Shown here piece by piece: positions 1 to 64,000 of a stretch of DNA of 64,000 nucleotides; position 1 is the first letter of the stretch, and every line of letters begins with the position of its first letter. The notes beneath the pieces were generated by a model. The model saw nothing but the letters and a program-made list of their open reading frames with translations. It made no database searches and was not told where the DNA came from. Location of the stretch: the NCBI RefSeq assembly GCF_003334785.1, contig NZ_QOWV01000012.1; one strand, written 5' to 3'. Source of the DNA: Escherichia coli (GTDB lineage: Bacteria; Pseudomonadota; Gammaproteobacteria; Enterobacterales; Enterobacteriaceae). A program made the position numbers and the translations under genes.

Positions 1-760
1 CCTGCGCACCAAACCGTGCTGCCAGCGCTTCGGCGGCGCGGGCGAGCAGGGTGGTGTCAACGCCGACGGCGACAAACAGCGCGCCCAGTTCCAGATAGCG
101 TTTTGCCAGTTGCTCATTGGCGATCAGGATCCCCGGCGCTTTGCCCGCTTCGCGGATCTGCACGATCGCCTGCTCAATCGCGGCCTGTACTTCCGGGTGC
201 TGAGGATTACCGGCATAACCCATATCGGCGCTCAGATCCGCCGGGCCGATAAACACGCCGTCGACCCCTTCCACGTCCAGAATCTGCGGTAAGTTCTTCA
301 TTGCCTCACGCGTTTCGATCTGCACCAGCACGCACATTTGATCGTTGGCTTTTTGCAGGTAATCAGGAATACGATTCCAGCGCGAGGCTCGGGCCAGCGC
401 ACTGCCCACACCGCGAATACCGGCGGGGGGATAACGGGTGGCGCGTACCGCTTCACGGGCTTCGTCAGCGTTTTGAACCATCGGCACCAGTAAGGTTTGT
501 GTGCCGACATCCAGCAGTTGTTTGATTTGCACCGGATCGTTCCACGACGGACGTACCACCGGCTGGCTGGGGTAGGGCGCAATCGCCTGTAGCTGGGTGA
601 GCACGGTTTGCACGTTATTCGGCGCGTGCTCACCGTCGATCAATAACCAGTCGAATCCTGCTCCGGCCAGTAACTCTGCGCTGTAGCTGCTACTTAGCCC
701 CAGCCATAATCCGATCTGCGGGCGGCCTGCTTTCAGCGCCGCTTTAAAACTGTTTTCCAT
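1..760 (-). CDS. hpaI: 4-hydroxy-2-oxoheptanedioate aldolase HpaI (class II aldolase); 3-prime end cut by window edge
   Basis: Minus-strand reading from ATG (reverse complement of 758-760) gives [33 protein letters not shown]..., recognised as HpaI/HpcH; RBS GGAGAG just upstream; frame runs off window start (about 9 codons missing). Not in the supplied ORF track because it is truncated. Confidence 0.88.
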
Positions 761-770
761 CGTTCTCTCC

Positions 771-1574
771 TTAAACAAAGCGGCAGCTAATGGAGCCCAT
801 GTTGCCGTAATCGACGTGGAAGGTATCGCCCTTACGCGCCGGAACCGGGCGGGTGAACGAACCGCCGAGAATGATTTGCCCGGCTTCCAGTTGTACGTCA
901 TACGGTGCGAGTTTGTTCGCCAGCCAGGCCACGCCGTTTGCCGGATGATTTAGCACACCAGCGGCGACGCCAGTTTCTTCAATCACGCCATTGCGATACA
1001 TCAGGGCGGAGATCCAACGCAGATCCAGTTCGTCTGGTTTGATCGGACGACCGCCGAGGATCACTCCGGCGTTGGCGGCGTTATCAGAAATGGTGTCGAA
1101 CACTTTGCGCGGGCGCTGGGTTTCCGGATCGATGTTGTGGCAGCGGGCGTCGATCAGCTCCAGCGCCGGGATCACGTAGTCCGTGGCGTTGTAGACGTCG
1201 AACAGCGTGCAGTTTGGCCCACGCAGCGGTTTTGCCAGCACAAAAGCCAGCTCCACTTCAATGCGCGGCACGATAAAGCGATCGGTCGGGATATCGCTGC
1301 CATCGTGGAAGAACATGTCGTCCAGCAATGCACCGTAATCTGGCTCGCTGATTTGTGAGCTGGCCTGCATCGCTTTCGAGGTCAGGCCGATTTTGTGGCC
1401 TTTCAGCGTGCGGCCTTCGGCGATTTTCAGTCGGACCCATTCGCGCTGTACGGCGTAGGCGTCTTCAATGGTGATCTCCGGGTAATCCAGCGAGATCGCG
1501 CGGATCTGTTCACGCTGTTTTTCTGCCTGATCCAGACGCTGGGCGATCAGGGTGTGGGTGTGTTTATCGAACAT
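771..1574 (-). CDS. hpaH: 2-oxo-hept-3-ene-1,7-dioate hydratase HpaH
   Basis: ORF 771..1592 translation matches HpaH/HpcG hydratase; start placed at internal ATG (MFDKHTHTL...) which has an AGGA RBS, giving 267 aa. Confidence 0.9.
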
Positions 1575-1641
1575 AGCGATATCCTGTGGCATTGCCGGAT
1601 GCGGCTGCGCCTTATCATCCAGCCTGGAAGCTGGTGCAAAT

Positions 1642-2022
1642 TTATTTAAACAACGCGTGTACGTTGTTCTGTTTGAAATTCAACGTCGGGTGCAGCTCTG
1701 CAATCTCAAATGAAAGCGCCAGGTAACGGCTCTCCATCAGTGAGGCGAAGTGCGTTTTAATCAGATCAAACAGCATTTCGCCTACTTCCTGACGGCTTTC
1801 CAGACTGCGCCCGCTGCCGATTTTTAGCGTCATATGCACAAAGGCGTAATCGTGCTTGCCATCAGCCATTTGCCAGGTATCGATCCAGTGTGCCCGGCTA
1901 CGTATTCCCCCAAGCGGAAAAATCCCCGTCGCCGCCAGTGCGGTGTTAACACTGGCAAACAGCTCAGGTAAGCGGGCTTCTTGACGAATATTTTCAGTAC
2001 ATTCCACGATAAAGTGCGGCAT
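1642..2022 (-). CDS. hpaF: 5-carboxymethyl-2-hydroxymuconate isomerase HpaF
   Basis: 126-aa [25 protein letters not shown]... recognised as CHM isomerase; position in hpaGEDFHI order. Confidence 0.9.
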
Positions 2023-2031
2023 GGTTTTTCC

Positions 2032-2883
2032 TTACGCGGGAAGCGGGAAAACAGCGTTAACCTGACCAGTGCCAGAGCTTGGGAACAGCTCGGTAATAAA
2101 CTCCACCTTGCCGTCGTATTTATCCCAGCCGAGCATCCCCAGCAGCATCACCGTGTCGTGCATATTGCCTTCGCCGTAGCAGTAGTCGGCGTACTCCGGC
2201 AGCATATTGCAGAACTCTTTGAACTGGCCTTCGCGCCACAGCTTCACCACGCGCTCGTCCATCTGGCGGTCGAACTCGCGGGTGTAGCTGTTCATCCCTT
2301 CTTCTGCACGCTGATCGTCAATAAAGCGGTGCGATAACGAACCGCTGGCAAGGACCGCCACGGTGCCGTCGTACTGTTCGATCGCTTTCAGAATCGCTTC
2401 GCCCAGCTTGCGGCTGTCGGCAAAATCATGAACGGTACAGAATGCGGAGATGGAGACCACTTTGAAGTGCTTGTCTTCATTCATGTAGCGCATCGGCACC
2501 AGCGTGCCGTATTCCAGTTTCAGGCTGGGAATGTTGTGCGTTTTTGCCCGCACGCCGAGCTTTAAGGCTTCATCGGCAATTAGCTGCCCCAACTCCGGGT
2601 TGCCCTCGTAGTTGTAGGTCATGTCACGAATAAAATGCGGCAGCTCGTTACTGGTGTAGACGCCTTCAAAATGGTCTGCACAGTTGATGTGATAAGCACT
2701 GTTGACCAGCCAGTGGGTATCGAAAACGATAATGGTATCGACGCCCATTTCCCGGCAACGCTTGCTGATCTCTTTATGCCCGTCGATCGCACCCTGGCGG
2801 CAACCGTGGTTTTTCCCAGGCAGCTCAGAGAGATACATCGACGGTACGTGCGTGATCTTGGCGGCTAACGCTAACTTACCCAT
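2032..2883 (-). CDS. hpaD: 3,4-dihydroxyphenylacetate (homoprotocatechuate) 2,3-dioxygenase HpaD, extradiol LigB-type
   Basis: 283-aa ORF MGKLALAAKITHVPSMYLSELPGKNHGCRQ...; typical size and sequence of HpaD; operon context. Confidence 0.9.
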   Translation of the reverse strand: MGKLALAAKITHVPSMYLSELPGKNHGCRQGAIDGHKEISKRCREMGVDTIIVFDTHWLVNSAYHINCADHFEGVYTSNELPHFIRDMTYNYEGNPELGQLIADEALKLGVRAKTHNIPSLKLEYGTLVPMRYMNEDKHFKVVSISAFCTVHDFADSRKLGEAILKAIEQYDGTVAVLASGSLSHRFIDDQRAEEGMNSYTREFDRQMDERVVKLWREGQFKEFCNMLPEYADYCYGEGNMHDTVMLLGMLGWDKYDGKVEFITELFPSSGTGQVNAVFPLPA

Positions 2884-2884
2884 A

Positions 2885-4351
2885 TCAGACTCCCCATTTC
2901 GGAATTGGATGGTCGCCCATGGAAATGCAGACGTTCTTCATTTCCGCGAACACTTCGAAGCTGTACTCACCGCCTTCACGCCCGGTGCCGGAGGCTTTTA
3001 CGCCGCCAAATGGCTGGCGCAGGTCACGCACGTTCTGGGTGTTGACGAACACCATGCCAGCTTCAATGCCACGCGCCAGGCGTAACACTTTGCTGACATC
3101 CTGTGTCCAGATGTACGACGCGAGGCCGTACTCCACGTCGTTTGCCAGACGTAAGCCTTCGGCTTCGTCTTTAAACGGCAGCAGGCAGGCGACCGGCCCG
3201 AAAATCTCTTCCTGGGCAACGCGCATACGGTTATCTACGTCCGCCAGCACCGTTGGGCGCAGGAAGTTGCCGCCTTTCAGGTGTGCAGGCAGGTCAGACG
3301 GTTTATCCGGGCCGCCCGCCAGCAGGGTTGCGCCTTCTTCAATGCCGAGACGGATATAGCCGGAGACTTTATCCCAGTGTTGCTGGCTGATAAGCGCCCC
3401 AACCTGGGTATTCGGATCGTTCGGATCGCCCACGCGCAGACGGTTGGCGCGTTCGGCAAAGCGTTTAACGAATTCCGGGTAGATGCTTTGCTGAATAAAG
3501 ATGCGCGAACCGGCGGTGCAGCGCTCGCCGTTGATCGAGAAGATGGTGAACAGGGCGGCGTCCAGCGCGCGTTCAATATCGGCATCTTCAAAAATCAGCA
3601 CCGGCGATTTACCGCCCAGTTCCATGGAGTATTTTTTCAGCCCGGCGTTTTTCATGATGTTGCGCCCGGTGGCCGTACCGCCGGTGAACGACACGGCACG
3701 TACGTCATGATGACGAACCAGCGCATCGCCTGCGGTTGCGCCGTAGCCCTGTACCACGTTCAGCACGCCTGCCGGAATACCGGCTTCCAGCGCCAGCTCA
3801 CCCAGGCGGTCAGCGGTCAGCGGGGAGAGTTCCGACATTTTCAGTACCGCGGTATTGCCCAGCGCCAGACACGGCGCGACCTTCCATGTGGCGGTCATAA
3901 ACGGTACGTTCCACGGCGATACCAGCGCACAAACGCCCACCGGCTGCACCAGCGTGTAGTTGAGCATCTTGTCGTCAACCGGATAGGTCTTGCCGTTCAT
4001 CTGCTGGCAGACTTCCGCGAAAAATTCAAAGTTGTGGGAAGCGCGTGGGATCAACACATTTTTGGTCTGATGGATCGGCAGGCCGGTGTCCGCGGTTTCC
4101 ATCGCGGCGATCTCTGGCACGTTCTGGTCGATCAGATCGCCCAGACGGCGCATCAGGCGCGCACGCTCTTTCATCGGCAGATTGGCCCATTTCGGGAACG
4201 CCTCTTTCGCTGCCGCTACCGCCTGATTGATCTCCGCTTCACCGCCAGAGGCCACATCCGCCAGCACTTCACCCGTTGCCGGATTGGTGGTCTGAAAGTA
4301 GTCGTTACCTGCAACATTTTTGCCGTTGATCCAATGATTTACTTTTTTCAT
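2885..4351 (-). CDS. hpaE: 5-carboxymethyl-2-hydroxymuconate semialdehyde dehydrogenase HpaE (NAD-dependent aldehyde dehydrogenase)
   Basis: 488-aa ORF with aldehyde dehydrogenase hallmarks (ELGGKSP, catalytic Cys region GERCTAGSR); operon context. Confidence 0.92.
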   Translation of the reverse strand: MKKVNHWINGKNVAGNDYFQTTNPATGEVLADVASGGEAEINQAVAAAKEAFPKWANLPMKERARLMRRLGDLIDQNVPEIAAMETADTGLPIHQTKNVLIPRASHNFEFFAEVCQQMNGKTYPVDDKMLNYTLVQPVGVCALVSPWNVPFMTATWKVAPCLALGNTAVLKMSELSPLTADRLGELALEAGIPAGVLNVVQGYGATAGDALVRHHDVRAVSFTGGTATGRNIMKNAGLKKYSMELGGKSPVLIFEDADIERALDAALFTIFSINGERCTAGSRIFIQQSIYPEFVKRFAERANRLRVGDPNDPNTQVGALISQQHWDKVSGYIRLGIEEGATLLAGGPDKPSDLPAHLKGGNFLRPTVLADVDNRMRVAQEEIFGPVACLLPFKDEAEGLRLANDVEYGLASYIWTQDVSKVLRLARGIEAGMVFVNTQNVRDLRQPFGGVKASGTGREGGEYSFEVFAEMKNVCISMGDHPIPKWGV

Positions 4352-5637
4352 TTCGCTGTTTCCTCACTCACAATTCGGTTCACCAGGCAGCCCACGCCTT
4401 CTACTTCCACCACTACTTCATCGCCAGGCACCACGTCAGATAAGCCTTTTGGTGTGCCGGTGGCGATCATGTCGCCCGGATTCAGGGTCATAAATTCGCT
4501 TAAGTAGGCGATCAGGAAGGGCACGCTGAAGATCAGATCGGCGGTGGTGCCTTGCTGGCGTAACTCGCCGTTGACGAAGGTGCGAAGGGTCAGATTATGC
4601 GGGTCCGGGATCGCCTCTTTCGGCACGATGGTTGAAAGCATCGGCGTCAGTCCGTCGCGGCTTTTTACCCGCAGGTTAGGGCGGTAGTAGTTTTCCAGAT
4701 AGTCGCGAATGGCGTAGTCGTTACACACGGTGTAGCCCGCGACATAATCCATGGCATCGGCTTCGCTGACGTTACGCGCCTGTTTGCCAATAACTACCAC
4801 CAGCTCCGCTTCATAGTGCATGTATTCAATATTGTTTGGACGCACGGAGGTCTGGTTATCGCCAGTGAGGGTATTTGGCGCTTTCAGGAACACCAGCGGT
4901 TCTTCCGGTGGCTTAAATTCCAGTTCGCTGGCGTGGTCGGCGTAGTTCAGGCCGAGGGCAAACAGCGTGCCGTGCGGGTGTGGCTGCGTTGGGAAGCTCT
5001 TGCGCGTGGTCACTTCACGTTCGTCCACTACCGGATTTTCCAGCGGCGGGAAACCTTCTGCGAGAACACGAACGCGATCGCCTGGCTGTATTTCCACGCG
5101 CGCCTGTGGCGTGCCGAGCAGAATGGCATCGCCTGGATTCAGTGTGGCAAATTCGCTCAGGGCGCTCAGCAACTGCGCGGCGTTACGTTGTAAATCGGCG
5201 GTATTCCAGTGATCGGCAGGACGCCCGTTGATCTCGGTATAGATGGTCAGATTATCGACATTGCTGAGAGCCACGGTTTCGCCAATGGGGCAGAATCCAT
5301 CACGACATTTTGCTTTGATTGCCGGGCGGTAAAAGCTCTCTTCCGGCAGGCTGACGTCGTTAGCCAGCGCATATCCGGCGATGTACTCTGCCGCATCTTC
5401 TTCACGTACTTTCGTCGCCGTTTTTCCCACAATCAGCGCAACAGTCGCACCGCTCAGTACCTTTTCACCCTGTGGAAAGGGAATCGGTTCACCGCAACCA
5501 ATCACCGTATTGCGCGGTTTAATAAACCAGACCGCAGTTTTAGGCGGGGCTTTGTAGGGGGATTGCTGGAACGCTTCCTGCCATGCATCAAGTTGGCTGC
5601 GATGGTTCAACGCTACGGCGAAGATAGTGCCTTTCAT
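4348..5637 (-). CDS. hpaG: bifunctional OPET decarboxylase / HHDD isomerase HpaG (tandem FAH-fold domains)
   Basis: ORF 4348..5643; start placed at ATG with GAGGAG RBS (MKGTIFAVALNHRSQ...), 429 aa; stop overlaps hpaE start (ATGA). Confidence 0.9.
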   Translation of the reverse strand: MKGTIFAVALNHRSQLDAWQEAFQQSPYKAPPKTAVWFIKPRNTVIGCGEPIPFPQGEKVLSGATVALIVGKTATKVREEDAAEYIAGYALANDVSLPEESFYRPAIKAKCRDGFCPIGETVALSNVDNLTIYTEINGRPADHWNTADLQRNAAQLLSALSEFATLNPGDAILLGTPQARVEIQPGDRVRVLAEGFPPLENPVVDEREVTTRKSFPTQPHPHGTLFALGLNYADHASELEFKPPEEPLVFLKAPNTLTGDNQTSVRPNNIEYMHYEAELVVVIGKQARNVSEADAMDYVAGYTVCNDYAIRDYLENYYRPNLRVKSRDGLTPMLSTIVPKEAIPDPHNLTLRTFVNGELRQQGTTADLIFSVPFLIAYLSEFMTLNPGDMIATGTPKGLSDVVPGDEVVVEVEGVGCLVNRIVSEETAK

Positions 5638-5662
5638 TACCACTCCTCGGATTCGATCATCT

Positions 5663-5686
5663 TAATCATTAATATGTTAATGATTA
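5663..5686. promoter_or_regulatory. Perfect inverted repeat TAATCATTAA-tatg-TTAATGATTA in hpaG upstream region; candidate HpaR operator
   Basis: Palindrome read directly in sequence 26 bp upstream of hpaG start, in AT-rich divergent hpaG/hpaR region; assignment to HpaR is inference. Confidence 0.4.
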
Positions 5687-5908
5687 CTTTTATTCCCGAT
5701 TGCGTAGTTTGGCAAAAGTAAGTGATGTAAATGTGATCTAATTAACAAACTATTTACATTTAAAGATAATAAAATATTAAATATCATTAAGTTAATAAAA
5801 TATCATCAATTTTGATAAAATCAGGAATTGCAGGGACAGCGCAGTCCCGGTAACGTGACGATTAACTGTTTCTATATTAATAATTTTGAATTTTTCAGGG
5901 GAAAGATA

Positions 5909-6355
5909 ATGCACGACTCTCTAACCATTGCGTTGCTCCAGGCGCGAGAAGCGGCGATGAGTTATTTTCGCCCAATCGTTAAACGGCATAATTTGACTGA
6001 GCAACAGTGGCGCATCGTGCGTATTCTGGCGGAAAGCCCATCAATGGATTTTCACGATCTGGCGTATCGTGCCTGCATTTTGCGCCCAAGCCTGACCGGG
6101 ATCCTTACGCGGATGGAACGCGACGGTTTAGTGTTGCGATTAAAGCCGATCAATGATCAGCGGAAGCTCTATATCTCGCTGACCAAAGAGGGGCAGGCGC
6201 TGTATAACCGCGCTCAGACACAGATTGAAGAAGCCTATCGGCAGATTGAAGCTCAGTTTACTGCCGAGAAAATGCAACTGTTAACCCATCTGTTAGAGGA
6301 ATTTATTGCTCTGGGCAATTCCCGACAAGAAGACATCCCGGGCGATAATGAATAA
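5909..6355 (+). CDS. hpaR: MarR-family repressor of the hpa meta operon, HpaR
   Basis: ORF 5828..6355; start placed at ATG giving MHDSLTIALLQAREAAMSYFRPIVKRHNLTEQQWRIVRIL... (148 aa) with winged-helix MarR pattern; divergent from hpaG. Confidence 0.88.
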   Translation: MHDSLTIALLQAREAAMSYFRPIVKRHNLTEQQWRIVRILAESPSMDFHDLAYRACILRPSLTGILTRMERDGLVLRLKPINDQRKLYISLTKEGQALYNRAQTQIEEAYRQIEAQFTAEKMQLLTHLLEEFIALGNSRQEDIPGDNE

Positions 6356-6416
6356 CTTTTTAGTATCTGATAACCAGCCCCTGGTTTTTCCATGGATGGC
6401 GGGTTACACCTTTTCA

Positions 6417-6443
6417 TAAAGTTTTTGCTTTCCAGGCCGAAAA
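6417..6443 (+). promoter_or_regulatory. Sigma-28 (FliA) type promoter for tsr
   Basis: TAAAGTTT - 11 nt - GCCGAAAA matches flagellar class III consensus TAAAGTTT-N11-GCCGATAA, about 30 nt upstream of tsr ATG. Confidence 0.7.
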
Positions 6444-6473
6444 TCTTGCATCGGTCCACAGGAAAGAGAAACC

Positions 6474-8138
6474 ATGTTAAAACGTATCAAGATCGTGACC
6501 AGCTTACTGCTGGTTTTGGCCGTTTTTGGCCTTTTACAACTGACATCAGGCGGTCTGTTCTTTAATGCCTTAAAGAATGACAAAGAAAATTTCACTGTTT
6601 TACAAACCATTCGCCAGCAGCAATCCACGCTGAATGGCAGCTGGGTCGCGTTGTTGCAGACGCGTAACACCCTCAACCGCGCGGGTATCCGCTACATGAT
6701 GGATCAGAATAATATTGGTAGCGGTTCAACCGTTGCTGAGCTGATGCAGAGTGCCAGTATTTCGCTGAAACAGGCGGAAAAAAACTGGGCGGATTACGAA
6801 GCGTTGCCGCGTGACCCGCGTCAGAGCACCGCCGCAGCGGCAGAGATCAAACGTAATTACGATATTTATCACAATGCGCTGGCGGAGCTGATCCAACTGT
6901 TAGGTGCAGGCAAAATCAACGAGTTCTTTGATCAGCCGACTCAGGGATATCAGGACGGTTTCGAGAAGCAGTATGTGGCTTACATGGAACAAAACGATCG
7001 GCTCCATGATATCGCCGTCAGCGATAACAATGCCTCCTACAGCCAGGCGATGTGGATTCTGGTGGGCGTGATGATCGTCGTACTGGCGGTCATCTTCGCC
7101 GTCTGGTTCGGTATTAAAGCCTCGCTGGTAGCGCCAATGAATCGCCTGATTGACAGCATTCGTCATATTGCAGGCGGCGATCTGGTGAAACCGATTGAGG
7201 TGGATGGCTCTAATGAGATGGGGCAACTGGCAGAGAGTTTGCGCCATATGCAGGGAGAGCTGATGCGTACCGTCGGTGATGTGCGCAACGGGGCCAATGC
7301 CATCTATAGCGGTGCCAGCGAAATCGCTACCGGCAATAACGATCTCTCTTCGCGCACCGAGCAACAGGCTGCTTCGCTGGAAGAGACGGCAGCCAGCATG
7401 GAGCAACTGACCGCAACGGTGAAACAGAACGCCGAGAATGCGCGCCAGGCCAGCCACCTGGCGTTAAGTGCTTCTGAAACGGCGCAACGCGGCGGCAAAG
7501 TGGTAGATAACGTGGTGCAGACTATGCGTGATATCTCCACCAGTTCGCAGAAAATCGCCGATATTATCAGCGTAATTGACGGCATTGCCTTCCAGACCAA
7601 TATTCTGGCTTTGAACGCGGCGGTTGAAGCAGCGCGTGCGGGTGAGCAAGGACGTGGTTTTGCGGTGGTTGCGGGAGAAGTGCGTAATCTGGCCCAGCGT
7701 AGCGCCCAGGCGGCTCGTGAAATTAAAAGCCTGATTGAAGACTCGGTGGGGAAAGTGGATGTTGGCTCTACGCTGGTCGAAAGCGCCGGGGAAACAATGG
7801 CGGAGATTGTCAGTGCTGTGACCCGCGTGACGGACATTATGGGCGAAATTGCTTCTGCTTCTGATGAGCAGAGCCGTGGTATCGATCAGGTTGGCTTAGC
7901 GGTTGCTGAGATGGACCGGGTAACTCAACAGAACGCCGCGCTGGTGGAAGAATCTGCCGCCGCCGCCGCCGCGCTGGAAGAGCAGGCCAGTCGCCTGACC
8001 GAAGCAGTGGCAGTGTTCCGGATTCAGCAACAGCAGCAACAGCAGCGTGAAACATCGGCTGTGGTAAAAAACGTGACGCCAGCTACGCCGCGTAAAATGG
8101 CAGTGGCAGATAGCGGGGAGAACTGGGAAACGTTTTAA
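6474..8138 (+). CDS. tsr: methyl-accepting chemotaxis protein I (serine chemoreceptor)
   Basis: 554-aa ORF, N-terminal TM, HAMP, methylation helices, highly conserved MCP signalling domain ([27 protein letters not shown]), C-terminal NWETF pentapeptide. Confidence 0.96.
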
Positions 8139-8149
8139 TCGCCATAAAA

Positions 8150-8179
8150 ATGCCCGATAAGCAAAATGTTATCGGGCAT
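8150..8179. terminator. Bidirectional hairpin terminator between convergent tsr and lgoT
   Basis: Inverted repeat TGCCCGATAA-gcaaaatg-TTATCGGGCA flanked by A/T runs. Confidence 0.7.
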
Positions 8180-8186
8180 AGGGAGT

Positions 8187-9548
8187 TTAATCTTTACGCG
8201 GGTCGTTGATCGGCTGACGAACCAGGAAGATGTACGCCAGTGCTCCCGCTGCGGTGACGCAACCGCAGATGATTAGTGCCAGACGGAATGAGTGGGTGGT
8301 ATCAACAATAAAACCAGTAATGATCGGCGCAAAAGAGGCGCAGATGAAGCTGGCAAAGTTCTGGATACTGCCCACCGACGCCGTCATGCGAGAAGCAACT
8401 GCGACGTGGATCAAGCCCCAGCAGGATGTTCCGGCAAAGTGAATACAGAACAGTGCCATGCCAATCAGCAGAACCGCCGTCATGGATGTTGTCGCTTGCG
8501 GTACGACCAGCGTAAAGGCGGCAGAACAGAACATCCCGGCAATAATGCAGATCTTACGGCTTTTAATCGGAGCCATTCCCCCTTTGACCAGCCAGTCAGT
8601 AACGTAACCGTTGACCAGCATCCCGGCAGCCCCAAACAGGAAAGGGATAGCCGCCATCAACCCTGTGCTTTTTAAATCCAGGTTATAGGCTGTTTGCAGG
8701 TAACCAGGAAGCCAGGCCAGATACAGCCACGCAGTGTAGTTGATGCCACTGAATCCGAGCATCATTCCCCACATTGTGCGGTTACGGAACAGGCTGCGCC
8801 ATTCGGCAAAACTGAGCGGATCTCGGCGGGCATTGACGCTACCTGCATTGAGATAAGCTTGTTCAACGGCAGTCAGTTCTACGTGCTCGCGGTTGCGATA
8901 GAGCATATACCAGCCAATGGCGAGAAAAATCCCCAGCACACCAATGGTAATAAACATCCCACGCCAGCCCATCACCAGCATCATCGCCGCCAGAATCGGT
9001 GGGCTTACGGCAACGCCAATGGTAGAAGCTGCGTTGAAGAAGCCCATCGGGCGTCCGCGCTCTTTGATGTTGAACCAGTCGTTAATGACTTTTACGCCAC
9101 ATGGGTTCATCGGCGCTTCACCAATCCCCATACCGATACGCACCAACACGAACTGCGTAAAGCTGTGCACCATGCCAGACATGGCCTGGAACAGTGACCA
9201 GAAGAACATCCCCAGTCCCAGCATCAGGCGTGGGCCTTTACGATCCAATAGTGGGCCGCAAGGAAGTTGCGCAATCCCGTAAGCGAGTGAAAACACGGAG
9301 AGCAAAGCGCCGATTTCGGTGGCACTTAATCCCAATTCTTCACGAATCGTTAAATTTGCTACCGACAGCGAACTGCGGTCGAGATAATTGATTACCGCCG
9401 CAAAAAATAATAACAACATGGCGGTGGTTTGAATGCGTTTAATTCGGGTACTGCGTTGAACTAATCCATCTGGTGGCACGGGAATATCTGCCGACGAAGA
9501 TGGAGTAAATGAAGAACGCGGATCGAGGGTGATATTTTCTTTTTCCAC
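8187..9548 (-). CDS. lgoT: MFS transporter, L-galactonate:H+ symporter (YjiZ/LgoT)
   Basis: 453-aa ORF with 12-TM MFS pattern, recognised as E. coli YjiZ/LgoT; apparent GTG start. Confidence 0.9.
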   Translation of the reverse strand: MEKENITLDPRSSFTPSSSADIPVPPDGLVQRSTRIKRIQTTAMLLLFFAAVINYLDRSSLSVANLTIREELGLSATEIGALLSVFSLAYGIAQLPCGPLLDRKGPRLMLGLGMFFWSLFQAMSGMVHSFTQFVLVRIGMGIGEAPMNPCGVKVINDWFNIKERGRPMGFFNAASTIGVAVSPPILAAMMLVMGWRGMFITIGVLGIFLAIGWYMLYRNREHVELTAVEQAYLNAGSVNARRDPLSFAEWRSLFRNRTMWGMMLGFSGINYTAWLYLAWLPGYLQTAYNLDLKSTGLMAAIPFLFGAAGMLVNGYVTDWLVKGGMAPIKSRKICIIAGMFCSAAFTLVVPQATTSMTAVLLIGMALFCIHFAGTSCWGLIHVAVASRMTASVGSIQNFASFICASFAPIITGFIVDTTHSFRLALIICGCVTAAGALAYIFLVRQPINDPRKD

Positions 9549-9762
9549 GCCGGACTCCTGTATTTATAATTTTAATTGTTTACGTAATTGTGCATTACGC
9601 AAGGTTGACATTAACGGCAGGTTAAAGTTTTAGGACTTTACTACCGCTCACAAAAACATTTTTAGTCGACTGATTGTGAGCATAGGTAAGCGGGAATTTC
9701 CCGGTATTTATCTTTTGATAAAACCGTGCACCCGCTAATAGTTTGCTGTTTTTAATCCGTAC

Positions 9763-10677
9763 TTAATGAGCATAACGCGTGTTCTCATTAATGGATCGAA
9801 TCATTGATTGTTTAGCTGAATTCAAATGGTTACGGAGCGCAAGGGTGGCATCAAGGTCACTGCGGCAAATCAGAGCGCTGAGAATGGTCATATGCTCATC
9901 GACGGCAATGATATTGCGCTGTTTAAGATCGCTTTCGTCCCATTGATAGTGAAAATGAAAGATGACTGAGATGATCTCAAGAGATTGATCAAAAAAGATA
10001 TTGTCGGCAGCTGAAAGCAGTAAGGAGTGAAAATCTCTGTCAAGTTGCGAGAACATGCGAAAGCTATTGCCGATGTTGTCACGCAGTAGCCGATGACGTT
10101 CGAGCATGGTTTTCGCCTGCAGCCAGCGGGGATCATGATCAGGCAGGTTGAGAAAGTGCTGAAGTGAATGTGTTTCGAGCATTTCGCGTAGTTCAAACAG
10201 CTGCTCGGCGTAGGATTGATCGAATTGCTTCATGCTCCACTGGCCGCGCTTTTCGCTTTGAATAAGATTATAACGGCCGAATTTTAAAAGATATTCTCTT
10301 ACTACAACCGGGCTGACACCCGCGGCCCGAGCCAGTTGCAGTTCAGAAAAAGTTTCCCCAGGGCGTAACTGGCGCTGGTTTATCATCGTGAAAAAAGCCT
10401 GCTCAAACACTTTGTTTTGTTCACTCATTGAAGCGGTAGTACAGGCGAAACCGTCATCATGGTCAGGTTTACGCGCAATCACATAGTCGTTTCCAACCTG
10501 CGTTAAGACGCCGCATTCGCGTAAGTGGCTGAGAATATGACGCACTGTAGTGCGGCTGATGTTGTACATTTCCGCCAGCGCACTTTGCGATGGAAGTGGG
10601 GAAGGGATATGACCCCGCGCCATATCATCAATGACCTGGTTAATCACATTGTGGCGTAAATTTTGTGAACGACTCAT
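9763..10677 (-). CDS. lgoR: GntR/FadR-family transcriptional regulator (YjjM/LgoR)
   Basis: 304-aa ORF with N-terminal GntR HTH (LPSQSALAEMYNISRTTVRHIL); divergent from lgoD. Confidence 0.9.
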   Translation of the reverse strand: MSRSQNLRHNVINQVIDDMARGHIPSPLPSQSALAEMYNISRTTVRHILSHLRECGVLTQVGNDYVIARKPDHDDGFACTTASMSEQNKVFEQAFFTMINQRQLRPGETFSELQLARAAGVSPVVVREYLLKFGRYNLIQSEKRGQWSMKQFDQSYAEQLFELREMLETHSLQHFLNLPDHDPRWLQAKTMLERHRLLRDNIGNSFRMFSQLDRDFHSLLLSAADNIFFDQSLEIISVIFHFHYQWDESDLKQRNIIAVDEHMTILSALICRSDLDATLALRNHLNSAKQSMIRSINENTRYAH

Positions 10678-10815
10678 ATTTTCCTCCTTGTGAGTCCATT
10701 AAAACCCGATTTAAAACATTTTTATGCGTGTGTTTTCACAAAACAGATTTTCCGTTCCGCTGCCATTTTTCATTTTCATTGATATCTAAGGCAACAAAAA
10801 ATGGAGAGCCGAATC

Positions 10816-11838
10816 ATGTCTACGATGAATGTTTTAATTTGCCAGCAGCCGAAAGAATTAGTCTGGAAACAACGCGAGATACCTATTCCGGGTGACAATG
10901 AAGCATTAATAAAAATTAAGTCTGTCGGGATTTGCGGTACCGATATTCATGCCTGGGGTGGAAATCAACCATTTTTTAGTTATCCACGTGTTTTAGGCCA
11001 TGAAATATGTGGGGAGATTGTTGGGCTGGGTAAAAATATTGCTGATCTTAAAAATGGTCAGCAAGTTGCTGTGATCCCTTATGTTGCCTGTCAGCAATGC
11101 CCGGCGTGTAAAAGCGGGCGTACCAATTGCTGTGAAAAAATTTCAGTCATTGGCGTGCATCAGGATGGCGGTTTTAGTGAGTATTTGAGCGTGCCGGTGG
11201 CGAACATTTTGCCCGCAGACGGTATTGACCCGCAGGCGGCCGCATTGATTGAACCTTTCGCTATTAGCGCTCATGCGGTGCGTCGCGCAGCCATTGCTCC
11301 CGGCGAGCAGGTGCTGGTGGTCGGGGCGGGGCCAATCGGTCTGGGCGCGGCGGCAATCGCTAAAGCTGATGGCGCACAGGTGGTGGTGGCGGATACCAGT
11401 CCAGCGCGCCGTGAACATGTGGCAACGCGTCTGGAGTTGCCCGTGCTGGACCCGTCAGCCGAAGATTTTGACGCGCAGCTGCGGGCGCAGTTTGGTGGTT
11501 CGCTGGCGCAGAAAGTGATCGACGCGACAGGTAATCAACATGCGATGAATAACACCGTGAATTTGATTCGTCACGGCGGCACGGTGGTATTTGTCGGCCT
11601 GTTTAAAGGTGAGTTGCAGTTCTCCGATCCGGAATTCCATAAAAAAGAAACGACGATGATGGGTAGCCGCAACGCCACGCCGGAAGATTTTGCTAAAGTC
11701 GGTCGACTGATGGCGGAAGGAAAAATCACTGCTGACATGATGTTAACCCATCGCTATCCGTTCGCCACGCTGGCAGAAACCTACGAGCGCGATGTGATTA
11801 ACAATCGTGAGTTGATTAAGGGTGTAATTACTTTCTGA
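10816..11838 (+). CDS. lgoD: L-galactonate 5-dehydrogenase, Zn-dependent MDR alcohol dehydrogenase (YjjN/LgoD)
   Basis: ORF 10801..11838; start placed at MSTMNVLICQQ (340 aa); GHEICGEIV zinc-ADH motif and GAGPIGLG Rossmann motif. Confidence 0.9.
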   Translation: MSTMNVLICQQPKELVWKQREIPIPGDNEALIKIKSVGICGTDIHAWGGNQPFFSYPRVLGHEICGEIVGLGKNIADLKNGQQVAVIPYVACQQCPACKSGRTNCCEKISVIGVHQDGGFSEYLSVPVANILPADGIDPQAAALIEPFAISAHAVRRAAIAPGEQVLVVGAGPIGLGAAAIAKADGAQVVVADTSPARREHVATRLELPVLDPSAEDFDAQLRAQFGGSLAQKVIDATGNQHAMNNTVNLIRHGGTVVFVGLFKGELQFSDPEFHKKETTMMGSRNATPEDFAKVGRLMAEGKITADMMLTHRYPFATLAETYERDVINNRELIKGVITF

Positions 11839-11920
11839 TAAGGCGAGATTATTAAAGTTGCCATGCAGCGTCCGGGGAAGTGTTGGGCGCTGTTTTTTTT
11901 CTGTTTCTCAATGATGTTTT

Positions 11921-11960
11921 GTAGGCCGGAGAAGATGTGTAGGTCGCACCTTATGCGACC
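11921..11960. repeat. REP-like palindromic unit / hairpin between lgoD and opgB
   Basis: Perfect 11-bp inverted repeat TGTAGGTCGCA-cctta-TGCGACCTACA preceded by GTAGGCCGGA REP-like motif. Confidence 0.6.
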
Positions 11961-11977
11961 TACACATCAGTCAGAAA

Positions 11978-14269
11978 TTACCCTTCACGTTCCACAACTT
12001 TAATTTCCACCATGCCGATCCCGAGCTTACGCGGCGAGTGTCCGAGGATATTCCCTTCGTTGGTTGAGACAGGTTCCGGCGGCACAATTACCAGTGTGTC
12101 GGCATCGGTTGGGTTATCGAAATGCAGTGTGGTGGTGGTCACTTCATTGCCCAGCACAAGAGTTTGTTCTTCATTGCCTACGCGTACCGGAATAGGACGG
12201 CTGGCGTTATTGCCGTATGCTTTGGCGGTAATCACCAGGTCAAATTTCTTCGGCAGCGGATGCTTGTACTCGATTTTTACTTCATCGCCCAGCTGCGCGT
12301 TGGACCAGCGGCCCCACGACTCTGGACGGGAAATCCCACTAAACTGTTTCACCTCTTCTGGCGCACCGGCGACGTTGAAGATGAAACTGTCGGCTTTGTA
12401 GCGAATATCGTTATCAACAATTTTCAGCGTATCGACATTGCCTTTATAACGCGCCATGTCGATGACCGTATCTTTAAATGCCGTTTTGCCCTGCCATGTT
12501 GTTTTGTCAACATGCTGAACAATTTGCTGACCGCCAAGCTGCCCTTGCGAGACACACCAGTCGGTGGAGAGTGCCAGTTCCGGAGCCCAGAGTTGTGCCA
12601 TCTTATAGCAACGGTCAACCCAGACGAAATTGTCGCGTGGAGCGAAATCGGCCAGCTGGAAACGCAGCGGTGCTGAGTATTCGCTTTCCGGCAGCGGTTC
12701 CACGCGTTTGTCTGAAACCCGCAACAGCAGCGGCAAACGGAAATGGCTACCCGAGAAGGCAATTATGTTTTTCTGCTGGTCGATGGTGAACTCTTTCATC
12801 TCTTTAGGGAATTTCCACAGGCGGATGATATCCGGCTTCCACGCCAATGTTTTCTCTTTGATATTGAGGAAGATTTCCGACATTGACTGCCCGGATAAAC
12901 TGCTACGACCAAGTCCGAGATAGTTATCGCCACCGAGAATGTCCAGCACCGTCGCGCCGTTATCCATCGTGTTACGCTTCACTGCCAGCGTCTCTTGCTG
13001 CGGCTTGTCGCCACGAATGACAAAAAACAGGTTATTGCGATCCTGCTTATTGAGGTATTTCCACGCCGTGTTGTTCATCGCTAAATGGTCAGAAGAGACG
13101 ACGATGACGGTATCTTTAAACCACGGTGACGCTTTGATTTTGTTGATAAACGCCGCGATATTCTCCTGGCTGCAACTTACCGCGCTGAATGACTGGTTCG
13201 GCTTACCGTCAAGATCATATTTTTTGCGGTTACAGGTACGCGAGATAAAACCATCCGGGTGATGGGTATCGACTGTCAGGGTAAACAGTGAGAATCGCTG
13301 ACCTGAGCGGGAAAGCTCTTCAAACTTTTTCCACGCTTCATCGAGAACGGTATCGTCGTAGAATCCCCAGTCGTTGCGATAGTGCGGGTCGGCCACCACG
13401 CTTTTCAGCTCTTCTGAGCCGTATAAGTGGTCGAAGCCATGCGACTTCAGGAACACATCTTTACCGGCAAAACGCAGATTCGCGCCCTGCACGAAATAGT
13501 TCTGATAACCCGAGTTTTTCAGGATATCGCCCAGACAGATGTTCTGCGGGAAGAAGCTGGAGACAGAGGCGGAGGCGTTGCCTTCAAAGGGGGCAAACAG
13601 CGGTATGCCGCACTGAGAAGCCACCATGCCCGCAATCGTGTAATCCGTTCCTGGCAGCTGCTGCGTGTGGCTGAAATCCAGGCCTTCATTTTTCAACGCG
13701 CCCAGTTCAGGCGTGAGATCCGGGAAAGCTTCGTTATCAAAATAGGTCCGCTCGAGACTTTCGCCGTAGATATAAACCAGGTTGAGTTTCGGGTCAGGGA
13801 TAGTTTTCGACGGCTCTTTATAATAAGCCGCAAAGTCCGGGTCGCCATCGCGTGACTGGGATTTCACCAGTTCCGTTATCTGACGAAATGCCGGGCTGGC
13901 GTCCACCGAACCCAGCGCCAGTAAGAGCGCCAGCAGGCTGTAACCAAAATGGTGCGGATGATGGCGACGACGGCGCAGGATCCAGCCCAGCGCACCGAAC
14001 ACCGCTGTCAGCCCCAGCACAATGCCGATACCCGGCAGGATGTATTTGCTGACGCCAGCACCGGTCAGGCTGTTGGTTAAGGTATAGAGAACCGCGTCGT
14101 TAATACCAGCGCCAGTAAAATAGTCGCTGGCAAACAGGGTGATATTTAAAACGACAAATAGCCCCAGCACCGTTAATGTGGCTGCAAACCACCAGGTGTT
14201 ACGTCCCGCTTTCCATGCGTAAATCAGCACAGAGGCGAGAAAAAGGGCGAAAGAGAGTAGTTCTGACAA
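11978..14269 (-). CDS. opgB: phosphoglycerol transferase I (osmoregulated periplasmic glucan biosynthesis)
   Basis: 763-aa ORF, N-terminal TM segments plus sulfatase-like domain, recognised as MdoB/OpgB; apparent TTG start. Confidence 0.93.
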
Positions 14270-14522
14270 CGGGCGATCCTCACTAAACCGGGCCGTTTAG
14301 CCAACGTTTAAGCTTTTTGAGAAGCACAATGTAATGGCGTCGCCATATTGCTGCAATTCTAGTGTCAAAAAAATGCGATGTTGTTAGGAATTAGTTTATA
14401 AACAGACTTTTTTGATCGCGGTCGCTTCCCGTGTAACAGGGGGAAAACCGTCCAGGAGCAGGGAAAAGGGCAGGAGAGAGCCGCGTCAGCCGGGTAACAG
14501 CTAAAACGCGGCGTTTCGCGGT

Positions 14523-15020
14523 TCAGGAAATGAAGTTCAGCCCCTGCTTTAACACCAGATCGCAGGCTTTGGTTTTCACCTTTTCTGCCAGCGGAGTCGT
14601 TCCGATGTTATCCAGATTGAGTTGCTGACCATCTTTGGTTTTCAGCAAACCCTGAATGCCATCCAGATAGTTGGTGTCTTCTTTTTGTTCTTCACTGTTC
14701 AGGCCCAGCTTTTCCAGCACCTGGTTCTTGATGTTTTCGGCATCGGTTACCGACGCCAGCTTTTGCTTCGCGCAGTATTGCAGAATGCCTGCGGCGTTGT
14801 TCATGTTATCTGCGCTTAAGGCCTGGTTCCCGCTGCTAAGCAAGTTAGTTAATGACGCGAGCGACCAACCGCCTTCCTGTGTCGTGCTGTTTTGGTTGCC
14901 AAGTTCGCTGGCGGCGCTGGAGAGCGCATCTTTCCAGGACGCAGCATGCACCCCAGTGGAAATTAATGCGCTGGCGGCAATGGCACAGCACAGAAGATGT
15001 TTAACAGTTTTCATCATCAT
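14523..15020 (-). CDS. yjjA: DUF2501 secreted protein YjjA
   Basis: 165-aa ORF with signal peptide (MMMKTVKHLLCCAIAASALISTGVHA); recognised as YjjA; exact start (MMM vs MMK) uncertain. Confidence 0.85.
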   Translation of the reverse strand: MMMKTVKHLLCCAIAASALISTGVHAASWKDALSSAASELGNQNSTTQEGGWSLASLTNLLSSGNQALSADNMNNAAGILQYCAKQKLASVTDAENIKNQVLEKLGLNSEEQKEDTNYLDGIQGLLKTKDGQQLNLDNIGTTPLAEKVKTKACDLVLKQGLNFIS

Positions 15021-15065
15021 TACTCAAGGTGGAATTGTGTCGCAGTATACCGCCAGAAACGGGGA

Positions 15066-15803
15066 TTAATACTCTTTACCTGTTACCCGGCTACGGTAGC
15101 TATCCCAGTTGAAGATCACCCACAAACTGTTACCCAGGCGCATACGGTCCATCACGCGTTCGCCCAGCAACTTGGTCATCTCTTCCATATTACTGTTGGT
15201 CAGCATCCCGGTTGGGCGTTTGGAAGAAGAGCGGCGATCGACGATCTGGTTGATGATCACTTTTTCGTATTTCGATTCGGTCTGCACGCCGATCTCATCG
15301 ATCACCAGCAGATCAACGTTGCTCAGATCGTTAAGCAGTTGTTCTTCGCTGGTACCGCTATTCCTGAAGGTATCTTTCATCGCCGACATAATATCGGCCA
15401 CGGTGATGATCAATACGGATTTACCGCGTAGCAGCAGCTCGTTGCAGATTGCCGCCGCCAGATGGTTTTTGCCGGTTCCTGGCTTACCAGAAAAGATGAA
15501 GCTGGCGATGTTGCCGTCAAACTCTTCGACATACTGGCGCGCTTTGCTTAACGCATTCATCTGCCCTTCACACTCAACGCGATAGTTCTCAAAGGAGCAG
15601 TTCTGATGCAGTGGACGAATACCGGAGCGGTTAAAGGTGCGCTGCATTTTCATCGCCCGATTTTCACGTTCGAGAGCGGCGGAGCGGATCGCCCCTTGTT
15701 CTTTCTGCCAGGCCAGTAGCTCTTCACCCGTTTTGAATGCAGGTTTGATATGGGCAGGCATCATTTTTTGCAGGCGTTGCATCAGGTCGCCAACGTTTTT
15801 CAT
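15066..15803 (-). CDS. dnaC: DNA replication helicase loader DnaC (AAA+)
   Basis: 245-aa ORF with Walker A GKPGTGKNHLAAA and Walker B LLVIDEIG; recognised DnaC. Confidence 0.97.
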   Translation of the reverse strand: MKNVGDLMQRLQKMMPAHIKPAFKTGEELLAWQKEQGAIRSAALERENRAMKMQRTFNRSGIRPLHQNCSFENYRVECEGQMNALSKARQYVEEFDGNIASFIFSGKPGTGKNHLAAAICNELLLRGKSVLIITVADIMSAMKDTFRNSGTSEEQLLNDLSNVDLLVIDEIGVQTESKYEKVIINQIVDRRSSSKRPTGMLTNSNMEEMTKLLGERVMDRMRLGNSLWVIFNWDSYRSRVTGKEY

Positions 15804-15805
15804 CG

Positions 15806-16345
15806 TTACCCTCTGAATCCTGGTGGAATTTGGCTGTCAGGTTCGCTGACCGTATTCACATCTCGTTTCGGCAGTCCGCCGTTGCTGGCACGACCGATTT
15901 GCAGGCTGCGCGCCAGTTTTTGTTGCCACTGCACATGGTGAAAGACTTTACCTTCCGCCTGCCAGTAGGCAATGAATGAGGCCAGTTCTTCGGTGGTCAC
16001 CGGCTCTCTTAGCGCCACGCCCCATAGCGCCGCCAGGCGGATAAAGTCGGCATCGGGTTGCCAGTCCGGATACATGGCGAATTTCCCCATGGGGACAGCA
16101 ACGGGAGCGGCTTGCGGTTCCTGATAGAGTTGATCGTCCAGAGCGACATCGCTTCCCGGACGCGCCAGCTTTTCTTCCAGCGCCAGCAGTTCAGCCAGGC
16201 GTGCAGGCGTGACGGCATAAAACGCCGGGGCATTGTTAGCAAATACGGCAACCACACCGCCTTCAGCTTTTGCCAGAACGGTTTGGTGATCGTGTACCAG
16301 GGCGTCAATACCAACGACGTCCGGGGTCAAAACTCTGGAAGACAT
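15806..16345 (-). CDS. dnaT: primosomal protein DnaT
   Basis: ORF 15806..16357; start placed at [17 protein letters not shown] (179 aa); 2-nt gap to dnaC. Confidence 0.93.
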
Positions 16346-16451
16346 ACTGTTTCTCAAATATGGAACGATGAACGAGAAGGGAGATAACTTTTATAGTAAC
16401 ACACGGAGGAGAGGAGGCTGTCTCTCATCCGTGTGCTTAAGCGAGGCAATT

Positions 16452-16925
16452 TTATACGCGAGGGCGCTTGCGGTACAACCATAATCCAGGAATGGAAAGA
16501 CCGATGGATAACGCACCAACAATCGATGAAGCTGTAAGAAAGTTGGTTAACAGGGTAATCATCAACGGTTCGCTGTAACCTAACTGGCTGATTTTTACCG
16601 CCGAAATCATTGCGGTATAAGCCGATATGCCCGGGAACATAGGGATAACGGCCGCCACGGTAAACACTTTCGGATGCGCCAGATACCAGCGCGACCATTG
16701 AATACCAATGGTGCCGACCAGCATAGAAGCCATAAAAGTTGACCACTCAATATTCAGCCCGCTGGTCATTAAGATCATTCGTGAACCATGGCCAATCGCG
16801 CCAAGCAGCGCACACCAGCGTAACGCCCGCACGGGAACGTTGAACACCATCGCAAAGCCGACCGCTGGAATGGCGGCGAGGATCATATCCTGCGCCAATG
16901 CAAACAGAAACTCGATCACACCCAT
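16452..16925 (-). CDS. yjjB: threonine/serine exporter-family inner membrane protein YjjB (ThrE C-terminal-like)
   Basis: ORF 16452..16940; start at [12 protein letters not shown] (157 aa); hydrophobic multi-TM; overlaps yjjP by 10 nt. Confidence 0.88.
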
Positions 16926-17686
16926 CCGCGTAGCCCCCAAATCGTCAGTGCCATCACTACGCCGACGCAGGTAGCCAGCGTCAGCAGACTGGCGATCGCC
17001 CAGCGTGCCAGTCCGGTATTGATGTGGCCTTTAAACATATCGGCGACGGCATTAATCAACGGAAAGCCCGGCACCAGCAGCAGAACGCTGGCGGCCATCG
17101 CAATGGTGGGTGTATCGCTGAAAGTGGGGAGTTGCAAAAGCAATCCGGAAATGGTGGTGGCGGCGAAAGCGGTAAGGCAAAAGTTGATCTGTGGATGAAG
17201 ATGACGTTGTGCCAGCAGCTGGCGGATATACATCGCGGTCGTACTGGCAAAGAAGGTGATGACGGCACCATCCCAGCCACCGTTATTGAGTTTACAGAAA
17301 CAGGCGCAAGAAAGGCCAACCATTAAGGCTACCAGCCATCTTGGGTAACGTAATGGCTGAATTTGGCTAAATCGTTTCTCTACGCCTTTGTAATCCAGCA
17401 GATGATGCTCCGCAAGAATCACAATGTGCTGGACTTCAGTCACCACATGCATATTAATGCCGCGATCGTGATTTTTTCGTGTCGATGTCAGGCATTGCCC
17501 ATCTTTAATAGTTGTCAGCACTATGGCGTTCGAAGAGATAGAACTTTCGACGCTGTCCATTCCCAACGCCCGACCCAGTCGTGAGGAAAGCTCATCAACC
17601 AACGCGCTTTCCGCACCATGTTGCAAAAGAAATAATCCACACTGGATACAAAGCCGCGTTACGGCTCGCTGTTGCTCAGTTTGCAT
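16916..17686 (-). CDS. yjjP: threonine/serine exporter-family inner membrane protein YjjP (ThrE N-terminal-like)
   Basis: ORF 16916..17749; start at [15 protein letters not shown] (256 aa); paired with yjjB as a split ThrE-type transporter. Confidence 0.88.
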
Positions 17687-18306
17687 AACTCGCCCTTTGT
17701 CATAGACGTGCTGCGTATTGTTCAGATAATGAGAATCCATTTGTATCATGAAGCACGGTTGTTTTGCGGTAGGTTAAGATCAAAATTGCGCTGATTAATC
17801 CTGGTTATCGGGACAAGCTCGGTGATAAAAAGCGAATTATCTCTCGCCGCAAACAAACTATCACATGAATATTATCACTATAATGAATTTATTGTTTTAG
17901 CCTTTACGGGTCAGGATAATAGATAGCTGGGCGCGTTTTTTAGTGTTAACAAGTTAAAATCATCAGATTTTATTGAATAAATATTGATTGTGTGATTCCC
18001 GCATTCTGCGGGAAGGGATATCATTTAATTATAAATTAAATGAATGTGATTTCTGTTTTTCATTAAGTATTCCTAACAACTTAATGTAGATATTTTAAAT
18101 GTCTCCAGGCTATTTCACCAGGTTATCATTTGATGCTAACCTTCTGACACATGCAGTGGAGTTGTTGTGCAGCAGGAGTATGCTGATATGAAAGTGAATG
18201 CTAAGGATAATTTATTCGCTTAATCTATTAATTTGCTGGAAACATTTAAGGAATGAATATCCTGAATAAACCATCATAATTTTTAGACAGTGGATGTGGA
18301 GGAAAT

Positions 18307-19032
18307 ATGTTGCCAGGATGCTGCAAAAATGGAATTGTTATCAGTAAAATACCTGTTATGCAAGCAGGGTTAAAAGAGGTCATGAGGACTCACTTCCCTG
18401 AATATGAAATAATATCCAGCGCCTCTGCGGAGGACCTTACCTTATTACAATTACGTCGTTCCGGATTAGTCATTGCTGATTTAGCCGGTGAAAGTGAAGA
18501 TCCACGTTCTGTTTGTGAACATTATTATTCTTTAATCTCACAATATCGGGAAATTCACTGGGTTTTCATGGTGTCACGCTCCTGGTATTCCCAGGCAGTA
18601 GAACTGCTCATGTGCCCTACGGCGACGTTATTGTCTGATGTTGAACCCATTGAGAATCTGGTCAAGACCGTACGTTCCGGCAATACGCACGCAGAGCGTA
18701 TCAGCGCCATGCTGACCTCTCCGGCAATGACTGAAACTCATGATTTTAGCTATCGCTCCGTCATTCTCACTCTTTCAGAGCGCAAGGTACTGCGGCTATT
18801 AGGTAAAGGATGGGGCATCAACCAGATAGCTTCATTGCTTAAGAAAAGTAATAAAACTATCAGCGCCCAAAAAAACAGTGCGATGCGTCGACTGGCAATT
18901 CACAGCAACGCTGAAATGTATGCATGGATAAATAGCGCGCAGGGTGCAAGAGAACTTAACTTGCCTTCTGTTTATGGAGATGCCGCAGAATGGAACACAG
19001 CCGAATTAAGAAGAGAAATGTCGCACTCATAG
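18307..19032 (+). CDS. yjjQ: LuxR/FixJ-family transcriptional regulator YjjQ
   Basis: 241-aa ORF with C-terminal LuxR HTH ([21 protein letters not shown]); long AT-rich upstream region. Confidence 0.92.
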
Positions 19033-19667
19033 AAAAATGCGTCATGAGTAGTATCGGTATTGAGAGTTTATTCAGAAAGTTTGCGGGCAACCCTTATAAG
19101 CTCCATACCTATACCAGTCAGGAGTCATTTCAGGATGCCATGTCGCGGATCTCGTTTGCGGCGGTCATTTTTTCTTTTTCTGCCATGAGAAGTGAGCGCA
19201 GAGAGGGATTATCTTGCCTGACTGAACTGGCGATTAAGTTTCCGCGTACCCGGCGTTTAGTTATTGCGGATGATGATATTGAAGCTCGGCTGATTGGTTC
19301 ATTGTCGCCATCACCGCTGGACGGTGTATTAAGTAAAGCGTCAACGCTGGAGATTTTTCATCAGGAACTCTTTTTGTCATTAAATGGTGTACGTCAGGCG
19401 ACCGACCGACTGAACAATCAGTGGTACATTAACCAAAGCCGGACGCTAAGCCCGACGGAGAGAGAAATATTGCGCTTTATGTCGCGTGGCTACTCAATGA
19501 CACAAATTGCCGAGCAGCTTAAACGCAATATCAAAACGATCCGCGCGCATAAATTTAATGTGATGTCGAAACTGGGCGTCAGTTCTGATGCAGGATTGTT
19601 GGAGGCCGCAGATATTCTGTTATGTATGCGGCATTGCGAAGCAAGTAATGTGTTGCATCCCTATTAA
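18990..19667 (+). CDS. bglJ: LuxR-family transcriptional activator BglJ
   Basis: 225-aa ORF, C-terminal LuxR HTH ([21 protein letters not shown]); overlaps yjjQ 3-prime end by 43 nt in a different frame. Confidence 0.92.
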
Positions 19668-19704
19668 TCCGCATGATGCCGGGTTTACTTCCCCGGCAGT
19701 GCTT

Positions 19705-20493
19705 TCATTTCAGCGTACAATCGCCACATTGCTGCACATCCGGTAAGCGATAACGCTGGCAGCAAGTGCGGCGCACCAGCAGGCCGTCGCGCAGTACCAC
19801 GGTACGCCAGAGTGGATTATCTTCACCGTTCGTGAGCGTTTTCTCAAAAAAGATGGCATGGCGCAGCGATTCAACCGTCGCCTCGCCGAGCAGTTGCTTC
19901 ATCTCAGTGAGATACCAGTTGATCAAATAACCGGTATTACTCCAGATAAGTTTGCCGTTGATCTCTCCGGTCGCTTCTAGTGCCTGCACAACCGGAACCA
20001 GCGCCTGGCTGATTAACGTTTCCATTCGCTGCTGCGGCGAATGTGGTGTTGCGTTTTTATCGTCACACACATCGACCCAGAAACAGGCGGCACGGCCGGT
20101 TTCGTGAAACTCAGCATGGAAATGTTCCGGCGACACATCTAATGCTTTTTCCTGCGTCAGTAGCGCCAGCATTAATGGTGGCACCATCAGGCCGATATAC
20201 CATTGTGCCCATAGTGAGATCAGCGGTTTGTTCTCGCGGATCATCGTTGGTTGGTTGCGATAGATATGATCGGAATAGACCGCGAGTAGAGAACTTAGCG
20301 CATTCGGTGATGACCATTGCGCCAGCGTCATGGCGTTAAGCGGAGCGGGTTCATCCAGGCGGATAAACTCCAGCAAATGTTCACGATGTTCGGCGATCGT
20401 CGCACGTACGGCTTGTGCAAGCCCAGCATCCTGTGGCTGGAGATGCGTTCGCCAGATGATATCTTCATAGAGCGGTGCGGAACGATAGGCCAT
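19705..20493 (-). CDS. fhuF: ferric-siderophore reductase FhuF (C-terminal 2Fe-2S Cys cluster)
   Basis: 262-aa ORF ending ...RRTCCQRYRLPDVQQCGDCTLK (C-C-x10-C-x2-C motif); recognised FhuF. Confidence 0.95.
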   Translation of the reverse strand: MAYRSAPLYEDIIWRTHLQPQDAGLAQAVRATIAEHREHLLEFIRLDEPAPLNAMTLAQWSSPNALSSLLAVYSDHIYRNQPTMIRENKPLISLWAQWYIGLMVPPLMLALLTQEKALDVSPEHFHAEFHETGRAACFWVDVCDDKNATPHSPQQRMETLISQALVPVVQALEATGEINGKLIWSNTGYLINWYLTEMKQLLGEATVESLRHAIFFEKTLTNGEDNPLWRTVVLRDGLLVRRTCCQRYRLPDVQQCGDCTLK

Positions 20494-20504
20494 AATCGTG
20501 ATAG

Positions 20505-20620
20505 TAATCTAAATGATAATGATTGCTAATCCTAGCGATAGGTTTACCCGATAGCAAGGGATTTCTCTGGCTTGCAAATGATAAAAATTATCATATGATA
20601 TTGGTTATCATTATCAATGA
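20505..20620. promoter_or_regulatory. Fur-box-like sequences in divergent fhuF / yjjZ promoter region
   Basis: GATAATGATTGCTAATC (about 20514-20530) and TTATCATTATCAATG (about 20605-20620) resemble Fur consensus GATAATGATAATCATTATC; fhuF and yjjZ are iron-regulated in K-12. Confidence 0.6.
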
Positions 20621-20633
20621 AAGAGATGAAACC

Positions 20634-20870
20634 ATGTTGCAACGTACGCTGGGCAGTGGCTGGGGAGTGTTGCTGCCGGGATTGCTGATTGCAGGGCTGA
20701 TGTATGCGGATTTATCGCCGGATCAGTGGCGGATTGTCATTCTGATGGGATTAGTATTGACGCCGGTGATGCTGTATCACAAACAGTTACGGCATTACGT
20801 TTTGCTACCATCGTGCCTGGCGCTTATTGCTGCCATCATGCTGATGATAATGAATTTGAATCAGGGATGA
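20634..20870 (+). CDS. yjjZ: small inner-membrane protein YjjZ (DUF1435)
   Basis: ORF 20523..20870; start at ATG giving MLQRTLGSGWGVLLPGLLIAGL... (78 aa), hydrophobic. Confidence 0.85.
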   Translation: MLQRTLGSGWGVLLPGLLIAGLMYADLSPDQWRIVILMGLVLTPVMLYHKQLRHYVLLPSCLALIAAIMLMIMNLNQG

Positions 20871-20908
20871 AAAATCAAGGAAGAAACAAGAAAGGAAGTA
20901 AAGATAAT

Positions 20909-20995
20909 TGGTGCGAGGGGGGGGACTTGAACCCCCACGTCCGTAAGGACACTAACACCTGAAGCTAGCGCGTCTACCAATTCCGCCACCTTCGC
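20909..20995 (-). tRNA. leuQ: tRNA-Leu (anticodon CAG)
   Basis: Reverse complement reads GCGAAGGTGGCGGAATTGGTAGACGCGCTAGCTTCAGGTGTTAGTGTCCTTACGGACGTGGGGGTTCAAGTCCCCCCCCTCGCACCA, the E. coli tRNA-Leu(CAG) with encoded CCA; single copy here. Confidence 0.95.
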
Positions 20996-21136
20996 ATACC
21001 ATCAATTCTTAAAAAGAATTGCTACCACGGAGGCGCATTCTAGTGGTTTTCAGCTTTTCGTCAATAGTTAATTATCGCCGGAGGTGTAATTGCTGAAAAA
21101 ATGTCCATCAGGAAACTAACGTGCAGGTTTGGTAGT

Positions 21137-21290
<154 letters not shown>

Positions 21291-21303
21291 TTCGGCGAGA
21301 TAA

Positions 21304-22335
21304 TTAACCTTTCTTCGCCTGGCGGGTCATAATGGCGCGATACACCTTGAAACGCCCGGTTTGCGCAATCACTTCATGGAAGCCAAATGTCTCATCCAGC
21401 ACGTCCGGGTAAGGCAGGAAGGCGTTCGCTACAATTCGCAGCTCGCCGCCGCTATTAAGATGACGCACCGCGCCGCGAATCAGCGTTTGCGCCGCATCCA
21501 GGCTGGTTTGCATCCCATCGTGGAACGGCGGGTTGGAGATGATCATATCAAAACGACCTTTCACCTCGGAAAAGACGTTGCTGGCAAAGACTTCACCTTC
21601 AACACCGTTGGCCGCAAGTGTTGCGCGGCTGGCTTCTACCGCTGGCGCAGAGACATCGCACAAGGTGAGACGAATTTTCGGCGAATGGCGCGCAAAGGCA
21701 ACTGAAAGCACACCCGCGCCACAGCCGACATCCAGCACTTTACCTTTCGTGTGCGGGGTTAACGTCGAGAGCAGCAACTGGCTACCGACATCCAGACCGT
21801 CGCGGCTAAACACGCCAGGCAGCGTTTTGACCGTCAGGCCATCGACGCTGTATTCGCCCCAGAATTTATCGGCATCAAATACCGGCTGTTTTTCCAGACG
21901 ACCAAAATAGAGGCCACAGCGACGAGCGCTGTCGACTTTATTCAACGGCGCATAATCTGCCAGCATCTGCTCGGCGCTGCGCACGCCGCTGCGGTTCTCG
22001 CCAACGACAAAAATATCTGTCCCCACTGGCAGCAGAGAAAGTAAATTCATCAACTGGAACTGGGCTTCCGGTTTGTTCTTCGGCCAGTAGTAAATCAGCG
22101 TATCGCAATCTGCGACGTCATCCACCGTGGCGACCAGACTGAAACGGGCGTTATCCCCCATCTGGCGGCTTAATACCTGCCAGTGGTGGAATTGCTGGGT
22201 ATGAGCACGGCTGGCCGCGGTATCTAAACGCGCGGGCAGGTCATCCTGTAAGTCTCCGGCAAACAGAATACGGCTTTGTTCGAAATCATCACTGTGACGC
22301 AGCAAGACTTCACTTGCCGGGGTAAATGCAGACAT
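21304..22335 (-). CDS. rsmC: 16S rRNA (guanine1207-N2)-methyltransferase RsmC
   Basis: 343-aa ORF with SAM-binding motif [11 protein letters not shown] and NPPFH catalytic motif. Confidence 0.95.
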
Positions 22336-22437
22336 GGAATGCTCCTCAATTGATACTGGCGGCGATTATAGCCATATGTTGGCGCGGTATCGACGAATTT
22401 GCTATATTTGCGCCCCTGACAACAGGAGCGATTCGCT

Positions 22438-22851
22438 ATGACATCCCGACGAGACTGGCAGTTACAGCAACTGGGCATTACCCAGTGGTCGCTGCGTCGC
22501 CCTGGCGCGTTGCAGGGGGAGATTGCCATTGCGATCCCGGCACACGTCCGTCTGGTGATGGTGGCAAACGATCTTCCCGCCCTGACCGATCCTTTAGTGA
22601 GCGATGTTCTGCGCGCATTAACCGTCAGCCCCGATCAAGTGCTGCAACTGACGCCAGAAAAAATCGCGATGCTGCCGCAAGGCAGTCGCTGCAACAGCTG
22701 GCGGTTGGGTACTGACGAACCGCTATCACTGGAAGGCGCTCAGGTGGCATCACCGGCGCTCACCGAATTACGGGCAAACCCAACGGCACGCGCCGCGTTA
22801 TGGCAACAAATTTGCACATATGAACACGATTTCTTCCCTCGAAACGACTGA
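22438..22851 (+). CDS. holD: DNA polymerase III psi subunit
   Basis: 137-aa ORF MTSRRDWQLQQLGITQWSLRRPGALQGE..., recognised HolD; divergent from rsmC. Confidence 0.95.
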   Translation: MTSRRDWQLQQLGITQWSLRRPGALQGEIAIAIPAHVRLVMVANDLPALTDPLVSDVLRALTVSPDQVLQLTPEKIAMLPQGSRCNSWRLGTDEPLSLEGAQVASPALTELRANPTARAALWQQICTYEHDFFPRND

Positions 22852-23266
22852 TTTACCGGCGGCTTACCACATTGAACAACGCGCCCACGCCTTTCCGTGG
22901 AGTGAAAAAACCTTTGCCAGCAACCAGGGCGAGCGTTATCTCAACTTTCAGTTAACGCAAAACGGCAAAATGGCGGCGTTTGCGATTACGCAAGTGGTGC
23001 TGGATGAAGCTACATTGTTCAATATTGCGGTCGATCCTGACTATCAGCGTCAGGGATTGGGAAGGGTGCTGCTGGAACATCTGATCGACGAACTGGAAAA
23101 ACGCGGCGTGGCGACACTATGGCTGGAAGTCCGTGCCTCAAATGCTGCCGCCATTGCCCTGTACGAAAGTTTAGGCTTTAACGAGGCGACGATTCGCCGC
23201 AATTACTACCCCACCACGGACGGTCGCGAAGACGCCATCATCATGGCGTTGCCAATCAGTATGTAA
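22820..23266 (+). CDS. rimI: ribosomal protein S18 N-alpha-acetyltransferase RimI (GNAT)
   Basis: 148-aa ORF with GNAT motif [16 protein letters not shown]; overlaps holD by 32 nt. Confidence 0.95.
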
Positions 23267-23280
23267 GACAAGGTGGAATA

Positions 23281-23958
23281 ATGAAGTGGGACTGGATTTT
23301 CTTTGATGCCGATGAAACGCTGTTTACCTTTGACTCATTCACCGGCCTGCAGCGGATGTTTCTTGATTACAGCGTCACCTTTACCGCTGAAGATTTTCAG
23401 GACTATCAGGCCGTTAACAAGCCACTGTGGGTGGATTATCAAAACGGCGCGATCACTTCATTACAGCTTCAGCACGGGCGTTTTGAGAGCTGGGCCGAAC
23501 GGCTGAAAGTTGAAGCAGGCTTGCTTAACGATGCCTTTATTAATGCGATGGCGGAAATCTGCACGCCGCTGCCGGGCGCGGTTTCTCTGCTTAACGCCAT
23601 TCGTGGCAACGCCAAAATCGGCATCATCACCAACGGCTTTAGCGCCTTGCAGCAAGTGCGTCTGGAACGCACGGGCCTGCGTGATTACTTCGATTTGCTG
23701 GTGATTTCCGAAGAAGTTGGCGTTGCCAAACCGAATAAGAAAATTTTCGATTATGCGCTGGAACAGGCGGGCAATCCTGACCGTTCACGCGTGCTGATGG
23801 TTGGCGACACTGCCGAGTCCGATATTCTCGGTGGCATCAACGCCGGGCTTGCGACCTGCTGGCTGAATGCGCACCATCGCGAGCAACCAGAAGGCATCGC
23901 GCCCACCTGGACCGTTTCTTCGTTGCACGAACTGGAGCAGCTCCTGTGTAAACACTGA
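23281..23958 (+). CDS. yjjG: HAD-family pyrimidine 5-prime-nucleotidase YjjG
   Basis: 225-aa ORF with HAD motif I (IFFDADETL) and motif IV ([13 protein letters not shown]). Confidence 0.93.
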
Positions 23959-24048
23959 TTGCCTCCCCCCCGTTGATGGGTAAAATAGCCGCAATTTTTC
24001 GTTTTCAACAAGCGCGGCGCGATGCCGCTTACTCAAGAAGAAAGAATT

Positions 24049-25638
24049 ATGACGTTGTCTCCTTATTTGCAAGAGGTGGCGAAGCGCCGCACTTTTGCCA
24101 TTATTTCTCACCCGGATGCCGGTAAGACTACCATCACCGAGAAGGTGCTGCTGTTCGGACAGGCCATTCAGACCGCCGGTACAGTAAAAGGCCGTGGTTC
24201 CAACCAGCACGCTAAGTCGGACTGGATGGAGATGGAAAAGCAGCGTGGGATCTCCATTACTACGTCTGTGATGCAGTTTCCGTATCACGATTGCCTGGTT
24301 AACCTGCTCGACACCCCGGGGCACGAAGACTTCTCGGAAGATACCTATCGTACCCTGACGGCGGTGGACTGCTGCCTGATGGTTATCGACGCTGCAAAAG
24401 GTGTTGAAGATCGTACCCGTAAGCTGATGGAAGTTACCCGTCTGCGCGACACGCCGATCCTCACCTTTATGAACAAACTTGACCGTGATATCCGCGACCC
24501 GATGGAACTGCTCGATGAAGTTGAGAACGAGCTGAAAATCGGCTGCGCACCGATCACCTGGCCGATCGGCTGCGGCAAGCTGTTTAAAGGCGTTTACCAC
24601 CTTTATAAAGACGAAACCTATCTCTATCAGAGCGGTAAAGGCCACACCATTCAGGAAGTCCGCATTGTTAAAGGGCTGAATAACCCGGATCTCGATGCAG
24701 CGGTCGGTGAAGATCTGGCACAGCAGCTGCGTGACGAACTGGAACTGGTGAAAGGCGCGTCTAATGAGTTCGACAAAGAGCTGTTCCTTGCGGGCGAAAT
24801 CACTCCGGTATTCTTCGGTACTGCGCTGGGTAACTTCGGTGTCGATCATATGCTGGATGGCCTGGTGGAGTGGGCTCCTGCGCCGATGCCGCGTCAGACT
24901 GATACCCGTACCGTAGAGGCGAGCGAAGACAAATTTACCGGCTTCGTATTTAAAATTCAGGCCAACATGGACCCGAAACACCGCGACCGCGTGGCGTTTA
25001 TGCGCGTGGTATCCGGTAAATATGAAAAAGGCATGAAGCTGCGCCAGGTGCGCACTGCGAAAGATGTGGTGATCTCCGACGCGCTGACCTTTATGGCAGG
25101 TGACCGTTCGCACGTTGAAGAAGCATATCCGGGCGATATCCTCGGCCTGCACAACCACGGCACCATTCAGATTGGCGACACCTTTACCCAGGGTGAGATG
25201 ATGAAGTTCACCGGTATTCCGAACTTCGCGCCAGAACTGTTCCGTCGCATCCGCCTGAAAGATCCGCTGAAGCAAAAACAGCTGCTCAAAGGGCTGGTAC
25301 AGCTTTCCGAAGAGGGCGCGGTGCAGGTGTTCCGTCCAATCTCCAACAACGATCTGATCGTTGGTGCGGTTGGTGTGCTGCAGTTTGATGTGGTGGTATC
25401 GCGCCTGAAGAGCGAATACAACGTTGAAGCAGTATATGAATCAGTCAACGTTGCCACCGCCCGCTGGGTAGAATGTGCAGACGCGAAGAAATTCGAAGAG
25501 TTCAAGCGTAAGAACGAAAGCCAACTGGCGCTTGATGGCGGCGATAACCTCGCTTACATCGCTACCAGCATGGTCAACCTGCGCCTGGCGCAGGAACGTT
25601 ATCCGGACGTTCAGTTCCACCAGACCCGCGAGCATTAA
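24049..25638 (+). CDS. prfC: peptide chain release factor 3 (translational GTPase)
   Basis: ORF 24022..25638; start at [28 protein letters not shown] (529 aa); G1 motif [21 protein letters not shown]. Confidence 0.96.
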
Positions 25639-26030
25639 TTCTTGCCTCCAGGGCGCGGTAGCCGCTGCGCCCTGTCAATTTCCCTTCCTTATTAGCCGCT
25701 TACGGAATGTTCTTAAAACATTCACTTTTGCTTATGTTTTCGATGATATCCCGAGCGGTTTCAAAATTGTGATCTATATTTAACAAAGTAATGACATTTC
25801 TGACGGCGTTAAATACCGTTCAATGCGTAGATATCAGTATCTAAAGCCGTAGATTGTCATTCTACCGATATTAATAACTGATTCAGAGGCTGTAATGGTC
25901 GTTATTCATCACCCATCGCTTTTGTGATGGCGACCATTGACTTCTGTAGAGGGTGAAGTCTCTCCCTATTCAGCAATGCAACCTCGTGTTGCCAGGCTCA
26001 AATTACGAGCAAACTTACAGGAATAAATCG

Positions 26031-26636
26031 ATGACTATGACAAGACTGAAGATTTCGAAAACTCTGCTGGCTGTAATGTTGACCTCTGCCGTCGCGACAG
26101 GCTCTGCCTACGCGGAAAACAACGCGCAGACTACCAATGAAAGCGCAGGGCAAAAAGTCGATAGCTCTATGAATAAAGTCGGTAATTTCATGGATGACAG
26201 CGCCATCACCGCGAAAGTGAAGGCGGCCCTGGTGGATCATGACAACATCAAGAGCACCGATATCTCTGTCAAAACCGATCAAAAAGTCGTGACCCTGAGC
26301 GGTTTCGTTGAAAGCCAGGCTCAGGCCGAAGAGGCAGTGAAAGTGGCGAAAGGCGTTGAAGGGGTGACCTCTGTCAGCGACAAACTGCACGTTCGCGACG
26401 CTAAAGAAGGCTCGGTGAAGGGCTACGCGGGTGACACCGCCACCACCAGTGAAATCAAAGCCAAACTGCTGGCGGACGATATCGTCCCTTCCCGTCATGT
26501 GAAAGTTGAAACCACCGATGGCGTGGTTCAGCTCTCCGGTACCGTAGATTCTCAGGCACAAAGTGACCGTGCTGAAAGTATCGCCAAAGCGGTAGATGGT
26601 GTGAAAAGCGTTAAAAATGATCTGAAAACTAAGTAA
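26031..26636 (+). CDS. osmY: osmotically inducible periplasmic protein OsmY (two BON domains)
   Basis: ORF 25953..26636; start at [28 protein letters not shown] (201 aa); signal peptide and duplicated BON domain. Confidence 0.95.
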
Positions 26637-26762
26637 TTCGTCGTAATTCGTCCTCCCGAACTTTGTCGGGAGGCGCGATGTGCACCACACTAAAAATATC
26701 GCATTGAGTGATTTTCACGCTCATATCAAGCGGTGACATTAACTATGGTAAAGGAGACGCTT

Positions 26763-26924
26763 ATGTTTCGTTGGGGCATCATATTTCTGGTTATCGCGTT
26801 AATCGCCGCCGCACTTGGGTTTGGTGGTCTGGCCGGTACCGCTGCAGGCGCAGCTAAAATTGTCTTTGTCGTCGGGATTATTCTGTTCCTGGTGAGTTTG
26901 TTCATGGGCCGAAAACGACCCTAG
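26763..26924 (+). CDS. ytjA: small membrane protein YtjA (DUF1328)
   Basis: ORF 26733..26924; start at [53 protein letters not shown] (53 aa), two hydrophobic helices. Confidence 0.8.
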
Positions 26925-26953
26925 ATTTCAGACCATTAAGAAAATTTTATCCA

Positions 26954-26988
26954 AAGCCAGTCCAGCGGACTGGCTTTTGCGGTTTTAG
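26954..26988 (+). terminator. Rho-independent terminator after ytjA
   Basis: Hairpin GCCAGTCCAGCGGACTGGC followed by TTTTGCGGTTTT. Confidence 0.75.
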
Positions 26989-27045
26989 CGAATAATAAAT
27001 TGCGTTACTTTGTCATTCTTTCACAACAAAAACAGGAAGGCAGAG

Positions 27046-28119
27046 GTGGGGCAGCGAATACCTGTAACGCTTGGTAATATTGCGCCGTTGTCGCTAAGGC
27101 CGTTCCAGCCTGGACGAATAGCTCTGGTGTGCGAAGGCGGCGGACAGCGTGGAATTTTCACGGCTGGCGTGCTGGATGAGTTTATGCGCGCGCAGTTTAA
27201 TCCTTTCGATCTTTATCTCGGCACATCTGCCGGGGCGCAGAACCTCTCGGCGTTTATCTGTAATCAGCCCGGTTACGCGCGCAAAGTCATCATGCGCTAT
27301 ACCACAAAACGCGAATTTTTCGATCCATTGCGCTTTGTCCGTGGAGGAAATCTTATCGATCTCGACTGGCTGGTGGAGGCCACCGCAAGCCAGATGCCGT
27401 TGCAAATGGATACCGCCGCGCGGTTGTTTGACAGCGGCAAATCGTTTTATATGTGCGCCTGTCGTCAGGATGACTACGCGCCTAATTACTTTTTACCAAC
27501 CAAACAAAACTGGCTGGATGTGATTCGCGCCTCCAGTGCGATACCTGGCTTTTATCGTAGCGGAGTGTCGCTGGAAGGCATTAACTACCTGGATGGCGGG
27601 ATCAGTGATGCGATTCCGGTTAAAGAGGCGGCAAGGCAGGGCGCTAAAACGTTGGTCGTCATCCGCACTGTGCCGTCACAAATGTACTACACGCCGCAGT
27701 GGTTCAAACGCATGGAACGCTGGCTGGGTGACAGTAGCCTGCAGCCGCTGGTCAATCTGGTGCAGCATCATGAAACCAGCTATCGTGACATTCAGCAATT
27801 TATTGAGAAACCACCGGGCAAGCTGCGGATATTCGAAATTTATCCACCGAAACCATTACATAGTATCGCGCTTGGCAGTCGGATTCCGGCGCTGCGTGAA
27901 GACTATAAACTTGGGCGTTTATGCGGTCGTTATTTCCTCGCCACGGTTGGCAAGCTATTAACTGAAAAAGCGCCGCTTACCCGCCATCTGGTGCCAGTGG
28001 TGACGCCGGAATCGATCGTTATTCCGCCTGCGCCAGTCGCCAACGATACGCTGGTTGCCGAAGTGAGCGATGCTCCGCAGGCGAACGACCCGACATTTAA
28101 CAATGAGGATCTGGCTTGA
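27046..28119 (+). CDS. yjjU: patatin-like phospholipase family protein YjjU
   Basis: ORF 27010..28119; start at GTG giving MGQRIPVTLGN... (357 aa); patatin motifs GGGxRG (CEGGGQRG) and GxSxG (GTSAG). Confidence 0.88.
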   Translation: MGQRIPVTLGNIAPLSLRPFQPGRIALVCEGGGQRGIFTAGVLDEFMRAQFNPFDLYLGTSAGAQNLSAFICNQPGYARKVIMRYTTKREFFDPLRFVRGGNLIDLDWLVEATASQMPLQMDTAARLFDSGKSFYMCACRQDDYAPNYFLPTKQNWLDVIRASSAIPGFYRSGVSLEGINYLDGGISDAIPVKEAARQGAKTLVVIRTVPSQMYYTPQWFKRMERWLGDSSLQPLVNLVQHHETSYRDIQQFIEKPPGKLRIFEIYPPKPLHSIALGSRIPALREDYKLGRLCGRYFLATVGKLLTEKAPLTRHLVPVVTPESIVIPPAPVANDTLVAEVSDAPQANDPTFNNEDLA

Positions 28120-28898
28120 TTTGCCGTTTTATCGATACCCACTGCCATTTTGATTTCCCGCCGTTTAGTGGCGATGAAGAGGCCAGCCTGCAACGCGCGG
28201 CACAAGCGGGCGTAGGCAAGATCATTGTTCCGGCGACAGAGGCGGAAAATTTTGCCCGCGTGCAGGCGTTAGCGGAAAAATATCAACCGCTGTATGCCGC
28301 ATTGGGGTTGCATCCGGGGATGTTGGAAAAACATAGCGATGTGTCTCTTGATCAGCTACAGCAGGCGCTGGAAAGGCGTCCGGCGAAGGTGGTGGCGGTG
28401 GGGGAGATCGGTCTGGATCTCTTCGGCGACGATCCGCAATTTGAGAGGCAGCAGTGGTTACTCGACGAACAACTGAAACTGGCGAAACTCTACGATCTGC
28501 CGGTGATCCTGCATTCACGGCGCACACACGACAAACTGGCGATGCATCTTAAACGCCACGATTTGCCGCGTGCTGGTGTTGTCCACGGATTTTCTGGCAG
28601 CCAGCAACAGGCTGAACGGTTTGTACAGCTGGGCTACAAAATCGGCGTAGGCGGTACTATCACCTATCCACGCGCCAGTAAAACCCGCGATGTCATCGCA
28701 AAATTACCGCTGGCATCGTTGTTGCTGGAAACCGACGCGCCGGATATGCCGCTCAACGGCTTTCAGGGGCAGCCTAACCGACCGGAACAGGCTGTGCGGG
28801 TGTTTGACGTGCTTTGCGAGTTGCGCCCGGAACCAGAAGATGAGATTGCCGAAGTGTTGCTTAATAATACGTATGCGTTGTTTAGCGTTAGTGGGTAG
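28116..28898 (+). CDS. yjjV: TatD-family metal-dependent hydrolase/DNase YjjV
   Basis: 260-aa ORF starting IDTHCHFDF (TatD His motif); TTG start overlapping yjjU stop. Confidence 0.9.
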   Translation: MICRFIDTHCHFDFPPFSGDEEASLQRAAQAGVGKIIVPATEAENFARVQALAEKYQPLYAALGLHPGMLEKHSDVSLDQLQQALERRPAKVVAVGEIGLDLFGDDPQFERQQWLLDEQLKLAKLYDLPVILHSRRTHDKLAMHLKRHDLPRAGVVHGFSGSQQQAERFVQLGYKIGVGGTITYPRASKTRDVIAKLPLASLLLETDAPDMPLNGFQGQPNRPEQAVRVFDVLCELRPEPEDEIAEVLLNNTYALFSVSG

Positions 28899-28904
28899 TT
28901 TACC

Positions 28905-29413
<509 letters not shown>

Positions 29414-29414
29414 G

Positions 29415-30278
29415 TCACAAATACAGCGCCGGAAATATCAACCGGCCCACCCCGCGCACCTTTAATGCATCAGCCAACGGCTCAACGTCTTCCGGCGTGG
29501 CGCTCGCCCAGCTTTGCGCCTCGCCATACACGCCGTGGGCATGAAACGCGTTCAGGCGTACCGGAACATCGCCAAGTCCCTTGATAAACGCCGCCAGTTC
29601 TTCGATGTGTTGCAAATAATCCACCTGGCCAGGGATTACCAGCAAACGCAGTTCCGCCAGCTTGCCGCGCTCTGCCAGCAAACAGATGCTGCGCTTAATC
29701 TGCTGATTATCGCGTCCGGTTAATTGTTGATGACATTCGCTACCCCATGCTTTGAGATCGAGCATTGCGCCGTCACACACCGGGAGTAATTTTTCCCAGC
29801 CGGTTTCGCTCAACATGCCGTTACTGTCCACCAGACAGGTGAGATGGCGCAGTTGCGGATCGTTTTTGATAGCAGTAAACAGCGCCACTACAAACGGCAG
29901 TTGGGTCGTGGCTTCGCCGCCGCTTACCGTTATCCCTTCAATAAACAGCACCGCTTTGCGGACATGGCTAAGCACTTCGTCCACGCTCATGGATTGCGCC
30001 ATCGGCGTGGCATGTTGCGGACACCTCTTCAGGCAGGTATCACACTGCTCGCAGACCGCAGCGTTCCACACCACTTTGCCGTCAACAATCTGCAACGCCT
30101 GATGCGGACACTGTGGCACGCACTCTCCGCAATGATTACAGCGCCCCATCGTCCACGGATTGTGACAGTTTTTGCAGCGCAGATTGCAGCCCTGCAAAAA
30201 CAGAGCCAGACGACTGCCTGGCCCGTCAACGCAGGAGAAGGGGATAATCTTACTGACTAAAGCGCATCTGCTGTTCAT
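29415..30278 (-). CDS. yjjW: glycyl-radical enzyme activating enzyme (radical SAM, two auxiliary ferredoxin-like 4Fe-4S motifs)
   Basis: 287-aa ORF with CNLRCKNC (CX3CX2C radical SAM) plus [11 protein letters not shown] and [11 protein letters not shown] clusters. Confidence 0.9.
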
Positions 30279-31800
30279 GGCTTATCACGCGCGGCTGGCG
30301 TTCCAGAATACGAGTGTTGCGTGCGGCTTCTTCGCCCAGCCAGGTGGTGTTGGTGCGTGAACCTTCGGCGCGATATTTTTCTAAATCCGACAAACGCACC
30401 ATATAACCGGTAACGCGAACCAGATCGTTACCGCTGACATTGGCGGTAAATTCACGCATTCCGGCTTTAAAGGCACCGAGGCAAAGCTGTACCAGCGCCT
30501 GCGGATTACGTTTGATGGTTTCGTCGAGCGTCAGAATGTCGCTGATGCCGGAATAATAATAAGCATGATGCGGGGCGACAGTTTGCAGATGGGTGATCGG
30601 ATCTGGCTCATCGCCATAGGGTAAACGCGCGCCCGGCGTGGTGCCGATATCGGAACTGATCCCCGACTGTGCGTGTAACATGGCGCGTTTTTGCCAGCCA
30701 TATTTCACGGGGGTATTGGCGACAAACTCCGCCAGTTGCGCGCTGATGCGATAACCCACTTCATTTGCGGCGGCTTCTTTACCGTAGCGCGCGGCAATCC
30801 CTTCTTTCTCACACAGCAAGTTAACCGCTTCCGCCAGCCCATACATGCCAAACATTGGCACAAAACGTTCAGGGTTAATCAGCCCTTCTTTCACCAGGAA
30901 GCTATTCTCAAAGAAGTGTGATTGTTGATAGAGGAATTCACACCGCGCATCGATGATGGCGATCTGCTGCTGGCAGTAGTGCGGTAGAGTGCGCGTAAAG
31001 AAGTCATCCAGCGATTCGCTGCGCTCGGCAATGGCTTTCAGGTTAAGGCGTACCAGCGTGCTGCCACCACCCGCCAGCGGCAGTGAGTTGTAACAGCTCA
31101 CAATCCCGTAGCCCCCTTTTGTGAAAATTTTATCATGCACCGGACCGTTGGCGATGTGCGGTTTGCTACATTCACAGATGTTCTTCGCCACTTCCAGCAG
31201 TAGGTCATCAGGGGTGATTTCAGGATCGTAGATAAAGGTCAGGTTCGGTGAAACCTGCTTCAACTCTGCGTCTGCACGTAAGATTGCACGGGTAATGGGC
31301 GAATCAGACGGGCCGATATTGGCGTGCATAAAGGCGTCTGGCAGGGTTCTGTCGAGGTAACGCCAGAAACGTTTTATTCGAATATCGATCTCGTCTTGTG
31401 TTAGAATTCTAACATACGGTTGCAACAACGCATCCAGTTGCCCCAGGTAGACCGGCATCGATGTGACCGACGGTACGTGGTGGTAAAGAATGGTCAGCAG
31501 AGAGAGTGCGTCATCAAGATCTTTCGCGCCTTCCAGCTCCAGCCATTCGGAACCGTTCGCCAGAAAACGGGCGTAATCGGGTAAGACATAGCGCGGTTTG
31601 TACGGCGCATGACCTTCAAACATATCGCAGATTACACCCTCATCCAGCGCACGGCGGGCTTCGGCAGGCAGCTGCGGATAAGGCAGATTGTTTTCTGCTT
31701 CAAGTGCCAGAAAATGGCGCTTCTGCTCCGGGCTAAGCACTGGGCTGGTGACAATTTGCTGGCAACGTTGTTGCAGTGCATTTTCATCAGAAGTGGGCAT
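30250..31800 (-). CDS. yjjI: putative glycyl-radical enzyme YjjI (DUF3029), substrate unknown
   Basis: 516-aa ORF; C-terminal RVTGYMVRL matches glycyl-radical signature RV[ST]G[YF]; overlaps downstream activase gene yjjW by 29 nt. Confidence 0.88.
31120..31135. promoter_or_regulatory. Candidate DeoR operator OE
   Basis: TGTGAAAATTTTATCA (12/16 match to TGTTAGAATTCTAACA) lying 279 bp upstream of O1, matching the reported OE spacing; inside yjjI coding sequence. Confidence 0.5.
31399..31414. promoter_or_regulatory. DeoR operator O1 (deoP1)
   Basis: Perfect 16-bp palindrome TGTTAGAATTCTAACA, exactly 599 bp upstream of the second site, as known for deoP1/deoP2; inside yjjI coding sequence. Confidence 0.8.
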
Positions 31801-31889
31801 CTTCTTTTCCTTTTATGCCGAAGGTGATGCGCCATTGTAAGAAGTTTCGTGATGTTCACTTTGATCCTGATGCGTTTGCCACCACTGAC

Positions 31890-31990
31890 GCATTCATTTG
31901 AAAGTGAATTATTTGAACCAGATCGCATTACAGTGATGCAAACTTGTAAGTAGATTTCCTTAATTGTGATGTATATCGAAGTGTGTTGCG
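31890..31990 (+). promoter_or_regulatory. deoP2 region with CRP/CytR-type sites
   Basis: TGTGA-containing half sites (AATTGTGATGTATATCGAAGTGTG, CAGTGATGCA) just upstream of O2; assignment from known deoP2 architecture, positions approximate. Confidence 0.45.
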
Positions 31991-31997
31991 GAGTAGA

Positions 31998-32013
31998 TGT
32001 TAGAATACTAACA
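31998..32013. promoter_or_regulatory. DeoR operator O2 (deoP2)
   Basis: TGTTAGAATACTAACA, near-perfect palindrome about 45 bp upstream of deoC ATG. Confidence 0.8.
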
Positions 32014-32057
32014 AACTCGCAAGGTGAATTTTATTGGCGACAAGCCAGGAGAATGAA

Positions 32058-32837
32058 ATGACTGATCTGAAAGCAAGCAGCCTGCGTGCACTGAAATTGA
32101 TGGACCTGACCACCCTGAATGACGACGACACCGACGAGAAAGTAATTGCTCTGTGTCATCAGGCCAAAACTCCGGTCGGCAATACCGCCGCTATCTGTAT
32201 CTATCCTCGCTTTATCCCGATTGCTCGCAAAACGCTGAAAGAGCAGGGCACCCCGGAAATCCGAATCGCTACGGTAACCAACTTCCCACACGGTAACGAT
32301 GACATCGAAATCGCGCTGGCAGAAACCCGTGCGGCAATCGCCTACGGTGCAGATGAAGTTGACGTTGTGTTCCCGTACCGCGCGCTGATGGCGGGTAACG
32401 AGCAGGTTGGTTTTGACCTGGTGAAAGCCTGTAAAGAGGCTTGCGCGGCAGCGAATGTACTGCTGAAAGTGATCATCGAAACCGGCGAACTGAAAGACGA
32501 AGCGCTGATCCGTAAAGCGTCTGAAATCTCCATCAAAGCGGGTGCGGACTTCATCAAAACCTCTACCGGTAAAGTGGCTGTGAACGCGACGCCGGAAAGC
32601 GCGCGCATCATGATGGAAGTGATCCGTGATATGGGCGTAGAAAAAACCGTTGGTTTCAAACCGGCGGGCGGCGTGCGTACTGCGGAAGATGCGCAGAAAT
32701 ATCTCGCCATCGCAGATGAACTGTTCGGTGCTGACTGGGCTGATGCGCGTCACTACCGCTTTGGTGCTTCCAGCCTGCTGGCAAGCCTGCTGAAAGCGCT
32801 GGGCCACGGCGACGGTAAGAGCGCCAGCAGCTACTAA
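32058..32837 (+). CDS. deoC: deoxyribose-phosphate aldolase
   Basis: ORF 32034..32837; start at [29 protein letters not shown] (259 aa); recognised DeoC. Confidence 0.96.
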
Positions 32838-32847
32838 GTAAGATGCT

Positions 32848-32932
32848 TTACGCCTGATGCGCTGCGCTTATCAGGCCTACGAGACGTATCTACCCGTAGG
32901 CCGGATAAGGCGTAGACGCATCCGGCAAAAGC
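32848..32932. repeat. REP palindromic elements between deoC and deoA
   Basis: GCCTGATGCGCTGCGCTTATCAGGCCTAC and GTAGGCCGGATAAGGCGTAGACGCATCCGGCA. Confidence 0.85.
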
Positions 32933-32963
32933 CGCCTCATACTCTTTTCCTCGGGAGGTTACC

Positions 32964-34286
32964 TTGTTTCTCGCACAAGAAATTATTCGTAAAAAACGTG
33001 ATGGTCATGCGCTAAGCGATGAAGAAATTCGTTTCTTTATCAACGGTATTCGCGACAACACTATCTCCGAAGGGCAGATTGCCGCCCTCGCGATGACCAT
33101 TTTCTTCCACGATATGACAATGCCTGAGCGTGTCTCGCTGACCATGGCGATGCGAGATTCAGGAACCGTTCTCGACTGGAAAAGCCTGCATCTGAATGGC
33201 CCGATTGTTGATAAACATTCCACTGGTGGCGTCGGCGATGTGACTTCGCTGATGTTGGGGCCGATGGTCGCAGCCTGTGGCGGCTATATTCCGATGATCT
33301 CTGGTCGCGGCCTCGGTCATACTGGCGGTACGCTCGACAAACTGGAATCCATCCCTGGCTTCGACATTTTCCCGGATGACAACCGTTTCCGCGAAATTAT
33401 TAAAGACGTCGGCGTGGCGATTATCGGTCAGACCAGCTCACTGGCTCCGGCGGATAAACGTTTCTACGCGACCCGTGATATTACCGCAACCGTGGACTCC
33501 ATCCCGCTGATCACCGCCTCTATTCTGGCGAAGAAACTGGCGGAAGGTCTGGACGCGCTGGTGATGGACGTGAAAGTGGGTAGCGGCGCGTTTATGCCGA
33601 CCTACGAACTCTCTGAAGCCCTTGCCGAAGCGATTGTTGGCGTGGCTAACGGCGCTGGCGTGCGCACCACCGCGCTGCTCACCGACATGAATCAGGTACT
33701 GGCCTCCAGTGCAGGTAACGCGGTTGAAGTTCGTGAAGCGGTGCAGTTCCTGACGGGTGAGTATCGTAACCCGCGTCTGTTTGATGTCACGATGGCGCTG
33801 TGCGTGGAGATGCTTATCTCCGGCAAACTGGCGAAAGATGACGCCGAAGCGCGCGCGAAATTGCAAGCAGTGCTGGACAACGGTAAAGCGGCAGAAGTCT
33901 TTGGTCGTATGGTAGCGGCACAAAAAGGCCCAACCGACTTCGTTGAGAACTACGCGAAGTATCTGCCGACAGCGATGCTGACGAAAGCAGTCTATGCTGA
34001 TACCGAAGGTTTTGTCAGTGAAATGGATACCCGCGCGCTGGGGATGGCAGTGGTTGCAATGGGCGGCGGTCGTCGTCAGGCATCTGACACCATTGATTAC
34101 AGCGTCGGCTTTACTGATATGGCGCGTTTGGGCGACCAGGTAGACGGTCAGCGTCCGCTGGCGGTTATCCACGCGAAAGACGAAAACAGCTGGCAGGAAG
34201 CGGCGAAAGCGGTGAAAGCGGCAATTAAACTTGCCGATAAAGCACCGGAAAGCACACCAACTGTCTATCGCCGTATCAGCGAATAA
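32964..34286 (+). CDS. deoA: thymidine phosphorylase
   Basis: 440-aa ORF (TTG start) [28 protein letters not shown]...; recognised DeoA. Confidence 0.96.
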
Positions 34287-34316
34287 CGGTATACTGATCT
34301 GATCATTTAAATTTGA

Positions 34317-35561
<1,245 letters not shown>

Positions 35562-35640
35562 TAATGGGTGCGGCTTGATGCCCTCACCCCGGCCCTCTCC
35601 CACAGGGAGAGGGTGAAAACATGTTGATAAGGATAAAACA

Positions 35641-36360
35641 ATGGCTACCCCACACATTAATGCAGAAATGGGCGATTTCGCTGACGTAGTTTTGATGCCA
35701 GGCGACCCGCTGCGTGCGAAGTATATTGCTGAAACTTTCCTTGAAGATGCCCGTGAAGTGAACAACGTTCGCGGTATGCTGGGCTTCACCGGTACTTACA
35801 AAGGCCGCAAAATTTCCGTAATGGGTCACGGTATGGGTATCCCGTCCTGCTCCATCTACACCAAAGAACTGATCACCGATTTCGGCGTGAAGAAAATTAT
35901 CCGCGTGGGTTCCTGTGGCGCAGTTCTGCCGCACGTAAAACTGCGCGACGTCGTTATCGGTATGGGTGCCTGCACCGATTCCAAAGTTAACCGTATCCGT
36001 TTTAAAGACCATGACTTTGCCGCTATCGCTGACTTTGACATGGTGCGTAACGCGGTAGACGCGGCTAAAGCACTGGGTGTTGATGCTCGCGTTGGTAACC
36101 TGTTCTCCGCTGACCTGTTCTACTCTCCGGACGGCGAAATGTTCGACGTGATGGAAAAATACGGCATCCTCGGCGTGGAAATGGAAGCGGCTGGTATCTA
36201 CGGCGTCGCTGCAGAATTTGGCGCGAAAGCCCTGACCATCTGCACCGTGTCTGACCACATCCGCACTCACGAGCAGACCACTGCCGCTGAGCGTCAGACC
36301 ACCTTCAACGACATGATCAAAATCGCACTGGAATCCGTTCTGCTGGGCGATAAAGAGTAA
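35641..36360 (+). CDS. deoD: purine nucleoside phosphorylase
   Basis: 239-aa [36 protein letters not shown]...; recognised DeoD. Confidence 0.96.
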
Positions 36361-36392
36361 TTGTGTTTCGCTGAAAGGCGATTGTCGTGTTA

Positions 36393-36424
36393 AGCCGGAG
36401 TGGGAGACTGCTCCGGCTTTTAGT
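36393..36424 (+). terminator. Rho-independent terminator of the deo operon
   Basis: Hairpin AGCCGGAG-tgggagactg-CTCCGGCT followed by TTTTAGT. Confidence 0.8.
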
Positions 36425-36519
36425 ATCTATTCATCAATAGCAACTGATTTATAGATTTACTATTATTTTTCATATAGATAAAAAATAAAATACATTCAAG
36501 TATCTATTCACGAATCTAT

Positions 36520-36783
36520 TCATTTATGTTCAGCCGTCATCCAGGAAGGGCATATCAGCAACTCTGGTGGACAACCATAAATTTCTGCCATTTTGCTTTT
36601 GATGTTTGAGCTAAGCCGTTCCGTCTTTTCGATCTGTTTTAGAGAATTAATCGAGATACCTAACATTTTACTTACTTCAGCAAGCGATAATTTATGCCTG
36701 ATACGCACGGCGGCTAGCCAGGAAATACGCTGGCTGAACATTAAATTGATAATCTCCCGTTCCTGGTTTTCCAGATCGATCAT
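36520..36783 (-). CDS. orphan XRE-family helix-turn-helix protein (87 aa); possibly a truncated remnant of the K-12 yjjJ/hipH locus
   Basis: ORF MIDLENQEREIINLMFSQRISWLAAVRIRHKLSLAEVSKMLGISINSLKQIEKTERLSSNIKSKMAEIYGCPPELLICPSWMTAEHK has the XRE/Cro-type HTH pattern; ATG start 31 nt after lplA stop, same strand; no obvious RBS checked. Confidence 0.55.
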   Translation of the reverse strand: MIDLENQEREIINLMFSQRISWLAAVRIRHKLSLAEVSKMLGISINSLKQIEKTERLSSNIKSKMAEIYGCPPELLICPSWMTAEHK

Positions 36784-36814
36784 ATTTCCTTCCCTGGATA
36801 TTTTAATCAGCGAG

Positions 36815-37831
36815 TTACCTTACCGCCCCCGCTATCCACGTCGACAACTTCCGTAGCTCTTTTTCCTGGTCCGGGAAGTCAACCAACAGCGCTTCGCACT
36901 CTTGTTGCAGCATATCCGCGCGGTACAGGCAGCCTTGCAGTCGCCCGGCGAGGGCTTCCAGCGGCGCGGGGTTGAGGCTGTCGGTAAACACCTGGGCGCG
37001 GGTGATATGGCCTTTTTCAACGTCGAAATGCAGTTCCACGCCGCCCCAGCTAAAGCGTTCATCCAGCAGATGCGAGAATGCCGGAGCCTGACCGAAGTTC
37101 CATTCCCAGCTACTCTGACGGGCAAAGGTTTCGGCGAAGTTTGGCAAGTCTGGCGTTTTGTCCGGGGAGATGATTTCCGCTTCTACACGCTCGCCATAAT
37201 GGGCGAAAAAGGCCTTGGTTATGGCCTCGCAAACCTGCTCATGGGTGATCCCCGGCAGCAGCTCGGTGAGGTTGGTCACGCGGGAACGCACTGAGGTAAT
37301 GCCTTTCGCCGCCAGTTTCTTTTTATCCGGATTGAGATAGTTTGCCAGGCGGCTAAGGTCGGCATTGAGCAGCAAGGTGCCGTGGTGGAAGCCACGATCT
37401 TTGGTTTCGCGATAGGCCGATCCTGAGACTTTGCGGTCGCCTTCGGCGGTTTTCACCACCAGATCGTTACGCCCGGACGCTTCGGCGCTGACGCCAAGCG
37501 CGTTCAGCGCATTGAGCACAATCGACGTGGAGATGGTTTTATCGTACTCCGGCTTGCCAGCCATAAAGGTAAAGCAGGTATTGCCGAGATCGTGGAACAC
37601 CGCGCCGCCACCGCTACTGCGCCGTGCCAGGCGGACGTTATCTTCTTCCATCCGCCGGGTATTACACTCTTTCCACGGGTTCTGCGCGCGACCAATCACT
37701 ACCGTGTCGGCATTGCGCCAGAGAAACAGAACGCGCTGCGTGGCGGGCATCTGGCGAAAAATACACTCCTCCACCGCCAGGTTAAACCACGGGTCGTAAG
37801 AGTCAGAGATGAGCAGGCGTAATGTGGACAT
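36815..37831 (-). CDS. lplA: lipoate-protein ligase A
   Basis: 338-aa [28 protein letters not shown]...; recognised LplA. Confidence 0.96.
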
Positions 37832-37858
37832 AACGATTTCCTTTCTTGTAGTAATGGG

Positions 37859-38503
37859 TCACTCTTTTTTCTCGCTTTCTTCCTCTTCCGGCACCGGTTT
37901 GCTGGCGGTTAACAGGAAGGGCGATTGCTGCCAGCGGGTACGTTTACCCTGTAGCAGCGTGCGGGTCAGCACTACGCCGATTGCCAGTGAAAGCAGCAAC
38001 ATCAGGCGTAAAATGTTAGTGGTGTTATCCACCTGTTGGGCTTCGGTGGCGAGCGTATGGGTGTCGAGCGTCAGGCGCAGATAGCCGAGCGGTCCGTTTT
38101 TCCCGGCAATTGGTTCGACAATCTGCTGGTTAAAATAGCCGCCCGCTTTTTTACCGTCGAGCGCCAGCCGGTCGCGCACTTCGACGCTTTCGCCAGAACG
38201 GGCGATAAGATCGCCTTGTTCGTCATACACGCCCGCGTCGAGGATACGGCTTTCATCCGTTAACTGATCGAGGATCGCCTGAATGCGTTTTTCATCCGGC
38301 GAGTCGGTACGCATCAGCGGTGCAACGTTCAGCGTTACCTGACGCGCCAGGGTGCGGGCCAGTTCTTCCAGCTGTGGATTACGTTGTCGCTGGTGGTTTT
38401 GACTAAACCATGACGCTCCCTGCATCAGCGCCACTAACAAGGCAAGACAGAACAGGACAATCACTGCCCGATGCAGCCGGAATTTCAGTTTTGTGCGAGC
38501 CAT
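37859..38503 (-). CDS. smp: membrane protein Smp (YtjB)
   Basis: 214-aa ORF with N-terminal TM segment; conserved neighbour of lplA and serB. Confidence 0.88.
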   Translation of the reverse strand: MARTKLKFRLHRAVIVLFCLALLVALMQGASWFSQNHQRQRNPQLEELARTLARQVTLNVAPLMRTDSPDEKRIQAILDQLTDESRILDAGVYDEQGDLIARSGESVEVRDRLALDGKKAGGYFNQQIVEPIAGKNGPLGYLRLTLDTHTLATEAQQVDNTTNILRLMLLLSLAIGVVLTRTLLQGKRTRWQQSPFLLTASKPVPEEEESEKKE

Positions 38504-38608
38504 CTTCCACCCTTTGAAAATTTGAGACTTAATGTTGCCAGAAGCAATGGATACAAGGTAGCCTCATGCGTTATTTTCCCTGCTTCGAACGATTTTACAG
38601 GAGCCTTA

Positions 38609-39577
38609 ATGCCTAACATTACCTGGTGCGACCTGCCTGAAGATGTCTCTTTATGGCCGGGTCTGCCTCTTTCATTAAGTGGTGATGAAGTGATGCCACT
38701 GGATTACCACGCAGGTCGTAGCGGCTGGCTGCTGTATGGTCGTGGGCTGGATAAACAGCGTCTGACCCAATACCAGAGCAAACTGGGTGCGGCGATGGTG
38801 ATTGTTACCGCCTGGTGCGTGGAAGATTATCAGGTGATTCGTCTGGCAGGTTCACTCACCGCACGGGCTACGCGCCTGGCCCATGAAGCGCAACTGGATG
38901 TCGCCCCGCTGGGGAAAATCCCGCACCTGCGCACGCCGGGTTTGCTGGTGATGGACATGGATTCCACCGCCATCCAGATTGAATGTATTGATGAAATTGC
39001 CAAACTGGCCGGAACGGGCGAGATGGTGGCGGAAGTAACCGAACGGGCGATGCGCGGCGAACTCGATTTTACCGCCAGCCTGCGCAGCCGCGTGGCGACG
39101 CTGAAAGGCGCTGACGCCAATATTCTGCAACAGGTGCGTGAAAATCTGCCGCTGATGCCAGGCTTAACGCAACTGGTGCTCAAGCTGGAAACGCTGGGCT
39201 GGAAAGTGGCGATTGCCTCCGGCGGCTTTACTTTCTTTGCTGAATATCTGCGCGACAAGTTGCGCCTGACCGCCGTGGTAGCCAATGAACTGGAGATCAT
39301 GGACGGTAAATTTACCGGCAATGTGATCGGCGACATCGTAGACGCGCAGTACAAAGCGAAAACTCTGACTCGCCTCGCGCAGGAGTATGAAATCCCGCTG
39401 GCGCAGACCGTGGCGATTGGCGATGGAGCCAATGACCTGCCGATGATCAAAGCGGCAGGGCTGGGGATTGCCTACCATGCCAAGCCAAAAGTGAATGAAA
39501 AGGCGGAAGTCACCATCCGTCACGCTGACCTGATGGGGGTATTCTGCATCCTCTCAGGCAGCCTGAATCAGAAGTAA
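38609..39577 (+). CDS. serB: phosphoserine phosphatase (HAD)
   Basis: ORF 38471..39577; start at MPNITWCDLPEDVSLWPGL (322 aa); HAD motif I DMDSTAI. Confidence 0.95.
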   Translation: MPNITWCDLPEDVSLWPGLPLSLSGDEVMPLDYHAGRSGWLLYGRGLDKQRLTQYQSKLGAAMVIVTAWCVEDYQVIRLAGSLTARATRLAHEAQLDVAPLGKIPHLRTPGLLVMDMDSTAIQIECIDEIAKLAGTGEMVAEVTERAMRGELDFTASLRSRVATLKGADANILQQVRENLPLMPGLTQLVLKLETLGWKVAIASGGFTFFAEYLRDKLRLTAVVANELEIMDGKFTGNVIGDIVDAQYKAKTLTRLAQEYEIPLAQTVAIGDGANDLPMIKAAGLGIAYHAKPKVNEKAEVTIRHADLMGVFCILSGSLNQK

Positions 39578-39625
39578 TTGCTCGCCCGCCATCCTGCGGG
39601 CGGCACAGCATTAACGAGGTACACC

Positions 39626-41008
39626 GTGGCAAAAGCTCCAAAACGCGCCTTTGTTTGTAATGAATGCGGGGCCGATTATCCGCGCTGGCAGGGGCAGTGC
39701 AGTGCCTGTCATGCCTGGAACACCATCACCGAGGTGCGTCTTGCTGCGTCGCCAACGGTGGCGCGTAACGAGCGTCTCAGCGGCTATGCCGGTAGCGCCG
39801 GGGTGGCAAAAGTCCAGAAACTCTCCGATATCAGCCTTGAAGAGCTGCCGCGTTTTTCCACCGGATTTAAAGAGTTCGACCGCGTACTAGGCGGCGGCGT
39901 GGTGCCAGGAAGTGCCATTCTGATTGGCGGTAACCCTGGTGCGGGGAAATCCACGCTGTTGCTGCAAACGCTGTGCAAACTGGCCCAGCAGATGAAAACG
40001 CTGTATGTCACCGGCGAAGAGTCGCTGCAACAGGTGGCAATGCGCGCTCATCGCCTTGGCCTGCCGACTGACAATCTCAATATGTTGTCGGAAACCAGCA
40101 TCGAGCAGATCTGCCTGATTGCCGAAGAAGAGCAACCGAAGCTGATGGTAATTGACTCGATCCAGGTGATGCATATGGCGGATGTACAGTCATCGCCTGG
40201 CAGCGTGGCGCAGGTGCGTGAAACGGCGGCTTATCTGACGCGCTTCGCCAAAACGCGCGGTGTGGCGATTGTCATGGTTGGGCACGTAACCAAAGATGGC
40301 TCGCTGGCTGGCCCTAAAGTGCTGGAACACTGTATCGACTGTTCGGTGCTTCTGGATGGTGATGCCGACTCCCGTTTTCGCACCTTGCGCAGCCATAAAA
40401 ACCGCTTCGGCGCGGTGAATGAGCTGGGCGTCTTCGCGATGACCGAACAGGGGCTGCGTGAAGTCAGCAACCCTTCGGCAATTTTCTTAAGTCGCGGAGA
40501 TGAAGTGACCTCCGGCAGCTCCGTGATGGTGGTGTGGGAAGGAACGCGTCCGTTGCTGGTGGAGATTCAGGCGCTGGTCGATCACTCGATGATGGCGAAT
40601 CCGCGCCGCGTGGCAGTGGGGCTGGAACAAAACCGTCTGGCAATCCTGCTGGCTGTCTTGCACCGTCACGGTGGTCTGCAAATGGCCGATCAGGATGTAT
40701 TTGTGAACGTGGTCGGCGGCGTGAAGGTAACCGAAACCAGTGCCGATTTAGCTTTACTGCTGGCGATGGTTTCCAGCCTGCGTGACAGACCGCTGCCACA
40801 GGATCTGGTGGTGTTTGGTGAAGTCGGGCTGGCAGGGGAGATCCGCCCGGTGCCCAGCGGTCAGGAACGAATTTCAGAAGCGGCGAAACACGGTTTTCGC
40901 CGGGCGATTGTTCCGGCGGCTAACGTACCGAAAAAAGCGCCGGAAGGGATGCAGATTTTTGGCGTTAAAAAACTCTCCGACGCGCTTAGCGTGTTCGACG
41001 ACTTATAA
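39626..41008 (+). CDS. radA: DNA repair protein RadA/Sms
   Basis: ORF 39578..41008; GTG start giving AKAPKRAFVCNECGADYPRWQGQCSACHAWN (Zn finger), Walker A GGNPGAGKST, Lon-like C-terminal domain. Confidence 0.96.
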   Translation: MAKAPKRAFVCNECGADYPRWQGQCSACHAWNTITEVRLAASPTVARNERLSGYAGSAGVAKVQKLSDISLEELPRFSTGFKEFDRVLGGGVVPGSAILIGGNPGAGKSTLLLQTLCKLAQQMKTLYVTGEESLQQVAMRAHRLGLPTDNLNMLSETSIEQICLIAEEEQPKLMVIDSIQVMHMADVQSSPGSVAQVRETAAYLTRFAKTRGVAIVMVGHVTKDGSLAGPKVLEHCIDCSVLLDGDADSRFRTLRSHKNRFGAVNELGVFAMTEQGLREVSNPSAIFLSRGDEVTSGSSVMVVWEGTRPLLVEIQALVDHSMMANPRRVAVGLEQNRLAILLAVLHRHGGLQMADQDVFVNVVGGVKVTETSADLALLLAMVSSLRDRPLPQDLVVFGEVGLAGEIRPVPSGQERISEAAKHGFRRAIVPAANVPKKAPEGMQIFGVKKLSDALSVFDDL

Positions 41009-41028
41009 TGAGAGATACGGAGGGAGAT

Positions 41029-42261
41029 ATGTCGTCATTTGATTACCTGAAAACTGCCATCAAGCAACAGGGCTGCACGCTACAGCAGGTAGCTGATGCC
41101 AGCGGTATGACCAAAGGGTATTTAAGCCAGTTACTGAATGCCAAAATTAAAAGCCCCAGCGCGCAAAAGCTGGAGGCGTTGCACCGTTTTTTGGGGCTTG
41201 AATTTCCCCGACAGAAGAAAACCATTGGTGTCGTATTCGGTAAGTTCTACCCGCTGCATACCGGACATATCTACCTTATCCAGCGCGCCTGTAGCCAGGT
41301 TGACGAGCTGCATATCATTATGGGTTTTGACGATACCCGCGACCGCGCGTTGTTTGAAGACAGCGCCATGTCGCAGCAGCCCACGGTGCCGGATCGTCTG
41401 CGCTGGTTATTACAAACTTTTAAATATCAGAAAAATATTCGCATTCATGCTTTCAACGAAGAGGGCATGGAGCCGTATCCGCACGGCTGGGATGTGTGGA
41501 GCAACGGCATCAAAAAGTTTATGGCTGAAAAGGGGATTCAGCCGGACCTGATCTACACCTCGGAAGAAGCCGATGCGCCACAGTATATGGAACATCTGGG
41601 GATCGATACGGTGCTGGTCGATCCGAAACGTACCTTTATGAGTATCAGCGGTGCGCAGATCCGCGAAAACCCGTTCCGCTACTGGGAATATATTCCTACG
41701 GAAGTGAAGCCGTTCTTTGTGCGTACCGTGGCGATCCTTGGCGGCGAGTCGAGCGGTAAATCCACCCTGGTAAACAAACTTGCCAATATCTTCAATACCA
41801 CCAGTGCGTGGGAATATGGTCGCGATTATGTCTTTTCACACCTCGGCGGTGATGAGATCGCATTGCAGTATTCCGACTACGATAAAATCGCGCTGGGCCA
41901 CGCACAATACATTGATTTTGCAGTGAAATACGCCAATAAAGTGGCGTTTATTGACACTGATTTTGTCACTACCCAGGCGTTCTGCAAAAAGTACGAAGGG
42001 CGTGAGCATCCGTTCGTGCAGGCGTTGATTGATGAATACCGTTTCGATCTGGTGATCCTGCTGGAGAACAACACGCCGTGGGTGGCGGATGGTTTACGCA
42101 GCCTCGGCAGTTCGGTGGATCGCAAAGAGTTCCAGAACTTGCTGGTGGAGATGCTGGAAGAGAACAATATCGAATTCGTGCGGGTTGAAGAGGACGATTA
42201 TGACAGCCGTTTCCTGCGCTGCGTGGAGCTGGTGCGGGAGATGATGGGGGAGCAGAGATAA
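41029..42261 (+). CDS. nadR: trifunctional NAD biosynthesis/regulator protein NadR (HTH + NMN adenylyltransferase + ribosylnicotinamide kinase)
   Basis: ORF 41008..42261; start at MSSFDYLKTAIKQQGCTLQQVADASGMTKGYLSQLLN (410 aa); Walker A GGESSGKST. Confidence 0.95.
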   Translation: MSSFDYLKTAIKQQGCTLQQVADASGMTKGYLSQLLNAKIKSPSAQKLEALHRFLGLEFPRQKKTIGVVFGKFYPLHTGHIYLIQRACSQVDELHIIMGFDDTRDRALFEDSAMSQQPTVPDRLRWLLQTFKYQKNIRIHAFNEEGMEPYPHGWDVWSNGIKKFMAEKGIQPDLIYTSEEADAPQYMEHLGIDTVLVDPKRTFMSISGAQIRENPFRYWEYIPTEVKPFFVRTVAILGGESSGKSTLVNKLANIFNTTSAWEYGRDYVFSHLGGDEIALQYSDYDKIALGHAQYIDFAVKYANKVAFIDTDFVTTQAFCKKYEGREHPFVQALIDEYRFDLVILLENNTPWVADGLRSLGSSVDRKEFQNLLVEMLEENNIEFVRVEEDDYDSRFLRCVELVREMMGEQR

Positions 42262-42403
42262 CCGCGATGAAACGGCTCAAAGGCGAGGTATAAAATAAGT
42301 TTTTTGATGAGTTGAAAACCTTTCTGGAAGAGGCTGTCGAGATTAAACAAGGTTTGAAAAAACCTGCACGGGTGACCCGCTACGAAATTGCGGATACTAA
42401 GGC

Positions 42404-42560
42404 TGTTGTAGGCCGGAAAAGGCGTTCACGCCGTATCCGGCATTCGGTGCTCAATGCCTGATGCGACGCTTACCGCGTCTTATCAGGCCTGGAGATTCAC
42501 AACGTATTGAAATTTCTTGGTTTGTAGGCCGGATAAGGCGTTCACGCCGCATCCGGCATT
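42404..42560. repeat. REP/BIME palindromic elements between nadR and ettA
   Basis: Three REP units (GTAGGCCGGAAAAGGCGTTCACGCCGTATCCGGCA; GCCTGATGCGACGCTTACCGCGTCTTATCAGGCCT; GTAGGCCGGATAAGGCGTTCACGCCGCATCCGGCA). Confidence 0.88.
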
Positions 42561-42567
42561 TTACGCA

Positions 42568-44235
42568 TTACTTCGCAATACGCTTGTACTTGATACGCTT
42601 CGGCTCCAGTGCGTCTGCGCCCAGCGTGCGTTTCTTGTACTCTTCGTACTCAGTAAAGTTACCTTCGAAGAACTCAACTTTACCTTCATCCTGGTAGTCC
42701 AGGATGTGCGTGGCGATACGGTCGAGGAACCAACGGTCGTGCGAGATAACCATCGCACAGCCCGGGAACTCCAGCAGGGCGTTTTCCAGCGCGCGCAGGG
42801 TTTCGATATCCAGGTCGTTGGTTGGTTCGTCGAGCAGCAGCATGTTGCCGCCAACCTGCAGCAGCTTCGCCAGATGCAGACGACCGCGCTCACCACCGGA
42901 AAGTTCACCAACGCGTTTACCCTGATCAACCCCTTTAAAGTTAAAGCGGCCAACGTAGGCGCGGCTTGGCATCTCGGTGTTGCCGATCTTCATAATATCC
43001 AGCCCGCCGGAAACTTCTTCCCAAACGGTTTTGCTGTTATCCATTGAGTCACGGAACTGATCAACCGATGCCAGTTTCACCGTTTCACCTAAAGTGATGG
43101 TGCCGCTGTCCGGCTGTTCCTGACCAGAGATCATACGGAACAGGGTCGATTTACCCGCGCCGTTCGGACCGATGATCCCGACGATTGCCCCTTTTGGGAT
43201 CGAGAAGCTCAGGTCATCAATCAGCAGGCGATCACCGTAGGATTTACGCAGGTTGCTGACTTCCAGCACTTTATCGCCCAGACGCGGTCCAGGTGGAATA
43301 AACAGTTCGTTGGTTTCGTTACGTTTCTGATATTCGGTGCTGTTCAGCTCTTCAAAGCGTGCCAGACGTGCTTTACCTTTCGACTGGCGGCCTTTAGTTC
43401 CCTGACGTACCCACTCCAGCTCTTTCTCGATCGACTTACGACGCGCCGCTTCTTGTGAAGCTTCCTGCGCCAGGCGCTGATCTTTCTGCTCCAGCCAGGA
43501 GGAGTAGTTGCCTTCCCACGGAATACCTTCACCGCGGTCAAGTTCGAGGATCCAGCCTGCAACGTTATCGAGGAAGTAACGGTCGTGGGTAATCGCCACC
43601 ACGGTGCCCTCGAAGTCGTGCAGGAAGCGTTCCAGCCAGGCCACGGATTCGGCATCCAGGTGGTTGGTCGGTTCGTCGAGCAGCAGCATGTCTGGTTTTT
43701 CCAGCAGCAGGCGGCACAACGCTACGCGACGACGCTCACCACCGGAGAGGTTAGCGATTTTCGCGTCCCAGTCCGGCAGACGTAGCGCATCCGCCGCACG
43801 CTCCAGCTGTACGTTCAGGTTATGACCGTCGTGAGCCTGAATGATCTCTTCCAGACGGCCTTGTTCAGCGGCCAGCTTGTCAAAATCGGCATCCGGATCG
43901 GCGTACAGCGCATACACTTCATCCAGGCGTTTCAGGGCGTTAACCACTTCAGAAACCGCTTCTTCAATGGACTCACGCACGGTGTGTTCCGGGTTCAGCT
44001 GCGGTTCCTGCGGCAGGTAACCAATCTTGATGTCTGGCTGCGGACGCGCTTCACCTTCGATGTCTTTATCAATGCCCGCCATAATGCGCAGCAGGGTAGA
44101 CTTACCCGCGCCGTTCAGACCCAGGACACCAATTTTTGCCCCAGGGAAGAAACTCAGAGAGATGTTTTTCAAAATATGACGTTTCGGCGGAACAACTTTG
44201 CCGACACGATGCATGGTATAAACGAATTGAGCCAC
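42568..44235 (-). CDS. ettA: energy-dependent translational throttle protein EttA (ABC-F ATPase)
   Basis: 555-aa ORF MAQFVYTMHRVGKVVPPKRHILKNISLSF..., two ABC cassettes (GLNGAGKST, GPNGAGKST; LSGGERRR, LSGGERGR); GTG start. Confidence 0.96.
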   Translation of the reverse strand: MAQFVYTMHRVGKVVPPKRHILKNISLSFFPGAKIGVLGLNGAGKSTLLRIMAGIDKDIEGEARPQPDIKIGYLPQEPQLNPEHTVRESIEEAVSEVVNALKRLDEVYALYADPDADFDKLAAEQGRLEEIIQAHDGHNLNVQLERAADALRLPDWDAKIANLSGGERRRVALCRLLLEKPDMLLLDEPTNHLDAESVAWLERFLHDFEGTVVAITHDRYFLDNVAGWILELDRGEGIPWEGNYSSWLEQKDQRLAQEASQEAARRKSIEKELEWVRQGTKGRQSKGKARLARFEELNSTEYQKRNETNELFIPPGPRLGDKVLEVSNLRKSYGDRLLIDDLSFSIPKGAIVGIIGPNGAGKSTLFRMISGQEQPDSGTITLGETVKLASVDQFRDSMDNSKTVWEEVSGGLDIMKIGNTEMPSRAYVGRFNFKGVDQGKRVGELSGGERGRLHLAKLLQVGGNMLLLDEPTNDLDIETLRALENALLEFPGCAMVISHDRWFLDRIATHILDYQDEGKVEFFEGNFTEYEEYKKRTLGADALEPKRIKYKRIAK

Positions 44236-44445
44236 GTTGGACTTCGCCTCTATGTTTATCGTGATGATGAGTTTTCAAAGGCGAAGTGTAGCCTTTTTCC
44301 CCGCCTAATCCCAGTTGGTCGATCACCTTCGCAGTAAAAGTAAAAAAGTGTCCGTAACGTGGCGTAAACGGCAATGACTGGTTAGCATAAATCTATTACG
44401 CGGCATGACGCTGCATTGATGTATTTACACTTAGAGGATGCGCTT

Positions 44446-46383
44446 GTGGAAAAAGCCAAACAAGTTACCTGGCGGCTGTTGGCTGCCGGTGTCTGTCTGC
44501 TGACGGTCAGCAGCGTGGCGCGAGCCGACTCACTGGATGAGCAGCGTAGCCGTTACGCGCAAATCAAGCAGGCCTGGGATAATCGACAAATGGATGTGGT
44601 CGAACAAATGATGCCTGGACTGAAGGATTATCCGCTTTATCCCTACCTGGAATACCGCCAGATCACCGATGATCTGATGAATCAACCGGCGGTGACGGTC
44701 ACTAACTTTGTTCGCGCTAACCCCACGCTTCCTCCCGCTCGCACGCTGCAATCTCGTTTCGTCAATGAACTGGCGCGGCGTGAAGACTGGCGTGGCTTGT
44801 TAGCCTTTAGCCCGGAAAAGCCCGGAACTACCGAAGCGCAATGTAATTACTACTATGCGAAATGGAACACCGGGCAGAGTGAAGAAGCCTGGCAAGGGGC
44901 GAAAGAGCTGTGGCTAACCGGCAAGAGCCAGCCTAACGCCTGTGACAAGTTATTTAGCGTCTGGCGTGCGTCAGGTAAACAAGATCCGCTGGCTTATTTA
45001 GAGCGTATCCGTCTGGCGATGAAAGCGGGTAACACTGGCCTGGTAACAGTGCTGGCAGGGCAGATGCCTGCCGATTACCAGACTATCGCCTCGGCAATCA
45101 TTTCACTGGCGAACAACCCTAATACGGTACTGACCTTCGCGCGTACAACCGGAGCGACCGATTTTACCCGTCAAATGGCGGCGGTGGCGTTTGCCAGTGT
45201 GGCGCGGCAGGATGCTGAAAATGCACGGCTGATGATCCCGTCGCTTGCCCAGGCGCAGCAGCTTAATGAAGATCAGATTCAGGAGCTGCGCGATATCGTC
45301 GCCTGGCGTTTGATGGGCAACGATGTCACCGACGAGCAGGCGAAATGGCGCGATGACGCCATTATGCGCTCGCAATCCACGTCGTTGATTGAACGCCGTG
45401 TGCGAATGGCACTTGGCACCGGCGATCGTCGCGGCCTGAATACCTGGCTGGCGCGTCTGCCGATGGAAGCAAAAGAGAAAGATGAATGGCGTTACTGGCA
45501 GGCGGATTTATTGCTGGAACGCGGACGTGAAGCTGAAGCGAAAGAGATTTTGCATCAACTCATGCAACAGCGTGGTTTCTACCCGATGGTTGCAGCACAA
45601 CGCATCGGAGAAGAGTATGAGCTGAAGATTGATAAAGCGCCGCAGAATGTTGACAGCGCCCTGACTCAGGGGCCGGAGATGGCGCGCGTGCGCGAGTTGA
45701 TGTACTGGAATCTCGATAACACCGCGCGTAGCGAGTGGGCCAATCTGGTGAAGAGCAAGTCAAAAACAGAGCAGGCTCAACTGGCTCGGTATGCTTTCAA
45801 TAACCAATGGTGGGATCTTAGCGTTCAGGCAACGATCGCCGGGAAGCTTTGGGATCATCTGGAAGAGCGATTCCCGCTGGCTTACAACGATCTTTTCAAA
45901 CGTTACACCAGTGGGAAAGAGATCCCGCAAAGCTATGCGATGGCGATTGCCCGTCAGGAGAGCGCCTGGAATCCGAAAGTGAAATCACCGGTAGGGGCCA
46001 GCGGCCTGATGCAGATTATGCCTGGTACAGCGACCCATACGGTGAAGATGTTCTCTATTCCTGGTTATAGCAGCCCTGGGCAATTGCTGGATCCGGAAAC
46101 GAATATCAACATTGGCACCAGTTACCTGCAATATGTTTATCAGCAGTTTGGCAATAACCGTATTTTCTCCTCAGCAGCTTATAACGCCGGACCTGGACGG
46201 GTGCGAACCTGGCTTGGCAACAGCGCCGGGCGTATCGACGCTGTGGCATTTGTCGAGAGTATTCCGTTCTCCGAGACGCGCGGTTATGTGAAGAACGTGC
46301 TGGCTTATGACGCTTACTACCGCTATTTCATGGGGGATAAACCGACGTTGATGAGCGCCACGGAATGGGGACGTCGTTACTGA
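44446..46383 (+). CDS. slt: soluble lytic murein transglycosylase Slt70
   Basis: ORF 44416..46383; GTG start giving EKAKQVTWRLLAAGVCLLTVSSVARA (signal peptide), 645 aa; C-terminal lysozyme-like domain with catalytic ES motif (AIARQESAWNP). Confidence 0.95.
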   Translation: MEKAKQVTWRLLAAGVCLLTVSSVARADSLDEQRSRYAQIKQAWDNRQMDVVEQMMPGLKDYPLYPYLEYRQITDDLMNQPAVTVTNFVRANPTLPPARTLQSRFVNELARREDWRGLLAFSPEKPGTTEAQCNYYYAKWNTGQSEEAWQGAKELWLTGKSQPNACDKLFSVWRASGKQDPLAYLERIRLAMKAGNTGLVTVLAGQMPADYQTIASAIISLANNPNTVLTFARTTGATDFTRQMAAVAFASVARQDAENARLMIPSLAQAQQLNEDQIQELRDIVAWRLMGNDVTDEQAKWRDDAIMRSQSTSLIERRVRMALGTGDRRGLNTWLARLPMEAKEKDEWRYWQADLLLERGREAEAKEILHQLMQQRGFYPMVAAQRIGEEYELKIDKAPQNVDSALTQGPEMARVRELMYWNLDNTARSEWANLVKSKSKTEQAQLARYAFNNQWWDLSVQATIAGKLWDHLEERFPLAYNDLFKRYTSGKEIPQSYAMAIARQESAWNPKVKSPVGASGLMQIMPGTATHTVKMFSIPGYSSPGQLLDPETNINIGTSYLQYVYQQFGNNRIFSSAAYNAGPGRVRTWLGNSAGRIDAVAFVESIPFSETRGYVKNVLAYDAYYRYFMGDKPTLMSATEWGRRY

Positions 46384-46407
46384 TCCGCACGTTTATGATA
46401 TGCTATC

Positions 46408-46425
46408 GTACTCTTTAGCGAGTAC
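46408..46425. promoter_or_regulatory. TrpR operator in trpR promoter (autoregulation)
   Basis: 18-bp palindrome GTACTCTTTAGCGAGTAC resembling trp operator consensus GTACTAGTTAACTAGTAC, about 50 bp upstream of trpR ATG. Confidence 0.8.
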
Positions 46426-46457
46426 AACCGGGGGAGGCATTTTGCTTCCCCCGCTAA

Positions 46458-46799
<342 letters not shown>

Positions 46800-46802
46800 T
46801 TT

Positions 46803-46942
46803 TGTAGGCCTGATAAGACGCGGCAGCGTCGCATCAGGCATCGTGCACCGAATGCCGGATGCGGCGTGAACGCCTTATCCGTCCTACAAATACCCGTAAT
46901 TTCAATATGTTTGGTAGGCATGATAAGACGCGGCAGCGTCGC
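46803..46942. repeat. REP/BIME palindromic elements between trpR and yjjX
   Basis: Three REP units including GTAGGCCTGATAAGACGCGGCAGCGTCGCATCAGGCA (twice) and GCCGGATGCGGCGTGAACGCCTTATCCGTCCTAC. Confidence 0.88.
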
Positions 46943-46951
46943 ATCAGGCGC

Positions 46952-47476
<525 letters not shown>

Positions 47477-47515
47477 TCAGAAAATTAACGTTACAGCAGT
47501 ATACGGAAAAAAAGC

Positions 47516-48163
47516 ATGTTACAGGTATACCTAGTCCGCCACGGTGAAACGCAGTGGAACGCCGAGCGACGTATTCAGGGCCAGTCTGACAGCCCGCTGA
47601 CCGCCAAAGGTGAGCAACAGGCGATGCAGGTGGCGACGCGTGCCAAAGAGCTTGGCATTACGCATATCATCAGCAGCGATTTAGGGCGCACCCGGCGTAC
47701 GGCGGAAATCATCGCCCAGGCCTGCGGCTGTGACATCATCTTTGATTCTCGCCTGCGTGAATTAAACATGGGTGTGCTGGAAAAAAGACATATCGATTCT
47801 CTGACCGAAGAAGAAGAGAACTGGCGTCGGCAGCTGGTCAATGGCACCGTTGACGGGCGTATTCCTGAAGGCGAGTCAATGCAGGAGCTCAGCGATCGCG
47901 TCAATGCGGCACTGGAATCTTGCCGGGACTTACCGCAGGGAAGCCGACCGCTGCTGGTGAGTCATGGTATTGCACTGGGATGCCTGGTGAGTACGATTCT
48001 CGGATTACCAGCATGGGCAGAGCGCCGCTTACGTCTGCGTAACTGTTCTATTTCGCGCGTGGATTATCAGGAAAGCCTGTGGCTGGCGTCTGGCTGGGTC
48101 GTTGAAACCGCAGGGGACATCTCGCATCTGGACGCCCCTGCATTAGATGAGCTGCAGCGTTAA
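47516..48163 (+). CDS. gpmB: probable phosphoglycerate mutase GpmB (histidine phosphatase superfamily)
   Basis: 215-aa ORF with RHGETQWN catalytic motif. Confidence 0.93.
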   Translation: MLQVYLVRHGETQWNAERRIQGQSDSPLTAKGEQQAMQVATRAKELGITHIISSDLGRTRRTAEIIAQACGCDIIFDSRLRELNMGVLEKRHIDSLTEEEENWRRQLVNGTVDGRIPEGESMQELSDRVNAALESCRDLPQGSRPLLVSHGIALGCLVSTILGLPAWAERRLRLRNCSISRVDYQESLWLASGWVVETAGDISHLDAPALDELQR

Positions 48164-49029
48164 CGGCGGATAGGAATCAGCAGTTCACAGCGCAGATTAA
48201 TTGGGCGATCTCCCGCTTTGGCGTCTTCTGCCGGGTAGTATCGCTCAATATCCTGACCTTTACGGCGCGTCAGGTTGAGCATTGGCATGCACGTTCCGTA
48301 TACCGTCAGGATAAACTCCTGCACGCCGGTTCCCAGACCTTCATAGGTAAACATCACATATTCGCCGCCCTGCAGCATCACCGGATGCCCCGTCAGTACA
48401 TAGCCATCTGCCTGATCCTGGGCTAACGCGGTGGTATAGAATACCTCTTGTTCGTCGTCTTTATCCTGACTCGGACGCGTTTCATTCAGGCCGTAGAGCA
48501 CTGGCGGAATGGTCGGCGCGTTGCCGAGAAAATCGTGCCAGAACTGATAACGCATTTCATGGCGGAAATCAGAGATTTGCTCCAGCGAACAGGAGTAGCT
48601 CTGGGTAACACCAATCAGCGGCGTATCTTCCAGGGTGACAAATTTATGCTCTGGCATAGTGAATTCACCCAGACGCAGCGGCGGGCGAATACCAAAGGCG
48701 CTCCATTCAGGAGAACGGCGGTAAAGTGCAGGAGTCTGGGCAAACTGCTTCTTGAATGCGCGGGTAAATGTCTGTTGAGAGTCGAAGCGGTATTGCAGCG
48801 CGATGTCCAGAATCGGACGCGCAGTCAGGCGTAGTGCGACCGCCGATTTCGACAAACGACGAGCACGAATATACGCGCCAATAGCATGGCCAGTGACATC
48901 TTTAAACATTCTCTGTAAGTGCCACTTGGAATAACCTGCTTTCGCCGCTACATTGTCGAGCGACAGGGGCTGATCCAGATGACCTTCCAGCCAGATTAAA
49001 AGGTCGCGAATAATGCCGGCCTGATCCAT
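48160..49029 (-). CDS. rob: AraC/XylS-family right-origin-binding protein Rob
   Basis: 289-aa ORF MDQAGIIRDLLIWLEGHLDQPLSLDNVAAKAGYSKWHLQRMFK...; N-terminal AraC HTH pair plus GyrI-like domain; stop overlaps gpmB stop (convergent, 4 nt). Confidence 0.96.
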   Translation of the reverse strand: MDQAGIIRDLLIWLEGHLDQPLSLDNVAAKAGYSKWHLQRMFKDVTGHAIGAYIRARRLSKSAVALRLTARPILDIALQYRFDSQQTFTRAFKKQFAQTPALYRRSPEWSAFGIRPPLRLGEFTMPEHKFVTLEDTPLIGVTQSYSCSLEQISDFRHEMRYQFWHDFLGNAPTIPPVLYGLNETRPSQDKDDEQEVFYTTALAQDQADGYVLTGHPVMLQGGEYVMFTYEGLGTGVQEFILTVYGTCMPMLNLTRRKGQDIERYYPAEDAKAGDRPINLRCELLIPIRR

Positions 49030-49239
49030 AAAATATCCTCATCCTTTCAACAACGAGCACCTGACATCAGGTAATTGGATAATAGCATTTTTTGCTGTTT
49101 TAGCATTCAGTGTTTTTTTCTTAGTAGAGTATGTTTTAGGTCTTGACGGAAATAAAAGTATTGAGATTTTGTTCTTAATCAATATGTTATTTACCGTGAC
49201 GAACTAATTGCTCGTGTAATAGATAAAAATGGTAACAAT

Positions 49240-49713
49240 ATGAAATACAAGCATTTGATCCTGTCTTTAAGCCTGATAATGCTGGGGCCATTGGCTCATG
49301 CAGAAGAGATTGGTTCGGTCGACACCGTATTTAAAATGATCGGCCCGGATCACAAAATTGTTGTGGAAGCCTTTGACGATCCCGATGTGAAAAATGTCAC
49401 CTGTTATGTGAGCCGGGCGAAAACAGGTGGTATTAAAGGGGGATTGGGTCTGGCGGAAGATACCTCCGATGCGGCTATTTCTTGTCAGCAAGTCGGGCCG
49501 ATTGAACTGTCGGATCGTATTAAAAACGGCAAAGCTCAGGGCGAGGTAGTATTCAAAAAACGCACGTCCCTGGTCTTTAAGTCGTTACAGGTCGTGCGCT
49601 TTTATGACGCCAAACGCAACGCGCTCGCTTATCTGGCTTACTCCGACAAAGTTGTAGAAGGTTCGCCGAAAAACGCGATTAGCGCGGTTCCTGTCATGCC
49701 GTGGCGGCAATAA
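49240..49713 (+). CDS. creA: periplasmic protein CreA
   Basis: 157-aa ORF with signal peptide [21 protein letters not shown]; first gene of creABCD. Confidence 0.92.
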
Positions 49714-49725
49714 CAGAGGCGATTT

Positions 49726-50415
49726 ATGCAACGGGAAACGGTCTGGTTAGTGGAAGATGAGCAAGGGATAGCCGACACGCTGGTCTACATGTTGCAGCAG
49801 GAAGGTTTTGCCGTCGAGGTCTTTGAGCGAGGCTTGCCGGTGCTGGATAAAGCTCGCCAGCAGGTTCCCGACGTCATGATTCTCGATGTTGGTTTGCCTG
49901 ATATCAGCGGCTTTGAATTGTGCCGCCAGTTACTGGCGCTCCATCCGGCGTTACCTGTACTGTTCCTGACGGCCCGAAGTGAAGAGGTCGATCGCCTGCT
50001 TGGGCTGGAAATTGGCGCTGACGACTATGTGGCTAAACCGTTTTCACCCCGCGAAGTGTGCGCCAGGGTGCGCACCTTACTGCGTCGGGTGAAGAAGTTC
50101 TCGTCGCCGTCTCCCGTCATCCGTATTGGTCATTTTGAATTGAATGAACCCGCGGCGCAGATCAGCTGGTTTGACACGCCATTAACGCTGACGCGGTATG
50201 AGTTTTTATTGCTGAAGACGTTACTCAAGTCGCCAGGCCGCGTCTGGTCCCGCCAGCAACTAATGGATAGCGTGTGGGAAGATGCGCAGGACACCTACGA
50301 TCGCACCGTCGATACCCACATTAAAACGTTGCGTGCCAAGCTGCGCGCCATCAACCCCGATCTTTCTCCGATTAATACTCATCGCGGCATGGGATATAGC
50401 CTGAGGGGCCTGTAA
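49726..50415 (+). CDS. creB: two-component response regulator CreB (OmpR family)
   Basis: 229-aa ORF with receiver domain (DVMILDVGLPD) and winged-helix output domain. Confidence 0.95.
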   Translation: MQRETVWLVEDEQGIADTLVYMLQQEGFAVEVFERGLPVLDKARQQVPDVMILDVGLPDISGFELCRQLLALHPALPVLFLTARSEEVDRLLGLEIGADDYVAKPFSPREVCARVRTLLRRVKKFSSPSPVIRIGHFELNEPAAQISWFDTPLTLTRYEFLLLKTLLKSPGRVWSRQQLMDSVWEDAQDTYDRTVDTHIKTLRAKLRAINPDLSPINTHRGMGYSLRGL

Positions 50416-51839
50416 TGCGTATCGGCATGCGGTTGCTGCTGGGCTATTTTTTACTGGTGGCGGTGGCGGCCTGGTTCGTACTGGCTATTTTTGTCAAAGA
50501 AGTTAAACCGGGCGTGCGAAGAGCAACGGAGGGGACGTTAATCGATACCGCAACGTTGCTGGCGGAGCTGGCGCGTCCCGATTTGCTCTCTGGGGACCCA
50601 ACGCATGGGCAACTGGCGCAGGCGTTTAATCAGCTACAACATCGCCCGTTTCGCGCCAATATCGGTGGCATTAACAAAGTGCGCAATGAATATCATGTCT
50701 ATATAACCGATTCGCAGGGTAAAGTATTGTTCGATTCGGCAAATAAAGCCGTTGGGCAGGATTATTCGCGCTGGAATGACGTCTGGCTAACGTTGCGTGG
50801 TCAGTATGGTGCGCGCAGCACGTTGCAAAATCCTGCCGATCCCGAAAGTTCGGTGATGTATGTTGCCGCGCCGATTATGGACGGCTCGCGGCTTATTGGC
50901 GTTTTGAGCGTAGGCAAACCGAACGCGGCGATGGCTCCGGTCATTAAGCGTAGCGAGCGGCGAATTTTATGGGCCAGCGCCATTTTGCTGGGGATTGCAC
51001 TGGTGATTGGCGCAGGCATGGTTTGGTGGATCAACCGCTCCATTGCCCGGCTCACTCGCTATGCCGATTCCGTCACTGACAATAAGCCCGTTCCTCTTCC
51101 TGAACTCGGCAGTAGCGAGTTGCGTAAGCTTGCGCAGGCGCTGGAAAGTATGCGCGTGAAGCTGGAAGGGAAAAACTATATTGAGCAGTATGTTTATGCG
51201 TTAACCCATGAGCTAAAAAGCCCACTGGCGGCGATTCGTGGCGCGGCGGAAATTTTACGCGAAGGTCCGCCACCGGAAGTGGTGGCTCGTTTTACCGACA
51301 ACATTCTGACGCAAAATGCGCGTATGCAGGCATTGGTAGAAACGTTACTACGCCAGGCAAGACTGGAGAATCGTCAGGAAGTCGTTCTGACTGTTGTTGA
51401 TGTGGCGGCATTATTTCGCCGCGTCAGCGAAGCGCGCACCGTGCAGTTGGCAGAAAAAAACATCACTCTACATGTTATGCCCACTGAGGTTAATGTTGCT
51501 GCTGAACCGGCGTTACTGGAGCAGGCGCTGGGGAATTTACTGGATAACGCCATCGATTTTACCCCCGAGAGCGGTCGCATAACGCTAAGCGCCGAAGTGG
51601 ATCAGGAACACGTCGCCCTTAAGGTGCTGGATACCGGTAGTGGTATTCCTGACTACGCGCTGTCACGTATTTTTGAACGCTTTTACTCTTTGCCGCGTGC
51701 AAATGGGCAAAAAAGCAGCGGTCTGGGGTTGGCGTTCGTCAGTGAGGTCGCCCGTTTGTTTAACGGCGAAGTCACGCTGCGCAACGTGCAGGAAGGTGGC
51801 GTGCTGGCCTCGCTTCGACTTCACCGTCACTTCACATAG
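50415..51839 (+). CDS. creC: two-component sensor histidine kinase CreC
   Basis: 474-aa ORF, two TM segments, H-box (ALTHELKSPLAAIRG), ATPase G-boxes; start overlaps creB stop (TAATG). Confidence 0.95.
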   Translation: MRIGMRLLLGYFLLVAVAAWFVLAIFVKEVKPGVRRATEGTLIDTATLLAELARPDLLSGDPTHGQLAQAFNQLQHRPFRANIGGINKVRNEYHVYITDSQGKVLFDSANKAVGQDYSRWNDVWLTLRGQYGARSTLQNPADPESSVMYVAAPIMDGSRLIGVLSVGKPNAAMAPVIKRSERRILWASAILLGIALVIGAGMVWWINRSIARLTRYADSVTDNKPVPLPELGSSELRKLAQALESMRVKLEGKNYIEQYVYALTHELKSPLAAIRGAAEILREGPPPEVVARFTDNILTQNARMQALVETLLRQARLENRQEVVLTVVDVAALFRRVSEARTVQLAEKNITLHVMPTEVNVAAEPALLEQALGNLLDNAIDFTPESGRITLSAEVDQEHVALKVLDTGSGIPDYALSRIFERFYSLPRANGQKSSGLGLAFVSEVARLFNGEVTLRNVQEGGVLASLRLHRHFT

Positions 51840-51896
51840 CTTCAAATTCTTCCCACATAGCCTTCGTATCCTGCTGCCATTGCAAAGGAGAAGACT

Positions 51897-53249
51897 ATGT
51901 TGAAATCCCCCCTGTTCTGGAAAATGACCACCCTGTTTGGTGCCGTATTGCTGTTGTTGATTCCGATAATGCTGATTCGGCAGGTGATTGTCGAACGTGC
52001 CGATTACCGTAGCGATGTGGAAGATGCGATTCGCCAAAGTACCAGCGGGCCGCAAAAACTCGTTGGGCCGCTTATCGCTATTCCTGTGACCGAGCTTTAT
52101 ACGGTACAGGAAGAGGATAAAACCGTGGAGCGGAAACGAAGTTTTATCCATTTTTGGTTACCTGAGTCATTGATGGTTGATGGCAATCAGAACGTGGAAG
52201 AACGCAAGATAGGGATTTATACCGGTCAGGTCTGGCACAGTGATTTAACGCTAAAAGCCGATTTCGATGTTTCGCGTCTTAGCGAACTCGACGCGCCAAA
52301 TATCACCTTTGGCAAGCCATTTATTGTGATTAGCGTCGGGGATGCGCGTGGTATTGGTGTGGTGAAAGCGCCTGAAGTTAACGGAACGGCGCTGACCATT
52401 GAACCCGGCACCGGGTTAGAGCAAGGCGGGCAGGGCGTGCATATCCCTTTACCCGAAGGGGACTGGCGGAAGCAGAACCTGAAGCTGAATATGGCCCTGA
52501 ATTTAAGCGGTACCGGCGATCTTTCTGTGGTGCCTGCCGGGCGTAATAGCGAAATGACCTTAACCAGCAACTGGCCGCATCCCAGTTTTTTAGGTGATTT
52601 TTTGCCAGCCAAACGGGAAGTTAGCGAGTCAGGTTTTCAGGCGCAATGGCAAAGCAGCTGGTTTGCTAATAATCTCGGTGAGCGTTTTGCTTCAGGCAAT
52701 GATACCGGCTGGGAAAACTTCCCCGCGTTTAGCGTCGCAGTGACGACGCCAGCCGATCAATACCAATTAACGGACCGGGCGACTAAGTACGCCATTCTGC
52801 TGATTGCACTGACTTTTATGGCGTTCTTTGTTTTTGAAACGCTCACCGCGCAACGTTTACACCCAATGCAATATTTGCTGGTGGGGCTTTCATTGGTGAT
52901 GTTTTATTTGCTCTTGCTGGCGCTTTCTGAACATATCGGTTTTACCGTGGCATGGATAATCGCCAGTCTGATTGGGGCGTTAATGAACGGTATTTATTTG
53001 CAGGCGGTATTGAAAGGCTGGCGCAACAGCATGTTGTTTACCCTCGCGCTGTTGTTGCTGGATGGTGTGATGTGGGGACTGCTCAACTCTGCCGATAGCG
53101 CGCTGTTGTTGGGAACCAGTGTGCTGGTGGTGGCGCTGGCCGGCATGATGTTTGTGACTCGTAATATCGACTGGTATGCGTTTTCACTGCCGAAAATGAA
53201 AGCCAGTAAAGAAGTTACAATGGACGATCAATTACGTATCTGGAAATAA
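51897..53249 (+). CDS. creD: inner membrane protein CreD
   Basis: 450-aa ORF with N-terminal TM, large periplasmic region and C-terminal multi-TM block. Confidence 0.93.
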   Translation: MLKSPLFWKMTTLFGAVLLLLIPIMLIRQVIVERADYRSDVEDAIRQSTSGPQKLVGPLIAIPVTELYTVQEEDKTVERKRSFIHFWLPESLMVDGNQNVEERKIGIYTGQVWHSDLTLKADFDVSRLSELDAPNITFGKPFIVISVGDARGIGVVKAPEVNGTALTIEPGTGLEQGGQGVHIPLPEGDWRKQNLKLNMALNLSGTGDLSVVPAGRNSEMTLTSNWPHPSFLGDFLPAKREVSESGFQAQWQSSWFANNLGERFASGNDTGWENFPAFSVAVTTPADQYQLTDRATKYAILLIALTFMAFFVFETLTAQRLHPMQYLLVGLSLVMFYLLLLALSEHIGFTVAWIIASLIGALMNGIYLQAVLKGWRNSMLFTLALLLLDGVMWGLLNSADSALLLGTSVLVVALAGMMFVTRNIDWYAFSLPKMKASKEVTMDDQLRIWK

Positions 53250-53261
53250 GGTTGAAAAATA

Positions 53262-53292
53262 AAAACGGCGCTAAAAAGCGCCATTTTTTTTG
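53262..53292. terminator. Bidirectional Rho-independent terminator between convergent creD and arcA
   Basis: A-run, hairpin GGCGCT-aaaaa-GCGCC, then T8 run. Confidence 0.8.
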
Positions 53293-53308
53293 ACGGTGGT
53301 AACGCCGA

Positions 53309-54025
53309 TTAATCTTCCAGATCACCGCAGAAGCGATAACCTTCACCGTGGATGGTGGCGATGATTTCCGGCGTATCCGGCGTAGATTCGAAATGTTTAC
53401 GAATACGGCGGATCGTCACGTCTACAGTACGGTCGTGTGGTTTCAGCTCACGGCCGGTCATTTTCTTCAGCAGTTCAGCACGGGACTGAATTTTGCCTGG
53501 GTTTTCACAGAAGTGAAGCATGGCGCGGAACTCGCTGCGCGGCAGCTTGTACTGCTCGCCATCAGGGCCGATCAACGAACGGCTGTTGATGTCCAGTTCC
53601 CAACCATTGAACTTGTAGCTTTCAACGCTACGACGTTCTTCGCTGACAGTACCCAGATTCATGGTACGGGACAGCAGGTTGCGTGCACGAATCGTCAGTT
53701 CACGCGGGTTGAACGGTTTGGTGATGTAGTCATCTGCACCGATTTCGAGGCCGAGAATTTTATCGACTTCGTTGTCACGGCCAGTCAGGAACATCAACGC
53801 AACATTCGCCTGCTCGCGCAGTTCACGCGCTAACAGAAGACCGTTCTTACCCGGCAGATTGATATCCATGATCACCAGGTTGATGTCATATTCAGAGAGG
53901 ATCTGATGCATTTCCGCGCCATCTGTCGCTTCGAAAACATCATAGCCTTCCGCTTCGAAAATACTTTTCAACGTGTTGCGTGTTACCAACTCGTCTTCAA
54001 CGATAAGAATGTGCGGGGTCTGCAT
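53309..54025 (-). CDS. arcA: aerobic respiration control response regulator ArcA (OmpR family)
   Basis: 238-aa [46 protein letters not shown]...; recognised ArcA. Confidence 0.97.
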
Positions 54026-54120
54026 GTTTGCTACCTAAATTGCCAACTAAATCGAAACAGGAAGTACAAAAGTCCCTGACCTGCCTGATGCATGCTGCAA
54101 ATTAACATGATCGGCGTAAC

Positions 54121-54261
54121 ATGACTAAAGTACGTAATTGCGTTCTTGATGCACTTTCCATCAACGTCAACAACATCATTAGCTTGGTCGTGGGTACTTT
54201 CCCTCAGGACCCGACAGTGTCAAAAACGGCTGTCATCCTAACCATTTTAACAGCAACATAA
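54121..54261 (+). CDS. yjjY: small protein YjjY (46 aa)
   Basis: ATG..TAA ORF read by hand: MTKVRNCVLDALSINVNNIISLVVGTFPQDPTVSKTAVILTILTAT; below the ORF-track size cutoff; lies in arcA upstream region as in K-12. Confidence 0.6.
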   Translation: MTKVRNCVLDALSINVNNIISLVVGTFPQDPTVSKTAVILTILTAT

Positions 54262-54660
54262 CAGGCTAAGAGGGGCCGGACACCCAATAAAACTACGCTT
54301 CGTTGACATATATCAAGTTCAATTGTAGCACGTTAACAGTTTGATGAAATCATCGTATCTAAATGCTAGCTTTCGTCACATTATTTTAATAATCCAACTA
54401 GTTGCATCATACAACTAATAAACGTGGTGAATCCAATTGTCGAGATTTATTTTTTATAAAATTATCCTAAGTAAACAGAAGGATATGTAGCATTTTTTAA
54501 CAATTCAACCGTTAGTACAGTCAGGAAATAGTTTAGCCTTTTTTAAGCTAAGTAAAGGGCTTTTTCTGCGACTTACGTTAAGGATTTGTAAATTCGCACC
54601 GCGTAATAAGTTGACAGTGATCACCCTGTTCGCGGTCATTTGGTCAAGAAGAGTGGCAAT

Positions 54661-55347
54661 ATGCGTATAACGATTATTCTGGTCGCACCCGCCAGAGCAG
54701 AAAATATTGGGGCAGCGGCGCGGGCAATGAAAACGATGGGGTTTAGCGAACTGCGGATTGTCGATAGTCAGGCACATCTGGAGCCAGTCACTCGCTGGGT
54801 CGCACATGGATCTGGTGATATTATTGATAATATTAAAGTTTTCCCGACACTGGTTGAATCGTTACACGATGTCGATTTCACTGTCGCCACCACTGCGCGC
54901 AGTCGGGCGAAATATCATTACTACGCCACGCCAGTTGAACTGGTGCCGCTGTTAGAGGAAAAATCTTCATGGATGAGCCATGCCGCGCTGGTGTTTGGTC
55001 GCGAAGATTCCGGGTTGACTAACGAAGAGTTAGCGTTGGCTGACGTTCTTACTGGTGTGCCGATGGTGGCGGATTATCCTTCGCTCAATCTGGGGCAGGC
55101 AGTGATGGTCTATTGCTATCAATTAGCAACATTAATACAACAACCGACGAAAAGTGACACAACGGCAGACCAACATCAACTGCAAGCTTTACGCGAACGA
55201 GTCATGGCATTGCTGACGACTCTGGCAGTGGCAGATGACATAAAACTGGTCGACTGGTTACAGCAACGCCTGGGGCTTTTAGAGCAACGAGACACGGCAA
55301 TGTTGCACCGTTTGCTGCATGATATTGAAAAAAATATCACCAAATAA
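54661..55347 (+). CDS. lasT: SpoU/TrmH-family RNA 2-prime-O-methyltransferase LasT (YjtD)
   Basis: ORF 54640..55347 (TTG); start at ATG giving MRITIILVAPARAENIGAAARAMKTMGF (228 aa); SPOUT fold pattern. Confidence 0.9.
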   Translation: MRITIILVAPARAENIGAAARAMKTMGFSELRIVDSQAHLEPVTRWVAHGSGDIIDNIKVFPTLVESLHDVDFTVATTARSRAKYHYYATPVELVPLLEEKSSWMSHAALVFGREDSGLTNEELALADVLTGVPMVADYPSLNLGQAVMVYCYQLATLIQQPTKSDTTADQHQLQALRERVMALLTTLAVADDIKLVDWLQQRLGLLEQRDTAMLHRLLHDIEKNITK

Positions 55348-55481
55348 AAAACGCCTTAGTAAGTATTTTTCAGCTTTTCATTCTGACTGCAATGGGCAAT
55401 ATGTCTCTGTGTGGATTAAAAAAAGAGTCTCTGACAGCAGCTTCTGAACTGGTTACCTGCCGTGAGTAAATTAAAATTTTA

Positions 55482-55519
55482 TTGACTTAGGTCACTAAAT
55501 ACTTTAACCAATATAGGCA
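55482..55519 (+). promoter_or_regulatory. thr operon promoter
   Basis: -35 TTGACT followed about 17 nt later by a TAACCA-like -10 region, about 45-75 nt upstream of thrL; exact -10 uncertain. Confidence 0.6.
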
Positions 55520-55557
55520 TAGCGCACAGACAGATAAAAATTACAGAGTACACAACA

Positions 55558-55626
<69 letters not shown>

Positions 55627-55644
55627 CGCGTACAGGAAACACAG

Positions 55645-55681
55645 AAAAAAGCCCGCACCTGACAGTGCGGGCTTTTTTTTT
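55645..55681 (+). terminator. thr attenuator (Rho-independent terminator)
   Basis: AAAAAAGCCCGCACCTGACAGTGCGGGCTTTTTTTTT hairpin plus U-run between thrL and thrA. Confidence 0.93.
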
Positions 55682-55707
55682 CGACCAAAGGTAACGAGGT
55701 AACAACC

Positions 55708-58170
55708 ATGCGAGTGTTGAAGTTCGGCGGTACATCAGTGGCAAATGCAGAACGTTTTCTGCGGGTTGCCGATATTCTGGAAAGCAATGCCAGGCAGGGG
55801 CAGGTGGCCACCGTCCTCTCTGCCCCCGCCAAAATCACCAACCACCTGGTGGCGATGATTGAAAAAACCATTAGCGGCCAGGATGCTTTACCCAATATCA
55901 GCGATGCCGAACGTATTTTTGCCGAACTTTTGACGGGACTCGCCGCCGCCCAGCCGGGATTCCCGCTGGCGCAATTGAAAACTTTCGTCGACCAGGAATT
56001 TGCCCAAATAAAACATGTCCTGCATGGCATTAGTTTGTTAGGGCAGTGCCCGGATAGCATTAACGCTGCGCTGATTTGCCGTGGCGAGAAAATGTCGATC
56101 GCCATTATGGCCGGCGTGTTAGAAGCGCGTGGTCACAACGTTACCGTTATCGATCCGGTCGAAAAACTACTGGCAGTGGGGCATTACCTCGAATCTACCG
56201 TCGATATTGCTGAGTCCACCCGCCGTATTGCGGCAAGTCGTATTCCGGCTGATCACATGGTGCTGATGGCAGGCTTCACCGCCGGTAATGAAAAAGGCGA
56301 ACTGGTGGTACTTGGACGCAACGGTTCCGACTACTCCGCGGCGGTGCTGGCTGCCTGTTTACGCGCCGATTGTTGCGAGATTTGGACGGACGTTGACGGG
56401 GTCTATACCTGCGACCCGCGTCAGGTGCCCGATGCGAGGTTGTTGAAGTCGATGTCCTACCAGGAAGCGATGGAGCTTTCCTACTTCGGCGCTAAAGTTC
56501 TTCACCCCCGCACCATTACCCCCATCGCCCAGTTCCAGATCCCTTGCCTGATTAAAAATACCGGAAATCCTCAAGCACCAGGTACGCTCATTGGTGCCAG
56601 TCGTGATGAAGACGAATTACCGGTCAAGGGCATTTCCAATCTGAATAACATGGCAATGTTCAGCGTTTCCGGCCCGGGGATGAAAGGAATGGTCGGCATG
56701 GCGGCGCGCGTCTTTGCCGCGATGTCACGCGCCCGTATTTCCGTGGTGCTGATTACGCAATCATCTTCCGAATACAGTATCAGTTTCTGCGTTCCGCAAA
56801 GCGACTGTGTGCGGGCTGAACGGGCAATGCAGGAAGAGTTCTACCTGGAACTGAAAGAAGGCTTACTGGAGCCGCTGGCGGTGACGGAACGGCTGGCCAT
56901 TATCTCGGTGGTAGGTGATGGTATGCGTACCTTGCGTGGGATCTCGGCGAAATTCTTTGCCGCGCTGGCCCGCGCCAATATCAACATTGTCGCTATTGCT
57001 CAGGGATCTTCTGAACGCTCAATCTCTGTCGTGGTAAATAACGATGATGCGACCACTGGCGTGCGCGTTACTCATCAGATGCTGTTCAATACCGATCAGG
57101 TTATCGAAGTGTTTGTGATTGGCGTCGGTGGCGTTGGCGGTGCGCTGCTGGAGCAACTGAAGCGTCAACAAAGCTGGCTGAAGAATAAACATATCGACTT
57201 ACGTGTCTGCGGTGTTGCCAACTCGAAGGCACTGCTCACCAATGTGCATGGCCTAAATCTGGAAAACTGGCAGGAAGAACTGGCGCAAGCCAAAGAGCCG
57301 TTTAATCTCGGGCGCTTAATTCGCCTCGTGAAAGAATATCATCTGCTGAACCCGGTCATTGTTGACTGCACCTCCAGCCAGGCAGTGGCGGATCAATATG
57401 CCGACTTCCTGCGCGAAGGTTTCCACGTTGTCACGCCGAACAAAAAGGCCAACACCTCGTCGATGGATTACTACCATCTGTTGCGTCATGCGGCGGAAAA
57501 ATCGCGGCGGAAATTCCTCTATGACACCAACGTTGGGGCTGGATTACCGGTTATTGAAAACCTGCAAAATCTGCTCAATGCTGGTGATGAATTGATGAAG
57601 TTCTCCGGCATTCTTTCAGGATCGCTTTCTTATATCTTCGGCAAGTTAGACGAAGGCATGAGTTTCTCCGAGGCGACCACGCTGGCACGGGAAATGGGTT
57701 ATACCGAACCGGATCCGCGAGATGATCTTTCTGGTATGGATGTGGCGCGTAAACTATTGATTCTCGCCCGTGAAACGGGACGTGAACTGGAGCTGGCGGA
57801 TATTGAAATTGAACCTGTGCTGCCCGCAGAGTTTAACGCCGAGGGTGATGTTGCCGCTTTTATGGCGAATCTGTCACAGCTCGACGATCGCTTTGCCGCG
57901 CGCGTGGCGAAGGCCCGTGATGAAGGAAAAGTTTTGCGCTATGTTGGCAATATTGATGAAGATGGCGTCTGTCGCGTGAAGATTGCCGAAGTGGATGGTA
58001 ATGATCCGCTGTTCAAAGTGAAAAATGGCGAAAACGCCCTGGCCTTCTATAGCCACTATTATCAGCCGCTGCCGTTGGTGCTGCGCGGATATGGTGCGGG
58101 CAATGACGTTACCGCTGCTGGTGTCTTTGCCGATCTGCTGCGTACCCTCTCATGGAAGTTAGGAGTCTGA
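55708..58170 (+). CDS. thrA: bifunctional aspartokinase I / homoserine dehydrogenase I
   Basis: 820-aa [53 protein letters not shown]...; recognised ThrA. Confidence 0.98.
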
Positions 58171-58171
58171 C

Positions 58172-59104
58172 ATGGTTAAAGTTTATGCCCCGGCTTCCAG
58201 TGCCAATATGAGCGTCGGGTTTGATGTGCTCGGGGCGGCGGTGACACCCGTTGATGGTGCATTGCTCGGAGATGTAGTTACGGTTGAGGCGGCAGAGATA
58301 TTCAGTCTCAACAACCTCGGGCGCTTTGCCGATAAGCTGCCGTCAGAACCACGGGAAAATATCGTTTATCAGTGCTGGGAGCGTTTTTGCCAGGAGCTTG
58401 GCAAGCAAATTCCAGTGGCGATGACTCTGGAAAAGAATATGCCGATCGGTTCGGGCTTAGGCTCCAGCGCCTGTTCGGTGGTCGCGGCGCTGATGGCGAT
58501 GAATGAACACTGCGGCAAGCCGCTTAATGACACTCGTTTGCTGGCTTTGATGGGCGAGCTGGAAGGACGTATCTCCGGCAGCATTCATTACGACAACGTG
58601 GCACCGTGTTTTCTAGGTGGTATGCAGTTGATGATCGAAGAAAACGACATCATCAGCCAGCAAGTGCCTGGGTTTGATGAGTGGCTGTGGGTGCTGGCGT
58701 ATCCGGGGATTAAAGTCTCGACGGCAGAAGCCCGGGCTATTTTACCGGCGCAGTATCGCCGCCAGGATTGCATTGCGCACGGGCGACATCTGGCAGGCTT
58801 CATTCACGCCTGCTATTCCCGTCAGCCTGAGCTTGCCGCGAAGCTGATGAAAGATGTTATCGCTGAACCCTACCGTGAACGATTACTGCCAGGCTTCCGG
58901 CAGGCGCGGCAGGCGGTCGCGGAAATCGGCGCGGTAGCGAGCGGTATCTCCGGCTCCGGCCCGACCTTGTTCGCTCTGTGTGACAAGCCGGATACCGCCC
59001 AGCGCGTTGCCGACTGGTTGGGTAAGAACTACCTGCAAAATCAGGAAGGTTTTGTTCATATTTGCCGGCTGGATACGGCGGGCGCACGAGTACTGGAAAA
59101 CTAA
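58172..59104 (+). CDS. thrB: homoserine kinase
   Basis: 310-aa [27 protein letters not shown]..., GHMP kinase motif [10 protein letters not shown]. Confidence 0.98.
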
Positions 59105-60391
59105 ATGAAACTCTACAATCTGAAAGATCACAACGAGCAGGTCAGCTTTGCGCAAGCCGTAACCCAGGGGTTGGGCAAAAATCAGGGGCTGTTTTTTCCG
59201 CATGACCTGCCGGAATTCAGCCTGACTGAAATTGATGAGATGCTGAAGCTGGATTTTGTCACCCGCAGTGCGAAGATCCTCTCGGCGTTTATTGGTGATG
59301 AAATCCCGCAGGAAATCCTGGAAGAGCGCGTGCGCGCGGCGTTTGCCTTCCCGGCTCCGGTCGCCAATGTTGAAAGCGATGTCGGTTGTCTGGAATTGTT
59401 CCACGGGCCAACGCTGGCATTTAAAGATTTCGGCGGTCGCTTTATGGCACAAATGCTGACCCATATTGCGGGTGATAAGCCAGTGACCATTCTGACCGCG
59501 ACCTCCGGTGATACCGGAGCGGCAGTGGCTCATGCTTTCTACGGTTTGCCGAATGTGAAAGTGGTTATCCTCTATCCACGAGGCAAAATCAGTCCACTGC
59601 AAGAAAAACTGTTCTGTACATTGGGCGGCAATATCGAAACTGTTGCCATCGACGGCGATTTCGATGCCTGTCAGGCGCTGGTGAAGCAGGCGTTTGATGA
59701 TGAAGAACTGAAAGTGGCGCTGGGGTTAAACTCAGCTAACTCGATTAACATCAGCCGTTTGCTGGCGCAGATTTGCTACTACTTTGAAGCTGTTGCGCAG
59801 CTGCCGCAGGAGGCGCGCAACCAGCTGGTTGTTTCGGTACCAAGCGGAAACTTCGGCGATTTGACGGCGGGTCTGCTGGCGAAGTCACTCGGTCTGCCGG
59901 TGAAACGTTTTATTGCTGCGACCAACGTGAACGATACCGTGCCACGTTTCCTGCACGACGGTCAGTGGTCCCCCAAAGCGACTCAGGCGACGTTATCCAA
60001 CGCGATGGACGTGAGTCAGCCGAACAACTGGCCGCGTGTGGAAGAGTTGTTCCGCCGCAAAATCTGGCAACTGAAAGAGCTGGGTTATGCAGCCGTGGAT
60101 GATGAAACCACGCAACAGACAATGCGTGAGTTAAAAGAACTGGGCTACACCTCGGAGCCGCACGCTGCCGTAGCGTATCGTGCGCTGCGTGACCAGTTGA
60201 ATCCAGGCGAATATGGCTTGTTCCTCGGCACCGCGCATCCGGCGAAATTTAAAGAGAGCGTGGAAGCGATTCTCGGTGAAACGTTGGATCTGCCAAAAGA
60301 GCTGGCAGAACGTGCTGATTTACCCTTGCTTTCACATAATCTGCCCGCCGATTTTGCTGCGTTGCGTAAATTGATGATGAATCATCAGTAA
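59105..60391 (+). CDS. thrC: threonine synthase
   Basis: 428-aa ORF MKLYNLKDHNEQVSFAQAVTQGLGKNQGLFFP..., PLP lysine motif (TLAFKDFG). Confidence 0.98.
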   Translation: MKLYNLKDHNEQVSFAQAVTQGLGKNQGLFFPHDLPEFSLTEIDEMLKLDFVTRSAKILSAFIGDEIPQEILEERVRAAFAFPAPVANVESDVGCLELFHGPTLAFKDFGGRFMAQMLTHIAGDKPVTILTATSGDTGAAVAHAFYGLPNVKVVILYPRGKISPLQEKLFCTLGGNIETVAIDGDFDACQALVKQAFDDEELKVALGLNSANSINISRLLAQICYYFEAVAQLPQEARNQLVVSVPSGNFGDLTAGLLAKSLGLPVKRFIAATNVNDTVPRFLHDGQWSPKATQATLSNAMDVSQPNNWPRVEELFRRKIWQLKELGYAAVDDETTQQTMRELKELGYTSEPHAAVAYRALRDQLNPGEYGLFLGTAHPAKFKESVEAILGETLDLPKELAERADLPLLSHNLPADFAALRKLMMNHQ

Positions 60392-60414
60392 CATCTATTC
60401 ATTATCTCAATCAG

Positions 60415-60448
60415 GCCGGGTTTGCTTTTATGCAGCCCGGCTTTTTTG
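60415..60448 (+). terminator. Rho-independent terminator of thr operon
   Basis: Hairpin GCCGGGTTTGCTTTTATGCAGCCCGGC followed by TTTTTTG. Confidence 0.85.
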
Positions 60449-60604
60449 TGAAGAAAATATGGAGAGAAACGACAGGGAAAAAGGAGAAATTCTCAATAAA
60501 TGCGGTAACTTAGAGATTAGGATTGCGGAGAATAACAACCGCCGTTCTCATCGCGTAATCTCCGGATATCGACCCATAACGGGCAATGATAAAAGGAGTA
60601 ACCT

Positions 60605-60901
60605 GTGAAAAAGATGCAATCTATCGTACTCGCACTTTCCCTGGTTCTGGTCGCTCCCATGGCAGCGCAGGCTGCGGAAATTACGTTAGTCCCGTCAGTA
60701 AAATTACAGATAGGCGATCGTGATAATCGCGGTTATTACTGGGATGGCGGTCACTGGCGCGACCACGGCTGGTGGAAACAACATTATGAATGGCGAGGCA
60801 ATCGCTGGCACCCACACGGACCGCCGCCACCGCCGCGTCACCATAAGAAAGCTCATCATGATCATCACGGCGGTCATGGTCCAGGCAAACATCACCGCTA
60901 A
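60605..60901 (+). CDS. yaaX: DUF2502 secreted protein YaaX with His/Pro-rich C-terminal tail
   Basis: 98-aa ORF (GTG start) with signal peptide [23 protein letters not shown]; tail [30 protein letters not shown]. Confidence 0.85.
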
Positions 60902-60933
60902 ATGACAAATGCCGGGTAACAATCCGGCATTCA

Positions 60934-61041
60934 GCGCCTGATGCGACGCTGGCGCGTCTTATCAGGCCTACGTGAATTCTGCAATATATTGAATCTGCAT
61001 GCTTTTGTAGGCCGGATAAGGCGTTCACGCCGCATCCGGCA
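60934..61041. repeat. REP/BIME palindromic elements between yaaX and yaaA
   Basis: GCGCCTGATGCGACGCTGGCGCGTCTTATCAGGCCTAC and GTAGGCCGGATAAGGCGTTCACGCCGCATCCGGCA. Confidence 0.88.
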
Positions 61042-61053
61042 TTGACTGCAAAC

Positions 61054-61830
61054 TTAACGCTGCTCGTAGCGTTTAAACACCAGTTCGCCATTGCTGGAGG
61101 AAGCTTCATCAAAGAAGTAACCTTCGCTATTAAAACCAGTCAGTTGCTCTGGTTTGGTCAGCCGATTTTCAATAATAAAACGACTCATCAGACCGCGTGC
61201 TTTCTTAGCGTAGAAGCTGATTATCTTAAATTTGCCGTTCTTCTCATCGAGGAACACCGGCTTGATAATCTCGGCATTCAATTTCTTCGGCTTCACCGAT
61301 TTAAAATACTCATCTGACGCCAGATTAATCACCACATTATCGCCTTGTGCTGCGAGCGCCTCGTTCAGCTTGTTGGTGATGATATCTCCCCAGAATTGAT
61401 ACAGATCTTTCCCTCGGGCATTCTCAAGACGGATCCCCATTTCCAGACGATAAGGCTGCATTAAATCGAGCGGGCGCAGTACGCCATACAAGCCGGAAAG
61501 CATTCGCAAATGCTGTTGGGCAAAATCGAAATCGTCTTCGCTGAAGGTTTCGGCCTGCAAGCCGGTGTAGACATCACCTTTAAACGCCAGAATCGCCTGG
61601 CGGGCATTCTCCGGCGTGAAATCTGGCTGCCAGTCATGAAAGCGAGCGGCGTTGATACCCGCCAGTTTGTCGCTGATGCGCATCAGCGTGCTAATCTGCG
61701 GAGGCGTCAGTTTCCGCGCTTCATGGATCAACTGCTGGGAATTGTCTAACAGCTCCGGCAGCGTATAGCGCGTGGTGGTCAACGGGCTTTGGTAATCAAG
61801 CGTTTTCGCAGGTGAAATAAGAATCAGCAT
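61054..61830 (-). CDS. yaaA: peroxide stress protein YaaA (DUF328)
   Basis: 258-aa [36 protein letters not shown]...; recognised YaaA. Confidence 0.95.
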
Positions 61831-61899
61831 ATCCAGTCCTTGCAGGAAATTTATGCCGACTTTAGCAAAAAAAGAGAATGAGTTGATCGATAGTTGTGA

Positions 61900-63330
61900 T
61901 TACTCCTGCGAAACATCATCCCACGCGTCCGGAGAAAGCTGGCGGCCGATATCCGGATAACGCAACGGATCAAACACCGGGCGCACGCCGAGTTTACGCT
62001 GGCGTAGATAATCACTGGCAATGGTATGAACCACAGGCGAGAGCAGTAAAATGGCGGTCAAATTGGTAATAGCCATGCAGGCCATTATGATATCTGCCAG
62101 TTGCCACATCAGCGGAAGACTTAGCAAGGTGCCGCCGATGACCGTTGCGAAGGTGCAGATCCGCAAACACCAGATCGCTTTAGGGTTGTTCAGGCGTAAA
62201 AAGAAGAGATTGTTTTCGGCGTAAATGTAGTTGGCAACGATGGAGCTGAAGGCAAACAGAATAACCACGAGGGTAACAAACTCAGCACCCCAGGAACCCA
62301 TTAGCACCCGCATCGCCTTCTGGATAAGCTGAATACCTTCCAGCGGCATGTAGGTTGTGCCGTTACCCGCCAGTAATATCAGCATGGCGCTTGCCGTACA
62401 GATGACCAGGGTGTCGATAAAAATGCCAATCATCTGGACAATCCCTTGCGCTGCCGGATGCGGAGGCCAGGACGCCGCTGCCGCTGCCGCGTTTGGCGTC
62501 GACCCCATTCCCGCCTCATTGGAAAACATACTGCGCTGAAAACCGTTAGTAATCGCCTGGCTTAAGGTATATCCCGCCGCGCCGCCTGCCGCTTCCTGCC
62601 AGCCAAAAGCACTCTCAAAAATAGACCAAATGACGTGGGGAAGTTGCCCGATATTCATTACGCAAATCACCAGGCTGGTCAGTACCCAGATTATCGCCAT
62701 CAACGGGACAAACCCCTGCATGAGCCGGGCGACGCCATGAAGACCGCGAGTGATCGCCAGCAGAGCAAAGACAGCGAGAATAATACCTGTCACCAGCGGG
62801 GGAAAATCAAAAGAAAAACTCAGGGCTCGCGCAACGGCGTTCGCCTGAATTCCGCTGAAAATTATGCCGTAGGCGATGAGCAAAAAGACGGCGAACAGAA
62901 CGCCCATCCAGCGCATCCCCAGCCCGCGCGCCATATACCATGCCGGTCCGCCACGAAACTGCCCATTGGCATCACGTTCTTTATAAAGCTGTGCGAGGGA
63001 ACATTCGGCAAACGAGGTCGCCATGCCGATAAACGCGGCAACCCACATCCAGAAGACGGCTCCAGGTCCACCGGCGGTAATTGCCAGCGCAACGCCGGCC
63101 AGGTTGCCGCTACCCACGCGCGCCGCAAGACTGGTACACAATGACTGAAATGAGGTTAAACCGCCTGGCTGTGGATGAATGCTATTTTTAAGACTTTTGC
63201 CAAACTGGCGGATGTAGCGAAACTGCACAAATCCGGTGCGAAAAGTGAACCAACAACCTGCGCCGAAGAGCAGGTAAATCATTACCGATCCCCAAAGGAC
63301 GCTGTTAATAAAGGAGAAAAAATCTGGCAT
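61900..63330 (-). CDS. yaaJ: sodium:alanine (AGCS family) symporter YaaJ
   Basis: 476-aa polytopic membrane ORF MPDFFSFINSVLWGSVMIYLLFGAGCWFTFRTGFVQF...; recognised YaaJ. Confidence 0.93.
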   Translation of the reverse strand: MPDFFSFINSVLWGSVMIYLLFGAGCWFTFRTGFVQFRYIRQFGKSLKNSIHPQPGGLTSFQSLCTSLAARVGSGNLAGVALAITAGGPGAVFWMWVAAFIGMATSFAECSLAQLYKERDANGQFRGGPAWYMARGLGMRWMGVLFAVFLLIAYGIIFSGIQANAVARALSFSFDFPPLVTGIILAVFALLAITRGLHGVARLMQGFVPLMAIIWVLTSLVICVMNIGQLPHVIWSIFESAFGWQEAAGGAAGYTLSQAITNGFQRSMFSNEAGMGSTPNAAAAAASWPPHPAAQGIVQMIGIFIDTLVICTASAMLILLAGNGTTYMPLEGIQLIQKAMRVLMGSWGAEFVTLVVILFAFSSIVANYIYAENNLFFLRLNNPKAIWCLRICTFATVIGGTLLSLPLMWQLADIIMACMAITNLTAILLLSPVVHTIASDYLRQRKLGVRPVFDPLRYPDIGRQLSPDAWDDVSQE

Positions 63331-63608
63331 GCATATCCCTCTTATTGCCGGTCGCGATGACTTTCCTGTGTAAACGTTACCAATTGTTTAAGAAGTATAT
63401 ACGCTACGAGGTACTTGATAACTTCTGCGTAGCATACATGAGGTTTTGTATAAAAATGGCGGGCGATATCAACGCAGTGTCAGAAATCCGAAACAGTCTC
63501 GCCTGGCGATAACCGTCTTGTCGGCGGTTGCGCTGACGTTGCGTCGTGATATCATCAGGGCAGACCGGTTACATCCCCCTAACAAGCTGTTTAAAGAGAA
63601 ATACTATC

Positions 63609-64000
63609 ATGACGGACAAATTGACCTCCCTTCGTCAGTACACCACCGTAGTGGCCGACACTGGGGACATCGCGGCAATGAAGCTGTATCAACCGCAGGA
63701 TGCCACAACCAACCCTTCTCTCATTCTTAACGCAGCGCAGATTCCGGAATACCGTAAGTTGATTGATGATGCTGTCGCCTGGGCGAAACAGCAGAGCAAC
63801 GATCGCGCGCAGCAGATCGTGGACGCGACCGACAAACTGGCAGTAAATATTGGTCTGGAAATCCTGAAACTGGTTCCGGGCCGTATCTCAACTGAAGTTG
63901 ATGCGCGTCTTTCCTATGACACCGAAGCGTCAATTGCGAAAGCAAAACGCCTGATCAAACTCTACAACGATGCTGGTATTAGCAACGATCGTATTCTGAT
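63609..64000 (+). CDS. talB: transaldolase B; 3-prime end cut by window edge
   Basis: Frame from ATG at 63609 reads [108 protein letters not shown]...; runs off window end. Confidence 0.95.

Follow-up and report, generated by a model that had tools for sequence, protein, structure and literature searches.

The interval between deoD and lplA in the Escherichia coli DNA analysed here (the window, a stretch of 64,000 nt) carries one of two non-homologous alleles that occupy a single chromosomal site. Where K-12 has the kinase gene hipH (yjjJ), the window has a 287-bp segment which encodes, on the opposite strand, an 87-aa helix-turn-helix (HTH) protein, here called ORF87. The explanation that best accounts for the observations overall, and which we consider probable, is that both alleles are old, that hipH was replaced at its site, and that ORF87 is expressed and acts in a repressor-like manner.

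In detail, the ancestral site would have held hipH together with its own 5′ region, an AT-rich spacer with one distal and two or three proximal copies of the 9-mer ATCTATTCA around a promoter. One ancient event would have exchanged the coding sequence of hipH, between approximately its start codon and the stop codon of lplA, for the 287-bp segment (window 36529..36815) and would have left the hipH regulatory region standing. The incoming segment appears to encode the HTH domain alone of a HigA-type (RelE/ParE-associated) antitoxin. ORF87 would then be translated from the lplA transcript and would probably be a small XRE-type repressor that binds DNA as a dimer and has no antitoxin role. Its target may be what remains of the hipH promoter next to it, together with the array; left uncontrolled, this promoter would drive antisense transcription into ORF87 and lplA. 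The features on which this reading is built are the following, in window coordinates.

35641..36360, plus strand: deoD, purine-nucleoside phosphorylase, the left conserved flank (from the ORF list and the RefSeq annotation of the identical ATCC 8739 region).
36392..36423, plus strand: intrinsic-terminator hairpin of deoD, AGCCGGAG...CTCCGGCT followed by a T run, read from the sequence and common to K-12 (left homologous block).
36425..36433, plus strand: distal 9-mer ATCTATTCA, an exact copy.
36467..36496, plus strand: putative relic hipH promoter-like element, TTTTCA-18 nt-TACATT, with the -10 inside the degenerate first proximal repeat.
36490..36522, plus strand: proximal tandem array with a 12-nt period, ATACATTCA (2 mismatches), ATCTATTCA and ATCTATTCA, the repeats starting at 36490, 36502 and 36514.
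36520..36783, minus strand: ORF87, 87-aa XRE/Cro-C1-type HTH protein with an ATG start, RefSeq WP_000566150.1 ("helix-turn-helix domain-containing protein").
36784..36814, minus strand: lplA-ORF87 spacer of 31 nt, with the Shine-Dalgarno-like sequence AGGGAAGGA 5′ of the ORF87 ATG (read from the sequence).
36815..37831, minus strand: lplA, lipoate-protein ligase A, the right conserved flank; K-12 homology restarts at the lplA stop codon.

The interval 36361..36814 measures 454 bp, in essence what an earlier note on this DNA had described, although the note gave 455 bp. Its description of one sizeable ORF on the minus strand (36520..36783), 31 nt past the lplA stop codon, is confirmed. The end of ORF87 lies 159 nt from the deoD stop codon, and the TCA of the last proximal repeat forms the ORF87 stop codon on the opposite strand. 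The relic promoter-like element is directed toward ORF87 and lplA and is therefore antisense to both. Cotranscription of lplA and ORF87 is suggested by their spacing, and with a gap of 31 nt, a Shine-Dalgarno sequence of its own and no intervening terminator, ORF87 would be translated from the lplA transcript. A consensus scan of 36300..37900 for promoters and terminators gave sites no more numerous than in shuffled sequence; it yielded no terminator between lplA and ORF87, and it missed the deoD hairpin because the T run of the latter is short. The one minus-strand promoter-like site from the same scan was rejected as the ORF87 promoter since it overlaps the ORF87 start codon. No Rfam family matched 36200..37000 at E<=1, so that the AT-rich spacer contains no known sRNA or riboswitch. 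On the plus strand, a 27-codon ORF (36526..36609) begins at the equivalent of the hipH ATG; it was not retained as a gene candidate, as this ATG is lost in Superficieibacter and in Enterobacteriaceae UBA3516.

In K-12 (BW25113), the 1332-bp yjjJ gene lies on the plus strand between deoD and lplA and abuts the lplA stop codon, just as the earlier note had stated. Its product, a HipA-family kinase, has 443 aa and an HTH at the N-terminus, and HipH/YjjJ constitutes clade X of Gerdes et al. 2021 (PMC8262856). Sensitive blastn of the window against K-12 delimited a left shared block (window 35641..36528, K-12 501..1389), which extends up to and includes the yjjJ ATG, and a right shared block (window 36816..37831, K-12 2720..3735), which runs from the lplA stop codon onward. 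Between these blocks lie 287 bp in the window versus 1330 bp in K-12, and hipH has thus been replaced with junctions at its start codon and at the end of lplA.

The window's arrangement is not an assembly artefact, a concern voiced beforehand: the interval is 100% identical to that of E. coli ATCC 8739 and is found at >=80% coverage in 4058 of 5426 complete E. coli genomes. The yjjJ gene is present in 1346-1348 of the same 5426, and the two states are almost exactly complementary. The locus therefore does differ from the reference as had been claimed, though it is the K-12 reference that represents the unusual state, with yjjJ in the minority (about 25%, against about 75% of E. coli with the window's state). 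Matches to ORF87 at >=95% in the plasmid collection were records of 0.4-4.9 Mb and not mobile copies. Studies in K-12 and UPEC have addressed HipH/YjjJ as a toxin involved in persistence and genome stability, yet about three quarters of complete E. coli genomes are without hipH. Generalising HipH biology to the species thus needs caution: K-12 is in the minority state and most E. coli are natural hipH-nulls. The locus itself is a variable site with an ordinary dimorphism of accessory genes, and ORF87 is already annotated in RefSeq; fixed-site dimorphisms of accessory genes and orphan XRE regulators are both common, and the specialist will find little surprise in either.

To place the two alleles in a wider context, we classified the lplA-deoD gap in an LplA-anchored survey of 80 loci, one per species. 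The site is empty, with a gap of 49-111 bp, in about 50 species, examples being E. whittamii, two Salmonella subspecies and most Citrobacter, Klebsiella and Enterobacter. Full-length hipH occupies it in E. albertii (95%) and in five to six other genera (60-69%), and two species carry hipH remnants. ORF87 homologs are found at the site in a divergent Escherichia genome (87%), Superficieibacter (54%) and UBA3516 (51%). Other loci carry unrelated cargo such as chaperone-usher fimbrial operons, single fimbrial-subunit remnants and RAYT-like transposase ORFs. In E. whittamii, the cassette has apparently been deleted.

The gene order deoD-hipH-lplA-smp-serB recurs in Salmonella enterica and Cedecea, and hipH is embedded in deoD-hipH-smp-serB in Erwinia and in yjjG-hipH-smp-serB in Pantoea. 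This shared place in Salmonella, Cedecea, Erwinia and Pantoea identifies hipH as an old resident. Judged by gene order, hipH is the ancestral occupant of the site across Enterobacterales, the empty sites are losses, and ORF87 is a later replacement. ORF87 is confined to Escherichia/Shigella and two other genera, in which it is 51-54% identical. In Escherichia as in Superficieibacter, its stop codon falls within the last repeat, a match that points to one origin of the ORF87 haplotype.

A conserved element of the interval is the ATCTATTCA array. One copy of the motif lies just 3′ of the deoD terminator and is followed by 2-3 tandem copies with a 12-nt period. In most hipH loci, 1 to 3 nt separate the end of the array from the ATG, the distance being larger in Pantoea and Leclercia; in ORF87 loci, the end of the array overlaps the ORF87 stop codon. 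It marks the hipH 5′ region in 11/11 hipH loci examined and stands intact beside ORF87 in the window. The array likewise precedes hipH in Salmonella, Erwinia, Cedecea and, despite the different upstream neighbour, Pantoea. Across the 45 kb of intervals from the 80 loci we counted 25 exact copies, all on one strand and all within loci that bear hipH or ORF87 or within the remnants of such loci. The 1.16 Mb of surrounding sequence held a single copy. The distance from the distal to the first proximal repeat is 63-66 bp in 15/15 hipH or ORF87 loci, and in these 15 loci identity is 93-100% within the motif versus 42-67% in the intervening spacer. From its position and conserved geometry, the array belongs to the hipH 5′ regulatory region, and the window has retained it.

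In K-12, the spacer contains an RpoD holoenzyme site detected by genomic SELEX and is bound by H-NS; the promoter predicted from the RpoD SELEX is TTTTCA-18-TCTATT (PMC3946193). The -10 of this predicted promoter falls inside the first proximal repeat, and in 4/4 ORF87-type loci this repeat is preceded by a TTTTCA at a distance of 23-24 nt. Control of hipH has been described as unknown (PMC8262856). c-di-GMP acts on hipH via the native promoter region, no mediator being named in the passages on this effect (PMC11452175). Moreover, yjjJ-lplA is a listed convergent excludon in K-12 (PMC12288877), which indicates that transcription crosses the yjjJ-lplA boundary. Full-text search of the open-access literature returned no description of the ATCTATTCA motif among the matches listed, all of which concerned eukaryotes or other unrelated subjects, and no description of the ORF87 allele was found in the searchable open-access literature. 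As a candidate control element for hipH, the invariant array is concrete enough to be probed by mutation, and the ORF87 haplotype is a natural experiment, since there the array has outlasted the kinase.

That three genera keep the array beside ORF87 although hipH is missing from these loci speaks either for a factor that binds it in both haplotypes or for a promoter with a role of its own. It is possible, at a probability we would put clearly below even, that selection acts not on ORF87 but on the promoter together with the array. In that case, a host factor shared by the two haplotypes would bind the array and control transcription into hipH or, in the window's haplotype, antisense transcription into ORF87 and lplA; the targets of ORF87, if any, would lie elsewhere. 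That loci of the hipH and ORF87 types conserve the array and its geometry equally well favours such a unit, as do the c-di-GMP control that maps to the native promoter region with no mediator named in those passages (PMC11452175), the listed excludon (PMC12288877) and the binding of RpoD and H-NS to the K-12 spacer (PMC3946193). However, no second array locus was seen, the only other copies being one isolated copy in the 1.16 Mb of flanks and one in the 64-kb window, so that a dedicated host regulator would have a one-promoter regulon. Control of lplA by this route is evidently not needed where the site is empty, as it is in most Enterobacteriaceae, and the purifying selection on ORF87 would be left unexplained.

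Under the preferred reading, in which a replacement left ORF87 as an expressed repressor-like protein, the relic promoter and array are our best guess for what ORF87 binds. This is nevertheless the weakest step of the proposal, and we hold it to be doubtful. XRE dimers usually recognise inverted repeats, whereas the array consists of direct repeats with variable 3-nt linkers. Direct repeats would better suit a winged-helix binder, such as the HipH N-terminus, or a host factor. In addition, the identical motif is conserved in hipH loci without ORF87, which makes a binder common to both haplotypes the more economical assumption. An inverted repeat at the inter-repeat junction (e.g. ATTCACGAAT in E. 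coli) was considered as an XRE-dimer operator and rejected because the 3-nt linkers vary freely between species, and the sequence near ORF87 contains no identifiable inverted-repeat operator. Within the HipH N-terminus, the elements SQATFSRL and FGKARATRYAL are nearly invariant across genera, and this part of the kinase may recognise the equally invariant ATCTATTCA motif. A further elaboration takes the array as the control element of hipH, either an operator for the winged-helix N-terminus of HipH or the site of the factor through which the hipH promoter responds to c-di-GMP, with ORF87 rewired onto the promoter and gating antisense transcription into lplA. We consider this improbable. If it were true, it would link lipoate salvage to the signal that induces a toxin elsewhere, in the 75% of E. 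coli that lack hipH.

Within Escherichia, the dN/dS of ORF87 is 0.16-0.25, reaching up to 0.7 against one divergent allele (L004), a value based on few (~15) substitutions; the comparison with the UBA3516 homolog gives about 0.2. For lplA and deoD, dN/dS is 0.01-0.08, with dS similar to that of ORF87. The similar dS and the dN/dS values together show that ORF87 has been inherited along with its flanks and that purifying selection on it is moderate. Allele frequencies were determined with a 55-nt query centred on a single SNP, for which the exact 28-nt word of megablast allows only a matching central base to seed. By this count, 1692 of the 5426 E. coli genomes (~31%) carry an allele in which Q50 is changed to a stop codon, and at least 2186 have the intact Q50 codon, as does the window. 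A premature stop is present in roughly 42% of E. coli ORF87 copies. Other alleles are frameshifted or probably disrupted by insertions; the window's copy is intact. With the Q50 stop allele in about 31% of genomes, ORF87 is dispensable in a large part of E. coli.

These data bear on the view that ORF87 is a relic devoid of function, a piece of an antitoxin once captured and now drifting toward loss, so that the locus would matter solely as a natural hipH-null. The weak constraint, the nonsense allele in 1692 genomes and the frameshifted and probably insertion-disrupted alleles all speak against a functional role. A dN/dS several-fold above that of the neighbouring genes, and up to 0.7 in some comparisons, is likewise what drift would give, and the tiny size of the family and the apparent deletion of the cassette in E. 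whittamii point the same way. We nonetheless think this view rather unlikely to be correct, since dN/dS is about 0.2 and not about 1, both within Escherichia and across genera. Furthermore, an intact ORF of 86-87 aa with about 50% identity is maintained in three genera, with conservation of the HTH core and of an AEIYGC motif, and the intact codon is kept in no fewer than 2186 E. coli genomes.

The preferred reading of ORF87 as a repressor-like protein draws on its fold. Pfam HTH_3 (PF01381) matches residues 23-76 over model positions 1-55 of 55 with an E-value of 1.2e-6, and the HTH_19 and HTH_31 profiles match as well. An AlphaFold2 model built from a 13-sequence family alignment (pLDDT 88.2, pTM 0.78) predicts a five-helix Cro/C1-type HTH with an N-terminal helix at residues 4-18 and further helices at 22-29, 34-41, 45-54 and 59-69, the fold being globular and helices 2-3 forming the helix-turn-helix. 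The best Foldseek matches of this model are CylR2, the SinR N-domain, controller C-proteins of restriction-modification systems, P22 c2 and 434 Cro, with rmsd values of 1.4-2 A over 53-60 residues and target-normalised TM scores of ~0.7; the probability is ~1.0 for CylR2, SinR-N, P22 c2 and 434 Cro. ORF87 thus resembles the XRE/Cro-C1 (HTH_3) proteins in profile, in fold and in the small size typical of dimeric repressors. It differs from CylR2, SinR-N, the C-proteins, P22 c2 and 434 Cro in its low identity to them (just 20-30%) and in having the extra N-terminal helix (4-18) and a C-terminal tail (77-87). It also differs in showing no upstream operator or promoter of its own, because it starts only 31 nt past lplA.

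By sequence, ORF87 has few relatives. A word-indexed search found matches solely in Escherichia and Shigella (94% in E. marmotae, 93% in Escherichia sp. E1130), and phmmer against 1.84 billion representatives added one full-length cluster, P0079, with 44% identity, which likewise lies 3′ of an lplA-like gene. Beyond this cluster, the sole relatives from phmmer are HigA-like proteins of 95-133 aa, which match through their C-terminal 70 residues. They align to ORF87 residues ~3-77 (~8-76) with 31-43% identity and share the conserved A-x-I/V-Y-G/N-C tail. These proteins have an extra N-terminal domain of ~55 aa, and ORF87 begins where that domain ends. A gene of the RelE/ParE toxin family lies directly upstream on the same strand in 4/4 relatives with readable context. 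These toxin-linked proteins (118-133 aa) come from a metagenomic contig, a Leclercia plasmid, a Serratia plasmid and a Pasteurella phage. A weak RelB-like antitoxin match was obtained for the N-terminus of one HTH relative (P0081), and PHROG 7241, which has the same architecture as the HigA-like relatives, matches ORF87 with E 3.4e-10. The alignment to the HigA-like relatives and the linkage of the latter to toxins identify ORF87, by its sequence, as the HTH domain of a HigA-type antitoxin that lacks the N-terminal domain and the toxin. The locus offers a clean instance of a toxin gene whose place has been taken by a piece of an unrelated antitoxin.

The HigA-type modules, in which a RelE/ParE toxin gene is followed by an HTH antitoxin of ~120-130 aa, thus supply the only wider sequence relatives of ORF87. 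ORF87 departs from them in missing the ~55-aa N-terminal domain and in being chromosomal, at a fixed site adjoining lplA. No RelE/ParE-like ORF adjoins it, its neighbours being lplA, the repeat array and the deoD terminator. Without the N-terminal domain and an adjacent toxin, it lacks two defining features of a toxin-antitoxin module. In NCBIfam, no family came near its curated cut-off (best sigma-70/ECF, 18 bits vs 42.9), and PADLOC returned a generic HTH model alone, which places ORF87 outside every curated family or defence system in these collections. Taken together, its sequence marks ORF87 as an orphan XRE regulator that is antitoxin-derived. The second of two readings in the earlier note, an unrelated antitoxin-like orphan regulator at a variable locus, is thereby borne out by the site survey and the toxin-linked HTH relatives.

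HipB, the small (~88 aa) XRE-type antitoxin associated in the literature with Hip kinases (PMC8262856), shares the HTH class and size range of ORF87. However, the two have no detectable sequence similarity although HipB structures are available in the PDB, and no hip kinase gene adjoins ORF87. A PDB sequence search at E<=1 returned CylR2 (E 0.45) and a nanobody and no HipB chain, and HipB is absent from the 50 best Foldseek matches listed for the ORF87 model.

The antitoxin ancestry raises the idea that ORF87 acts in trans as an orphan antitoxin against an incoming or unlinked toxin, be it HipH or one of RelE/ParE type, and that such anti-addiction allowed or stabilised the loss of hipH. The homology of its HTH domain to antitoxins that adjoin RelE/ParE toxins and its presence in place of a toxin gene would fit this idea. 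Moreover, Maeda and co-workers reportedly observed in 2017 that HipB, an unrelated HTH antitoxin, can counteract YjjJ. The N-terminal extension of HigA2-type antitoxins is their neutralising part, and ORF87 lacks precisely the ~55-aa extension of its toxin-linked relatives. It also has no toxin gene beside it and shows no detectable similarity to HipB among PDB sequences at E<=1. Since hipH and ORF87 are mutually exclusive at the site, the two would normally not be found in the same cell. We therefore rate a role as antitoxin in trans as very improbable.

The preferred reading, replacement of hipH by an unrelated gene, also contrasts with the first reading of the earlier note, in which ORF87 would be the N-terminal HTH remnant of a yjjJ allele from which ~1.1 kb coding for the kinase had been deleted. 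Although an HTH is common to the two proteins and their genes lie in the same interval, this reading is refuted, and its chance of being right is negligible, given that ORF87 and yjjJ are on opposite strands (minus and plus, respectively), that the two share no DNA or protein similarity, that the HTH classes differ (XRE HTH_3 in ORF87 versus a winged-helix-like HipH N-terminus), and that the breakpoints of homology are at the yjjJ ATG and the lplA stop codon, with none inside the yjjJ coding sequence. Window 36529..36815 gave no match to yjjJ on either strand in blastn with a word size of 7. In blastp of ORF87 against YjjJ, the best match comprised 6 residues (E 0.24) and none fell in YjjJ residues 1-100. 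What ORF87 has in common with HipH/YjjJ is the exact same chromosomal slot and the upstream repeat array of hipH, which ORF87 loci keep; it differs in homology, strand, length (87 vs 443 aa), HTH class and the lack of a kinase domain. Genuine yjjJ stubs do occur and are plus-strand yjjJ fragments, unlike ORF87: E. coli WB61 carries a plus-strand remnant of 192 bp, annotated "transcriptional regulator, missing C-terminus", and Phytobacter diazotrophicus has kept aa 1-49.

The 5′ region of hipH (yjjJ), the HipA-family kinase gene that occupies the deoD–lplA site in K-12, is marked across Enterobacterales by a conserved array of direct repeats of ATCTATTCA, for which no description was found in the searchable literature. 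One distal copy is followed, at a distance of 63–66 bp, by two to three proximal copies with a 12-nt period. The array also lies upstream of hipH in L094–L099 and is present in the deoD–lplA loci L004, L019 and L023, and it is still retained beside ORF87, the 87-aa HTH gene of the window.

Window 36425–36522: ATCTATTCA array, copies at 36425, 36490, 36502 and 36514
K-12 locus (L001) 1289–1386: ATCTATTCA array

A lone exact ATCTATTCA directly 3′ of a stop codon (window 60393–60401) is a chance-level single copy (~0.5 expected in 64 kb).

In other Enterobacteriaceae the contents of the site vary and include fimbrial operons and remnants, RAYT-like transposase ORFs and other small genes. The array was absent from all of the alternative-cargo loci listed here.

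L011, L049, L056, L059: chaperone-usher fimbrial operons, 5.3–6 kb
L029, L058: single fimbrial-subunit remnants, ~0.9 kb
L032, L080: RAYT-like transposase ORFs
L028, L054, L070: other small genes

The earlier note had considered ORF87 as an N-terminal stub of yjjJ; the real appearance expected of such a stub is provided by two loci from other genomes.

E. coli WB61 (L093) 2501–2692, + strand: yjjJ/hipH N-terminal remnant
Phytobacter diazotrophicus (L025), + strand: yjjJ/hipH N-terminal remnant

The seemingly empty deoD–lplA gap of Escherichia whittamii (82 bp, L003 9015–9096) retains ATTCATCAAT, made up of the distal repeat's 3′ portion and flanking sequence typical of the ORF87 haplotype, which suggests that this site arose by secondary deletion rather than never having been occupied.

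ORF87 itself is polymorphic: among 5426 complete E. coli genomes, 2186 carry the intact Q50 codon seen in the window and 1692 a Q50-to-stop allele (L090 1377, equivalent to window 36636). A frameshifted allele occurs in L087, and insertion-disrupted alleles probably exist as well. Copies with 87–97% identity were found in the plasmid collection (H120–H127) on plasmid-labelled records of 0.4–4.9 Mb; these replicons are probably chromosome-like or mislabelled, and their ORF87 copies not mobile.

Two smaller features lie nearby.

Window 36526–36609, + strand: 27-codon ORF antisense to ORF87, its start equivalent to the hipH ATG
Window 35562–35640: deoB–deoD spacer, 79 bp

The 27-codon ORF is probably not a gene, since its ATG, present in Escherichia, is absent in Superficieibacter and UBA3516. 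In the window the deoB–deoD spacer contains the GC-rich hairpin CCCTCTCCCACAGGGAGAGGG; a shorter form of 56 bp is found in K-12 as well as in certain further E. coli (L001, L087, L088), so that the spacer represents a second small length dimorphism near the deoD–lplA site.

Follow-up and report, generated by a model that had tools for sequence, protein, structure and literature searches.

The hipBA operators of Escherichia coli are four TATCC-N8-GGATA palindromes bound by HipB dimers. The PhoB, OmpR and TorR boxes are head-to-tail direct repeats of 7-10 bp that overlap the promoter and are bound by winged-helix response regulators, and sites of the OmpR/PhoB type typically have a period of 10-11 nt. 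In E. coli K-12, the hipBA operators act in cis in the promoter of a HipA-family toxin kinase, and the module's own HTH protein represses from several of them across the promoter (PMC8262856). The HipA-family toxin kinase HipH (YjjJ) is an 'orphan', with no antitoxin gene. That it forms a toxin-antitoxin module with a cis-acting fused regulatory domain has been raised as a possibility from domain presence alone; in such modules one polypeptide is both toxin and DNA-binding domain, and could replace the autoregulatory role of the antitoxin (PMC8262856). HipH needs its HTH for toxicity and to localise to the nucleoid, and c-di-GMP raises hipH transcription via the promoter region (PMC11452175). 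ChIP-exo of myc-tagged YjjJ in K-12 found zero binding sites, its own promoter included, and the authors suggested that YjjJ is without a predicted HTH domain (PMC8464067). The yjjJ promoter of K-12 was covered by genomic SELEX, with an RpoD-holoenzyme peak in the deoD-yjjJ spacer, a predicted promoter TTTTCA-18-TCTATT and H-NS flagged (PMC3946193), and by Reg-Seq, with two repressor sites, one at -24..+18 (MarA) and one at +30..+45 that was left unassigned (PMC7567609). A literature search for the motif string described below, or for a HipH operator, found nothing relevant.

Here we analyse a 64-kb stretch of DNA (64,000 nt, the window) that matches E. coli ATCC 8739 at 100% identity and contains, downstream of deoD, an AT-rich block with short direct repeats. 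The block is orthologous to the yjjJ promoter of K-12, and the repeat structure, its conservation and its binder are absent from the reports on that promoter (PMC3946193, PMC7567609). In our reading, to which we assign a probability of about 80%, the block is the hipH 5' regulatory region with a putative HipH operator, left behind after replacement of the hipH ORF and an orphan here. A HipH operator has apparently not been described before. As in hipBA, the repeats would be several cis sites across the promoter of a HipA-family kinase toxin, with the module's own HTH protein as the repressor (PMC8262856). They differ from the hipBA operators in being direct rather than palindromic, in their strict 12-bp period and in reaching the start codon; we saw no TATCC-N8-GGATA palindrome within the block. 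In HipH the HTH belongs to the kinase polypeptide itself, with no separate XRE-type antitoxin, and its helix SQ-x-T-x-SR, which has faint winged-helix Pfam matches (HTH_5, MarR), is unrelated to HipB. In the window the cognate protein is absent: an XRE gene lies on the opposite strand, downstream of lplA, and no kinase is present, which is not the gene layout of hipBA. The array is also distinct from the PhoB, OmpR and TorR boxes, with a period of 12 bp rather than 10-11 bp, a tie to hipH rather than to a regulon, and no receiver domain or partner kinase. In relation to the fused-domain suggestion, a specific, family-wide DNA target is proposed here (PMC8262856).

The gene order in the window is deoB (34338-35561, plus strand), deoD (35641-36360, plus strand), a hairpin, the AT-rich block, an 87-aa ORF, lplA (36815-37831, minus strand), ytjB and serB. 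A sequence-only reading had described an AT-rich block flanked by the deoD terminator and the stop codon of the HTH ORF, with repeats near 36423 and 36500 and a third near-copy near 36513; both the placement and the positions were borne out. The block spans 36420-36528 (109 nt, 20% G+C). On its left it is bounded by the intrinsic terminator of deoD (36392-36421, plus strand), which consists of a hairpin with a 9-nt perfect inverted repeat (AAGCCGGAG...CTCCGGCTT, 36392-36419) and a short T run. The 11-mer GTATCTATTCA is found exactly at 36423-36433 and 36500-36510, and nowhere else in the window, while GAATCTATTCA lies at 36512-36522, giving three copies of a common core ATCTATTCA (36425-36433, 36502-36510 and 36514-36522). 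Dinucleotide shuffles of the window gave three repeat matches in 0 of 100 cases. Because the block has only 20% G+C, it was also shuffled separately (mononucleotide and first-order Markov): any 9-mer with three exact copies arose in 0.06-0.1% of these shuffles, and an exact direct repeat of at least 12 nt in 0.4-0.8%. The repeats are real, and composition does not account for them. The view that the block is not a REP element also held: REP/BIME elements are G+C-rich imperfect palindromes of ~35-40 nt in many copies per genome, and the block has no significant palindrome and a low G+C content. Most E. coli genomes have the locus at a single site. A consensus scan of 36300-36900 found no plus-strand promoter and no terminator, the deoD hairpin itself failing the T-run rule of the scan.

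Read on the plus strand, the block has a regular internal layout. The distal copy, AGTATCTATTCA (36422-36433, containing the first core), follows the deoD terminator, as it does in K-12 and E. albertii. It is followed by a 55-nt centre (36434-36488), which we interpret as the vestigial hipH core-promoter region; this carries a -35-like TTTTCA at 36467-36472 and two inverted ATAGAT hexamers at 36451-36456 and 36474-36479. Three proximal copies come next. P1 (ATACATTCA, 36490-36498) is degenerate but in register, 12 nt ahead of P2, and holds TACATT (36491-36496) where K-12 has the -10 element TCTATT. P2 (36502-36510) and P3 (36514-36522) both read ATCTATTCA, and the terminal TCA of P3 is read on the other strand as TGA, the stop codon of the 87-aa ORF. 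After P3 the sequence runs TTT-ATG, and this ATG (36526-36528) corresponds to the hipH start codon; on the minus strand it is a His codon of the 87-aa ORF.

In K-12, the spacer has AGTATCTATTCA right after the terminator, then 55 nt, then AATCTATTCA-AGTATCTATTCA-CGAATCTATTCA-TTA-ATG. Its proximal copies are thus three tandem ATCTATTCA that recur every 12 bp, with 3 nt between the last of them and the hipH ATG, and the predicted -10 element TCTATT is part of repeat copy P1. The Reg-Seq coordinates were placed on MG1655 with the zero point at 4621716, the deoD end at 4621602 and the hipH start at 4621769. On this mapping the unassigned repressor site at +30..+45 falls on TCTATTCACGAATCTA, that is, on the K-12 copies P2 and P3. 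The Reg-Seq start for yjjJ is computationally predicted and the mutagenised window ends at +45, so that the limits of the site are approximate and it may act as DNA or as RNA. In the Reg-Seq supplement, yjjJ rows for per-condition RNA-polymerase footprints were not found. Compared with the K-12 promoter, ATCC 8739 has lost the gene, has a 55-nt centre of another haplotype and carries a mutated P1.

The deoD-lplA interval exists in two forms. Among 5426 complete E. coli genomes, 4069 (75%) have the arrangement deoD, block, 87-aa HTH gene, lplA, and 1348 (25%) have hipH (yjjJ) on the plus strand between deoD and lplA, behind a spacer with the K-12 layout of one distal and three tandem copies. 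E. marmotae has the replacement (HTH) allele, as in ATCC 8739. The two alleles can be aligned from deoD across the block, and similarity to the hipH alleles of K-12 and E. albertii stops at the hipH ATG (36526-36528), the left junction; they realign from the lplA stop codon, the right junction, with the final ~50 nt of lplA noticeably more diverged from K-12 than the remainder. The deoD terminator is near-identical across both alleles and E. albertii. Identity of the block to the deoD-hipH spacer up to the hipH ATG is 79-86% overall, with no differences in the terminator, the distal copy or P2/P3 between the window and the hipH-bearing Escherichia spacer. Because alignment is lost at the hipH ATG and regained at the lplA stop codon, the exchange was ORF for ORF. 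Some 1329 nt of hipH have given way to 286 nt in the replacement allele (36529-36814, minus strand), a cassette holding the body of the 87-aa XRE/HTH_3 gene and a 31-nt spacer to lplA. This cassette has no DNA or protein similarity to hipH, and its origin from hipH by inversion or deletion was therefore ruled out.

At megablast sensitivity, no hipH copy elsewhere was found in the 4078 genomes without the K-12-type allele, nor was one present in the window. As hipH DNA is absent outside the 1348 genomes, ATCC 8739 has no HipH, which would leave its repeats orphaned. In E. albertii the order is deoD-hipH-lplA, with all four repeat copies identical, and in Yersinia mollaretii it is deoD-hipH-ytjB-serB. 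These two arrangements mark hipH after deoD as the older condition, with the HTH allele as the derived one. In a search of genome contigs with K-12 HipH, the matches listed were all from E. albertii.

The repeats accompany hipH well beyond Escherichia. For a first set of HipH relatives (39-70% identity), the upstream regions were fetched. The homologue of 70% identity has a distal AAATCTATTCA and three tandem copies ahead of the ATG. In Y. mollaretii, two copies flank the deoD terminator and four tandem copies end 1 nt before the hipH ATG. In Gallaecimonas and three metagenomic loci, hipH lies in unrelated contexts (a PIN/Phd pair, RecQ, a cold-shock gene, an alcohol dehydrogenase), and most of these loci again carry tandem nnATTCA up to the ATG with a period of 11-12 nt (2-4 copies across the first set); one metagenomic locus (L025) has just two, widely spaced copies. 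A distal ATTCA copy was found at -96 to -138 in the first-set homologues from Yersinia, Gallaecimonas and the metagenomes.

A metagenome scan with a HipH alignment added 80 further loci. The SQ-type set, defined by the helix [IVLM]SQ[PA]TxSR, comprises 68 distinct loci, and in 65 of them the 100 nt upstream contain two or more ATTC. Neighbouring copies are spaced by 12 nt in 99 cases and by 11 nt in 8; chains have three copies in 33 loci, two in 22, and four or five in 6. The last copy lies within 6 nt of the start codon in 46 of the 68 loci, the metagenomic distances being approximate since start codons were assigned by rule. Across all 87 loci, ATTCA occurs 202 times on the coding (plus) strand and TGAAT 15 times. 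The window shares the orthologous spacer with hipH-bearing Escherichia, and the tandem copies and a distal copy (~65-140 nt upstream in the family) with these loci. Immediately downstream, the 87-aa XRE gene on the opposite strand stands in place of hipH, and since hipH is absent there, the block would be a relic of a hipH 5' region rather than a working member.

The sequence of the repeat also changes with the recognition helix of HipH. Among ten homologues with the helix [IV][ST]R[PA]TL[AGMS]R, none has an ATTC array, and seven have at least two tandem (T)CGTT(T/A)CA at the same position. Scored by helix, the SQ type has 65 ATTC and 0 CGTTWC arrays and the [ST]R type 0 ATTC and 7 CGTTWC arrays (Fisher p = 7e-10, phylogeny not corrected for). 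The CGTTWCA group may be a single clade; yet there are four alternative helix/repeat pairings in all, the rarer helices CDRSTVTR, VPPATLMR and INKSTLTR going with GATGCA, GCAAATCA and TTCGATGCAT, respectively. Residues S25, Q26, S30 and R31 of the helix are among ten invariant residues in the N-terminal 100 of the first eight HipH homologues.

On strong comparative grounds, the repeats are most likely the autoregulatory operator bound by the N-terminal HTH of HipH. HipH molecules would bind head to tail on two to five, mostly three, proximal copies, in an array that would extend over the -10 element and the transcription start and through the short leader to the start codon, and the distal copy may serve as an auxiliary HipH site upstream of the -35 element. 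Such occupancy would repress hipH transcription. Type II toxin-antitoxin modules usually autoregulate in this manner; here the regulator would be an HTH fused to the toxin, and its sites direct repeats. The 55-nt centre keeps its length exactly in K-12, E. albertii and the HTH-allele haplotypes, with an identity of ~50-60% by eye; this combination of fixed length and strongly differing sequence points to a constraint on spacing, of the kind that cooperative binding or looping would impose. More speculatively, c-di-GMP, as a ligand that binds HipH (PMC11452175), could relieve the repression.

Conservation of the array differs between the alleles. In the hipH-bearing set (six E. coli and E. albertii), 1 of 36 motif sites and 23 of 73 non-motif sites are variable (p = 0.0004). 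In the HTH-allele set, which includes E. marmotae and another Escherichia species, the counts are 7 of 36 and 6 of 73 (p = 0.12), from a sample of 15 sequences (14 in the test) with 13 variable sites; the Logan loci L020 and L021 were left out as G-to-A converted (bisulfite-like) assemblies. P1 is intact (ATCTATTCA) in K-12 and E. albertii and, among the HTH-allele genomes, in L019 alone; the others have ATCCATTCA or ATACATTCA at this position. P2 and the distal copy also have scattered substitutions in the HTH-allele set. No variation was seen at P3 in any of the 15 HTH-allele or 7 hipH-allele sequences. The number of 12-bp units varies, one strain having lost a unit and one hipH strain having gained one. 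In this small sample, the ATCC 8739 array thus appears to be a drifting orphan, with one copy decayed and no extra constraint on motif sites. The block is most likely non-functional in the window, though its overall conservation of ~95% between E. coli and E. marmotae leaves some chance of a residual function.

The 87-aa gene that adjoins the block (36520-36783, minus strand) has a Shine-Dalgarno-like AAGGA upstream of its ATG, a good ribosome-binding site, and begins 31 nt after lplA. Its stop codon lies within the last repeat copy, and its final two codons and stop are read from the old hipH start region and that copy, on the opposite strand. The protein matches Pfam HTH_3 at 1e-6 and otherwise only generic XRE/HTH_3 entries (Pfam, NCBIfam, PADLOC, PHROGs), and no relative was found in the PDB. 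Its homologues are found in Escherichia only, always at the deoD-lplA locus. With a dN/dS of 0.15-0.38, its sequence indicates that the gene is real and under purifying selection.

Among the alternatives, we considered that the array has been co-opted in strains without hipH, either because the XRE protein binds it or because the un-repressed promoter drives an antisense RNA over the XRE gene and the 3' end of lplA. In the latter variant, a constitutive TTTTCA-18-TACATT, with a predicted plus-strand start near 36503, would read into the convergent lplA-XRE unit. The block does abut the selected XRE gene and supplies its stop codon, the promoter-like arrangement is kept, the inverted ATAGAT copies of the HTH-allele centre are not seen in the K-12 centre, and the block is ~95% identical between E. 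coli and E. marmotae. However, the motif is older than the XRE gene and follows the HipH helix, and the XRE protein belongs to a different HTH class without the SQ-x-T-x-SR helix. Motif sites are no better conserved in XRE-allele genomes (7/36 versus 6/73 variable), one copy is degenerate and some strains have lost entire units. The block also lies downstream of the XRE gene rather than at its promoter. A palindromic XRE operator within the block was tried and rejected: the best inverted repeat, ATCTATTCATCA-N8-TGATTTATAGAT, which involves the distal copy, was matched or beaten in 26% of shuffles (P about 0.26, not significant). Co-option is therefore unlikely, although, if true, it would mean that a toxin control region has been recycled to regulate lipoate ligase and a new XRE gene. 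The proposal of the sequence-only reading that the repeats form a protein-binding site array is supported as far as the array goes; one binder it named, the adjacent 87-aa HTH protein, is disfavoured, as the motif predates that ORF, belongs to hipH and covaries with the HipH helix.

A host factor could bind the repeats instead of HipH, for example H-NS or another nucleoid protein, or else a global regulator or a two-component system that recognises direct repeats. The low G+C content of the block is in line with this, and the motif may loosely resemble the tor boxes (CTGTTCATAT) and cre tags (TTCAC-N6-TTCAC). Sites of TorR, CreB, ArgR, OxyR, NarL and DnaA would neither match the 12-bp direct-repeat geometry nor account for the helix covariation. 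In K-12, H-NS was flagged in the spacer (PMC3946193), the neighbouring Reg-Seq site was assigned to MarA (PMC7567609), and ChIP-exo of YjjJ found no binding (PMC8464067). Against this, the motif stays with hipH in unrelated contexts and distant taxa, and its sequence switches together with the recognition helix of HipH. The dominant 12-nt period also differs from that of OmpR/PhoB-type sites, and H-NS has no such sequence-specific 9-mer. We assign the repeats to HipH despite the negative ChIP-exo result because a host factor would hardly switch its specificity alongside the HipH helix, and consider a host factor improbable.

The repeats could also act at the RNA level, in translation control within the hipH 5' UTR, in place of the missing Shine-Dalgarno sequence, or as a 3' UTR element of the deo transcript, the latter having been offered in the sequence-only reading. 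The last copies adjoin the start codon, no Shine-Dalgarno sequence was seen in the upstream regions inspected (K-12 and homologues), and Reg-Seq reads mRNA, such that a repressor-like signal could reflect RNA stability. Both variants are very improbable, given that the distal copy lies upstream of the promoter, directly after or flanking the deoD terminator, that the motif covaries with a DNA-binding helix, and that Rfam covariance models gave no match at E <= 1 on either strand of 36200-37000. The deo variant is further contradicted by the position of the block after the deoD terminator and by the yjjJ promoter that the same DNA holds in K-12 (PMC3946193, PMC7567609).

The remaining idea, that the repeats are a scar made by the deletion or replacement itself, as a target-site duplication or breakpoint microhomology, has almost no chance of being correct: the right edge of the block (36526-36528) is indeed the left replacement junction, as that idea would have it, and the copy number of the 12-bp unit differs between strains, but no duplicated sequence flanks either junction, and the repeats are also found at intact hipH in E. 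coli, E. albertii, Yersinia and dozens of metagenomic loci. Alignment to other E. coli genomes, suggested earlier as a way to find a breakpoint at the repeats, instead placed them in the yjjJ-intact genomes, with one more intact copy. The presence of the block in these genomes refutes the scar, and the excess of repeats over AT-matched shuffles is the reason to keep the site array.

The orphaned HipH operator, if correct, would provide a HipH binder for the unassigned Reg-Seq repressor site of K-12, and the repeats would give this family of toxin kinases without an antitoxin gene a family-wide candidate operator. Autoregulation by HipH, and its possible relief by c-di-GMP, would become testable with a defined DNA probe. 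For the population genomics of E. coli, the deoD-lplA interval is a precise two-allele locus, hipH versus an Escherichia-specific XRE gene, and the orphan operator left by the swap would offer a natural experiment on how quickly unused binding sites decay.

The 55-nt centre between the distal and proximal repeat copies (window 36434-36488, with equivalents in the compared loci L001 and L016) is identical in length in three haplotypes: those of K-12 and E. albertii, and that of the HTH allele, which carries the 87-aa XRE gene in place of hipH. Its sequence is almost without variation inside each of these three haplotypes, with an identity of only about 50-60% between them, a divergence far faster than that of the flanks. 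The final ~50 nt of lplA (window 36815-36865) are also clearly further from K-12 than the remaining gene (about 96-100% identical), and the C-terminal residues AGAVR of the product are retained despite this change. The diverged haplotype therefore reaches slightly past the replaced ORF. The deoB-deoD spacer (window 35551-35650) shows 60-66% identity to K-12 between flanks of 96-100%. In ATCC 8739 this spacer contains the G+C-rich palindromic segment ccctcaccccggccctctcccacagggagagggtgaaaa, which looks like an intergenic repeat element that is absent from K-12 or different there.

The number of copies of the 12-bp unit differs between strains (equivalent of window 36490-36525). Locus L013 (strain YZLc1-3), with the hipH allele, has one additional ACGAATCTATTC unit 5' of the hipH ATG; L007 (strain 118UI), with the HTH allele, has lost one 12-bp unit, and its 87-aa gene is frameshifted. 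Within the window, TCTATTCA occurs 4 times versus 1.07 expected. Since this excess is due wholly to the three block copies, the single further match outside the block, at 60394-60401, is consistent with chance.

The deoD-lplA interval is an attractor of insertion sequences. In L003 (strain TB354, 3266-3724), the region 5' of hipH contains an IS200C copy that separates the distal repeat copy from the deoD terminator, and an IS1 copy interrupts the 87-aa gene in genome match H12 (strain 2018-10-1CC). In another match, H68 (strain WB61, NZ_CP020025.1 673760-673826), hipH similarity is limited to 67 nt within a gene annotated as 'transcriptional regulator'; this strain may carry a third allele, or a shortened hipH retaining the HTH part only. 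Two Logan assemblies, L020 (SRR13921544) and L021 (SRR18740011), hold copies of the locus with G -> A changes at nearly all G positions, as in bisulfite-converted reads assembled as native. Protein predictions on these converted contigs (P0033, '72% identity') are artefacts of the protein collection, and both loci were discarded.

No recognisable Shine-Dalgarno sequence was found in the start region of hipH (L001 2700-2729) or of nearly all homologues inspected (L022-L114). Its position is filled by the last repeat copy, which in some cases overlaps the ATG (ATTCATG). HipH subfamilies with altered HTH helices (L047, L059, L070, L074, L077, L083, L087, L094, L108; L054, L063; L082, L086; L112) have different tandem repeats upstream, CGTTWCA, GATGCA, GCAAATCA and TTCGATGCAT, at an unchanged position. 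Together with their own repeats, these altered-helix loci form a ready-made set for specificity swaps.

Follow-up and report, generated by a model that had tools for sequence, protein, structure and literature searches.

Histidine-rich metal-binding segments of bacterial proteins

UreE, HypB, SlyD and Hpn carry C-terminal disordered His-rich runs on a folded domain. Each of these tails takes up several metal ions with little selectivity, and they are often dispensable and variable between species. These proteins handle Ni or Zn in the cytoplasm and are tied to the maturation of urease or hydrogenase, whereas YaaX of Escherichia coli, the small protein with a His-rich C-terminal tail analysed here, is predicted to be exported and is unrelated to them in sequence. 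SilE and PcoE, which act as a 'molecular sponge', are small, Sec-exported, periplasmic and disordered proteins with many weak metal sites (PMC5008109), a layout that YaaX resembles. SilE uses HxxM/MxxH motifs to bind Ag and Cu, its gene belongs to a metal-resistance operon and its expression is induced by metal, whereas mature YaaX contains no Met residue and includes a folded domain, and the solitary yaaX gene is under Rcs regulation. Pfam and NCBIfam detect no SilE/PcoE family profile in YaaX, and the HxxM/MxxH arrangement is absent from it.

Flexible periplasmic clusters of His, with or without Asp, are also found in the His/Asp loop of ZnuA and the N-terminal His stretch of ZinT, both of which serve periplasmic Zn capture, and the tails of YaaX orthologues, such as HDDRHDHHDNDHH, are very near the ZnuA loop DDDDHDHAEKSDEDHHHGD in composition (PMC3872050). 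The E. coli ZnuA loop has 7 His and 8 Asp residues in 30 residues, but it forms an accessory part of a substrate-binding protein of 310 aa, which Zur controls, whereas YaaX is only 98 aa long and has no ZnuA-type cluster A-1 domain of about 300 aa. Since the alignment between the tail and the ZnuA loop is obtained only without composition correction and vanishes with composition-corrected scoring, the likeness is an analogy and not homology. PA4063 of Pseudomonas aeruginosa is another small periplasmic protein, the disordered His-rich loops of which bind Zn with micromolar affinity (PMC8561739); it differs from YaaX in having a ferredoxin-like fold and in being induced by Zn starvation, and the two proteins have no similarity in sequence or fold. 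Since the defining features tested for the SilE/PcoE, Spy/CpxP/ZraP and ZnuA families are absent from YaaX, the protein lies outside all of them, although by analogy it may work like SilE/PcoE or ZnuA despite not being a member of either family.

The yaaX locus

The window, which is the whole stretch of 64,000 nucleotides of E. coli DNA that was analysed, contains the end of the thr operon with thrC (59105-60391) upstream of yaaX, and yaaA (61054-61830) and yaaJ, both convergent to yaaX, downstream of it (Table 1). This gene order matches that of E. coli K-12, in which b0005, annotated as 'DUF2502 domain-containing protein YaaX', lies between thrC and yaaA, and the same synteny, with thrC on one side and a convergent yaaA on the other, is found in Enterobacter and two other genera. 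The Pfam profile DUF2502 (PF10697) covers residues 25-96 of YaaX with model positions 1-89 of 90 (E = 1.6e-13, 51.1 bits), and the 661-nt locus carries a yaaX annotation in 5415 of 5426 complete E. coli genomes at a coverage of at least 80%. YaaX is thus a DUF2502 member by profile and motif and, as distinguished from its paralogue YpeC, the yaaX orthologue by synteny, as the first-pass annotation had correctly named it. The yaaX allele in the window is identical to that of O157:H7-type strains. K-12 YaaX differs from it at two tail residues, which are L70 and P84 in K-12, and so the K-12 tail has 9 His residues. PADLOC returns nothing for YaaX or YpeC, and so neither protein has a link to a defence system.

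Since a hairpin followed by a T-run terminates the thr operon upstream of yaaX, the gene probably has its own transcription and is probably transcribed singly. The non-coding stretch from here to the start codon of yaaX (window 60470-60604) shows unusual conservation across genera and includes the conserved blocks CAGGGAAAAAG.AGAAATTC.CAATAAATGCGG and TTAGGATTGC.GAGAATAACA.CC. No match to the RcsAB box (TaAGaatatTCctA) is found near yaaX within 3 mismatches, the sites of RcsB alone being more degenerate, and a search of the plus strand upstream of yaaX finds no sigma-70 consensus. A riboswitch or small RNA has been rejected, the consensus fold being weak (-9 kcal/mol), the covariation term unfavourable and Rfam giving no family upstream of yaaX. 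A perfect 11-nt palindrome, GAGAAATTCTC, lies at 60484-60494 inside the conserved block in E. coli; it is a poor candidate for a regulatory site because the corresponding sequence in other genera, AGAAATTCCCA, is not palindromic. An upstream open reading frame of 49 codons (60459-60608, plus strand) ends in a TGA that overlaps the GTG start of yaaX (GTGA). It has been rejected as a conserved coding element. Other genera do not preserve this frame; there, the sequence ahead of yaaX is instead free of stops in the yaaX frame, as seen in N-terminally extended gene calls (P0036, P0084). The conservation upstream of yaaX is therefore probably non-coding. The AAGGAGT-ACC-[AG]TG sequence is invariant in an alignment of four genera, and the ATG of the three other genera aligns exactly with the E. 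coli GTG.

Table 1. Features of the yaaX region, in window coordinates
Feature	Position	Strand	Basis
thr operon terminator hairpin and T-run, GGCCGGG...CCCGGC then TTTTTT	60412..60448	+	inverted repeat I4
Upstream region with strong conservation across genera, presumed to contain promoter and regulator sites	60470..60593	+	four-genus alignment
Shine-Dalgarno AGGAG, 6 nt 5' of the GTG start	60594..60598	+	read from sequence
yaaX coding sequence, GTG start, 98 codons and TAA	60605..60901	+	ORF list, sequence
Sec-type signal peptide, residues 1-23, predicted cleavage between AQA and AE	60605..60673	+	read by eye
Conserved Trp-rich DUF2502 core, residues 24-71 (48 residues)	60674..60817	+	alignment, AlphaFold2
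His/Pro-rich tail, residues 69-98, modelled as disordered	60809..60898	+	composition, AlphaFold2
Penta-proline run, residues 73-77, CCG CCG CCA CCG CCG; likely linker, ribosome-pausing site	60821..60835	+	sequence
His-rich terminal segment, residues 78-98, ends ...PG..KHH(R)	60836..60898	+	codon listing
yaaX stop codon	60899-60901	+	
REP/BIME element between convergent yaaX and yaaA, pair of REPs	60905..61050	.	inverted repeats I1, I2, I5, I6; Rfam

Export signal and Trp-rich core

The N-terminus of YaaX, read by eye, has two Lys residues in a basic n-region, a 13-residue hydrophobic h-region and an A-x-A cleavage site at -3/-1 (A-Q-A). Pro-18 and Ala-23 of this segment are invariant among 61 homologues, and AlphaFold2 places a helix at residues 4-20. 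YaaX has no Cys residue and so is not a lipoprotein. The export signal read in the first pass is thus borne out, but the word 'secreted' that went with it is better replaced by 'exported to the periplasm', to which the signal peptide points.

The signal peptide is followed by the DUF2502 module IGDRDxxGxYWDGxxWRDxxWW, which is present in YaaX. Over 48 columns, the cores of 37 diverse homologues align with no gap and a mean column identity of 84%. Of these positions, 17 are invariant, five of them Trp, and the YaaX core itself contains 6 Trp and 3 Tyr residues. A Trp/Gly-rich core had been noted before and is indeed present, but the conserved core starts further towards the N-terminus than the stretch quoted at that time. 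In an AlphaFold2 model built on 61 sequences, the pLDDT is 85-93 over residues 31-70 but only 64 over residues 71-80 and about 46 over residues 81-98, which suggests that YaaX has a small domain that is folded and, behind it, a tail that is disordered. A disordered tail beside a confidently modelled core would be the same layout as that of known flexible metal-capturing segments.

Structure searches with the model, including Foldseek against AFDB50, find no structural relatives outside the DUF2502 family, and searches of PDB sequences with the core profile and the mature protein give only chance matches. The AFDB50 matches are all DUF2502 proteins and come from Enterobacteriaceae, Erwiniaceae, Hafniaceae and Yersiniaceae and from one betaproteobacterium, Deefgea. 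One structural match, AFDB entry A0A0B1RBG7 of Pantoea rodasii, is labelled 'Zinc ABC transporter substrate-binding protein'. Since this protein is only 112 aa long, it cannot be a zinc ABC substrate-binding protein, and the label has probably been mis-transferred through low-complexity likeness to the His-rich loop of ZnuA.

Conservation of the histidine-rich tail

The last 30 residues of YaaX consist of 11 His, 7 Pro, 5 Gly, 3 Lys, 2 Arg, 1 Ala and 1 Asp, in agreement with the 11 His residues counted in the first-pass annotation. When all 30-residue stretches in six-frame open reading frames of at least 60 aa are compared, this His content is the single maximum in the window, the runner-up having 8, and the binomial probability of at least 11 His in 30 residues is 3.6e-11 against a background of 2.3% His in the long open reading frames of the window. 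Tandem Repeats Finder detects nothing at 60700-60950, and the His codons of the tail are mixed, with 6 CAT and 5 CAC. Therefore, an origin of the tail as a DNA microsatellite has been ruled out.

A word-seeded search gives 158 homologues, all of them small and nearly all PF10697 members, and those that are named come from Enterobacterales; 94 intact homologues are left after frameshifted and truncated entries have been dropped. Many database entries, including P0009 with 141 member sequences, P0016, P0019 and P0021, are frameshifted in or near the run of five proline codons (window 60720-60905, plus strand). These entries, which may be assembly errors or real alleles, read an alternative frame of the tail, which has a hydrophobic end and a stop codon 4 nt beyond the normal one.

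Among the 94 intact homologues, the median His content of the tail is 30% with a range of 14-45%, and the pooled tails are composed of 29% His, 19% Asp, 15% Arg, 10% Pro and 10% Gly. In a 61-sequence alignment, the mean pairwise identity is 29% in the tail and 78% in the core, and the tail length varies from 20 to 46 residues. Tails outside Escherichia are usually a mixture of His, Asp and Arg, as in RPHDEHRDRDDRHDHRHDDHRPGPDWKHH. Since such proteins with HD-rich tails are encoded in thrC-yaaX-yaaA synteny in other genera, they are true orthologues. The tail often ends in ...RPGP..KHH, RPGP being present in 31 and KHH in 42 of the 94 tails, and the commonest C-terminal ends among 61 homologues are KHH (17) and HHR (7). 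In contrast to these recurrent properties, the E. coli tail has lost nearly all Asp and has a net charge of +4, whereas net charges in the family span -9 to +6 around a median of -1. The conserved properties of the tail are thus His-richness and the C-terminal motif and not Pro-richness or basic charge, the PPPPP run and the basic charge being specific to Escherichia.

YpeC (b2390), the DUF2502 paralogue of E. coli, has a signal peptide and the same 48-residue Trp-rich core as YaaX, and its low-complexity polar tail also ends in a His run, GHGHRH. The YpeC tail differs in being rich in Arg, Asp, Gly and Trp, with only about 15% His and without a Pro run. Runs resembling (HG)n close the sequences of YpeC and of its ypeC-type homologues. 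When a profile limited to the core is searched against 1.84 billion representative proteins, it matches only 108. In distant DUF2502 members, the module IGDRDxRGxYWDGxxWRDxxWW occurs once or twice and precedes low-complexity tails of various kinds, and the His content after the core is at least 15% in 26 of 56 interpretable distant representatives. The other tails are otherwise polar in 17 of the 56, many with 10-14% His, Pro-rich in 4, and end in CPPGQAKKGxC in 9. This Cys-bracketed ending, CPPGQAKKG[RNL]C, replaces the His-rich tail in P0138, P0144, P0173, P0183, P0201, P0202, P0209, P0214 and P0216, and Pfam detects only DUF2502 in one of these proteins. Conservation of the tail among homologues, which the first-pass annotation had proposed as a check, is therefore found for the His-rich composition, in the syntenic orthologues, in YpeC and in the 26 distant members, but not for the sequence or the length.

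That the composition is kept although the sequence is not fits a function dependent on imidazole chemistry. What survives the turnover of the tail sequence is an exported, disordered stretch in which about 30% of the residues are His, mostly with Asp among them, and such a stretch is the hallmark of flexible metal-capturing segments of low selectivity. Among the readings considered, we therefore rank first that the tail binds divalent metals in a weak, multivalent manner with little selectivity; this is our best guess, one that we hold tentatively. Sec export and removal of the signal peptide would leave a mature protein of about 75 residues, in which a compact Trp-rich DUF2502 domain (residues 24-71) would be the folded conserved part and the tail of about 28 residues would be intrinsically disordered and would evolve fast within limits that hold about 30% His. 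The lone gene yaaX is switched on in envelope stress via Rcs and RpoS, and the clustered imidazoles of the tail would buffer or capture periplasmic Zn, Ni, Cu and Co, with the help of Asp in most genera. The proline run of E. coli would be a stiff spacer that also slows translation. The anatomy of the protein, the kept composition of the tail, its predicted disorder and the export signal come from our analysis, and the regulation comes from published work, whereas we infer both metal binding itself and any physiological role of YaaX.

Regulation and gene context

Overproduction of RcsB increases yaaX expression 1.9-fold (PMC2731931), and colicin M induces yaaX with a log2 value of 4.12, yaaX being listed among the Rcs-regulated genes (PMC3599342). 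An inhibitor of LolCDE induces yaaX 8-12-fold, with the note 'RpoS stress induced', and ypeC 42-60-fold (PMC5105897), and ypeC is a target of MarA/SoxS (PMC5684230). In Serratia, a DUF2502 gene shows higher expression in a hyperactive-Rcs mutant, and its promoter has been cloned as an Rcs reporter (PMC8470065). According to these published transcriptomes, yaaX and ypeC belong to the envelope-stress response governed by Rcs and RpoS, and none of them assigns the two genes to a metal regulon. The reported regulation is thus by Rcs, RpoS and, for ypeC, MarA/SoxS, and not by Zur, NikR, CueR, CusR or ZraR (PMC2731931, PMC3599342, PMC5105897, PMC5684230). The sole metal-related mention of yaaX in the literature found is its listing, together with zraP, among differentially expressed genes in cusS mutants and upon silver exposure, in lists that give no direction (PMC10920338). 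Tests of YaaX function are absent from the literature searched, and the papers found to mention yaaX, ypeC or DUF2502 report no metal-binding experiments.

Unlike yaaX, ypeC lies at its own locus, convergent with mntH. Genes of the ypeC type keep a convergent Nramp/mntH neighbour in other Enterobacterales, and the ypeC-Nramp-nupC order is kept in more distant Enterobacterales, in which the other flank differs (L005, L008). Both E. coli DUF2502 paralogues are therefore arranged tail-to-tail, yaaX with yaaA (60605-61830) and ypeC with mntH (K-12, L001:5002-6707), with genes which we take to belong to the OxyR regulon and to metal homeostasis, and this pairing may be coincidence or simple synteny. 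Distant DUF2502 members have unrelated neighbours and no conserved metal operon in the contexts examined, one contig being too short. Since the distant contexts are unrelated and contain no operon, gene context lends the metal idea no real support.

Metal binding is favoured by the extreme, window-unique His content of the tail, the kept composition, the synteny, the His runs of the paralogue and the predicted disorder, and also by the likeness to the ZnuA loop, the periplasmic precedents, the cusS/silver listing and the Nramp neighbour of ypeC. Against it stand the regulation by envelope stress, the lack of a conserved metal operon, the loss of Asp in E. coli with a charge of +4 against -1, and the replacement of the His tail by Pro-rich or CPPGQAKKGxC ends in some members. 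The very fast turnover of the tail and the presence of two alleles in one species also fit weak constraint. The earlier proposal of periplasmic metal (Ni/Zn/Cu) binding therefore keeps its footing in the His composition and the ZnuA-loop likeness but loses some of it to a regulation that belongs to envelope stress and not to a metal regulon.

The same regulation fits a different use of the imidazoles, namely that the tail is a pH-sensitive charge switch, in which His residues with a pKa near 6 would be protonated in an acidified or stressed periplasm, so that the tail would bind or release anionic polymers of the envelope, for example LPS, colanic acid, osmoregulated glucans or peptidoglycan, and the Trp-rich core would dock on a glycan or protein partner. 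The Rcs regulon, in which the family lies, also drives the synthesis of the colanic-acid capsule (PMC2731931, PMC3599342), and yaaX is described as induced in RpoS stress (PMC5105897). His content is what is conserved in the tail, the E. coli tail is already basic, and the core is dense in Trp and Tyr, with nine such residues in 48. Many sugar-binding modules are similarly rich in Trp and Tyr. However, no solved fold, carbohydrate-binding or other, has been found to be similar to the YaaX core, and since the net charge is not conserved among the tails, behaviour as a polycation cannot be the family-wide mechanism. We consider such a switch unlikely, and it would be compatible with metal binding and not exclusive of it. 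Indeed, the readings of the tail weighed here are not all mutually exclusive.

Two tail alleles in E. coli

E. coli has two alleles of the tail, allele A, which is found in the window and in K-12-type strains, and allele B, of the JJ1886 and Nissle 1917 type, which ends in ...YGPPPSPRHNKHNDHRGDHRPGPDKHHR. About 3960 complete genomes carry allele A at an identity of at least 95%, and about 1478 carry allele B. Identities calculated from representative loci are 76.8% between A and B, with 12 gap positions, from codon 69 to the stop codon (60809-60901, compared with L003:710-802 and L004), whereas they are 99.3% at the 3' end of thrC, 99.5% in the intergenic region, 99.0% in codons 1-68 and 99.0% at the 3' end of yaaA. 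The 90-nt segment coding for the tail is therefore a sharply bounded hot spot of within-species divergence, which may reflect relaxed constraint, recombination or selection. Allele B, which has PPPSP in place of PPPPP and occurs in about a quarter of E. coli genomes, has a tail (...HRPGPDKHH) that is nearer to the tails of other genera than that of allele A.

The REP/BIME element downstream of yaaX is absent from allele-B loci, in which about 40 nt separate the stop codons of yaaX and yaaA. In a search of 60905-61050, the Rfam family ES036 scores 38.8 bits against a gathering score of 37.6, and naRNA4 stays below its gathering score, both families being REP-derived.

Such divergence raises the possibility that the tail has no specific ligand and is a hydrophilic low-complexity extension, a solubility tag, a spacer or a product of near-neutral drift, which would wander among codons one nucleotide apart (CAY for His, GAY for Asp, CGN for Arg, AAY for Asn and GGN for Gly). 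Nearly all codons of the tail are of the (C/G)(A/G)Y type, so that His, Asp, Arg, Asn and Gly interconvert by single steps, and the very low sequence identity, the variable length, the 77% identity with gaps between the E. coli alleles against 99.0-99.5% in the flanks, and the quite different tails of some family members are all in line with a passive extension. However, His stays at about 30% in nearly all orthologues and is also enriched in the paralogue, against the 2.3% background, and the reading frame and the terminal ...PG..KHH(R) motif are maintained. The mixture of CAT and CAC without a DNA repeat further argues against simple slippage. A tail without a specific ligand is thus rather improbable.

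Translational pausing and chaperone activity

Runs of three or more Pro residues need EF-P. The five consecutive Pro codons of the window allele (60821-60835) match the requirement for polyproline stalling, and a proline-related ribosome pause in yaaX has been detected by nascent-chain and ribosome profiling (review PMC13410324). It is therefore conceivable that the PPPPP run of E. coli is a translational throttle, at which a stalled ribosome makes the output of YaaX dependent on EF-P, with the His-rich end being secondary. However, PPPP is present in only 7 of the 61 aligned homologues, about a quarter of E. coli genomes have PPPSP instead of PPPPP, and a throttle would be Escherichia-specific and would leave the conserved His content unexplained, making this reading highly unlikely. 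The chaperone-like function that had been offered alongside metal binding, after the manner of Spy, CpxP or ZraP, fits a small periplasmic protein whose gene is induced together with spy when envelope stress activates Rcs (PMC3599342, PMC5105897), but it is hardly credible because the sole Spy match, one of the sub-threshold signal-peptide matches that are all NCBIfam gives for YaaX, covers residues 1-28 with 12.8 bits against a cut-off of 174, Pfam gives DUF2502 only, the AlphaFold2 model lacks the helical hairpin cradle seen in Spy/CpxP, and no structural matches lie outside the DUF2502 family.

Implications for YaaX and the DUF2502 family

Counted along the E. coli K-12 map, yaaX is gene number five, and essentially no E. 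coli genome lacks it. Since the gene and its composition are already in databases, the His-rich feature as such is already known, and the idea that the tail binds metal is reasonable but unproven. What is new here is that His-richness is kept as a composition and not as a sequence, that the Pro-rich and basic character is limited to Escherichia, and that the segment coding for the tail exists as two alleles in E. coli and is a hot spot of divergence within the species.

A wider and distinctly more doubtful proposal is that DUF2502 is an Enterobacterales-centred, Rcs-controlled periplasmic family, the tails of which buffer metals or sense pH when the envelope is damaged, with the tail under diversifying or balancing selection and not drifting. 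Such selection would account for the two E. coli alleles and the sharp bounds of their difference. If this proposal is true, the Rcs envelope-stress response would be linked to periplasmic metal homeostasis. If the tail binds metals, it would provide a periplasmic metal-buffering arm for the Rcs response and a function for the strongly stress-induced orphans yaaX and ypeC.
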